A stretch of 42,639 bases of DNA from IMG/VR virus record IMGVR_UViG_3300025687_000095, positions 1-42,639 of that record. One strand, 5' to 3'. Origin of the DNA: a virus. Taxonomy: Duplodnaviria; Caudoviricetes. The stretch's first letter is position 1, and every line of letters begins with the position of its first letter. Both the position numbers and the translations under genes were made by a program. Shown piece after piece: positions 1-42,639 of this stretch. A model generated the notes under the pieces. The model searched no databases, was not told the DNA's origin, and saw only the letters and a list, made by a program, of their open reading frames with translations.

Positions 1-612
1 GGTGCCGTCGTTTGCAGAGATGGACCCGGTTTCAATGTCGGTCGCATTGACCACATCGTCTTTGAGCAGTACGGAGTCAATGGTGACGCCTGCGCCCAGG
101 GTGGTTTCGCTGATAACGTTAGTTTTCAGCGCCTGTCCGTTGTTGATCTGCAGGTCGTTAGCGCCGGTCGTGTTGCCGTTTGCCAGGATTTCAGACAGCT
201 CGTTGTTGGCACCAACCTGGTTGTCGACATAATCCTTGACCGCAGCCGTGGTCGGGAGAGAGGTGTCGTTGTCGCTACTGTTGAGTCCTTCCGCTTCGGT
301 CACAATCGCCGTTGCTTTGAAGTTATCGACTTCGACATTGCTCAGCGTATTGGTGTCGGCATCTAGTGTTTTGTTAGTGAGCGTTTGAGCATCGGAGGTA
401 CCGACCACGGTGCCGGTCGGATAGGCTTTACCGGAGTCTGCCAAGTCACCATTAGAATCCAGGGCCGCCAGGTTGTTGGCGGTTGCCGGCAGTTTCTTAT
501 TGGCCTTGTCTGAATCGACATTGCTAAAGCCGGTTTCGATGGCTTCCAGGTCAGCCGCTTCGATGAAGTCGACGTTATCGACCTTGGTGTTGGTGTAATA
601 CGGTCCAGCCAT
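1..612 (-). CDS. Tail fibre/spike protein, N-terminal part (runs off the window)
   Basis: Not in the ORF track because it has no stop. ATG at 612 opens a frame to position 1: MAGPYYTNTKVDNVDFIEAADLEAIETGF...VVGTSDAQTLTNKTL...LPTTAAVKDYVD. The QTLTNKT and AVKxYVD motifs are typical of phage fibres; it follows the nozzle gene. Confidence 0.75.
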   Translation of the reverse strand, partial: MAGPYYTNTKVDNVDFIEAADLEAIETGFSNVDSDKANKKLPATANNLAALDSNGDLADSGKAYPTGTVVGTSDAQTLTNKTLDADTNTLSNVEVDNFKATAIVTEAEGLNSSDNDTSLPTTAAVKDYVDNQVGANNELSEILANGNTTGANDLQINNGQALKTNVISETTLGAGVTIDSVLLKDDVVNATDIETGSISANDGT

Positions 613-614
613 GT

Positions 615-2093
615 TTATCTCCGTGCTTTCCCTGGTAAATACTCAATCGTTAATCCGTCCAATTCCCACACCGGCTCAATCGCGCTGTTGGATAAGAATC
701 GGAAGTTGGCCCAATCCCCTCGCCCATCTAATTCCATAACGCCTTCATTCAGCGGCGTGCCGCCCAGGCGCGTCGTCCCAAGGGTCGCGCTGCCTAAAAT
801 GGCACTGGAGTCTTCTAGGGCAAGTTCAGTTGAGCGGTTACGGGGTAAGCCCCCGATGCCAAAATAAAAATTGCCGCGCGCCTCGACTGTGACGATGCCG
901 TCGGCTTGTAAATCTGCGCGCAGCCGTCGAAAGCGTTTGACCTGCGACGGCATCTTTAAATTGGTGTAGCCGGTTTCCACGATGGCGAGGATGGCTTCAC
1001 CATCGAAGTTGTTACCGACCTCCATTTGCCGGACATAGCCGTCGTCCGAGCCAAAGTAGATGCGCTCATTGCCGTTGTTGTCTTCGGTGTTACAGACACA
1101 CTGCACCACATGCGGAAACCGCATTTGCGTGATCATCGGCAGCCCATCGGGCGTAAACACAAAGATCAGGCCGGTTCCGTCGTTGAAGAAAATGCGGTAC
1201 TGGTTTTTTGCACGCACCACCGTTGAGCCGGTGACCTGACGCCATTTACCTTCAATCAAATCATCGACTGCGGTTGAGATGATGGCGTCTTCAAAATCAG
1301 AGGATTTTTGCGACGCGCCCAGCTCGGTCAGGCCGCGACTGTCCATAAAGCGCACTGTCGACCCCATCATCTGAATCGACTTGGCGACGGCGCCGGCGTT
1401 GTTGCCGTACTCGCTCATGTCCTCGGCCGCCCAATCCGCTGCTGAGGAGCCACTTAAAATGCTGATCTCGGTTTCAGAAAAGATGCCCAAGCTCCCGTTT
1501 GGGAATTTGGCAAAGCCCGACACAAAGTTGTTCATGACGCGCTCATTGGCGCCACTGGCTAAGGTCCAGCTATGCGGATCACCGATACCTGAGTTTTGAA
1601 TGCTCTTCTGGTACGACAAAAACAGGTGCTTGCGGTGCGCAATAATGTGCGTAGGTACATCGACACCCACACCCGTGGTGATGTCCGTCCAGGTGCTGCC
1701 ATCCCACTCAAAGGCTTTGTGCACACCCGAGACGCCGTACATCTTTTCGGTACCGGCAAACGCGTAGTTCACAAACTCATATACGCCATCCGGGCTTAAT
1801 CCGGTTTTCACGGCGGTCCAGCCGGACCCGGTAGATTCATGCATCGCTGCCGTGAGACCGCCGACTGCATTGCGCAGGGCATAGACTTTGTTGTTGTAAT
1901 GCCAGACGCCGAGTAGCTTGCCCTCGCCGGGCACTTCGGTGGCATCAAACTTGGTGTAGCCAAGTAAGCGGCGATAGCCGCCCAAGCGTTTGCATTCCAC
2001 ATTGCTGCCGACGACCAAGCGACCGGGGTCCAAGGCCGTCGACGGACTGGCCAAATCCAGGCCGCCGCCGAGTTTTACAGGAGCAATGTTCAT
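615..2093 (-). CDS. Tail nozzle / tubular protein B (P22 gp10-like DNA stabilisation protein)
   Basis: 492 aa, beta-propeller-like repeats, C-terminal KRFRRL...L.G.G.W.NF pattern, located after the adaptor gene. Confidence 0.7.
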   Translation of the reverse strand: MNIAPVKLGGGLDLASPSTALDPGRLVVGSNVECKRLGGYRRLLGYTKFDATEVPGEGKLLGVWHYNNKVYALRNAVGGLTAAMHESTGSGWTAVKTGLSPDGVYEFVNYAFAGTEKMYGVSGVHKAFEWDGSTWTDITTGVGVDVPTHIIAHRKHLFLSYQKSIQNSGIGDPHSWTLASGANERVMNNFVSGFAKFPNGSLGIFSETEISILSGSSAADWAAEDMSEYGNNAGAVAKSIQMMGSTVRFMDSRGLTELGASQKSSDFEDAIISTAVDDLIEGKWRQVTGSTVVRAKNQYRIFFNDGTGLIFVFTPDGLPMITQMRFPHVVQCVCNTEDNNGNERIYFGSDDGYVRQMEVGNNFDGEAILAIVETGYTNLKMPSQVKRFRRLRADLQADGIVTVEARGNFYFGIGGLPRNRSTELALEDSSAILGSATLGTTRLGGTPLNEGVMELDGRGDWANFRFLSNSAIEPVWELDGLTIEYLPGKARR

Positions 2094-2806
2094 GACAAAC
2101 CTACACTGAGACCGTCGGATACAGTCGACCAGGTAATGGACTGCGCACTGGGCGCGGTTTCAGTAAAGACCACGGCTTCCGACACCACAGCCACCGGCTC
2201 CATCGGAAACATCTTTGGCAGCACATCACCCACCAGATAACCAAACTGCAGCGTCGTCCCTGCGCCCTCGGGCAGATCGTTCCCGTGGGTAACACTGGCC
2301 GTGGGTCCAAACAGCGCCAACACGCCGGTAACGGAAATCGGTTCTTGACCGATGACCCGTGCCCCGCTGTAGGTGGTGGTGCCGTAGCTGCGGTAAAACC
2401 CGCTCAGCTCCAAACCCGCATGGGCCGATCCACTCAGACCGGTTTGCTCTAGTGCGTGGACCCCTACGGCCACAGGCTCTTGGCCAATGACGCGTGATCC
2501 AACCGCACCGCTCAGCGTGAGCGTGTCCTGCCCGCCTTGCGGCAGGTCGTTGCCGACGCTCAGTAGCGCCGCCGCGCCTGTAAGCGCCAGCGTGCCGGTT
2601 ACGCTGATTGGCTCTTGGCCGATATACAGCGTGGCGGCGTATTCGTTTTTGGTCAGGACCGCGTAATTGCCCAGTGGCTCTTGACCGATGGCCAGCGTCC
2701 CTGCGACGGGGCTGAGTCCAAGCGTGCTGTACGTGCCGGTAAGCTCAACACTCCAACCAAGCTGGGTAGTGCCCAGCGTTGCACTACCCAGCTTTGCGTA
2801 GGCCAT
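2090..2806 (-). CDS. Minor tail/virion protein with internal IGQEP repeats
   Basis: 238 aa, Gly/Thr/Val-rich, four IGQEP repeats; overlaps both neighbours. Confidence 0.6.
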   Translation of the reverse strand: MAYAKLGSATLGTTQLGWSVELTGTYSTLGLSPVAGTLAIGQEPLGNYAVLTKNEYAATLYIGQEPISVTGTLALTGAAALLSVGNDLPQGGQDTLTLSGAVGSRVIGQEPVAVGVHALEQTGLSGSAHAGLELSGFYRSYGTTTYSGARVIGQEPISVTGVLALFGPTASVTHGNDLPEGAGTTLQFGYLVGDVLPKMFPMEPVAVVSEAVVFTETAPSAQSITWSTVSDGLSVGLS

Positions 2807-3240
2807 CAGCTCAACTGAAACAATCCGTTCGCGTTCCAGCGCACGATGAAGTTACTGTTGGTGGAGCGGACGTTGTAGCCGGTATCGTCAAGGTCCATGT
2901 ACCCAATCAAGCGATCGGTGCCGGCCAAAGACGCGCCGGCCTGGCGCACCAATACGATATAGCGTGCGGCGATCGACACCGTGGTGCCGTAAGTCACATC
3001 GTCGGCATCAAACTTCACCGTACCGGCCGATTCGGTAAACACCGGACTGGTCAGCGTCTTCGGTGCGTAATCAGCATCGGCGCAGATGTTGGTGACATCG
3101 GAGTACGTGTCGTGGGTAGCGGCCGGCACGTAGTCCGTGGTCGCCAATACCGCGGTCACCGTGTCATTATCCAAATCGACGGTACCGTCCAAGATGTCTT
3201 TCTTAGCACTGTTATAGAGGGTGAATGATCCGACAGACAT
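2806..3240 (-). CDS. Virion structural protein (beta-rich minor tail/decoration type)
   Basis: 144 aa with GGAG RBS; DL..D.....L...Y.P...HD and final W...GLFQL patterns common in phage tail modules. Confidence 0.65.
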   Translation of the reverse strand: MSVGSFTLYNSAKKDILDGTVDLDNDTVTAVLATTDYVPAATHDTYSDVTNICADADYAPKTLTSPVFTESAGTVKFDADDVTYGTTVSIAARYIVLVRQAGASLAGTDRLIGYMDLDDTGYNVRSTNSNFIVRWNANGLFQLS

Positions 3241-3250
3241 GAATAGCTCC

Positions 3251-3907
3251 TTACGCTAACGGGGTTTCGCCCTGGGCGATCATGGGCGCACTTCTGCGCA
3301 ACAGACGATTGAGTTTCTGCTGATAGCGCATGGCGGCACCTTGGTAGATGTTGGGCGCTTCTTCATACACGCCGTAATACTCCATCGCCTTGTCGACGAT
3401 CATGCTGTGCAAAAACGCAGGGATCACAGGCGTATCGGAGGCGGCGCTCAGTTCGACTGGATGCTTCCAGTACGCCAATTGCACGGTGTAGGTGGCATCC
3501 GGCGTCGGATGCAAAATCAAATCCCCATTCGGAATGAAGATCACGTGCGTGGGGCGCTGTTGTTCCACCACGCCCACGTCTTCACGTTTGTATTCCCAAT
3601 GCGGCATGTGCAGCAACGCGGTTTCGGTTGCTTCCCCTTCGCTGGTCTTAAACACCGTGAAGTATTTAGGGTCCCAAACATTCACGTCGTTGAGCGACGG
3701 GGTGTATTGTTGGGTTCCTGCGGAGGTTTGAAAGCTCACCCGCTTCCACAGGAAGTCCCATTCTGCATCGGCTGCTTGTACCTCAAACCAGGCTTCCTTC
3801 ACCCAATTCACGATCCGCGCGGCATCGCCGCTTTGACCGATAACCGATGCCGGTGCATTGACGCCCATTTCGCGCGCCAAGGCTTGGCAGAGTTCAAGGT
3901 AGTTCAT
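3251..3907 (-). CDS. Head-tail adaptor (tail tubular protein A-like)
   Basis: 218 aa; MNYLELCQ start, WDFL, L.P.PD..Y.V, D.P.IP..H motifs; downstream of capsid gene. Confidence 0.75.
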   Translation of the reverse strand: MNYLELCQALAREMGVNAPASVIGQSGDAARIVNWVKEAWFEVQAADAEWDFLWKRVSFQTSAGTQQYTPSLNDVNVWDPKYFTVFKTSEGEATETALLHMPHWEYKREDVGVVEQQRPTHVIFIPNGDLILHPTPDATYTVQLAYWKHPVELSAASDTPVIPAFLHSMIVDKAMEYYGVYEEAPNIYQGAAMRYQQKLNRLLRRSAPMIAQGETPLA

Positions 3908-3913
3908 GTTCGA

Positions 3914-4285
3914 TTACAGACGGGTGTATGGAAAACGTTTCACGTTACGCCAAATGTCTTCCATGATGGGTTCGCCGTTTTCATCCACCTGGCCGGTTTT
4001 GCGCTTCCCTTCATACTTGGTGTAGATACACTGATCTAGCAGCGCCAAATGCTCTTCGCGGATGTCCACTTCTTCCTCGCGCTTGATCTGAATGGCCATG
4101 CCGTTCACCTGCGCGAAGATCGGTCCTGAGTCTTCGTTGGTGTTGTGAAAAATGACTTTTACGCGGCGGGGTTGATCAACGGTCGGCGCGGCTTCTTTTT
4201 TCGGACGGCTCGGCTTTTTTTCTACCGGAGCGGTCTCGACTTCGCTCTCTTCAAAGAGATCGGAAACGTCGTCTTCAAGACTCAT
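3914..4285 (-). CDS. Hypothetical protein downstream of capsid gene
   Basis: 123 aa, AGGAG RBS, VNG...IKR.E.V motif, ends RFPY. Confidence 0.6.
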   Translation of the reverse strand: MSLEDDVSDLFEESEVETAPVEKKPSRPKKEAAPTVDQPRRVKVIFHNTNEDSGPIFAQVNGMAIQIKREEEVDIREEHLALLDQCIYTKYEGKRKTGQVDENGEPIMEDIWRNVKRFPYTRL

Positions 4286-4297
4286 GGAGTTCTCCTA

Positions 4298-4332
4298 AAT
4301 AAAAGGGGCGACACCCCGAAAGATGTCGCCCC
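4298..4332 (-). terminator. Rho-independent terminator after major capsid gene
   Basis: GGGGCGACA...TGTCGCCCC stem (4305-4313/4324-4332) followed by TTTTATTT on the minus strand. Confidence 0.8.
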
Positions 4333-4353
4333 GGTTTCACCAATCCAGATGGA

Positions 4354-5337
4354 TTAGTTGGTTGCAGCCACCTCGGCACGCACCATCCATGCGTCATTCA
4401 AAATGACAGCGGTGCTGTATGCCTTCCAGCCAGCGTGGTTGCGCTGACCCAGCGGATCAGAATCCGACGGCTTTGCGTTCACGATGGTTGGGGTGATGGA
4501 GTTGCGGCCCTTCAGTGCCACCAGACCAAATGCGTCGCGACCCAAGAAAATGATCGGATACACATCCGCGCTGGTGCCGGTGGTGGTGATCATGGAACCG
4601 GCAGCGCCGCCCGCATCGGCCCATGGCGCGATGACGGTTGAAGAGACGTAACGTACGTCTTCGACCTTACCGATTTCAGATTCCCACGGAGACATGGAGC
4701 CGTATTTTTCTGGCGGTACAAAACCGCTCAGACCACGGATGTCACCTTCCAGGTCCGGGTGGACAATGCCCACGTAGCTCGGTGCTACGTTTTCAGTGCC
4801 GTACGCGGCAGTCGAGCGCACCACCTTGGTGAGCGGACGTGCGTTCTGGCGCTTGAGGTCACGCACGCACTGACGCTGCAGGGACAGGCTCAATGCAGTG
4901 TTGACCGCATTGCGCGCAGCACCGTTGGCATAACGCACGTTGGAGCCGGCCTTGAGCACATTGAAACGAATGGTCTCAATGGTCTGTGCCGCCTGTTCGC
5001 CCAGGACATCCACCGCTTCCTGCAGTACCGGGTCCTCGTGGGTATCCATCACCTTATCGGTAATGGTCACCAGGTCACCGTACTGACTGACCTGTGCGGT
5101 CACGTCGGTTGCGCTGAGCTGCTTGGCCGTCGGGGTGACGCCTTCGGTCATCGGCGTGGTTGCCAGTGACAGGGCGTTGTAGCGACGGAATTTAATGGTG
5201 TCGGACTTCTTGGCCGGCAGGGTTTTTGCCTGACCAAACTTCTCGATTACCAGGAACGGGATGGCGCGCTTGAGCAGTTCACGCTCTGCGTAGACGCCGG
5301 TACGCGGTGAAATATCACCATATTCAGTCGTAGCCAT
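4354..5337 (-). CDS. Major capsid protein, N4-gp56 family
   Basis: 327 aa; YGDISPRT, TIKFRRY, EGVTP, QYG, EIG.VE.VR, SDPLGQR...GWK motifs; GAGG RBS. Confidence 0.9.
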   Translation of the reverse strand: MATTEYGDISPRTGVYAERELLKRAIPFLVIEKFGQAKTLPAKKSDTIKFRRYNALSLATTPMTEGVTPTAKQLSATDVTAQVSQYGDLVTITDKVMDTHEDPVLQEAVDVLGEQAAQTIETIRFNVLKAGSNVRYANGAARNAVNTALSLSLQRQCVRDLKRQNARPLTKVVRSTAAYGTENVAPSYVGIVHPDLEGDIRGLSGFVPPEKYGSMSPWESEIGKVEDVRYVSSTVIAPWADAGGAAGSMITTTGTSADVYPIIFLGRDAFGLVALKGRNSITPTIVNAKPSDSDPLGQRNHAGWKAYSTAVILNDAWMVRAEVAATN

Positions 5338-5349
5338 GTGGAATTACCT

Positions 5350-6276
5350 CTATCGTCTTCCGTAGTCAGGATCGTGGCGTTCCAGGTATTCAAATAAGGC
5401 ATCGGGGTCATCCGGACTGGAGCCACCAATGCCTCGACCGCCACCGCGCGTACTGGGCGATTGCCCTTGGCTCAGTTGACGTTCACGTTTTGCCTGGATT
5501 TGTGCCACACGTTCGTTTGGCGCTGGTGCAGGTTGAGCCTGGGCCAGACCGCGAGCTTGCTTGTAATACGTCAGCAAGGTCGCTGCATCGGCAGCATCAT
5601 CTGATTTCACCAACATTTGTACGGAGGCCGGTTGCTGCTCTACCCAATGTCTGAATTCACTGCTTCGTGCCGTCTCACGCCAATTGGGGTGAATCGACTC
5701 TAAGGCTTGTTCCTGCGATTGCTTGTAGCGGGTTTGTTCCGCTGCCTGAAATGGCCGGATTGCCTCGTTGACAATGTTTCGGACCTTGGTGTCATCAACA
5801 CCGCTTCCGTTTACAGCACCACGGGACAAGGCGGTTGCCAGTGCCGTCGCTGCTTTTTCTTCGTCACCGGACATTAAAAGGTCAACGACCTGTCGGGCGA
5901 CTTTCTGCGCATCCTGCTGCGGAATCGCATTTGATTCGGCAGTCGTGGAATTTGCTGCACCAGTTCGAGACTGCTTTAGCTGCAGCTCAAGCTGGTTAAT
6001 CTTTTGCTGGTACGCACTCACGCGACCGGAGTTGGAGCGTACGTTTTGCTGCAACTGCGCAATGGTTTGTTGCGCAGTGCGGTATTCCTTTTCCCAATCT
6101 TGTTGCGCTTGGGTGGGCGCGGCGTCTTCTGCGGGTTCTTCCGCGGGCGCTTCGTCTTCAGCTACATCCTCTAGCGTTTCTTCGGCGGCTTCGGATAGCC
6201 CTTCTTCCCCTTGGTCGAACAACTCATTCAGGTCATCCTCAGACAGTTCTTTTTCAGCAACAGCGGCTTCGCTCAT
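5350..6276 (-). CDS. Capsid scaffolding protein
   Basis: 308 aa, acidic N-terminus, coiled coil, HP.W motif; between portal and capsid genes. Confidence 0.75.
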   Translation of the reverse strand: MSEAAVAEKELSEDDLNELFDQGEEGLSEAAEETLEDVAEDEAPAEEPAEDAAPTQAQQDWEKEYRTAQQTIAQLQQNVRSNSGRVSAYQQKINQLELQLKQSRTGAANSTTAESNAIPQQDAQKVARQVVDLLMSGDEEKAATALATALSRGAVNGSGVDDTKVRNIVNEAIRPFQAAEQTRYKQSQEQALESIHPNWRETARSSEFRHWVEQQPASVQMLVKSDDAADAATLLTYYKQARGLAQAQPAPAPNERVAQIQAKRERQLSQGQSPSTRGGGRGIGGSSPDDPDALFEYLERHDPDYGRR

Positions 6277-6314
6277 GGGTGTGCTCCATTAGTCCGCACC
6301 AGGCGGCGTAAGGC

Positions 6315-6515
6315 TTAGGAATCACCCAAGTCGCGGGATGCGTTAGCATCCGGCAAAGACTTGAGTGCGCGGAGGGCTTGAATAAAGCCCCGGTGGTATT
6401 GGGTAAACTCAATGGTCAGCGTGCTGTCTTCCAACAAATCACGCTGCACCTCAATCTGCTCGTCGGCCCATTTCACAACAGTGCGCCATTCCGACGACTT
6501 CACATCCAGCTTCAA
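6315..6515 (-). CDS. Small hypothetical head-module protein
   Basis: 66 aa, TTG start overlapping the portal stop; RG.IQAL..L..LP motif typical of the small gene after podoviral portals. Confidence 0.6.
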   Translation of the reverse strand: MKLDVKSSEWRTVVKWADEQIEVQRDLLEDSTLTIEFTQYHRGFIQALRALKSLPDANASRDLGDS

Positions 6516-8674
6516 ATGCCGCTCCCTAAGCGACGCTTGAGCTGCATCTCTAAGCGCTTATTGTTTTCACGCATCATTGCCACGCCCTGGCGCGCTTTGT
6601 CGCCTTGCAAGCGTTGTGTAATGGCCGCAGCGTTAGTGTTCTCTTGGGTGGTCAACTTCGCCAGGGCCAACTCACGCTCTTGCGTGAGTTCCGCGGCACG
6701 CAATTGCCCCTTGATCTCAATCTCTTGCTTACGCAATGCCTGTTGCGCTTGTGCGTTTTGCGCATCCAATTGCAAACGGGCTTCCGCCAAGGGGTCTACC
6801 GGCGCCTGCTGCATCTGCGCCATCTCATCGATCTTTTGTTGAATCTCTTCGTCGGTGTACATGAATTCCGTGGAATCAATCTGCATCGACGAAATGACTT
6901 TCTTAAACAGCTTGGTGAAATCGACCATGTGCGCAAAGTTCGGGTTCTGCGCCAGGCCCACCAAATTCATCATGTTTTGCTGCTGCACCTCTTTCACCAA
7001 CAGCGCTGAGCTGCCGCGGGCAACAATCTCAAAGTCACCCTTGACCTCTTCCTTGTCGGAAAACTGCATGTTCCAGTCGTACAAGCGATGGATAAACGGC
7101 TTGGTAATGTCGTCGTCCCAGTTCTTCACCGCACGCCGCAACAGCGTGTTGGCCTGGTTCATCAGCATCGACATGCCCGTGGCCGTTTGCACCGGGGTGG
7201 GTCCCACCTCACCTTGCGCCACTGCCGGAATCCCGGACTCCTCACGCGCCATCTGCAGCGCCTGATTGAAGATCCCCAACAGTTCGTTCAAATGGCTGTT
7301 GGTTTCATACTTCGCAAACGCCTGCGAGACATTCACGCCCGGCGTCTTCACCCGCCAATACTTACCCGGCTTGGACACCCACTCGCCGTCTACCGGCTCG
7401 ATCACCGCATCGTTCACCACCGTTTCCGGAATGGCCGTACGACCGGCGTTGTCCATCGCCATGCGCCATGCGCCATTGATTACCGACTGTGAATTGCGCA
7501 ACAAATACGGCAGTCCGTAACCAAAAATACTGGAGTCGTCTTGCTCCCAATTGAACACGCTGTAGGGCAAATCGCCGGTGTCCATGGGATTGATTTCGGC
7601 GTAAATCACCTCGCCATCACAAAACCACACCACGCCGTTCACTTCGGTCAGGTGGTCATCGTGATCCACCTCGGCGCCACAGGCTTCCAAGTCGTCTTTG
7701 TCGATCGGACCGTGGTACTCCCACACCTCATAGCGATAGCGCCCAACCTCTTCCAGGCCACTGATACGGCGCATCTCGGCCAGGTGCGTTGCGGTTTGCT
7801 CGCGATCCTTCTCGTTCATCAGCACGCGATTGATCTGCGCGCTGAAAAACCCTGGCTGCTTGGCCAGGTCGCGTAATTCCTTGCGGCTCATCACATGGCG
7901 CTGGAATACAAACTCCGCCTCGCTCATGCGTCGTGCGCTCATGTCGGGAAAGAAATCCCACGGATCAACGCGCTCGGCCCACGGACGCATGTCGCGCGTC
8001 ATTTCCAGTACACGCACCGTTTGCCCCGTAGCCGGGTCATCCATCTTGCCCCAGCGCTTGCGCACACGACCGCGAATGACCGGACCCTTGATAATGGCCG
8101 TGCCGTACAAACACGCATCGTGAATCGCATCACGACAGGTCGACGCCCACTTGGCTTCGGCCAATTGATCATCCATCTCTTCGCGCATGGCATCGGCGCG
8201 TTTGCGCGCTTCGCGCATCAACTCATCTTTAACGCCCTTGGCAAAATCCCGCTTTTGAATCGGATTGCCTTCTGGGGTCATACCAATCGGGTCTTCGTTT
8301 TCATCCCAGTTGGGGATGTCCGGCACCGGCGTTGGGCTGATGTCCCAATTGCGATCGTCGGTGGGAAACAGAATGTCCGCCAGGCGTGCTTCTGAGCTGT
8401 TGATCATCGGCCGCGTGATGTTCACAAACACCGAGGACTTACCGGCCTTCTTCAGATTGGTCAGGGTCGCAACGTCGTATTGCCCGTTGAACTGACGCAA
8501 ATCTTCCAGCCAACGGTTTTCAATACCGTCTCGCCATTTACTCAAGTCTTCGGCTTGCGCTTGCAGAGACGCACCCAGCTCGGCCATTTTCTCGGCAGCA
8601 ACACGCTCGGCTTCCAGGCGTGCTTGATCCAGGTCGATCAATTCAGCGGCGTTGATGGGAATGGCTGGGTTCAT
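6512..8674 (-). CDS. Portal protein
   Basis: About 720 aa (ATG 8674 preferred over the GTG at 8701); FVNITR, YGTAI.KGP, VDPWDFFPD, TATGMSML motifs and a Q-rich C-terminal helical barrel. Confidence 0.88.
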   Translation of the reverse strand: MNPAIPINAAELIDLDQARLEAERVAAEKMAELGASLQAQAEDLSKWRDGIENRWLEDLRQFNGQYDVATLTNLKKAGKSSVFVNITRPMINSSEARLADILFPTDDRNWDISPTPVPDIPNWDENEDPIGMTPEGNPIQKRDFAKGVKDELMREARKRADAMREEMDDQLAEAKWASTCRDAIHDACLYGTAIIKGPVIRGRVRKRWGKMDDPATGQTVRVLEMTRDMRPWAERVDPWDFFPDMSARRMSEAEFVFQRHVMSRKELRDLAKQPGFFSAQINRVLMNEKDREQTATHLAEMRRISGLEEVGRYRYEVWEYHGPIDKDDLEACGAEVDHDDHLTEVNGVVWFCDGEVIYAEINPMDTGDLPYSVFNWEQDDSSIFGYGLPYLLRNSQSVINGAWRMAMDNAGRTAIPETVVNDAVIEPVDGEWVSKPGKYWRVKTPGVNVSQAFAKYETNSHLNELLGIFNQALQMAREESGIPAVAQGEVGPTPVQTATGMSMLMNQANTLLRRAVKNWDDDITKPFIHRLYDWNMQFSDKEEVKGDFEIVARGSSALLVKEVQQQNMMNLVGLAQNPNFAHMVDFTKLFKKVISSMQIDSTEFMYTDEEIQQKIDEMAQMQQAPVDPLAEARLQLDAQNAQAQQALRKQEIEIKGQLRAAELTQERELALAKLTTQENTNAAAITQRLQGDKARQGVAMMRENNKRLEMQLKRRLGSGI

Positions 8675-8756
8675 GCGGCTCTTTGCATAGGGCGCCCGCA
8701 CTTTCCGTCAAAGCGTACCGTCTTAAATGAGAAGTCTGCGGAAAGGTATTGGGCAT

Positions 8757-8781
8757 AAAAAAACCCGCCGGTGGGCGGGTT
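8757..8781 (-). terminator. tR'-like terminator between late promoter and portal
   Basis: AACCCGCCCACCGGCGGGTT followed by a T run on the minus strand. Confidence 0.8.
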
Positions 8782-8830
8782 AAGCTGGAGGAGATCATGC
8801 ACTTCAAAAGTCGGTACGGGCAAAACTCCC

Positions 8831-8871
8831 AAGATAGCGCGGACCTTACCTGAAACGGGGCGCAAAGTCAA
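8831..8871 (-). promoter_or_regulatory. Sigma70 late promoter (pR'-like) with promoter-proximal -10-like pause element
   Basis: TTGACT (8871-8866), 17 nt, TAAGGT (8848-8843), 6 nt, TATCTT (8836-8831). Confidence 0.7.
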
Positions 8872-8901
8872 GCATTTTCCTTTTAAAATCAACACGTTGC
8901 T

Positions 8902-8917
8902 ACAACCTTTTGGTTGT
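8902..8917. promoter_or_regulatory. Putative repressor operator ACAAC-N6-GTTGT
   Basis: ACAACCTTTTGGTTGT; same consensus as 14343-14358 and 15383-15398. Confidence 0.5.
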
Positions 8918-9041
8918 AGGTTTGAAAAGTTTACCCGCGCTATTTTTCCCCCTATTCCCACACACCCACAGCGCGCTTGGGGTGTGCATGGGGGTCGCAA
9001 CACCCCCCGGCCCTGTTTGAAAAAATCCGCGCCTTTTTTCT

Positions 9042-9422
9042 TCACCCGCGCGCCAACGACAACGCGGCTTCAATCCACACGTGCGCATCATTGAGGTTGC
9101 GCCAAAACGCACCGCTCGGTTTCTTATCTGCATCCCATGCCTGGCAGTAACGCACCTCCAGCGCCACGCGACACGGCGCAGGCATCCGGCGAATGGCTAA
9201 GTCCACGGTGGCCAAGCGTCGCGGCATCATGACCTCGGGCGCCCGGCTACCGCCGCTGCCCCCATTGCCCAACATGCCGTCGCGCATTCGGGACTCAGCC
9301 GTCATCTTGGGAAAGCCGATGCAACTCTGCTCCAGCATGCGGCAATTCCAAGTTGCCCATTCCAGGATCAGCTCTTCGATGTATTGATTGATGCGTGCTT
9401 TGCGTCCCATGTCAGTACCCAA
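9042..9422 (-). CDS. Antitermination protein Q-like late regulator
   Basis: 126 aa; L.EWA.W, GFP, VD.AI..MP, LEVRY pattern; directly upstream of the promoter/terminator pair. Confidence 0.65.
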
Positions 9423-10707
9423 TCAGTGAATCGCCTGCGGCCGTGAAGACGCGTGCGCGTTGTGGTGTGACCCCCGCTGCCCCAAGACCACCAATGGCGC
9501 CCCAGAGGTGGGAGCTGATGGCGCAATAGCGCATGGCATCGGCCGCATGGCTGGTGGCGTCATGCACAGGGCGTGACTTGTACGCCTGCCGGGCGTCGTC
9601 CCATTCCTTGCGGTAATTGCGCAGCATGCGCAGGCCCTGACTGCAACGCCCTTCATCGAACCAGGCATTCGGCAGCAGGTTGCGCACTTGCTCAATGCCA
9701 TCTGCAAGCGGCAACGACGGCGCGATGTCGAACTCAATGCCCAGGTTGCGAGCGGTCTCCAGGCGCGACTGGCCCGAGCCTAGCTCGCGCACGCGGATGT
9801 CGTGTGGCGCAATGTGCCGACCGAAGATGGCACCGTGCTCTGCGCGCCAGGCATGGAGCCATTGCACGTAATGCTGCAAGCCCTCGCCGGTGGCTTCGTA
9901 GTAATCCACAAACCGAATCTCACGGCTGCCATGCACCTGGAACATCCAGATGGCGGTGGCATCGGAAACGCCTAAGTCCCAGGCGCTATGCACCACCAGG
10001 CCCTTCTCGATCGGCACCGAGGTAACCTGCTGCAAGTTGACATACTTCACGTAGTACGCGCCGTCTTTGTTGGCAAACGGATTGCCCTCCCAGATGTGCT
10101 CATACAAATCCGGGTTGGTGGTTTGCAGATGCACCCGCTCACGCTCCAGCTCTTTGGGGAACCAGGGGTTGTCGGACCAATTGACCTTGACCACATAGGC
10201 ATCCGGCGGCGGCGTCAGCACAAAGCGCTGGTAGGTGGCATCGAACTCATCCATAGGATTGAACGTCACCCAAATCTCGGAGCCTTGTTTGCGGATCGTT
10301 GGCACCAAGGTATCCCAGGACGCGTTGGTCACACTCTCGGCCTCTTCGACCCACACAATGTCGATGCCTTCAAACGACTTGATCTTGGTGACATTGGATT
10401 TCAAACCGGCGAAGAAAAAGCGCGATCCGTTTTTACCCAGGATTTGTGTCTTTTGCACCTCAAAGAACGCCTGCAAGCCCATGCGCTCGATGGTATCGGC
10501 CAACAACTGGATCACCGAGTCTTCGATACTGCGCTGGATTTCGCGGGCACACAGGACCCGTGTGCGCTCCTGGAACGCCTTCGTCACCAGGAGCTGCGCG
10601 ACCGACCAGGATTTACCGGAGCCACGACCGCCATAGGCGACCTTGTAGCGATTGGGTTGTAGAAACGGCTCAAACTTTTCCGTAAGCTGCCACTTGAGCT
10701 TACTCAT
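9412..10707 (-). CDS. terL: Terminase large subunit (PBSX-type)
   Basis: 431 aa; GGRGSGKS Walker A, VWVEEA Walker B, WDLG..D and H.ADA.RY nuclease motifs. Confidence 0.93.
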
Positions 10708-11126
10708 GGACGCACGACCTCAATCTGAATCAGACTGGGCAGCGGGTTTTCCGGATCATTGCTCATGATCTGTTTGTCCATACCCACCAGGCGGGCCTTT
10801 CCCATGGTCGCCGCAACGGCCGAGGAGGATTGCTTGGCGCGCAGGGCCATTTGCCGGGCCTCTTCCAGCTCGGCCAGTAACGACTCTTGGGTGACCTCAT
10901 ACCGCTCGGCCATTTCCGCTTTGAGCTGGGCAATGCGCTTTTCCACTAGGGGGCGTTTGGTCACCCGATGCGCGGCACTGCGCACCGACACGTCCTTCAT
11001 GTTCTCGGTGCTGTAGGATGCGCGATAGGCTTTGGTCATACTCGAATGCAGCACCATCTCTTGGCAAAATTTCTCTTCACGGTCGGTCAATCCAGTCTCG
11101 GGATCGGTCCTCATTTTTCCAGCCAT
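10704..11126 (-). CDS. terS: Terminase small subunit
   Basis: ATG 11126 with GGAGG RBS (140 aa); LT.REE.FC, T.AY..SY HTH and A..A.MGKA.L.G; overlaps terL. Confidence 0.82.
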
Positions 11127-11149
11127 GGTGGCCTCCTTTGGTTGTGCTT

Positions 11150-11400
11150 TTTGCAAAAAATTGCAGGGTTTTTGTCGTTGAGCGTTTCTCTTCCAGGTTT
11201 GCAAAAAATTGCAGATTCAGCACTGAAAACACCCCGCATCGCTGCAACGTGCAACACGGTCTATAGACCCGTGTTGCAGCGCGTTGCAGATCGACGCCTT
11301 GCGCAACGTGCAACAAGTTGCACCACGTTGCACCGTGTTGCACGTTGCACATCTGAACCCGCAAAAAAGTGCAAACTTGCAAAACTTTGCAAAGAGCAAT
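11150..11400. repeat. Iteron/palindrome array (candidate replication origin or packaging site)
   Basis: 17-bp direct repeat TTTGCAAAAAATTGCAG (11150, 11198); palindrome GGTCTATAGACC (11258-11269); 17-bp inverted repeat 11243-11259/11333-11349; GTTGCAC at 11317, 11327, 11337, 11344. Confidence 0.75.
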
Positions 11401-11441
11401 GCGCCCCCTGCCATCGGTTTTTCACCCCCGTCACGGCCCCT

Positions 11442-11681
11442 TCACCCACCGTTTTTTGATCCGGTTTTGAGCGTGAAATTGCGCCAATAGGGATTCTTTG
11501 CCGCGATCCTGGCAGCCTCACTTCGACTCATCTGCGGTGTTGCAAACGCCTTCTCAACGGACCAGTGCAGCACCTGGACGCGTCGGTAAATCACCGACCA
11601 GGACAAGCCCAAGGGATTGAGCGCCGGGTCGTGTGCCTGGTGGCGCAGCAGCGCAAGGGCCTCACGGCTTAACGGCTTCAT
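11442..11681 (-). CDS. Small putative DNA-binding protein (R...WS.E.A..P motif)
   Basis: 79 aa from ATG 11681 with GGAG RBS; LGLSWSVIYRRVQVLHWSVEKAFATP. Confidence 0.55.
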   Translation of the reverse strand: MKPLSREALALLRHQAHDPALNPLGLSWSVIYRRVQVLHWSVEKAFATPQMSRSEAARIAAKNPYWRNFTLKTGSKNGG

Positions 11682-11702
11682 TCGACTCCCCAAACCCTGG
11701 TC

Positions 11703-11936
11703 TCAGTAGACAGACCACAGCTCACGGGTCCAATCACGCGGCTTCGGGCCAAACGCAATCTCGACACTGACACCATCCGATTGCCAATGGGACGGGACGC
11801 CCTCTTCAGGATGGTAGGTGCCGGTTGGGGTGGGACGCTCTTCATAAAACATCCACTCGCCATCGGCATCCTGCGCCATCCACTGCGCCCATTCCGGGAC
11901 CTCAATCTCAAGCCAAAGGGTTTTGGGTTTTGCCAT
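11703..11936 (-). CDS. Hypothetical phage protein
   Basis: 77 aa, AAGGAG RBS, PEWAQWMAQDADGEW..Y..RP motif familiar from small phage proteins. Confidence 0.65.
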   Translation of the reverse strand: MAKPKTLWLEIEVPEWAQWMAQDADGEWMFYEERPTPTGTYHPEEGVPSHWQSDGVSVEIAFGPKPRDWTRELWSVY

Positions 11937-11976
11937 CGTCGTGCTCCTTGGGGTGTGTTGTTTTCAATCGTCGTGC

Positions 11977-14025
11977 TCATGCCAGGACCTTGACGTGCTC
12001 ACCGTCCTGGTAGAACGCGGCATCGTCCATGTCCAAAACCTTTTTCAATGCGCGCTGAGCGCGTTGCTTGCGGGTATCCCGCCCGCCTTCGGCTGGCGCA
12101 TCCATGCGGTCCACCAGGGTGTCGACGAGGTAGGTCAGCGCAATGCCGGCGCCGTCGGTCGGGACGGTCTGCACGATCACGTCCATCGCCAATTGCTCAT
12201 TGGCCCCGAGCTTGCGCTTTTTCACCGTGCCCTGGCTGCGCGGTACGTCGGACTCCACCGCCACGCAGGAATCGATGACATCGCCGTCTTCGTCCGTGCC
12301 CACGGCCACGACGTCGAGCTTGAAGCCATAGGCCAAGCCGTCTTCGCCGTCCTTTTGCTTGGAGACGCGGAAGTAGCGATCGCCCTCTTTGGTGCGAATG
12401 ACCTCCAGCTCAGCATCGGCCGCTGCGCGTAAGCCCGACCAGCCGCGCGCGCCTTTGCTGGCGTCCTTGCCGGCGTGATGCACGAGGATCACTAAGGCGC
12501 CGGTGGCAATGTGGATCCCGCGACAGTGCGCCAGCGCCTGGCCGACGTGCTCGCCGGCGTTTTCATTGGCGCCAGGCATGACCTGGGCAAAGGTGTCGAC
12601 CACGACCACCGAGGCTTTGCCGGTGTGGGCAATGGCCTTGGCCACATCGAGCGCGTCTTTCTTTTCAAGGAAATTTGGGGTGGCGTGAATGACATCCAGC
12701 GGTACGCCCTGGAGGTCGATGCCATGGTGCAAGGCATAGGCGCTGAGGCGTTTGCGAAAGCCGCCCCCGCCTTCGGCGGCGAGGTAGACCACGCGGCCTT
12801 GTTTGACCCGGTGGTCGCGCCAAGGCGTGCCGCGGGCAATGCTGAACGCCAGGTCCAGGGCCAAGAAGGATTTACCCGAGCCAGACTCCCCGAACAGGAC
12901 CAGCAACTCGGCCTTGGGCACAAGGCCCTTCACAATCCACGACGGCGGTGTGCCCTGACTGAATTGTGCCGCCGGGACGGGCTGGTAGCGTAAATCGTTG
13001 GCGGCACGGGTTAGGTCCGGTGTGCTGGAAGGTAACGCGGCCTGGGCCACAGGGTCGTGCGGCGCTCCGGGCATGGGGGACTCCTCACGGGTCTGCGCGT
13101 CGAGGTTTTCAAACTCATCCAAAGAGATGACGGTGCCGATGTGGGCGCCATTGCGGGCGGCCATTTGCACCAGAGTACGGGCCGTGACCACGCGGCCGGT
13201 GGCACGGCCAAAGGAGTTCCAGCGACTGTGCAAGACGGCTTCGCCGGGGTATTTGCTGCCGCGCTTGGACCAGGTGTTCCAGTACGTGAAACCCTGGCCC
13301 TGGGTCTCATGGTGCAGGGCCATGCCGACATGCAACCAGGCATCGTGCTCCATGTCGGGATCGAGTACGTCCAAGGCGTCGTGGAGCTGGGCGTCGGTCA
13401 AGCCCATGGGCTGCGCGTCTAACGGATCACTGAACGCACGCTCGGCGCCGAATCGCTCCAGGTAATACGCCCGCACCTCTTCGCTGAGATCGAGGATGGT
13501 GTCGTGCGCGCCGAGCATTTCGGTCAAGTCCAGGGTGTTGCCGGTCAGGGTCACATAGCCCTTGTCGGAAAACGTCTCAAACCCAAACGGCGGGTCTTGC
13601 GATTTGCGATTGGCCAAATGCCCGCGCATGAACGCGCGGACGCCCTGGCCCGAGGGGGAATACTCAGCGTAGGTGCCGGCGACCAAGGTTTGTACGGTGG
13701 GGTGCAGGCCCTGGGCGTCGATGCAATTGTCGAAATCCAAGGCGACCAGGCCCCACTCGGGGAGCAACGCGAACCCGACCCCATCGAACCCGCGCCGGGC
13801 GGCGGCCGACTTGGCGGCTTCAAACGTGGTGAGCTGAGAGCGGTCCTCCGCCCCACCCTGGACGCCATGGCGACGACCGCCAGCCGTGTAATACGGCACC
13901 TTGCGGGGTTTTTCTTGCGACTCGTCCTCTTCGTATCGCCAGATGAGCCAACCCTGCAAATTGCGCAGGGCGCTGGGGGCGTGAATGTCTTTTAAGTGCG
14001 GATTGAGCTTGGACACTGCGTTCAT
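11977..14025 (-). CDS. Primase-polymerase / PriCT-2 / AAA_25 helicase fusion
   Basis: 682 aa; N-terminal prim-pol (KVPY, LDFD.C, YAE.SPSG.G), PriCT-2 (W..VGMAL...W..WS...SKY), helicase GESGSGKS, VVVDT, LVHH.GK, RG.S.L. Confidence 0.88.
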   Translation of the reverse strand: MNAVSKLNPHLKDIHAPSALRNLQGWLIWRYEEDESQEKPRKVPYYTAGGRRHGVQGGAEDRSQLTTFEAAKSAAARRGFDGVGFALLPEWGLVALDFDNCIDAQGLHPTVQTLVAGTYAEYSPSGQGVRAFMRGHLANRKSQDPPFGFETFSDKGYVTLTGNTLDLTEMLGAHDTILDLSEEVRAYYLERFGAERAFSDPLDAQPMGLTDAQLHDALDVLDPDMEHDAWLHVGMALHHETQGQGFTYWNTWSKRGSKYPGEAVLHSRWNSFGRATGRVVTARTLVQMAARNGAHIGTVISLDEFENLDAQTREESPMPGAPHDPVAQAALPSSTPDLTRAANDLRYQPVPAAQFSQGTPPSWIVKGLVPKAELLVLFGESGSGKSFLALDLAFSIARGTPWRDHRVKQGRVVYLAAEGGGGFRKRLSAYALHHGIDLQGVPLDVIHATPNFLEKKDALDVAKAIAHTGKASVVVVDTFAQVMPGANENAGEHVGQALAHCRGIHIATGALVILVHHAGKDASKGARGWSGLRAAADAELEVIRTKEGDRYFRVSKQKDGEDGLAYGFKLDVVAVGTDEDGDVIDSCVAVESDVPRSQGTVKKRKLGANEQLAMDVIVQTVPTDGAGIALTYLVDTLVDRMDAPAEGGRDTRKQRAQRALKKVLDMDDAAFYQDGEHVKVLA

Positions 14026-14249
14026 CCGCAGGTCCCCAAGTCCACCAGGTCCACCAGGCGTGGGTTGAGCAGGCGTTTGCGCGGCACGCCGAATTGGGCT
14101 TCGATTTCCACCGCTCGGCGCGTGGGCACGTAGCCGCGGCGCAGGCAGGTGGAGATGAATTGCTGAGAGACGCCCAAACGTCGGGCGAGATTGGATTGGC
14201 TTCCTGCCGCCAGTACGGCTTCTTCAATGCCGGTTTTTGTTGATGTCAT
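14022..14249 (-). CDS. Cro/YdaS-like HTH regulator
   Basis: ATG 14249 with GGAGG RBS, 75 aa; GSQSNLARRLGVSQQFIS...VP..RA..IE. Confidence 0.8.
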   Translation of the reverse strand: MTSTKTGIEEAVLAAGSQSNLARRLGVSQQFISTCLRRGYVPTRRAVEIEAQFGVPRKRLLNPRLVDLVDLGTCG

Positions 14250-14273
14250 CACAACCTCCATGGGAATTGGCCG

Positions 14274-14302
14274 ATCGTATTTAGTTGTACAACAAAATAC
14301 AA
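14274..14302 (-). promoter_or_regulatory. Putative leftward early promoter for cro-primase operon
   Basis: TTGTAT, 17 nt, TACGAT; spacer contains the GTTGTACAAC palindrome. Confidence 0.55.
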
Positions 14303-14337
14303 GTAGGGAACCCCCCAAAACGCTGACTTTTTTGATG

Positions 14338-14366
14338 TTTACACAACAAAACAGTTGTGATAGCGT
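14338..14366 (+). promoter_or_regulatory. Putative repressor-gene promoter with overlapping operator
   Basis: TTTACA, 17 nt, TAGCGT; operator ACAACAAAACAGTTGT at 14343-14358 covers the spacer. Confidence 0.55.
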
Positions 14367-14443
14367 AGGAATGCTGTTGTTACAAACTGTTACAACAACA
14401 GGTTGACAGACAAAATAAACGGTTTCACTGGAGGTTTTCATTT

Positions 14444-15298
14444 ATGTCGGAGTCTGACGCGATCGCCGACTTGGCCCTGATCTTGGAGGGCGATCTACAA
14501 CGGATCGAAATGACCCAGGAGCAGTTGGCCGAGCAGCTCAACGTGACCCAGCAAGCCATTAGCTTGTGGAAGGCACGGGGCTACATTCCCAAGCGCCGCA
14601 TCCCCGAAGTCCTGGCCGTGCTCGGCAAAGGCTCGGAGCTGGCGCGCGCGGTTGAAGAAGAGCGCATTCCCCTCTCCCCGGTGGATGCAGCGTTTCGCAA
14701 GATCGACCGCGACAACGTAGGCAGCGGCACGCCGCAGCGTCGCGAAAGCGATCGGCTGCGCACAGAACACCGCAGCCGGATGATGCGATGGGTCACCGCG
14801 CATGACGCTGCACTGGAGCTGGTGCGCAATCATGTGCCCGATGCCGCCACCCAAGAAGCGATCGACGTCAACGGCGCTCGCCGCGTCTATGACTACGTTT
14901 CCGAGCATTTTGTGGCCACCTTGAAGCGGGCGCCGGTGCTGCGTCGTTCCTATAGCGATCAGCCGCCCCTGCTGGATGCTCGCCCGCTCAGCAACGACCT
15001 GCTGAACCTGATGCTGCTTTCCCTGCAGGAAGGCCATCGTCGTGCGTGCCTGCTGTATTTGGTCTGCGAAGACACACGGGTCATGGAAACCGAACAAGTC
15101 CGCAGAGCGCTCAATCGCCTGGCGCGAGATGCCGAGGTCCTGCGCGTCACCCTGGTCGTGGTGTCTTCTGCAGATGAGGCCGCCAAGGACCTGCTGCGCC
15201 GTGAAAGCGTGTTTCAAGACTTCAACGACGATCCAATCAGCGACAGCGACGCGCTCGATGAGCTGAGCGCCGAATACCCCGACGAGCCGCTGTTCTAA
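14444..15298 (+). CDS. CI-like repressor: XRE HTH plus atypical C-terminal domain
   Basis: 284 aa, GGAGG RBS; MTQEQLAEQLNVTQQAISLW HTH; divergent from cro; no S24 peptidase motifs seen. Confidence 0.72.
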   Translation: MSESDAIADLALILEGDLQRIEMTQEQLAEQLNVTQQAISLWKARGYIPKRRIPEVLAVLGKGSELARAVEEERIPLSPVDAAFRKIDRDNVGSGTPQRRESDRLRTEHRSRMMRWVTAHDAALELVRNHVPDAATQEAIDVNGARRVYDYVSEHFVATLKRAPVLRRSYSDQPPLLDARPLSNDLLNLMLLSLQEGHRRACLLYLVCEDTRVMETEQVRRALNRLARDAEVLRVTLVVVSSADEAAKDLLRRESVFQDFNDDPISDSDALDELSAEYPDEPLF

Positions 15299-15345
15299 GT
15301 CGCATTCCGGGCCGAAATCGGCCGCCCCGCACCCTCTTTTTTGAG

Positions 15346-15372
15346 AAACGTCCTACATAGGACGTTTTTTTT
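15346..15372 (+). terminator. Terminator after repressor gene
   Basis: AAACGTCCT-ACAT-AGGACGTTT followed by a T run. Confidence 0.75.
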
Positions 15373-15382
15373 CGCATTTTTC

Positions 15383-15424
15383 ACAACTAAACAGTTGCAC
15401 AACACAACATTGTGCTGCTAGAGT
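15383..15424 (+). promoter_or_regulatory. Rightward early promoter with operator
   Basis: Operator ACAACTAAACAGTTGC (15383-15398) overlaps -35 TTGCAC (15395-15400); 18 nt; extended -10 TGcTAGAGT (15416-15424). Confidence 0.6.
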
Positions 15425-15459
15425 GCGCCTTATCTTGTACAACACAACAGGAAAAGCGC

Positions 15460-15519
15460 ATGAAAACGTCCCGTTTTGCTCTCCTAAGCCCGCATTTCAC
15501 AACAGGGTTTTGCGCATGA
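15460..15519 (+). CDS. Putative 19-aa leader peptide
   Basis: AGGA RBS; MKTSRFALLSPHFTTGFCA; stop overlaps the next ATG (ATGA). Confidence 0.35.
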   Translation: MKTSRFALLSPHFTTGFCA

Positions 15520-15671
15520 GCGTGCAGCCCCTGGTCCCTGGCCGTGCCTATGCCGTCCGCCTGCACGGCGTGGTCACCCCCGTCCTCAGCTCCCATCCGG
15601 TCGATGCCTTGCTCGCCATGGCCCGCATCGCCTGGACCCACAAAACCCGTCAGGAGAGATCCCATGCTTGA
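15516..15671 (+). CDS. Small hypothetical early protein
   Basis: 51 aa MSVQPLVPGRAYAVRLHG...; overlaps both neighbours. Confidence 0.5.
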   Translation: MSVQPLVPGRAYAVRLHGVVTPVLSSHPVDALLAMARIAWTHKTRQERSHA

Positions 15672-16035
15672 AACCCAACTCCAAGAACTGAACCAGAACA
15701 TCAGCTCGCTGATTCAGATCATGCAAAAAGCCTACAGCCAGGAAGTGGATGTCCAGGCACACGCCTACCGCGAGGCCAAGGCCATTGAAGTGGAACCAGC
15801 CGAAGCCGCCCCTGCCCCGGCCGCGGCGTCCGCACCCACCCCGGCTACGGAACCTGCAACCAACCTCAGCGCCGACGACGTGCGCGTGCTGATTTTGGAC
15901 ATTGTGAAGAAAGGCGGTCGCGATGCGGCGGTCCGCCTCTTGGGCCAATTCGGCGTGAGCACCGCACCGGAACTCAAAGCTGAGCAGTACAGCGCCTTCA
16001 TGGATGCCGGTCGCAAAGTGCTGGCGGAGGCGTAA
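15664..16035 (+). CDS. Hypothetical protein typical of APSE-like replication modules
   Basis: ATG 15664 with AGGAG RBS, 123 aa; Ala/Pro linker and C-terminal G...A..LL..FG.....EL..EQY domain. Confidence 0.7.
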
Positions 16036-16037
16036 GG

Positions 16038-17180
16038 ATGCAGGCGCACGCAAAGTTGTCCCCGAGTGGTGCCCATCGCTGGATGCACTGCCCCGGTAGC
16101 GTCGCCCTGGAAGCCGATTTTCCAGACACCTCCAGTGCGTTTGCCGACGAAGGCACCGCCGCCCATGAGATTGCCGCCGTCGCCTTGACCGAAAGGAATC
16201 CCGCCTCGGCCTATTTCGGTCGCACCATCCCCGTGGGCGAGCGTGAGTTTGTGGTCGACGACGAGATGGTCAGTCACGTGCAAACCTACCTCGACAGCCT
16301 GGAGGAGTACACCGACGGCCATCAAGTGTTTGTCGAGCAGCGGGTCAATTTCTCCGACGCCATCGGCATACCGGAATCGTTTGGCACCAGTGACGCCATC
16401 GCCATCGTCGGGGATGAGCTGCAAGTGCATGACCTGAAATATGGCCGTGGTGTGCGGGTGTATGCCCCGGAAAACGAACAACTTCAGCTCTATGCCCTGG
16501 GCGCATTGAATGACTTCGGCATGCTCGGTGAGTTTCATCGCGTGCGCATGGTCATTCACCAGCCGCGCCTGAATCACATCAGCGAATGGGACCTCAGTGT
16601 CCAGGAGCTGAATGAGTTTGCTGCAGAAGCCCATGCGGCTGCGCAACGCACCCTCACCAGTACGGAACTGAACCCTGGTGAAAAGCAATGCCGCTGGTGC
16701 AAAGCCAAGGCCACCTGTCCAGCCCTCAGTCAGCTCATTGAAGATGAGTTTGAGGCGCTGCCCGAACCCAACGCCGAGACCGACGCCGACCACCTGGCGC
16801 ATGCCATGGATCAGGTGGACATGATCGAAGCCTGGTGCAAAGCCATCCGTGCAGAAATCGAACGCCGCCTACTCAACGGGCAAAGCATTCGTGGCTACAA
16901 GTTGGTGGAAGGCCGTCGTGGTGCCCGCAAGTGGACCAACGAAGACGACGTGGCCGATGCGCTGAAGAAGGCCAGGCTCAAGCACGAGCAAATGTACAAC
17001 TACGCGCTGATCAGCCCGACTGCGGCCGAAAAGCTCAGTAAGTCTGGCGAACTGGGTCCGCGTCAGTGGACCGCCTTACAAGCCCTGATTACGCAATCCG
17101 ATGGCAAGCCGTCGGTTGCGCCTGTGCATGACAAACGTCCTGCGCTCCAAATTGACAGTGATTTCGATGCTGTCGCGTAA
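16038..17180 (+). CDS. Cas4-like PD-(D/E)XK exonuclease (DUF2800-type)
   Basis: 380 aa; HAKLSPS.AHRW..CPGS, EGTAAH, FGTSD, DLKYG, QL.LYALG, CRWC.....C. Confidence 0.87.
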
Positions 17181-17202
17181 CCCCCTCTGTTAGGAGATTT
17201 TT

Positions 17203-17751
17203 ATGAAAGTCAAATTGACCAATGTCCGCCTTGCGTTTCCGCAATTGTTTGAAGCGCGCTCGTTTAACGGTGACGACAACGCCGCCTTTTCTGCGAGCTT
17301 CATCATGGAACCTGATCACGCCTCTGTCGATGAGCTGGCGAAAGCAACCGATGTTGTGGGTAAAGAAAAGTGGGGCGCAAAGTGGGATCAGATCAAGAAA
17401 GAACTGACCCTGAAGGACAAGCTGCCGCTGCACGACGGTGACATCAAAGCGAACTACGCGGGCTTTGCCGGCAACGTGTTTGTCAATGCACGCAACAAGA
17501 CCCGCCCCTCGGTCGTGGATCGTGACACCACCCCCTTGGTGTTGGCCGACGGTAAGCCCTATGCCGGCTGCTACGTCATTGCCAGCATTGAGCTTTGGGC
17601 ACAAGACAACAACTACGGCAAGCGCATCAACGCCACCTTGCGCGGCGTGCAATTCCTGCGCGATGGTGAAGCCTTCTCTGGTGGCGCTGCCGCCAATGAA
17701 GATGAGTTTGAAGCAATTTCAGACGACGAACTGTTGGCAGGACTGGTGTGA
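17203..17751 (+). CDS. ssDNA-binding protein (DUF2815-type)
   Basis: 182 aa; VRLAFP.LF, LHDGD, YAGCY, L.GVQF..DGE.F, acidic tail. Confidence 0.85.
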   Translation: MKVKLTNVRLAFPQLFEARSFNGDDNAAFSASFIMEPDHASVDELAKATDVVGKEKWGAKWDQIKKELTLKDKLPLHDGDIKANYAGFAGNVFVNARNKTRPSVVDRDTTPLVLADGKPYAGCYVIASIELWAQDNNYGKRINATLRGVQFLRDGEAFSGGAAANEDEFEAISDDELLAGLV

Positions 17752-17939
17752 TGGGTAAGGGCATTTGCTTGGAATGCGCCTATTACCAGGGCGGCGGTGC
17801 GCGTGATGGTCTCGGGCATTGTTACTTCAACCCGCCGATTGTCAGCGCCAACCGTGAAAACGAAGGGCACAGCGTACGCCCCATCGTCAGCGCGGTGGAT
17901 TACTGCGCGCTGTTTGTTGCCAAGAAGCATGTTGCGTAA
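17751..17939 (+). CDS. Small Cys-rich hypothetical protein
   Basis: CLEC...GHC..NPP...P.V...DYC; coupled to the SSB stop. Confidence 0.6.
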   Translation: MGKGICLECAYYQGGGARDGLGHCYFNPPIVSANRENEGHSVRPIVSAVDYCALFVAKKHVA

Positions 17940-18111
17940 ATCGCCCACGCTTACCGGCTATCGCAAATCACTACAGGCTCGGCTCCGCCATGCCTCGAAG
18001 TTACTGGACCGCAACCCCAGCAACTTCGAGGCGGAAGTGGACCGCATTCGTTTACTGCACGCCCTAGAGACATTAGATCGTTATGCCAGAACCTACGATT
18101 CAACCGATTGA
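17929..18111 (+). CDS. Small hypothetical protein
   Basis: 60 aa from ATG 17929, helical; fills the gap in the operon and overlaps neighbours. Confidence 0.45.
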   Translation: MLRKSPTLTGYRKSLQARLRHASKLLDRNPSNFEAEVDRIRLLHALETLDRYARTYDSTD

Positions 18112-18694
18112 AACGCGCTACAACGGCTATCGCTTTCGTTCCCGCTTGGAAGCGCGCTGGGCCGTGTTTTTTGACACCCTGGGTATCGCATACGAATACG
18201 AACCCAACGGCTATGACACTCGCCATGGCTGGTATTTACCCGACTTTTATTTACCCGCCGTGCGCAATGGACTGTGGGTAGAGATTAAGGCCGACGCACC
18301 GAGCAAAGAGGAAGAAGACAAGCTCCACGACCTGTGTCGCGCCACCCAAAAGGCGGCGACCTTTCGCTGCGGTGACCCGTACTTGCACCACCACGGCAAC
18401 GACTTTGCCGATGGGGTCAAACTCTCCAGTGGCCGCAACCTGTTTGACACCACCTGGTTGATTGAACCGTACAACGGCAGCGAAGTGGGCTGGGACATTT
18501 CCTACATGTTTTGCGTGTGCCCCCAGTGCGGCAAGCCCGGTATGGAATTTGATGGGCGTGGCGCACGCGTTTGCGGCAATGCCTGCTTACCGGATGACGA
18601 CAAAGGATACAGCGCCGACGACGCACGTTTAGTTGTGGCGGCGACGGCAGCGCGCGAAGCGCGGTTTGAAAGCGCGCGGAGACGTGCCGCATGA
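18083..18694 (+). CDS. PD-(D/E)XK family nuclease-like protein
   Basis: 203 aa; FRSRLEARWA.FFD, YEYEP, YLPDF, WVEIK; C-terminal Cys cluster. Confidence 0.75.
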   Translation: MPEPTIQPIETRYNGYRFRSRLEARWAVFFDTLGIAYEYEPNGYDTRHGWYLPDFYLPAVRNGLWVEIKADAPSKEEEDKLHDLCRATQKAATFRCGDPYLHHHGNDFADGVKLSSGRNLFDTTWLIEPYNGSEVGWDISYMFCVCPQCGKPGMEFDGRGARVCGNACLPDDDKGYSADDARLVVAATAAREARFESARRRAA

Positions 18695-20460
18695 GCAAGC
18701 CGGTCCTGGCCTACGACATCGAGGTGTACCGCAATTACTTCCTGGTGTCGTTTCTCAACATCGTCACCAAAAACATCCTGCATTTCGAGATGTTTCCAGG
18801 GCATCCCCTGGATGCAGAGCGTGTGCTGAAAGTGCTGCGCGCCTTCACCCTGGTGAGCTTTAACGGCAACAACTTTGACCTACCGTTACTGAGCCTGGCC
18901 GTACAAGGCGCCGATTGCGAGAAGATCAAGTCTTACTCCGATCGCATCATCCTCAACAACCTGAAGTATTGGACCCTGGGGATTGATCCCATCGAGTGTG
19001 ACCACATCGACTTGATCGAAGTCGCCCCTGGTATGGCCAGCCTCAAGATTTACGGCGGTCGCATGCACGCCCCTAAGCTACAGGATTTGCCGATTGATCC
19101 GGACGCCGACATCAGTGCCGAAGATCGTGAGCAATTAAAGACATATTGCGAAAACGATTTACACACCACGGCTTTGCTTTACGAAACCCTGCTTCCGCAA
19201 ATCCAACTGCGTGAACAACTGGGCGAGAAATACCGCATGGACCTGCGCAGCAAATCCGATGCGCAAATTGCTGAAGCGGTGATCCGCAGCGAAGTCGAGC
19301 TGCTGCTCAACAACAAGCTGCGCAAGCCCGTGATCAAAGGCGGCCATGCCTTTCATTATGAAGTCCCGCACTTCATCTGGTTTCAAACCGAGCCGCCGCA
19401 ACGCGCCCTGGAGGTGATTCGTCAGACCACCTTCATGACTAACGATTCAGGCAGCGTCAAAAAACCGAAAGAGATCAGCGACCTCAAAGTCACCATCGGC
19501 AACAGCACGTATCAGATGGGCATTGGTGGTTTGCATTCCACCGAGAAGCGCGCAGCGCATGTGAGCGACGATGAGTACATCCTGGTTGATCGTGACGTGG
19601 CCAGTTATTACCCCTCCATCATTCTCAACTGTGGATTAAAGCCCGCGCAGATGGGAGATCACTTCACCAATGTCTACCGCGACATTGTGCGCAAACGTTT
19701 GGAAGCCAAGCGCAACGGCGACAAGGTAACGGCCGATAGCCTCAAGATCACCATTAACGGATCGTTTGGCAAATTCGGCTCGCCCTATTCGGTGCTGTAT
19801 TCGCCCGAGCTGCTGATTCAAACCACGCTTACCGGGCAACTGTCGCTGCTGATGCTGATCGAGATGCTGGAAAGCGAAGGCATCCCGGTGGTCAGCGCGA
19901 ACACCGACGGCATTGTGATCAAGTGCCCGCGCAATCTGCGCGCAATGATGGATTTCATCATCTGGGAATGGGAGATGCGCACCGGCTTTGAAACCGAAGA
20001 GACGCACTACACCGCCTTGTACTCACGCGATGTTAGTAACTACATCGCAATCAAAGACCAGGGTTACAAAGTCAAAGGTGCATACACCCCTGCCGCATTG
20101 CAGAAAAACCCCGTCAATGAAATTGTGACCGATGCCATCTTGGCCAAGCTCAAGTTTGGCCAAGACATTGCGCAGACCGTGCGCAACTGCGACGACATTC
20201 GCAAGTTTGTGACCATCCGCACTGTGAAAGGAGGTGCCGTTGACCAGGCAGGCCAGTTCCTGGGCAAAGCAATCCGCTGGTACTACGCCCATGGTGTGGA
20301 TGGTCCCCTGACCTACAAGATCAATGGCTACACCGTACCGCGCAGTGAAGGCGCCCGCCCCTTGATGGAGCTGCCAGACACGCTGCCGGACGACATTGAT
20401 TATGACTGGTACATCCAAGAAGCCCACTCCGTCCTCACAGAGATTGGGGCAGCGGCATGA
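18691..20460 (+). CDS. DNA polymerase, family B, with 3'-5' exonuclease
   Basis: 589 aa; DIE and FNG..FD exonuclease motifs, YC.ND, DVASYYPSII (motif A), K..INGSFGK (motif B), NTDG (motif C). Confidence 0.87.
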   Translation: MSKPVLAYDIEVYRNYFLVSFLNIVTKNILHFEMFPGHPLDAERVLKVLRAFTLVSFNGNNFDLPLLSLAVQGADCEKIKSYSDRIILNNLKYWTLGIDPIECDHIDLIEVAPGMASLKIYGGRMHAPKLQDLPIDPDADISAEDREQLKTYCENDLHTTALLYETLLPQIQLREQLGEKYRMDLRSKSDAQIAEAVIRSEVELLLNNKLRKPVIKGGHAFHYEVPHFIWFQTEPPQRALEVIRQTTFMTNDSGSVKKPKEISDLKVTIGNSTYQMGIGGLHSTEKRAAHVSDDEYILVDRDVASYYPSIILNCGLKPAQMGDHFTNVYRDIVRKRLEAKRNGDKVTADSLKITINGSFGKFGSPYSVLYSPELLIQTTLTGQLSLLMLIEMLESEGIPVVSANTDGIVIKCPRNLRAMMDFIIWEWEMRTGFETEETHYTALYSRDVSNYIAIKDQGYKVKGAYTPAALQKNPVNEIVTDAILAKLKFGQDIAQTVRNCDDIRKFVTIRTVKGGAVDQAGQFLGKAIRWYYAHGVDGPLTYKINGYTVPRSEGARPLMELPDTLPDDIDYDWYIQEAHSVLTEIGAAA

Positions 20461-20735
20461 GAGAGCGCGACATCGAGCAATACCTGGTGCAACGCGTGAA
20501 AGCCATGGGCGGCGAAGTGCGCAAAGTGCGCTGGGTCGGCCGCCGTGGCGCGCCGGATCGCCTGGTCATGCTGCCTGACCTGACCGTATGGGTCGAGCTA
20601 AAGGCCCCCGGCAAAACCCCGGAACCCCATCAGGTACGTGAACACGACCGCATGCGCGCCATGGGCCAACGCATCGCCGTAATTGATTCCCTCAACGCCG
20701 TCGAGGCGTTGTTAGACCACCCCAAGGAGAAGTGA
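20457..20735 (+). CDS. VRR-NUC nuclease
   Basis: 92 aa; E.DIE..L, G.PDR, VELKAPG, Q...H. Confidence 0.88.
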   Translation: MRERDIEQYLVQRVKAMGGEVRKVRWVGRRGAPDRLVMLPDLTVWVELKAPGKTPEPHQVREHDRMRAMGQRIAVIDSLNAVEALLDHPKEK

Positions 20736-20736
20736 A

Positions 20737-21120
20737 ATGGCCAAAGCATCTAAAGCCAAAAAGATTGAAAACATCGCACAAGCCGCACGCGACGCGAACC
20801 TTCCGCCAGGCACGGTGTACGCACGCCTGCGCAAAGGCTGGAGCTTGGAGCGCGCACTGAGCGAACCTGTGAACATCAAAAAGCGCAAGGACGCGGTGAA
20901 GAAAGCGGTAAAGAAAGCCGCAAGCAAGACTGCTGCAAACGAATCGCCCATGCTCAGCGTGGTCAATCCACTTGCTGCCGATCCTACTCCGCCTGCGCAT
21001 GAGGACCTGCCTTTGGTAGATCAATCCAAGCGCGACAGCACCGGCGCCATTTTCGCATTGCTTGCAATCGCTGCATTTGCGGCGGCCATGCTGACCTTGG
21101 CCATGGGGGTCGACGCATGA
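20737..21120 (+). CDS. Putative membrane-anchored DNA-binding protein
   Basis: 127 aa; TVYARLRKGWSLERALSEP, Lys/Ala-rich linker, hydrophobic C-terminal helix. Confidence 0.6.
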   Translation: MAKASKAKKIENIAQAARDANLPPGTVYARLRKGWSLERALSEPVNIKKRKDAVKKAVKKAASKTAANESPMLSVVNPLAADPTPPAHEDLPLVDQSKRDSTGAIFALLAIAAFAAAMLTLAMGVDA

Positions 21121-21281
21121 GCACTGCGGCGATTAAGCGCACTATGAAAGACAGCGCTTTGTTTTTATGGCACCTGTCGATTACGCCGTTTTATTTAGCC
21201 TCAATCGCCCTGGCAAGCGTGTTTGTGTTTGCAGCATTTGGCACGGCGGCGTTTGTTGAATTCTGGAAAAAGAACCAATGA
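21117..21281 (+). CDS. Small membrane protein (not in ORF track)
   Basis: 54 aa MSTAAIKRTMKDSALFLWHLSITPFYLASIALASVFVFAAFGTAAFVEFWKKNQ; ATGA overlaps at both ends. Confidence 0.6.
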   Translation: MSTAAIKRTMKDSALFLWHLSITPFYLASIALASVFVFAAFGTAAFVEFWKKNQ

Positions 21282-21706
21282 AGCCGGTAATCAAATCGAT
21301 CGATGAGCCGCGTTTTTATCGGTTGATGAGCGAAAGCGACATTGGCAAACGCTGGTTGCAATGGCACCGCGCCAACCCAGAGTTTTACGCGCTGTTTGAA
21401 CGCTTTTGTTTTGAAGCGATTGAACGTGGCAAAACTCGGTTGAGCGGATGGCTGGTGGCCAATCGTATTCGCTGGGAAACCAGCGTGGTGACACAAGGCG
21501 ACGACTTCAAAATCAACAATGATTTCGTCGCCTTATTCACACGCTTGTTTGCCGTGCGACACCCTCAGTACCAGTGGTTTTTCAAACTAAAGACTAGCAA
21601 GCGACTGGATTCCGACATCCTGCTGCGTGAATTGCAGCATCGACCTGCAGTCAATTGCGAAACCTGGGCAGACTCATTGGCACTAGGGGGAAAGACTTAC
21701 TCATGA
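21278..21706 (+). CDS. Hypothetical phage protein
   Basis: 142 aa; H..NP..Y..F, RIRWE, FKINN.F...RLF...HP motif; coupled at both ends. Confidence 0.65.
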   Translation: MKPVIKSIDEPRFYRLMSESDIGKRWLQWHRANPEFYALFERFCFEAIERGKTRLSGWLVANRIRWETSVVTQGDDFKINNDFVALFTRLFAVRHPQYQWFFKLKTSKRLDSDILLRELQHRPAVNCETWADSLALGGKTYS

Positions 21707-23097
21707 CCGCTCGCCAAACCTTTGTCCCGCGCCCCTACCAGACGCAGATCATCGAGCACATTCTTGATCATCCGCGTTGTGGCATTTGGGCAGGAATGGG
21801 AATGGGTAAAACCACCGCGACGCTTACGGCATTGAGCGCATTGGAATTGGTTGAACCCGGACCGGCGCTTGTGGTTGCGCCGTTGCGTGTTGCGCAATCA
21901 ACCTGGCCCAGCGAAGCGAAAAAGTGGGCGCACTTATCTGACGTGGAAATTGTTCCAATTGTCGGCACGCCTGCGCAACGCGCTGCTGCACTAAAGAAAG
22001 ACGCGCCGGTGTACACCACCAATTATGAAAACCTACCCAAACTGGTAGAGCATTTTGGCACTCGCTGGCCGTTCAAGAAGATCGTGGCCGACGAATCCAC
22101 CAAGCTCAAAGGTTTTCGTTTACGCCAGGGCGGCAAGCGCGCCCAGGCATTGGGCAAAGTGGCACATGCGCATGCCACACGCTTCATTGAATTGACCGGA
22201 ACACCCAGCCCCAACGGCCTGATCGACTTGTGGGGGCAAGCCTGGTTTCTTGATCGAGGCGAACGTTTGGGTCGGTCGTTTCGTGGGTTTACCGACCGTT
22301 GGTTTCGCTCTGAACGTGTCGGCGCCGACCCCCATGCAGTGAAGCTCGAACCCTACCCTCATGCGCGCGGTGAAATTGAGAACCGACTGCGCGATTTGTG
22401 CTTGTCTTTAGATGCGCGAGATTGGTTTGATATTCGTGAACCGATTGTCACCACCATTGAAGTCGACCTGCCTGACGCTGTGCGCAAGCTGTACAACGAC
22501 ATGGAACGCGAGATGTTTATGTCCTTCCAGGACAATGACATTGAAGCGTTTAACGCAGCGTCACGCACAATTAAGTGTTTGCAAATTGCCAATGGCGCTG
22601 TGTATGTCGACGAAGCGGCCTCGGCGTATGAAGAGGTGCATGACGCCAAGCTACAGGCCCTGGAAGAAGTGATTGAAGAAGCCGCCGGGATGCCGGTTTT
22701 GGTGTCCTACCATTTCAAATCCGACCTGGCCCGACTACAGAAGGCGTTTCCCAAAGGTCGTGTGCTCGACAAAGACCCGCAGACCATCGACGACTGGAAC
22801 GCTGGAAAAATCCCATTGCTGTTTGCCCACCCTGCTTCCGCCGGGCATGGCCTCAACCTCCAGGATGGCGGCAACATCCTGGCGTTCTTTGGCCATTGGT
22901 GGAACTTGGAAGAATTTCAACAAATTGTTGAGCGCATCGGCCCAACGCGCCAGGCACAAGCCGGGCACGACCGCCCTGTTTTTATCTACCACATCATCGC
23001 CCGCGATACCGTCGACGAACTGGTGATGGCCCGCCGCGAATCCAAGCGCGAGGTCCAGGACCTGTTGCTCGATGCGATGAAAAGGAATGCCCCGTGA
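21703..23097 (+). CDS. SNF2-family (SF2) helicase
   Basis: ATG 21703 overlapping the upstream stop; PRPYQ, GMGMGKT, DEST, LTGTP, HPASAGHGLNLQ motifs. Confidence 0.9.
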   Translation: MTARQTFVPRPYQTQIIEHILDHPRCGIWAGMGMGKTTATLTALSALELVEPGPALVVAPLRVAQSTWPSEAKKWAHLSDVEIVPIVGTPAQRAAALKKDAPVYTTNYENLPKLVEHFGTRWPFKKIVADESTKLKGFRLRQGGKRAQALGKVAHAHATRFIELTGTPSPNGLIDLWGQAWFLDRGERLGRSFRGFTDRWFRSERVGADPHAVKLEPYPHARGEIENRLRDLCLSLDARDWFDIREPIVTTIEVDLPDAVRKLYNDMEREMFMSFQDNDIEAFNAASRTIKCLQIANGAVYVDEAASAYEEVHDAKLQALEEVIEEAAGMPVLVSYHFKSDLARLQKAFPKGRVLDKDPQTIDDWNAGKIPLLFAHPASAGHGLNLQDGGNILAFFGHWWNLEEFQQIVERIGPTRQAQAGHDRPVFIYHIIARDTVDELVMARRESKREVQDLLLDAMKRNAP

Positions 23098-23369
23098 ACG
23101 AGAAAGTCATCCTTGAAGACCAACCAAACCTGACGGAAGTGCGTAGTCTGCTGCAGATGATGCAGACGATCACAGCGCCGAAAGACGCCCTCCCTACAGA
23201 CGGTCCGGCGACCATTCAGCAAGTCGCCGCATACTTCCAGGTTACCGAGAAGACGATTCGAGAATGGCAGAAGGAAAAGCCGAGCTTTCCAAAGCCTGCC
23301 AACTTTGGAAAGTCATTGCGCTGGGATGCGAGAAAAGTGCGGAATTATTGGAAAAAAGTCGCGGGTTAG
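23094..23369 (+). CDS. Excisionase / AlpA-like HTH protein
   Basis: 91 aa; TIQQVAAYFQVTEKTIREW...FPKP..G..LRW; convergent with the integrase. Confidence 0.75.
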   Translation: MNEKVILEDQPNLTEVRSLLQMMQTITAPKDALPTDGPATIQQVAAYFQVTEKTIREWQKEKPSFPKPANFGKSLRWDARKVRNYWKKVAG

Positions 23370-24499
23370 CGCATCACTTCATTTGCCCATTTCTCCATGA
23401 TGGGGCGTCGCAGCTCCAACATGTCTGAGCGCGCATAGGGGGACTCCACTTCGTCGTTGCGTTTGCGGTGGTCAATGCACACCTCAGCAATTTTCCATTC
23501 AATCCCCTGGTCCTGCGCCCAGGTGCGGAACGTGCTTCGGATACCGTGCGGGGTCCAATCCAATCCGCGTTTTTGTGTGAACTGATACAGCGCATTGTCG
23601 GAAATGGGCTTACCGCTTGTCGATGCAAACAACCAGCCCTCATCTGCATTCTCCAGTATTTCTTTCATTGGGTCAGTGAGCGGCACGCGGAACAAATCTC
23701 CCATCTTGGTGTACTGCGGCGGCACATCCCAGGATTGCGTCAAATCGTTTACCTGGTCGGTGTGGGCAAAGCGCGCCGTGCTCGTGCGCGTTACCGAAGC
23801 CGCAAGCCAACGGATTGCCCAATGTGAGACGTGCGAATAGCGCAATCCCTTGAGCAACTTCCGCAGGTCGTCGGGGTCCGGGGCGCGATGGTGTTCGGCT
23901 TTGTGCTTGTAGGGGGACAGGATCGCATTCATCAGCGCGGACGCCGCCGGGTTATCGGACCGATTGGCCTGGGCGGAAACCGACAGGATCACTTTTTCCA
24001 TGTACTGACGCGCCTTGAGTGCGGTCGGATGCTTGTCATGCCACAGCGGGCGCAGCACCTCAGCACAATCTCTGGGCGTCAACGACAGGACGGGTCGATC
24101 CTTGAGGACCGGGACAATGTACTGCTCAATGATGTTGTTCCACCGTTGCTCGGTTTTTGACACCGTACGATCTTCCGGAATCTTCCAGCCATTCTTTGCC
24201 AGGGACAGATACTGCTCTGCCGCCTCGCCAAAACTGATTCGGTCTAAGGGCGTTGGCTCGTTTTTGGTCAACTCACCAGTCACCAGCAATTCGTCGCGCC
24301 GCCTTTTCGCAGCCGCCAGGGTCGCCAATTCGTCGACATTGCCCAGGGTCACGAACTTGGTCTTCCCCAACTTATGCAGCCATGTCTTCCGCCCGTTAGG
24401 ACTGATGCGAATGAAGTATCCCTCCGCCACGTAATGACGCCCTGGCACGTCGAGTTTGCGCACTTCAGCATCGGACATACCTTTTCGCTTCACGGTCAT
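23366..24499 (-). CDS. int: Tyrosine integrase, P4 family
   Basis: ATG 24499 with GAGGA RBS (377 aa); arm-binding N-terminus; catalytic R, K, HGIR, H and Y (SPYARSD...RR.IM..W). Confidence 0.92.
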   Translation of the reverse strand: MTVKRKGMSDAEVRKLDVPGRHYVAEGYFIRISPNGRKTWLHKLGKTKFVTLGNVDELATLAAAKRRRDELLVTGELTKNEPTPLDRISFGEAAEQYLSLAKNGWKIPEDRTVSKTEQRWNNIIEQYIVPVLKDRPVLSLTPRDCAEVLRPLWHDKHPTALKARQYMEKVILSVSAQANRSDNPAASALMNAILSPYKHKAEHHRAPDPDDLRKLLKGLRYSHVSHWAIRWLAASVTRTSTARFAHTDQVNDLTQSWDVPPQYTKMGDLFRVPLTDPMKEILENADEGWLFASTSGKPISDNALYQFTQKRGLDWTPHGIRSTFRTWAQDQGIEWKIAEVCIDHRKRNDEVESPYARSDMLELRRPIMEKWANEVMR

Positions 24500-24529
24500 A
24501 AATTTCCTCAATTCCTGTTATCCGGGTTA

Positions 24530-24552
24530 GGCGTCCTATAGAGGAGTCGAAC
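24530..24552 (-). repeat. Second, degenerate tRNA-3'-like copy of the att core
   Basis: GTTCGACTCCTCTATAGGACGCC; 19 of 22 identical to 24746-24767. Confidence 0.6.
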
Positions 24553-24705
24553 TAGGGTTAGGCTCCCCTATAGCCGAATGTTAGCCAAAATGTTATCAAA
24601 AATCACGATAACATCGTGGCCAAAAGTTGATTGAGGTTTGAAGATCACCGGATAGGCACTCGCCGGAAACCCTTATGGGACAAGGAGTTTCCGGGAGATA
24701 GACAG

Positions 24706-24736
24706 AAAAAAACCCACATGCGCGAACATGTGGGTT
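24706..24736 (-). terminator. Terminator supplied downstream of the reconstituted tRNA
   Basis: Perfect 10-bp stem AACCCACATG/CATGTGGGTT plus T run, just after the CCA end. Confidence 0.8.
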
Positions 24737-24744
24737 CTTAAAAA

Positions 24745-24767
24745 TGGCGTCCCGTAGGGGAGTCGAA
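24745..24767 (-). other. attP core: 3' fragment of tRNA, probably tRNA-Glu (not a complete tRNA)
   Basis: TTCGACT-CCCCT-ACGGGAC-G-CCA = T loop, T stem, acceptor strand, discriminator, CCA; resembles proteobacterial tRNA-Glu ends. Confidence 0.82.
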
Positions 24768-24878
24768 TAGGATATTTATCCTATTGATTTGAAAGGGTTT
24801 TATAAGTCTTCAATTTAGATGTTAGCATCTGTGTTAGCAGTGCTTTTGGCGACCACCGCGTTACAGTAGGATGGTCGA

Positions 24879-25211
24879 ATGGTGTTTCTGCGAAAAACAT
24901 ACCTGTTCACCCTCGAACTCATTCATTTGTACGCGTGGATGAGCGTGCTGTTCACCATTGTTTACTTGGCTGGGTTGCCGTTTTTTGGTGACGTAACTTA
25001 CGACTTTAGCATCCCAAAAATATGGGTGTTGGTTGTCTATCCGATTTACGGCTTGGCCGGCGCCTTCAAAGTGATCTGGAAAGGTAGTCAGCTCAATTCC
25101 TTTGCATTCCGTACCAATGTCCCCTGGTGGGAGTACGTTTTATTGATTCCAGGCGCCACATTGGTTTTGTACAAAGACTTCTTTGCCAATAAAAAGCCAG
25201 ACTACTTCTGA
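24879..25211 (+). CDS. Membrane protein, moron-like, adjacent to attP
   Basis: 110 aa, about 3 hydrophobic helices, AGGA RBS, AT-richer than flanks, opposite strand to neighbours. Confidence 0.65.
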   Translation: MVFLRKTYLFTLELIHLYAWMSVLFTIVYLAGLPFFGDVTYDFSIPKIWVLVVYPIYGLAGAFKVIWKGSQLNSFAFRTNVPWWEYVLLIPGATLVLYKDFFANKKPDYF

Positions 25212-28200
25212 TTTTTCACTTCAACCTGTAGTGCTCGCATTCGAGCAATCCACTCCCGCATCATTTCTGAGCGGTTTTCTGATCCCTGAATAAGTTGCTT
25301 CCGCATATTCTTCAGCGAAGTTGAGCTGGGCACGTATTTCGGAATCTCGCCTTTTAGCAAACGCGCGACATCCGCCTTTGACATATTGGCAGAGAGTAGC
25401 GATTCGGCAATCTCCTGCTCGGAGAGTCGAAGGGCTTTTGCGGCGCGAACGGTTGCAATCATTTCTCGCCAGTTGCCTTCCCACAAAAGTCGGGATTGCT
25501 CATAGGCATTTGCCATACGGTCTGCGCCACCAATGTTGGGGTTCGTCAGCACGCTGCGAATCGGTCTACCCGCCTCGGCCTTGGCGTCTTTGAATTCCAT
25601 GGCCCGGAATTTCAACGCGGTGGTCATATCCAGGGTTGTGAAGCGGAAGCCGACCCAGGATAACGCTTCGTCACTGAGATCAAATACGCGCCCGGCAGCC
25701 GACTTCTCACCCAAGGCGGCCTTCATGGTCCGCTCTAGGTTTGTCAAAAACCCTGGCATAAGTTTCCCGGTCTTATCTGTTACCGGATAAACGCCGAACA
25801 AGTACCCGACTTGTTTCATGGTCTGAGTGAAGGTGTCGTCATATTCATTGTAAATCTTTCGACCAAACTCGTTTTGGTTATTCCACACCTCAGTAATCGC
25901 CTGGAATGTAATTTCCGGTGCCAGGAATGGGTCAAGCAGGGTTTTAATGCTGTCTGACAATTTGTCTTCAGCCGTTTTGTTGTTGCCGTTGAGCAGTGCT
26001 GTGACCGGCCCTTTCAGATAGGTATATGGGTCGAGATGCGACAGGTCGAGGTAGACCGGCATACCCTTATCGTCAAAACCTAGATACATGAGCTGCGCAT
26101 TGCGCTGCCACTCCGGAGCAATTTTGCGGATTGCTTCATCATCGTCATCACCAATACCGAACATGGCCATGGTCAATGCCGACAGCGCCTGGGCAGCCGA
26201 TGCTGCCAAAGCCAGTCCGGCAGCACGGCGAGTTGCCGCAGCCGTACGGCCCATGGCGATGTCTTCTTTCATGATGCCGAATAGGTGCCAGCTTGTACGC
26301 ATCATTTCCCATGGGAACGACACAAACGTACCGACCAATGGGAACCGACGCAGCCAGCGAATGGCTTTGGGCACCATGGAATAAGTCGGGTAACCGTTAC
26401 GAATACGTTCGGCGGCCAACTCTTCTGCACGTGCTTCGGGAATTCCGGACCGCATCAGCGATTTCTTTTCATTCTCGAAACCAACGATCTTGTGGAAATC
26501 GTCACCAGCGCGGTACACCTTGGTGGCAAAGTTCAAAATCTCCTTGGTCATGCGCACTGGCTTACTGCCCTTGAGCGTGTCCATGTCGGCCACTTCGTCC
26601 AACAACGCACGTAACTCACCAGCGTACGGGTTGTCATGCAGCACACCCATCTCTGCAAGTTTTGCCAAGTAAGCGCGACGATTCTGGTTTTTCTTACCGA
26701 TCCCAAGGTCGGACCAGGTATTCGCAGCGGCTTTCAGCGCATAGCCATAATTGAAATGGCCATTGGCAAACGCAAACATAAAGGCGCTGTAGAAGTTACG
26801 CGCACTGGTGGTTGGAGACAGTACCGTTTTACCGTATTTAACCGAACTATTGATTTTGAGGTAGAAGCGGAACCAACCGGACAACGGGTCTTGCTCAACG
26901 GCGTCTTTCAATGCCTGGGCAAATTCTGGCGTGGCGTAAAGGCCCGCAAGCGGTGCCATAGTGTTTCGGTCGGACGCAGTGATCTGAACGCTCATACGGC
27001 CAGATTCTTTCTTGGAAAGAAATACGCCCAGGTTGTCTTCGCGAATGCTTTTTAGGAAATGGTGATTTGCTACCAGCCAACTGAGCTTGCTCATGGTACG
27101 AACGAAATTCACACGGGCGTCTTTGTACTCGCCCATTAGCGCACGAATTTCTGGAGCAATATCCTTTCGCTTGCGGATGATGCTCAAGTCTTTCTGCCCG
27201 AGCTGCTGCGAATTCATAAACGCAGTCATGCTGCCGGTTTCAACGCCAACTCGCAGAATCTTGTTGATTAGGCCCTCTACACGGTCGGCGCGCTCAACCG
27301 AATCCATTTCACCATCCGGGTCCAGGCTCACTTCGATATACCGACGTGCGGCATCCATCGTGGCGCTGTCTTTGGCAACCTTATCCGGCCAGGTTGGGTC
27401 ATCAAAAACCTGGTAAGAACGGTTTAGGTAATGGCCTTTATTTCCTTCGATCGTCAGGTATGAACGAATCTTTGCCCCGACAATCGGGTCAATTGCCGCC
27501 CACTCCTCTTCCGCAACCTCTTCTCCGCGCACGGCTTTAGCAATGACCGCCAGTGCTTCGTTTTTGCGTTTCGGACTTAGGTCCTCCAGGCGATAGCGGA
27601 CTTCATCGAGTGTCGCTTGCTGCAAGCGGCTTGAGAGCATGTCGACGCTAGTGCGCATAAGGTCGATGCTTGCGCGTAGACCCGGAGCCAATTTGACCGG
27701 ATCGCCTTGCAACGCGGCATTGAGCATGAGCTTTTCAGCATCGCTAAGTTTTTCATACGGCTTGCCGAGCGTCTTTTTAACGTTATCCAGGAAGTCAGCA
27801 ACATAAAACTCGATGTTGATTTCATCGCGATTTTTCATGCCCATGCTTTCGATGCTGCGCTGGAACGCTTCATCCCCGAGCAAACCTTCTTTGAAGAAAA
27901 GGCGTTTGAACCCTGATGCCAGTTTGCTCTTGTCTTTTAGCGACGGGTGGTCGGATTGGACGGTAATGTCTTTACCATCCGCATCGCGACCGATAAACAC
28001 GGTCGTGGTATTACGACTGTTCTGGTTTTTAGTCGTTTTTGGCTTGCGCGCAAATCGTGCCGTAATCTCAACGTCGGCCCCATCGAAGATCACGTAGTTA
28101 TACGTGCCGCCAGTACGCTCTTCGCGAATGGCGTCGATCAGCTCCCGTGAAGCGTCATATCGTGAGATGTTGTCCGCCAAGGCTGCGGTGATGGCCTGCG

Positions 28201-31200
28201 CAGGGTAGTCAAACCCAAGCCAATCATCGGCGTCCAGGGCACGAAGAATGCGCTCTTTGCCTGCAGAAAATTCGCCCGCTTCGACCATCTCCATGACCTC
28301 GGCCATGTCTGCATCTTCAGGGAGGACATTCAAGAACTCGTCGCGAATCTGACGATAAGTACGATTGCGGCTCACCCCATCCAAATACTTATTACCGCGA
28401 ATGCCGAGCGTCTTGAGGTATTCCGATGCCGCCTTGGCCGAACCCTCCTGGTCTTCCAACAATGCGTAAATATCGGAACCTAGCGGATCGCCTTCCAAGG
28501 CCAATTCGCTAAGTGCGGCGCGTACTTGTTCAGACTGCGCGCTTAGCGGCTCATCCAGAAGTAAGTATTCGTTCTCGCTTGGAGCCAGGTCGACTTGATA
28601 GAGTGTGCCGTAGGCATTGATTTCCTTGCCGCTACGATCAAAACCCTTCAGGTTTTCACGCGTAATGCTATTGGCAAAATCGATTGCCGCTTGATTAAAG
28701 CCATTGTAATCACTGACGTACTCTTGAATTTCTTCCGGCGTTCTACCCTGGAGAATTTCTTCCAGGACCGAAGCGCGCTGATATTGCTCTTGGCGAATGG
28801 CCTGCTTATGCAGGGCGCCTACGTCTTCACCATTCAAAGTGTACGACGCGGCCCGCTTGGCAAGTTTCTTCTGATACCACGCGCCGATCTCACGACGACT
28901 GGCAAAATACAGACCCCAGCCAAACGTCTGATTACCCTCGCCGGTGCCCACATTGTCGGTACTGAACGCGTCGACTTCATGCGGGGTGCCGTGCCAGGCG
29001 ACCATGAACCGTGGGCGTTTTGCATCACGGCTGGCGTCCTTCACCCAAGCGCGGTCAACTGAACGCAAAACATGCGCCAAGTCTTTGTCGTTGAACTTTG
29101 TAAGATTGCTGAAACCGAGCTTGCGCATGGCATTGCGCACCCAGCCAATGAATGCGCGAATGGAGTCACGCACCTTTTCCGGCAACGTGCGATACGCTTT
29201 TTCACCCTGAGCAAGCGCAATAAACTCGTCGATCAAATAGCCACGACGTTGCTGCCCATCCATTTTACCCTGCGCACCGAGCTTTCTGGCAGTTTCGTAA
29301 TACGGCTCCATGCGATCGGCAATGCCCAATTGCTCAGCCCATTGACGCACACCCTGCTCGCCGCCCAGTTGCGACCACAGGCGCTGATGCTCGCGCTTGA
29401 TTTGATCCCCAAACAGACTGCGCTGTCCCAAATGCGCACCTTCGTGCAGCATTGTTTCTTCAACCTGCGCCTCACTGGTCATCCGGTTTGCGACGATGTA
29501 CATTTTCCCATCATGCATAACCGCAAGAATTTCACCGCGCGCACTATCCTCGTTCGCCTGCTTCAGTATCTCAGCGGGAAGCGCAGATTCCGTGCGAACG
29601 ACGCGGACCGGACCACGGCCATCAGCGACGTTGACCCTGCGGCCAAACTTTCTGGACGCGATCTTTTCGGCGACCGATATTACGAGTTCTACACCAATCG
29701 CGGTTGGCGCCCCTCGATCCGTGACGACGCCAGGCTCCGTTCTGGAGAACCAGGTACCTCTTGACTCCAGGGTTTCCTTCGCCGTGCTATCAAGTGCTTC
29801 GGCACCCGAAATGATCGTACCGCTCGCACTAACCTCAAACGCATCTAACATGCGCACTAAACCAGCACTGTTAGAAGCGTTATTGTTCAGGAAATTCACC
29901 AGGTTTTTAGCTGCAGCAATGTCTGCCACCTGGTACTTCAAAATGGCACCGTTTGCATTGGTGCGATCAACCGCCTGGTAAATTCGATTGACTTGATCGT
30001 TGTCACGCAGGCGCGCCATTTCATCCGGCGTCATACTCAACACACCCACGACCTGGTTGCGATTGTCGAGCAAGACCAGTGCATTGTCGGATTCCAGTGA
30101 TTCAATTACGGCATAGGCAGAGCGCGGATTAGTGATCTTATCCAGCTCCTTTTTCGGGAGCCGGGAAACCTTACGCTCAGTGACCGAAACATCGCGACGA
30201 CGCAGACGCGGCATGATTTGTATCATTTCGCCGGAATTGGTGTCTTCTGTGAAAAACCAAGTGCTGCTATTACCAAGGCCAAGGACCACGTGCCCCTTCA
30301 ATTCCACGCCCGTACCGTCTAACCAACGTTTAACCACGGCTGTGATGTTGTAATCCGCTCTACTTGCGGTCGGATCGCCAGAGGGGTGGTTATGGGCAAG
30401 ATACACTTGCGCCGCGCCTTCGACTGAAGCGACGGCAGGCGCCAGGACGGATGGGTAGACGGTCGCCTCGTCCTTACCGCCGATGGTATGACGCTGGACA
30501 TCCAAGATGTTTCCGTCTTTATCCAACACCAACGCGGCCATTTGCTCTTGGCCCAGTCGACGTAGGTACGACAGAACGTGAGCGGCTTCTTCCGGGGTGG
30601 TTACCCGATCAACGCCGATTTTTAGGGTTTGGGTGGGGACACGTCGGAAGGTGAGGTTGAACTGGTCGCGGGCTTCTTCTCGGGCGTGACGTACGTCGGC
30701 GGCGGGGTCGAAGTCGAAAGCCCCTTGTTCAGGGGATACCTTTTCGTTCCCCTCTTGGACCGATACGGTGTTGCTTGCTCGCTCATTGTCCTGATTGTAG
30801 CCCTGTTGGGTTTCATATAAAGCTACGCCGCGGTCCGTCTCTTTGGACTCGATAACGTCAAAGAAACGGTCAAAGCCGTCGACAATGCTCTGCACCTCAC
30901 TGTCTATCGGGTACGGATAGGCGTCTGAGATGTCATCCATGCTCAGCAGGGCTGCATCAATCCACGCATGATTATCGACAATGTTTGCCAGGTAGTCGTT
31001 GCGGTAGCCCTTTTCTCTCAGACGCTGGATCAGATACGCCTCAAATGCACGGGCGGTCATCTCAACTTTTGTCGACCAGTACGGTGCGCTACGGAATTTG
31101 TCGAGAGTCTTTGAGCGCGCGGGCATGTCCGTTTCGTTCACGGCTTTAAGCACATCGCCAAATGCCTGAACCATTTCAGGACGCACTGCGCCAGTGTCAC

Positions 31201-34200
31201 CAACTGGATTGCCGAGCGACGCGCTCATCACATCACGTGCATCCCCGGTCATGTATCCATCAGCGCGCTCACGCATGCGCGAGAAATAATTGTCCAGGGC
31301 ATGCCACCATTCATGCCCGAGGCTACCTGCGCCGGACTTCTTGGTGAGATTGATCACAACCTTGCCTGGTTCGTAGTGCGCAGCGGCAGCATTTTTGCCG
31401 CCGATACCACGAGCACCAAACGCAATTGCCAATTCACCATTCAGCGAAATGGCCTTGGGCGGAATATCTAGCAGCGATGCCATATCCAGGAGCGCGTCGT
31501 ATGCTTCGTTTAATGACTCCTGGCGTTTTTTGTTTTCAACCCAATTGCCAAACTCTACGCCACGGAAACCAAACGTTTCTGCAAATTGATCCGGAGTGAC
31601 GTCCAGTCCACCACGCAAGTCGGCACCGACACGGGGTTGGTTTTCTTTGTTACGCTCAAACGGCACCTCACGAAGGTTCTTATAGTCCTGTTCGAGCTGG
31701 GCTTGGTTATCCTTAATATATTGGAATGCAAGTTTGGCTTCGTCGAACGGACCCTTGACCCAAACCAGGGCCTTGCCACTTTTACGTCCAATCCAAATTT
31801 CTTTGTTTCGATCGCCGCGTTTGTACACACTGAATTCCAATGGCTTCTTGGCCACTGGGTTCTTTTTGAACTGCTCAAACCGATCAATAAACTTTTGAAT
31901 CGCTTCCTCGCGGGTGTCGCCTTCCGCCAGGATGCTCGGCATGTTGGAGAACATGGACGCGCCGCCGCGTTTGTTCTCAACGGTCCAAATGGTTTTGGCA
32001 GGGCTGTAGCGTACGCCGTTGTGTACGGAATACTGCGCAGAACTAACACGGATATTGGCCAGGGAAACGTCATGGCCGACACGCTGGTACAGCTCGGCCA
32101 GGGCATCTATTTCGCCACTGGTAGCGAGTACAGTCCGTGCGCGCTCCGGCGGCAACTCCATGAGCTGCGTTGTGAGGTTACGCGCCATTTGCACGGATTC
32201 GACCCAGCGACGTAGCTTGTAGCCTTTGCGCGGCTTTGCCGGGATGGAATCTCGGATGGCGCGAATCGATGCGACGATATACGGGTCCGTGCCCGCATCC
32301 AAAAGCCCCTGGTAATTCGGCACAGGGAATGATTTTGAAAGCGGCTGGGACTCAACGTCTAAATCGCCAGCGCGAGTGAACGAATCTTTAAAACCCGACC
32401 ACACGTCTTTACGTGCGCCGCCGATCTTTTCACCAAAGTCGGTAATGGGCGCGGCGCTCCTTGCAGACGGCGCTGCCGGAGCGACTGCGCTCAGAGCGCG
32501 CTCTTGATCGTCGGGGTGCTCCGCCTTGATCTTTTCACGAATGTCTTCGCCGCGCTTGTACTTGATCCCTAGTACCTCACCGGCCTTAACGGCATCGGCG
32601 TCGCTTAGCGCGTCAATCTTTGGATCGAGCACCGCATGGCGTGCCGCCAGGTCCTGTGCTGCTGCCGGAGCGGAACCTCCACGGTCAATGAACTCTACCT
32701 GCGAAGGATCAAACACCATGGCTTCAACATCGCCATTGGCATAGCGCAGTACAACACCATCGTAGCCCTGCTTTTGAAGCTCGCGCTTATCCAATTCACG
32801 CTGGGTAAAACGTTTCCAGTCGGTATCGTTTTCTCCGCTCAATTCCAGTGGGTTTTGCAGCAGTAAATACGCTTCGCGGACAGTGGCTTCACCGCCAAAA
32901 TCCGCTTTTACGTCGGCATAACCCGCGGCATAGTCTTTGTCTGAAGAGAAATACGCACCGTCTTGTTCGCTCATGTTGAATTGATCGAACGTAGCGTTTG
33001 TGCCGTGGTACATAACCACCGGGGTACCGTCTGCCTTGGATGCCAATCGGGGTTTTGCAGCGCGCGCTGCATCTACCAAGTCGACCTGGGCAGGGTTTGC
33101 ATCCGCAGGGAGATTGGAGCCAGTTAGGCTAAATTGATCGCGTTCGGCATCCGCCGCATCGCGTTGTGATTGCGCCAGGTCCGCTTCGGCCTGCGCGTTT
33201 TGCGCCGCTACTTGGCGGTCGAGGTCGGCTTGGGTGTACGAATTGAGCGATAGAGCGAGCGGATCGTTTTCTGCACTTCCGCTTGCTTCTTCTTGACGGC
33301 TCGCAAAAAGATCAGGGTTCGCTGAAACTTCTCCTGGTCCTGCGCGATCATTGCCTTGGTCAAGTCCAAGGCCACGGCTTTGCGCAGCTTCGTCAGGTTG
33401 ACCTCCAAATTCCCCAGTTTGTAGAGATTCGGATGGGCGGCCATATCGGCCTGGATTTGCTCGATCGTCAGCTTGCTCATTTCGTCCACTCTCAAGAAGT
33501 TCAAACAGTTTACCTGCAACCACGGCGTCTGAGTCATTACGCTCAAAAAGCCCTTCCACCTGGCTCTCAAGCCCCTCCGCAACCGCGCGCTGGCGCAGCT
33601 CGTCTAGAGTCAGCGCAGTGGTAACCTCAAGCTCCGGATCGAAATCAGCGCTTTCATACTCATCCAGGGCATCGACCAATTCCGCGGCCTCAATGGGCGG
33701 AATCCCCGCATCGCGCGACTCCAAATCCTCCAGGGCTGCAGCCTGCTGCGGGATGAACATCCCTGCAACACCGCCGTCCATTTCATCCAGTACGCTGGAG
33801 ACAATCGCCACCTGGCGTTCGGTTAGGCCGGTGTCTCCCGCCGCAGCACGATCCACCAGGTTCAGCAAATCTTTGCGGCTGATGTCTTCGCCCAGGTTTT
33901 GGACCCATTGTGGGTTGACCGACTTGGTGCGAATTGTGTCGCCGCCAAAATCGTAATTCAGGTCGCCGGTTTCGGAAGTGCGCTGTGCGCCTTGCGCCGG
34001 GATGACTGAAATTCCGCCGCCCGGTACCCAATTTTGCTCGACAAAACCGCGCAAACTGTCGCGATAGTTGCCATAGGCCAAACGGGAATCGACGTATTCC
34101 GTAGGCATTTCTGCAGACGTTCCATAAAACGCACGCACCAGTCGCTCTTTCAGGACCGACTTACGGCCCAAGACTGGGAGTCCGTTGTCTTTCGCCACGG

Positions 34201-35965
34201 CTTGAAGTTCTTTCAAGCCCATCGCATCCAGCTCAGCGAACGACGGAACATTGACCAGGGGTGCAGTCTGCGCGGAAAGCGGCTCGGTGACCGTCGCGTC
34301 ATCGATCGCCGGGGTTTCGTCAGCAAGGTCGTTTAAGGCTTCTGCTGCCCGCTGTGCCTGGAGTTCATTGCTCAGCTCGCCGGTATCGACCGGGGCAATT
34401 GCAGGCATTTCATCTGCTGTAAACGCGGCCCGTGCATCTTCACGCGCTTTGACGCGAGCGGGGTCCGCCAGGATTGCCGCCTGCTCCTCTTTGGCGTTTT
34501 TCAGCGCACGATTGAGGCTGGCTTTAATCTCTTTGCGGTCGATCCCAATGTCGTTGTATTCCGGCGCAGTGTCGACCGTTTTCAGCTCTTCACGAATGGC
34601 CGCAATGCGCTGTTCCGGATCAAGATTCGTAAACCAATCGTCACTCAATGTGATGGGGTCAACCGCGGCCGCGGCTTCTGGCGCAATTTCCGGCGCCACG
34701 CCTGCCAAGGCGGCGTCGAGTGCGTCGCCGGCATCGGTTTGATCCAGTTCTTGCGCCAGGTTTGATTCTTGCGCGATCACATCTTCCGGCGTACTGGTAC
34801 CGGGATCGTGAATAGGCGCATCGGTCGGCGCGCGTTGCCCTTGGCGGGCAGCCCAGGTGGAGGTGGCAATATCGCCAAACCCGCCAGGCCCCATTTCTAA
34901 GGCGACTTCAAGGCCAACTTCTTCTGGATCAACTTTGCCTGTCGCTAAATATTGCCCTTGAATCTCACCCCCGGCCGCACCTGTAACTTGCGCACCCATG
35001 GCGGCGGTGCCGCGCGTTGCAGTCGAGAGCGGACCTTGCGCATTTTTAAGCAATTTGATGCCGAGCAAATTTGCAGTCGCGTCCCAGGCTGCAATCGACA
35101 AGCCCTTAGTGGATGCGCGATCCAACATGTCTTCACGTACAGTTGGGTCATTTAATGCCGCAGCAATTTGCGCCGGGTCTTCAGGGTTGCCACCACGCTC
35201 ACGAATAAATTCGCGAATTTGTGCGCCCGTTTCAATCAAATACGAGCCAAGCGCAGTACCGGCAAAGAATCCGGTTGTACCGCCGATCGCTGCACCTGGG
35301 CCACCACCGATAAGCGCGCCGGTTCCAGCACCGGCTTTTGCACCGGCAATCCCTGGTGCCCACGTACCGATCAGATTTGCAGCTTGCTCTGAGGTGGCAT
35401 AGAGAAACCCTTCCGGATTGGTAACCCCTTCGAGTAAGGTTTCACCGAGGAAGTCGATGGCCTCAAGTGCCGCAGTACCGTAGTTACCCTTTTTCCAGGC
35501 ATCCCCAACCTGTACGGCTTCTTCGCCAATAACTTCGTAATACGAATTCAGTTCTTCAGGGCGATCGTATGGCCTTGCAGCATTGGCAATGACATTGACC
35601 AATTGGGACTTGGACTCTTCATCCAAATTGTCCCATTGCCCGGTTGCCAACAAGGCAGCGTAGTTGGCTTTTGCCTGATCAAGCCCTTCAACAACTAAGC
35701 GCCCTGTATTGCCAAAAACCCCTAATTCTTTAGTGGGGTCTTTCTCAGGTAAACCTGCCCAAAGCCGTGCCTGCCCCTCTTCCTCTTCACGCGACATACG
35801 AAAATCGCGATCACCCTGAATCCAGTTTGAGACGTTGCTTAATGTGTTGGAGGTTTCAACAGGCTGGACGTCTTCGGGAATCAGATCATCGAATGCGCCA
35901 GAAACAGAAACGCCACCTGATTCGGTGGCGTTGTTGGGGATGAGGTCATCGAATATTGACGGCAT
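25202..35965 (-). CDS. Giant polyvalent internal virion (ejected) protein
   Basis: 3587 aa, AAGGA RBS; Gly/Ala hydrophobic N-region, SAP-like motif, two ART-like domains, LPD5/LPD1-like region with HEWWH, JAB HNHPSG, HEGAH peptidase; last gene of the ejection cluster. Confidence 0.85.
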   Translation of the reverse strand: MPSIFDDLIPNNATESGGVSVSGAFDDLIPEDVQPVETSNTLSNVSNWIQGDRDFRMSREEEEGQARLWAGLPEKDPTKELGVFGNTGRLVVEGLDQAKANYAALLATGQWDNLDEESKSQLVNVIANAARPYDRPEELNSYYEVIGEEAVQVGDAWKKGNYGTAALEAIDFLGETLLEGVTNPEGFLYATSEQAANLIGTWAPGIAGAKAGAGTGALIGGGPGAAIGGTTGFFAGTALGSYLIETGAQIREFIRERGGNPEDPAQIAAALNDPTVREDMLDRASTKGLSIAAWDATANLLGIKLLKNAQGPLSTATRGTAAMGAQVTGAAGGEIQGQYLATGKVDPEEVGLEVALEMGPGGFGDIATSTWAARQGQRAPTDAPIHDPGTSTPEDVIAQESNLAQELDQTDAGDALDAALAGVAPEIAPEAAAAVDPITLSDDWFTNLDPEQRIAAIREELKTVDTAPEYNDIGIDRKEIKASLNRALKNAKEEQAAILADPARVKAREDARAAFTADEMPAIAPVDTGELSNELQAQRAAEALNDLADETPAIDDATVTEPLSAQTAPLVNVPSFAELDAMGLKELQAVAKDNGLPVLGRKSVLKERLVRAFYGTSAEMPTEYVDSRLAYGNYRDSLRGFVEQNWVPGGGISVIPAQGAQRTSETGDLNYDFGGDTIRTKSVNPQWVQNLGEDISRKDLLNLVDRAAAGDTGLTERQVAIVSSVLDEMDGGVAGMFIPQQAAALEDLESRDAGIPPIEAAELVDALDEYESADFDPELEVTTALTLDELRQRAVAEGLESQVEGLFERNDSDAVVAGKLFELLESGRNEQADDRANPGRYGRPSESLQTGEFGGQPDEAAQSRGLGLDQGNDRAGPGEVSANPDLFASRQEEASGSAENDPLALSLNSYTQADLDRQVAAQNAQAEADLAQSQRDAADAERDQFSLTGSNLPADANPAQVDLVDAARAAKPRLASKADGTPVVMYHGTNATFDQFNMSEQDGAYFSSDKDYAAGYADVKADFGGEATVREAYLLLQNPLELSGENDTDWKRFTQRELDKRELQKQGYDGVVLRYANGDVEAMVFDPSQVEFIDRGGSAPAAAQDLAARHAVLDPKIDALSDADAVKAGEVLGIKYKRGEDIREKIKAEHPDDQERALSAVAPAAPSARSAAPITDFGEKIGGARKDVWSGFKDSFTRAGDLDVESQPLSKSFPVPNYQGLLDAGTDPYIVASIRAIRDSIPAKPRKGYKLRRWVESVQMARNLTTQLMELPPERARTVLATSGEIDALAELYQRVGHDVSLANIRVSSAQYSVHNGVRYSPAKTIWTVENKRGGASMFSNMPSILAEGDTREEAIQKFIDRFEQFKKNPVAKKPLEFSVYKRGDRNKEIWIGRKSGKALVWVKGPFDEAKLAFQYIKDNQAQLEQDYKNLREVPFERNKENQPRVGADLRGGLDVTPDQFAETFGFRGVEFGNWVENKKRQESLNEAYDALLDMASLLDIPPKAISLNGELAIAFGARGIGGKNAAAAHYEPGKVVINLTKKSGAGSLGHEWWHALDNYFSRMRERADGYMTGDARDVMSASLGNPVGDTGAVRPEMVQAFGDVLKAVNETDMPARSKTLDKFRSAPYWSTKVEMTARAFEAYLIQRLREKGYRNDYLANIVDNHAWIDAALLSMDDISDAYPYPIDSEVQSIVDGFDRFFDVIESKETDRGVALYETQQGYNQDNERASNTVSVQEGNEKVSPEQGAFDFDPAADVRHAREEARDQFNLTFRRVPTQTLKIGVDRVTTPEEAAHVLSYLRRLGQEQMAALVLDKDGNILDVQRHTIGGKDEATVYPSVLAPAVASVEGAAQVYLAHNHPSGDPTASRADYNITAVVKRWLDGTGVELKGHVVLGLGNSSTWFFTEDTNSGEMIQIMPRLRRRDVSVTERKVSRLPKKELDKITNPRSAYAVIESLESDNALVLLDNRNQVVGVLSMTPDEMARLRDNDQVNRIYQAVDRTNANGAILKYQVADIAAAKNLVNFLNNNASNSAGLVRMLDAFEVSASGTIISGAEALDSTAKETLESRGTWFSRTEPGVVTDRGAPTAIGVELVISVAEKIASRKFGRRVNVADGRGPVRVVRTESALPAEILKQANEDSARGEILAVMHDGKMYIVANRMTSEAQVEETMLHEGAHLGQRSLFGDQIKREHQRLWSQLGGEQGVRQWAEQLGIADRMEPYYETARKLGAQGKMDGQQRRGYLIDEFIALAQGEKAYRTLPEKVRDSIRAFIGWVRNAMRKLGFSNLTKFNDKDLAHVLRSVDRAWVKDASRDAKRPRFMVAWHGTPHEVDAFSTDNVGTGEGNQTFGWGLYFASRREIGAWYQKKLAKRAASYTLNGEDVGALHKQAIRQEQYQRASVLEEILQGRTPEEIQEYVSDYNGFNQAAIDFANSITRENLKGFDRSGKEINAYGTLYQVDLAPSENEYLLLDEPLSAQSEQVRAALSELALEGDPLGSDIYALLEDQEGSAKAASEYLKTLGIRGNKYLDGVSRNRTYRQIRDEFLNVLPEDADMAEVMEMVEAGEFSAGKERILRALDADDWLGFDYPAQAITAALADNISRYDASRELIDAIREERTGGTYNYVIFDGADVEITARFARKPKTTKNQNSRNTTTVFIGRDADGKDITVQSDHPSLKDKSKLASGFKRLFFKEGLLGDEAFQRSIESMGMKNRDEINIEFYVADFLDNVKKTLGKPYEKLSDAEKLMLNAALQGDPVKLAPGLRASIDLMRTSVDMLSSRLQQATLDEVRYRLEDLSPKRKNEALAVIAKAVRGEEVAEEEWAAIDPIVGAKIRSYLTIEGNKGHYLNRSYQVFDDPTWPDKVAKDSATMDAARRYIEVSLDPDGEMDSVERADRVEGLINKILRVGVETGSMTAFMNSQQLGQKDLSIIRKRKDIAPEIRALMGEYKDARVNFVRTMSKLSWLVANHHFLKSIREDNLGVFLSKKESGRMSVQITASDRNTMAPLAGLYATPEFAQALKDAVEQDPLSGWFRFYLKINSSVKYGKTVLSPTTSARNFYSAFMFAFANGHFNYGYALKAAANTWSDLGIGKKNQNRRAYLAKLAEMGVLHDNPYAGELRALLDEVADMDTLKGSKPVRMTKEILNFATKVYRAGDDFHKIVGFENEKKSLMRSGIPEARAEELAAERIRNGYPTYSMVPKAIRWLRRFPLVGTFVSFPWEMMRTSWHLFGIMKEDIAMGRTAAATRRAAGLALAASAAQALSALTMAMFGIGDDDDEAIRKIAPEWQRNAQLMYLGFDDKGMPVYLDLSHLDPYTYLKGPVTALLNGNNKTAEDKLSDSIKTLLDPFLAPEITFQAITEVWNNQNEFGRKIYNEYDDTFTQTMKQVGYLFGVYPVTDKTGKLMPGFLTNLERTMKAALGEKSAAGRVFDLSDEALSWVGFRFTTLDMTTALKFRAMEFKDAKAEAGRPIRSVLTNPNIGGADRMANAYEQSRLLWEGNWREMIATVRAAKALRLSEQEIAESLLSANMSKADVARLLKGEIPKYVPSSTSLKNMRKQLIQGSENRSEMMREWIARMRALQVEVKNQK
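33208..33480 (-). CDS. Nested overprinted 90-aa basic helical protein (+1 frame of giant gene)
   Basis: MSKLTIEQIQADMAAHPNLYKLGNLEVNLTKLRKAVALDLTKAMIAQDQEKFQRTLIFLRAVKKKQAEVQKTIRSL...; GAGAGTGGA upstream of ATG; manual count GC3 56/70 in this frame versus 19/70 in the host frame. Confidence 0.65.
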   Translation of the reverse strand: MSKLTIEQIQADMAAHPNLYKLGNLEVNLTKLRKAVALDLTKAMIAQDQEKFQRTLIFLRAVKKKQAEVQKTIRSLYRSIRTPKPTSTAK

Positions 35966-36017
35966 GTCAGTTTCCTTTCATGGAGTTGCCGGGGTCTCGG
36001 ACCAATGTCCGGTTTTA

Positions 36018-36872
36018 TTAAAGGTCGTCAGTTGGAATTCCCATTTCCTTTAATCGTTGAATAACCAAGTTGCGGTTTGCGCCTTTTGCAATGGCGTCCT
36101 TGGCTTCTTCAATCGCTACTGCGGGGGATGGGAACAATGTATCCACGACCGAACGCTGTAACTCAGGACTCATCGTTCCAGACAGGTATTTCGATACATC
36201 TTTCCGGGTTCTTGGAATCAACCCGCCATCCATCTTGTTTTTAAGATCACTGATGACTTCTTCCGCGGAGGCAGAATCACGCATTCCCCACAAGTCCATG
36301 CCAGGGGGGTCATAACTCCCCTCTGCAACGTCTTTTTGAGTTGGGGTTTCGTCCAGGGTGTCTTTGGAGCTGAACGACATCTTGTACGCGTCCTGCATGG
36401 CTCCCGCCAAAGTCTTGTACTCGCCGGTCAAGTACAGTTGCTGCCCAAGGTCGGAAAGCTCCGCCGTACGCGCCTGGCGATCTTCACTAAACTCTGCCAT
36501 GAAGTTGTCACCGCCTAGCATCGTCTTGGCCATGGAAAACGCCTTGGTATTCAGCTCCTCAGCGTCGGAATAACCACCAAACCCACTTGAGCCTTTACCG
36601 GCCACCACCAAGCCTTCTTGTGTGTCATACAGACCATTGGCACCGATTGAGACGTAGCGGTCTTTCGGGTCAACAAATTCCTGGTCGATGGTTTTCTTTT
36701 CGCGATAGGTCGAAAGCTCCAGTTCGGCTTTGCTTTTATCGCGCTCTTTTTCCAATTCAGCGAGACGTGCATCACGATCCTTTTGAATCGCTTCTTTCCA
36801 CATCATCTCGCCACCTACGGCCAGTCCTTTGCCAAGGCCCGCTAATCCACCGAGCAAACCTGCACTTGCCAT
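36018..36872 (-). CDS. Internal virion / ejection protein
   Basis: 284 aa; N-terminal GLLGGLAGLGKGLA followed by a charged coiled coil; lies before the giant gene. Confidence 0.6.
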   Translation of the reverse strand: MASAGLLGGLAGLGKGLAVGGEMMWKEAIQKDRDARLAELEKERDKSKAELELSTYREKKTIDQEFVDPKDRYVSIGANGLYDTQEGLVVAGKGSSGFGGYSDAEELNTKAFSMAKTMLGGDNFMAEFSEDRQARTAELSDLGQQLYLTGEYKTLAGAMQDAYKMSFSSKDTLDETPTQKDVAEGSYDPPGMDLWGMRDSASAEEVISDLKNKMDGGLIPRTRKDVSKYLSGTMSPELQRSVVDTLFPSPAVAIEEAKDAIAKGANRNLVIQRLKEMGIPTDDL

Positions 36873-36875
36873 GAC

Positions 36876-37409
36876 TTACGCTCCCATTGCGTTTTGTACG
36901 CCCTCAGCGATTGGGGTTTTCTGCATAAAGCGCATTTCGACATCGCGAATGGCTTCTGGCGGAAGCTCCTCAAAATCTTGCTTGAGCTGCTGCATTTCCT
37001 GGTCGTTCATGCCACCGCTCATTTCAGCGAACATTTCAACCGTCTTGTAAAACGCCATTTCTGCGGTCTGCTCATCGGTTTGGATGCCGGCTTTTTCCGC
37101 CATTTCCAAAAGCAGGTCGATCAGCTCGCCCGCCGCGTGGAACAGAATGTCATGTGAGATGTCACGCTTTGCGCGCTTTTTAATTGCCTCACCGAGCATG
37201 TTCACAATCTGCGCGATGGTTGCCGGCAAATCAGACGACGACTTCATCATTTCGACAAAGCGGTCGGACATCTGCTTGTTGTACATCATGGCCATACCCG
37301 AGTTGACCACCGCGTCATAGATGCGCTGCTCGTTCTCCGGTGCGTACTCGCCTACGCGAGTTTCGTCCTGGGCGCCGCCCAACAGACCCATATCTGTCAT
37401 TTCTGCCAT
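36876..37409 (-). CDS. Hypothetical acidic helical protein in ejection cluster
   Basis: 177 aa, AAGGAG RBS. Confidence 0.6.
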   Translation of the reverse strand: MAEMTDMGLLGGAQDETRVGEYAPENEQRIYDAVVNSGMAMMYNKQMSDRFVEMMKSSSDLPATIAQIVNMLGEAIKKRAKRDISHDILFHAAGELIDLLLEMAEKAGIQTDEQTAEMAFYKTVEMFAEMSGGMNDQEMQQLKQDFEELPPEAIRDVEMRFMQKTPIAEGVQNAMGA

Positions 37410-37420
37410 GTCGTACTCCT

Positions 37421-38458
37421 TTAAGCGTATGAGAAGGTGCCGCCGGTGCCGTCGGCTTCAGCGTCCAATTCGTCGGGCGAGCGATAACGTAGACCCACAC
37501 CCGGAACGTATTCCCAGCGACCGGCGCGGAATGTGTTCACACGATTGAGTTCTTCGTTACGAATGCGATCTTCTTCGGCCAGTTTTGCCGCCTGCGCATC
37601 TTCTTCCGCCTTGGCCGTGGCGTAACCGCTCAATGCGCTACCGCCCGTTGTAATCAACGCGGCCTTACTGAAATCACCCATGTTGTTCCAGGTGCTGCTA
37701 ATCAGACCGGGGCTTCCGGTGTTACCAACGCCGGTTGCAACCGCCTTGTCGGCCGCACTGGCAATGACATTGCCGCTGTTGCCTGCCAAGGTAGACCCCC
37801 CAACGTTCTGCACACCTGACGCGAGGTTGGTCCCAAGGTTGGTGCCGCCGGTTGCGCTATTGAGTGCCAATGAGTTACCAGCATTCATGCCCGCGCCGAT
37901 TTCCGTCTGCGCCAGTGGCGTAACAGAATTCGATGCCGCCACGCCATCCAAGGTCATGGCCGCCGAATCCATCGTCGCGCCGGTACCAAACTGACCTGCC
38001 GACATTTGGCTGCCAGTGAAGCTGTTTTGCATGACCGCGTTATCGGCAGCCGCACTAAGCGAGGTGTTACCTGCAGCCGCATTGGCGCCGGTGGCTACCT
38101 GGCTCGTTGCCGTGGTGCCGGTACCGATGCCCGAGTTGATGCTGGCGATGGATTCCTGCGTGCCAAAACCAGGAAGACCCGATCCGCCCAGCCAGCCACC
38201 GCCAACGCTACCGCCGGCTGAGCTGATCATGCCCGCCGCCTGCGATCCGGCGCCGGGCACAAATAACGACGATCCGGTCCCGGCCGTCCCCGAGAACATG
38301 GACGCAAGGTGTGTACCACTACCGGTCAATGTGCCATTGGCCAGGGCATAACCGCCGAAATACACCGCCGCCGCAACCGCAACGACAGGTAGCACTTTTT
38401 TCACGACCTTGGTTACGGACTTAAATACCTTCTTCACTGCTTTAACAGCACTACTCAT
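37421..38458 (-). CDS. Gly-rich internal virion / DNA-ejection protein
   Basis: ATG 38458 with AAGGAG RBS (345 aa); Lys-rich amphipathic N-helix, hydrophobic helix, G/A/S/T-rich body. Confidence 0.65.
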   Translation of the reverse strand: MSSAVKAVKKVFKSVTKVVKKVLPVVAVAAAVYFGGYALANGTLTGSGTHLASMFSGTAGTGSSLFVPGAGSQAAGMISSAGGSVGGGWLGGSGLPGFGTQESIASINSGIGTGTTATSQVATGANAAAGNTSLSAAADNAVMQNSFTGSQMSAGQFGTGATMDSAAMTLDGVAASNSVTPLAQTEIGAGMNAGNSLALNSATGGTNLGTNLASGVQNVGGSTLAGNSGNVIASAADKAVATGVGNTGSPGLISSTWNNMGDFSKAALITTGGSALSGYATAKAEEDAQAAKLAEEDRIRNEELNRVNTFRAGRWEYVPGVGLRYRSPDELDAEADGTGGTFSYA

Positions 38459-38903
38459 GATTGTTCTCCTTCGGAAATTGCAGATAGGTCCCACCGACTC
38501 TCTGCAATCCGAGTCGGCCAATGAACTCGTCTGAGCGTGGAATCCCAGACGAAACTGACAGGCCAACCAGGCGAACGCCCGGCTGTTCCCATCCCCATTT
38601 CAAGAATTTCTTCGCCAGCCGGTAGCCGTCGTTGCCTTCTTGAACATAAAACATGATGTCGGACGCCTGCTGGCCCTTGACCGGAAACGCAATGTGATCC
38701 GTTGCGCCCAGTAGAAACCCAACAATTTTTCCCTCCAGCTCAGACACCCACAAAAACATTCGCTTGCTGCCAATGGCAAAGGCCAGCATCTTTTTTGCCG
38801 CCGTCTCATCTTCTTCAAGGTAGGCATACGGACTGTTTCGGTGGAGGTCACGCAAGACCGGAATCAACTTTTGAATGTCTTCCACTTTGGCTTGGCGAAT
38901 CAT
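38451..38903 (-). CDS. GNAT-family acetyltransferase-like protein
   Basis: 150 aa; MIRQA...D, V.E..GKIVGF, FYV....G.RL, F..RLG...VG; usual position before ejection genes. Confidence 0.75.
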   Translation of the reverse strand: MIRQAKVEDIQKLIPVLRDLHRNSPYAYLEEDETAAKKMLAFAIGSKRMFLWVSELEGKIVGFLLGATDHIAFPVKGQQASDIMFYVQEGNDGYRLAKKFLKWGWEQPGVRLVGLSVSSGIPRSDEFIGRLGLQRVGGTYLQFPKENNHE

Positions 38904-38908
38904 GCGGT

Positions 38909-40618
38909 TTACTTTTGGGTTGCTAGAGCGACAGTCTCTTCACGAATGTCGTCAGTCCAAATGCTGTCTGGTAGATCAATCTGATCCGCTGTGGCCAGTG
39001 CATTAAGCGCGGCCAGATTGGCATTGAGCTGCGAAACCGCCTCTTCGATGCGCTTCTTACGTGAGTTATCGTCGAGGTCCTTATTCGAGTTGATGTCACC
39101 GACCGTTTTCTGGAACTGAGTGAGAATCTGACTGGTCGACGCGTACTGCTGCACGTTCTGGTTGCCCTGAATCTGCACCATGAGCTGATCGATCTTGGCC
39201 TGGCTTTCCAGGGGCAATAGCGCCTTGGTGTTTTCAAAGCGTTTTTCCAAGTCAGCCATGTTTTCTGCAATACGCTGGTCGCTTTCTTGGGCAGACAAGT
39301 CGCTCTTCATGTCGTACTCAGACTCCAGGAGACCCGACTTGAATTCCTCAGCCTGGGTTTGTGCGCGCAAATCCAGGTCCGACTTCATTTCGGTCAACGC
39401 AGCCGCCGCGCTTTCGGCCTGGGTCTGCAGCTCCTTTTGCACCTGCGCCTTGGCTTCCTGCAATGCCGCCTCTGCGTCAATCTGACGCCCTTGCATCAGC
39501 TCATTGGAAGCAATTTCTGCTTGCTTCAGCGCAACACGACTGGAAATTTCGGCTTCTGAAATTTCCAACTGCGTGCTGAGCTGTGCCGTCCATTCCTTTT
39601 CCTTCGCCGTGATTTCATTGGCTTGGACTTCAAGTCGATTCGACAGCTCGGCAGCGGAAATTCCTTCTTGCGAAGCGATGCGCTCCATCGTCAATTCTTT
39701 CTCAAGCGCATTCTTGGCCTCTGCCATAGCGACCTGCGCTGTAATCTCATTCCCTGCGATCTTTTCACGCGAGGTAATGTCCGCTGCGCTGAGTGCTAGA
39801 CGATTAGCAAGTTCGGCTTCACTGATACCTTCGCGCGAAGCAATCTCCGCCAGGTATTGCTTTTCTTGTGCCGTGATTTCAGAGGCTTGCATCGTGAGCC
39901 GGTTGTTGAGTTCCGCTTCACTGATACCTTCGCGCGAGGCGATTTCGGCCATGTACTTCTTTTCTTCGGCAGAAAGTTGTTTATCCACCTGCCCAGCCTG
40001 GAAGGACTCAGCCTGGGTTTGCGCTTTCAAGTCCAGGGTAGACTTGGTTTCAAGTAGTTCTTTTTCGCCAGCGATACCGGCTGCGATCGTACCGGCACCC
40101 GCATAGTCACCAAACCCCATGGATTGTTGGTATTTCTGATCTTCATTGAGGCGAGTCTGCTCCCCCGTCGCTGCGATCTTGGCCAAATCGTTGTTGGCAT
40201 TCAGATCGTTCAAGCTGTATTGCTGCTGATAGTCCTGGTTCGACAACGCGGAGTTGTACTGATAGGCATTGCTATCGACGCCAAACTTGTTGGTCCAGTC
40301 TTGGTTGGTCAATGCCTGCTTGTTGTAGGTGTCTGCATCCTGCTGCGCGATGGGGAGCGCTGCGGTCAGCACGGCTTCCTGCCCGGCCTGAACGCCCATG
40401 GCTGAATTGAGCAATCCGCGTTTATTCGCCTCTTGCGCAGCGCGCGTAGCCGCCCGCTGCATCAACGGGGAGTTGGTACTCAGGATGTTGTCGAGCTGCC
40501 CCTGAACCGTTGCGTTCGGATTAACTGTCCCAGTCGTTGGCCCGACCACGCCCGTCGGTTGACCCGGCAACGTCGGTTGAATCGGTTGGATCGTGGTTGG
40601 ATTGGTCGTAGCCATCAT
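38909..40618 (-). CDS. Internal virion protein with long 11-residue-repeat coiled coil
   Basis: 569 aa; TV.GQL..IL..NSPLMQ.A...RGLLNS.M...A...A....ALPIAQQDA N-domain, then hendecad repeats. Confidence 0.7.
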   Translation of the reverse strand: MMATTNPTTIQPIQPTLPGQPTGVVGPTTGTVNPNATVQGQLDNILSTNSPLMQRAATRAAQEANKRGLLNSAMGVQAGQEAVLTAALPIAQQDADTYNKQALTNQDWTNKFGVDSNAYQYNSALSNQDYQQQYSLNDLNANNDLAKIAATGEQTRLNEDQKYQQSMGFGDYAGAGTIAAGIAGEKELLETKSTLDLKAQTQAESFQAGQVDKQLSAEEKKYMAEIASREGISEAELNNRLTMQASEITAQEKQYLAEIASREGISEAELANRLALSAADITSREKIAGNEITAQVAMAEAKNALEKELTMERIASQEGISAAELSNRLEVQANEITAKEKEWTAQLSTQLEISEAEISSRVALKQAEIASNELMQGRQIDAEAALQEAKAQVQKELQTQAESAAAALTEMKSDLDLRAQTQAEEFKSGLLESEYDMKSDLSAQESDQRIAENMADLEKRFENTKALLPLESQAKIDQLMVQIQGNQNVQQYASTSQILTQFQKTVGDINSNKDLDDNSRKKRIEEAVSQLNANLAALNALATADQIDLPDSIWTDDIREETVALATQK

Positions 40619-40638
40619 TTCACTCCGCAGTAAGCGTT

Positions 40639-40818
40639 TTATTCACCCATCATCGCGGCGTCTTCGATCAAGCCGCCTTCAGCGCCCATGCCCATCGGCG
40701 TATAGCTCAAACATTCGCAGCCGCCGTTTTCGCCGTAATCCAGGGAGATTTGCGGCGCGTTGCACATCCCTTCGCTGTTGTATTCGCAGTCCATGCACTT
40801 ACACATTGCTTCAGTCAT
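40639..40818 (-). CDS. Small Cys-rich protein (DUF1540-like)
   Basis: ATG 40818 with AAGGA RBS; C.C..C.YN..G.C.A..I...C.C.SY pattern. Confidence 0.55.
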   Translation of the reverse strand: MTEAMCKCMDCEYNSEGMCNAPQISLDYGENGGCECLSYTPMGMGAEGGLIEDAAMMGE

Positions 40819-40987
40819 TTCGTTTTCCTTCAACAATACAAACCGTATCCGTGCGCATTTCGCACACAGACTGCGGCAACTTTAAAGAATCAAAAGCTCG
40901 ACGCTCTTCATCCGTCATCGTGAGGTGACGTAGCGTTGAGCAGGCGGATAAGCTGGCTGCGATCACCCCGGCCAGTACGGGGCGCAA
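40811..40987 (-). CDS. Putative lipoprotein (o-spanin-like)
   Basis: From TTG 40987: MRPVLAGVIAASLSAC lipobox; weak RBS, start uncertain. Confidence 0.45.
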   Translation of the reverse strand: MRPVLAGVIAASLSACSTLRHLTMTDEERRAFDSLKLPQSVCEMRTDTVCIVEGKRND

Positions 40988-41060
40988 GTAACGGATCGCT
41001 CGAATTGGACGGCCTACTTCCCCCGGTAACGGGCGTGTGTTTAAGGGTTCGGCCAAAAAC

Positions 41061-41522
41061 CTAACGCTTAACGGCGCTCGCGCCAACGTAAAAACTGAAA
41101 ATCATAATGGCGACTTCTTTCGCCCACTCTGGGAATACCACGGCATCTTTAATCACCTGATACTCGACTTCGGTGCGCACGTTGTCCCAGAACAAGAACG
41201 ACCAGCCCTTCTGCACTTCAACAGGTACGGCCACGCCAATGTCTGAAAGCCAGGGCGCAATCGCAGAGATCACAAAGATCATCGCCATAAAGCCCAGCAC
41301 AAGAACGCGGCGCGTCATGCTGCTGAACTTGTCGCCAACACGAACCTGAAACTCTTTGTTCGACAATTCAGAGCGCAGTTGCATCATTTCCTTGTCAAAG
41401 GTCAGGCGCTCCATCAACAGCTTCTGCTCATCGGCTTTTGCCTTTTGAGCATTCGCCATCAGGCCAGAAACGATCCCCACGCCATTAGAGGCAATGGCGA
41501 GTATTGCTTCAACACCGAACAT
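41061..41522 (-). CDS. Holin-like protein (3-TM type)
   Basis: ATG 41522 with AAGGGG RBS, 153 aa; TRR..V..F hydrophobic helix and C-terminal IFSFYVG..AVKR. Confidence 0.6.
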   Translation of the reverse strand: MFGVEAILAIASNGVGIVSGLMANAQKAKADEQKLLMERLTFDKEMMQLRSELSNKEFQVRVGDKFSSMTRRVLVLGFMAMIFVISAIAPWLSDIGVAVPVEVQKGWSFLFWDNVRTEVEYQVIKDAVVFPEWAKEVAIMIFSFYVGASAVKR

Positions 41523-41673
41523 CGCTGTCCCCCTTGCATTCGTTTGCCAGGCAGTTGTAGAGGTGCTGCAAAACACCGACTACCTTTTGTCGTTTTGCGT
41601 CGTCCGGACTCACTAACGCATCGATGGCTTCGGCTAACGCATCCATAAAGTTGCGCTTCTGATCGTCATCCAT
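41509..41673 (-). CDS. Small hypothetical protein
   Basis: 54 aa from ATG 41673, purine-rich RBS, overlaps both neighbours. Confidence 0.5.
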   Translation of the reverse strand: MDDDQKRNFMDALAEAIDALVSPDDAKRQKVVGVLQHLYNCLANECKGDSDVRC

Positions 41674-42031
41674 CGTTTCCATCCTTGTTAGATTTACCTT
41701 TAACGTAAGCATCCGCACCAAAGAAGGCGCCAACCACAATAGACACCGCCATGAAATACGTCGGGGCCATATCTGCGATTACACTGCTTGCATTGGAATA
41801 ACCTAGCGCCTCAGTGCCAAACACCAAGGTCGGGTAAAGCAACAACCCTGCCAAGGCAAACCAGACCATGCGGGATTGCTGCTCATACCGCTCTTTAGCT
41901 TGCTGCCGCGCAAGATCGCGTTCGGCATCTGCATCTTCCATCTCGCGGCGCTTGGCTTCGAGATAGATTTCCATTTCGCGCTCAGAAACACTGCCATCGC
42001 CATTGAGGTCGGCTTTCTGAAATTCAGTCAT
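41666..42031 (-). CDS. EF-hand-containing two-TM holin-like protein
   Basis: 121 aa; DLNGDGSVSERE loop, coiled coil, two TM helices, ends VGAFFG. Confidence 0.65.
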   Translation of the reverse strand: MTEFQKADLNGDGSVSEREMEIYLEAKRREMEDADAERDLARQQAKERYEQQSRMVWFALAGLLLYPTLVFGTEALGYSNASSVIADMAPTYFMAVSIVVGAFFGADAYVKGKSNKDGNDG

Positions 42032-42032
42032 G

Positions 42033-42464
42033 TCAGTTCCCTGATAATGGGTTGTCCAGCGCTTTTTGCAGCTTGTCTTCTAGGTCGGCCTTGTTTTGCT
42101 CAACCTTGACTTCAAACTTGTCCATCTTGTTTTCAAAATGGACAACCTTGTCGTTTACTCGCTTTTCCACATCGTAGATAAGCTGTTTTGCATCGCGCAG
42201 ATTCTGCTCAATCGATTCCAGCAACTTTTCTTGCGTTTCGATCTTGTTATCGGTCTGCTCCATTTGCGCCTGGTATGCACCGATGTCGAGGCTGGCCAAC
42301 TCTTCGACCTTGAGCCAGATTTGAAAACCGCCATACAGCGTACCAATCAGACTGCCAACCACGGTAAGCGCAGCCAGTCGTGCACCCCAGGACATCTTGC
42401 CGACATGAGACTTCAGGAATTTGACTTGATCCTGAATGTCATCTGTTTCACGCCGACCGCTCAT
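42033..42464 (-). CDS. Single-TM coiled-coil protein (lysis module, spanin- or holin-associated)
   Basis: 143 aa, GAGG RBS; TM LAALTVVGSLIGTLYGGF then long heptad region. Confidence 0.6.
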   Translation of the reverse strand: MSGRRETDDIQDQVKFLKSHVGKMSWGARLAALTVVGSLIGTLYGGFQIWLKVEELASLDIGAYQAQMEQTDNKIETQEKLLESIEQNLRDAKQLIYDVEKRVNDKVVHFENKMDKFEVKVEQNKADLEDKLQKALDNPLSGN

Positions 42465-42537
42465 TTATACCTCGGACTATAATTTATACTTCGGCATATA
42501 ATCGACTATAATTGCAGAGCGTGAAACGCGGTCTGCG

Positions 42538-42578
42538 CTCTGCAAATGAGGTAACCTACTCTGCAAATGAGGTAACCT
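42538..42578. repeat. Tandem 20-bp direct repeat
   Basis: CTCTGCAAATGAGGTAACCT at 42538 and 42559. Confidence 0.85.
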
Positions 42579-42639
42579 CTTTGTGCCTATCACACAGGCA
42601 GCTACGGCTTCCATGTGTGAGGCTGGCAAACATACTCAA

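Follow-up and report, generated by a model that had tools for sequence, protein, structure and literature searches.

Nested reading frame in a giant polyvalent protein gene

An open reading frame of 90 codons lies inside the gene of a giant phage protein, on the same strand and in the +1 frame. Does it encode a protein of its own, and to which part of the giant would that protein relate? The DNA analysed (the window) is a virus record of 42.6 kb. It hosts portal, terminase, capsid, adaptor, DNA polymerase, helicase and integrase genes, identified by Pfam and PHROGs matches, and therefore likely belongs to a temperate podovirus-like phage. No tRNA genes were found in the window.

The giant (P0002, 3,587 aa) is encoded at 25202-35965 on the minus strand, as are all its features listed below, and was defined by its ORF and domain matches. 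By content it is a polyvalent protein, as LPD5, LPD1, two ART-PolyVal and RadC domains were identified by Pfam in one large polypeptide. A SAP-like motif (giant aa 584-612, 34130-34216; Pfam, below cut-off) is followed by a first ART-PolyVal domain (aa 978-1091, 32693-33034), by the core made of LPD5 (aa 1316-1464) and LPD1 (aa 1621-1707; 30845-32020 for the two), and by a RadC-like JAB domain (aa 1789-1897, 30275-30601), all from Pfam. A second, split ART-like stretch is found at about aa 2324-2573 (28247-28996; Pfam, PHROGs). Its place among structural genes, and the analogy with gp47 of phage phi24B, make the giant likely an ejection protein. The phi24B gp47, which carries LPD5, LPD1 and LPD38, was detected in virions and proposed as an ejection protein (bioRxiv 10.64898/2026.04.10.717836). 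A 110-aa hydrophobic ORF without family (24879-25211, plus strand) adjoins the integrase gene, is convergent with the giant gene and overlaps its stop by 10 nt. It is a candidate moron or exclusion protein.

The nested ORF (33208-33480, minus strand; ORF list, codons, AlphaFold) sits wholly within the giant ORF (35965-25202) and covers giant aa 829-920. Its product, P0001, has a net charge of +11 and is predicted to form a helical hairpin, in line with the basic helical protein envisaged in an earlier, sequence-only reading of this DNA. The elements which that reading placed at the start of the ORF, namely ATG 33480, the Shine-Dalgarno (SD)-like stretch GAGAGTGGA (33493-33485) and TAAACT (33512-33507), are all present. 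The duplex energy of the SD, -6.5 kcal/mol, falls in the top 6.5% among the 108 +1 ATGs of the giant gene, and RNA structure at the nested start is the weakest of the 108. The promoter suggested by the -10-like TAAACT found no support and has been rejected: a consensus scan returned 0 sites, and the best promoter match (8/12, 19-nt spacer) is not above chance, since 25% of random 150-nt gene stretches do as well. The +1 frame is open already 41 codons 5' of the ATG, in a segment of 131 stop-free codons that is the second longest of 119; TTG 33582 and ATG 33537 are alternative nested starts within it. The interval from the nested stop to the ART-PolyVal domain at giant aa 978, estimated earlier at about 180 nt, measures 174 nt.

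Codon usage of the nested frame

The GC3 counts previously given for the first 70 codons, 56/70 in the nested and 19/70 in the host frame, are exact. Nested GC3 is the same quantity as host GC1, high anyway over the whole acidic region (0.72-0.80 at giant aa 691-930), and the informative number is therefore the dip in host GC3. Synonymous resampling predicts 40.1 +- 4.1 instead of 19, and 0/100,000 resamplings were as low. The A/T excess at host third positions has z=5.0 at the ORF; in seven stretches elsewhere in the giant, some of them acidic linkers, z lies between -1.8 and +0.2. An open +1 frame is by itself cheap: 90 codons remain open in 11% of synonymous resamplings, because only 7/90 positions permit a stop, hydrophilic linkers being devoid of the xTA/xTG codons that create +1 stops. 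The frame is both open and provided with the ATG in 5% of resamplings.

The codon log-likelihood (+1 minus host frame) reaches its maximum, +30.5, at host aa 827, the mean of the giant being -43.5 (sd 15.4). Outside the nested ORF the maximum is -12.3 in the giant, and -6.5 among 6,099 windows of 20 other genes. The nested stretch is hence the only part of the giant or of the 20 other genes in which codons fit the +1 frame better, with a signal of about 4.8 sd limited to the ORF. The score is positive in each 10-codon block from giant aa 821 to 910; it starts in the block hosting the ATG, as the sum over aa 791-820 is near -4, and fades at 910. The final ten codons resemble a read-through tail. 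The longest +1 frame of the giant is another one, which encodes 183 aa over the LPD5 region (31555-32106, minus strand). It has a codon score of -107 and looks like a chance frame.

Close variants, that is 8 other members of the cluster of the giant and 4 runs, have zero changes within the nested ORF. Nearly all close-variant differences are found in a Gly/Ala-rich segment of the N-terminal part of the giant (window 34913-35555, aa 137-341). Of the amino acid differences among full-length cluster members, 19/21 map in aa 137-341, and the remainder of the protein, nested ORF included, is almost invariant; the listed read variants of the giant all fall at 34913-35258 (19/19). Locus searches carried out with giant aa 620-1100, 60-400 and 2766-3543 retrieved the same phage or no match only. 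L085, which emerged in single-protein locus searches, was rejected as a chance match.

Nested frames in related giants

The giant of the window and 79 giants fetched by the LPD5-LPD1 core have been surveyed. Among +1 ORFs opening with ATG and spanning at least 40 codons, 44/699 score higher in the codon model than the host frame does, and these are spread over 37 of the 80 genes. After clustering at 80%, a nested candidate is found in 26/49 other clusters. ORFs in the +2 frame are few, and 0/48 were positive in the same test (1/33 in the clustered set). The +2 frame of the giants and the 20 curated genes of the window were used as controls. They replaced a set of 'other genes', in which 11/293 +1 and 8/36 +2 ORFs were positive, because several of the 'host' ORFs in that set were shadow frames of real genes. 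The 38 best candidates, selected on codons or position without regard to the SD, have an SD energy of -5.1 vs -2.9 for 4,890 background +1 ATGs (P = 5e-5, with members not all independent). No positive nested ORF was found in the giant of AU6Stx1, a related Stx phage, or in the F116 genes, and the four named phage records carry no annotation of a nested candidate.

Conservation is higher in the nested than in the host frame for 55/584 +1 pairs, and for 0/31 +2 pairs. The opposite holds for 430 pairs, which is what chance ORFs lying over real domains should show. Amino acid conservation in nested families is 0.65 vs 0.49, 0.74 vs 0.58 and 0.69 vs 0.39, nested and host frame, respectively. Four nested families of related giants have the nested third position as their most variable nucleotide, and in 3/4 the host third position varies less than in the control. 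Such patterns would argue for purifying selection on the nested frame in these other families only.

Several unrelated nested families occupy several linkers of the giants. A second conserved family, 64-75 aa long and preceded by strong GAGGTG/AGGAG sites, is located earlier in the giant, usually just before InPase (PF18823). It includes L020 (giant aa 732-795), L022, L026-L030, L054 and L057, and more distantly L010, L045, L011-L017 and L036. Nested ORFs also lie over the C-terminal part of Pfam LPD37, in L010 (aa 2075-2157), L056 (aa 1428-1494) and L023 (aa 2803-2914), and the LPD37 model may in part reflect the shadow of a gene hidden there. Gene 57 of the cultured phage Dartukuta (L089; MW749009) features unannotated +1 ORFs at aa 1084-1139 and 2794-2853. 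The former has a codon score of 12.8 and resembles by eye the nested ORF of L007/L034; the latter is within an insertion, where an ART domain begins.

The stops of the 38 nested ORFs overlap host GTA (16), CTG (15), TTA (4) and CTA (3) codons, and never ATG, GTG, TTG or ATA, which account for 45% of background +1 stops. The missing overlaps with host starts possibly reflect avoidance of reinitiation into the frame of the giant. Termination-reinitiation into the host frame has been rejected, as 0/38 nested stops overlap host ATG/GTG/TTG vs 35% of all +1 stops.

A conserved start at the end of the upstream domain

The nested start is located at the end of a domain, spanning giant aa 620-830 (33476-34108), which was defined by the alignment of relatives. 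This upstream domain features an R..S.NP.W.Q motif followed by an acidic helical part, and has no match in Pfam, PDB sequences, PDB folds or Atlas. More carriers were fetched with its alignment, and 6/61 genome pattern loci matched the profile. A +1 start with SD is found within -4..+3 codons of the domain end in 11/11 loci hosting the full domain, window included, 5 of which are absent from the alignment defining the domain. The chance of finding an ATG in this interval ranges from 0.03 to 0.28 per locus. Starts are ATG in 10 loci and GTG in one, SD energies vary from -5.6 to -8.6, and the host residues across the start differ between loci (N, H, S). SD-like purines can come from the host codons for E and G at this boundary. 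The count excludes the duplicates L094, L095 and L097 and the partial domain matches L125 and L038/L042/L048; in the last three a conserved ORF led by AGG[AT]A[AG] is found further on. Three proteins without DNA, also outside the count, have boundary residues (N-D, Y-A, N-G) compatible with an ATG.

The ORFs opening in this slot encode peptides unrelated in sequence across lineages. They are K/R/P-rich, with a net charge of +2 to +11, a basic character owed in part to the reading of E/Q-rich linkers in the +1 frame. P0001 has 90 aa, and the peptides of relatives 35-55 aa, one being ended by the contig edge. These have no detectable homology to P0001 (best E about 0.1); the P0001 tract L29-A37 resembles in alignment the start of two of them, at a non-significant E of about 0.15. 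Codon scores are positive in 6 and negative in 3 of the 9 slot ORFs scored, and third-position skew is significant in all but three of 10 slot loci.

At the other end the slot is bordered by the motif L[TN]SYT...DF.LTGS[DN]R (giant aa 904-968, 33062-33256), recognized in relatives. The L[TN]SYT...DF.LTGS motif was found in 60 of the giants collected. Of the 8 representative loci with DNA, 7 have a positive +1 ORF whose end lies just 5' of L[TN]SYT. The nested ORF of relatives stops at the first residues of the motif, and that of the window extends about 12 codons into it.

Codon signal, start signal and the slot conserved in relatives lend good support, as far as sequence comparison goes, to the independent translation proposed in the sequence-only reading. 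The 90-codon +1 frame is in all probability a real nested gene, previously unannotated.

P0001 and its predicted partner

Single-sequence AlphaFold predicts two helices in P0001 (H17-45 and H49-81; mean pLDDT 86.9), and the protein is modelled as a basic helical hairpin, a fold that is easy to predict. No homologues were detected by word search or in 1.84 billion representatives, in viral contigs beyond the same phage, in Pfam or PHROG, or in alternative frames of the 80 giants. It had been suggested to check whether homologues are nested or standalone, and linked to ART domains; none of the 90-aa peptide turned up. The best Atlas match (0.81) is a lead only. Atlas recognition is 2030, and 91% of known families reach 2300. 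Comparison to viral folds gave nothing significant (best E 0.15).

A complex was modelled from three chains, the upstream domain, the first ART domain and P0001 as partner, with own alignments. The score was 0.70 (three runs, 0.21, 0.70 and 0.71), the best of three controls scoring 0.35. Two unrelated partners scored 0.00, and 0.35 was obtained when ART was kept and the upstream domain replaced. The mark used is reached by 116/157 solved complexes and 2/215 mismatched pairs, figures that apply only roughly to a three-chain model with own alignments. Partner pLDDT is at least 64. The runs share only about 1% of contacts, and the predicted pose is therefore not reproducible. In the best run P0001 residues 33-63 contact the upstream domain only, at giant aa 624-635 and mainly at aa 707-731 (33773-33847). 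The closest predicted contact residues, A720, S723 and S724, vary among relatives; conservation at the interface is 0.57 vs 0.43, a difference confounded by buried residues. Structure prediction of the pair, proposed earlier, thus placed P0001, in its best run, on the upstream domain of the giant and not on ART.

The reading preferred here, tentatively and with the odds slightly against it, is that P0001 is a co-translated partner of the upstream domain of the giant (aa 620-830). Ribosomes would load at the internal SD on the own late structural transcript of the giant gene, and P0001 would bind the nascent giant at its adjacent upstream domain as the giant is synthesized and packaged, acting as a built-in cap or chaperone. 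Late co-expression from the structural operon would be assured, and linkage to the giant fixed. The hydrophilic linker, nearly free of +1 stops, would make the slot cheap to keep, and the slot peptide would diverge fast between lineages.

Alternative explanations

P0001 could be the product of a real gene and act apart from the giant, as a basic protein involved in DNA binding, capsid charge neutralisation or an own host target, the linker being just a stop-free nursery. The lack of sequence kinship among the K/R/P-rich slot peptides, and the several unrelated families lodged in several linkers, are what such a role would predict. It leaves unexplained a start fixed at one domain boundary in 11/11 loci, and the modelled preference of P0001 for the upstream domain over the two unrelated partners also speaks against it. 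Action apart from the giant is unlikely, about half as probable as the partnership with the upstream domain. A little less probable is that translation itself is the function, internal ribosome loading in a 10.8-kb message serving to tune output or stability of the giant mRNA, with peptide sequence of little weight. Conservation of the start site and SD, and not of peptide sequence and length, fits this explanation. It is at odds with the nested families, in which amino acids are better conserved than in the host frame, with the lack of coupling to an in-frame restart (0/38 nested stops vs 35% of background), and with the prediction that P0001 folds well.

In the version favoured by the sequence-only reading, P0001 is an immunity protein, which would keep the neighbouring ART domain in check in the cell producing the phage and accompany this domain during domain shuffling. 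A positive +1 ORF ends at most 120 aa upstream of 4/16 ART domains vs 0.84 expected (P about 0.01, in a comparison not matched for linkers), and a fifth +1 ORF, in phage Dartukuta, overlaps the ART start. The lineage of the window is the only one to combine a longer, predicted-folded slot protein with an ART domain behind, and the complex control retaining the ART chain still scored 0.35. Yet 12/16 ART domains have no nested ORF upstream, and a strong nested ORF is found in 17/38 giants lacking ART. An ART domain is behind the slot in 1/10 loci with downstream sequence, and within 150 aa in 1/8 L[TN]SYT motif loci, in both cases the window only; travel with ART is not borne out by these counts. 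The second ART stretch of the giant has no positive-scoring nested ORF nearby, and the ORFs adjacent to ART domains show no similarity to P0001. Contacts to ART are absent from those listed for the best complex run. No homology of P0001 to known ART antitoxins was detected by Pfam, PHROG, sequence or viral-fold searches. As the start is tied to the end of the upstream domain, and ART is found in the window only, the slot belongs to the upstream domain, bordered by the L[TN]SYT motif. ART would be, judging from these loci, a lineage-specific neighbour. Immunity tied to ART is accordingly improbable, more so than either of the explanations above. Of the roles listed in the same reading, that of chaperone or partner survives, with the predicted partner being the upstream domain instead of ART.

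That no gene exists, and the frame is open by chance in a hydrophilic linker, is very improbable. The 5% of resamplings in which the frame is open and has the ATG, and a product without database homologue and with Atlas recognition under 2300, would suit a chance frame, and are outweighed by a codon signal confined to the ORF and by a start and SD conserved in 11/11 loci. Least probable of all is that ribosomes reach the +1 segment by frameshifting, in which case the giant would be cut short at about 830 aa and end in a tail of 90 aa, or that compensating indels have shifted an old segment out of the host frame. The lack of +1 stops ahead of the ATG suits this explanation, and a tail in cis could also contact the upstream domain, but the codon signal begins at the ATG block and not earlier, and SD-start pairs are conserved at the domain boundary.

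Comparison with known systems

The partnership of P0001 with the upstream domain recalls lambda Rz1 inside Rz, where a small +1 gene is wholly contained in a larger one, its position is conserved, and the products are partners (PMC6139136). In the survey of embedded spanins, 196 o-spanins were not identified, as gene callers miss such genes (PMC6139136). Rz1 is a lysis lipoprotein and resides in a short host gene. P0001, in contrast, is cytoplasmic, basic and helical, and encoded in the linker of a 10.8-kb virion gene. The slot sequence is not conserved, and binding in the nested case is predicted. P0001 lacks cysteine and signal segments and its host is not a spanin, so that it is not an embedded o-spanin of the Rz1 type.

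The insertion described in ShiLan (PMC11855218) is similarly an out-of-frame gene hidden where the host frame stays open. It is a homing selfish element, an HNH gene in a phage methylase. The slot holds instead unrelated peptides, and P0001, which features neither HNH, other nuclease family nor nuclease fold, is not a homing insertion of this type. Viral +1 overprinted genes (PMC8227390) share the same-strand internal overlap, the orphan product, and disorder in one frame relieving constraint. They differ since the disorder in the present case belongs to the host linker, and codons are genome-like in the nested frame. The codon criterion (PMC8227390) would therefore call the small gene ancestral, and the phylogenetic criterion young, the two criteria giving opposite age orders for the two frames. 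The term overprinted, which had been applied to the small gene and implies that it is the younger, agrees with the orphan product and disagrees with nested codons more genome-like than those of the host.

The host gene matches the polyvalent proteins described by Iyer et al. (PMC5512222) in having LPD5, LPD1, ART-PolyVal and RadC. 'Overlap' and 'linker' occur 0 times in the available text of that work, where the 'nested' passage deals with a hairpin fold. The arrangement had been thought undescribed for phage polyvalent proteins, and a literature search, with supplements and most subscription papers outside its scope, likewise found no description of nested or overlapping genes in polyvalent or ejection-protein genes. 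Nested +1 genes are already known as a kind, and it is inside polyvalent giants that no printed description was found. The window adds the slot start conserved without peptide homology, the direct test against ART linkage and the predicted partner domain.

Implications

It is conceivable, though doubtful, that giant ejection proteins generally encode their own cognate partners, in domain-linked +1 slots in which the start is conserved across distant phages and the peptide co-evolves with the neighbouring domain. Such partners might serve as assembly caps in the producing cell, or as self/non-self locks on kin ejection proteins that enter it. What passes for 'low-complexity linkers' in polyvalent virion proteins would then be shadows of hidden genes. 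Virion proteomes searched against annotations are blind to nested peptides, and that of phi24B was searched, according to the preprint text available, against annotation alone (bioRxiv 10.64898/2026.04.10.717836). Solubility and packing of proteins of 2,500-4,000 residues are regarded as an open question in the same preprint. A nested partner would provide a clean test of solubility and packing of the giant, as its start codon can be eliminated without altering the giant protein.
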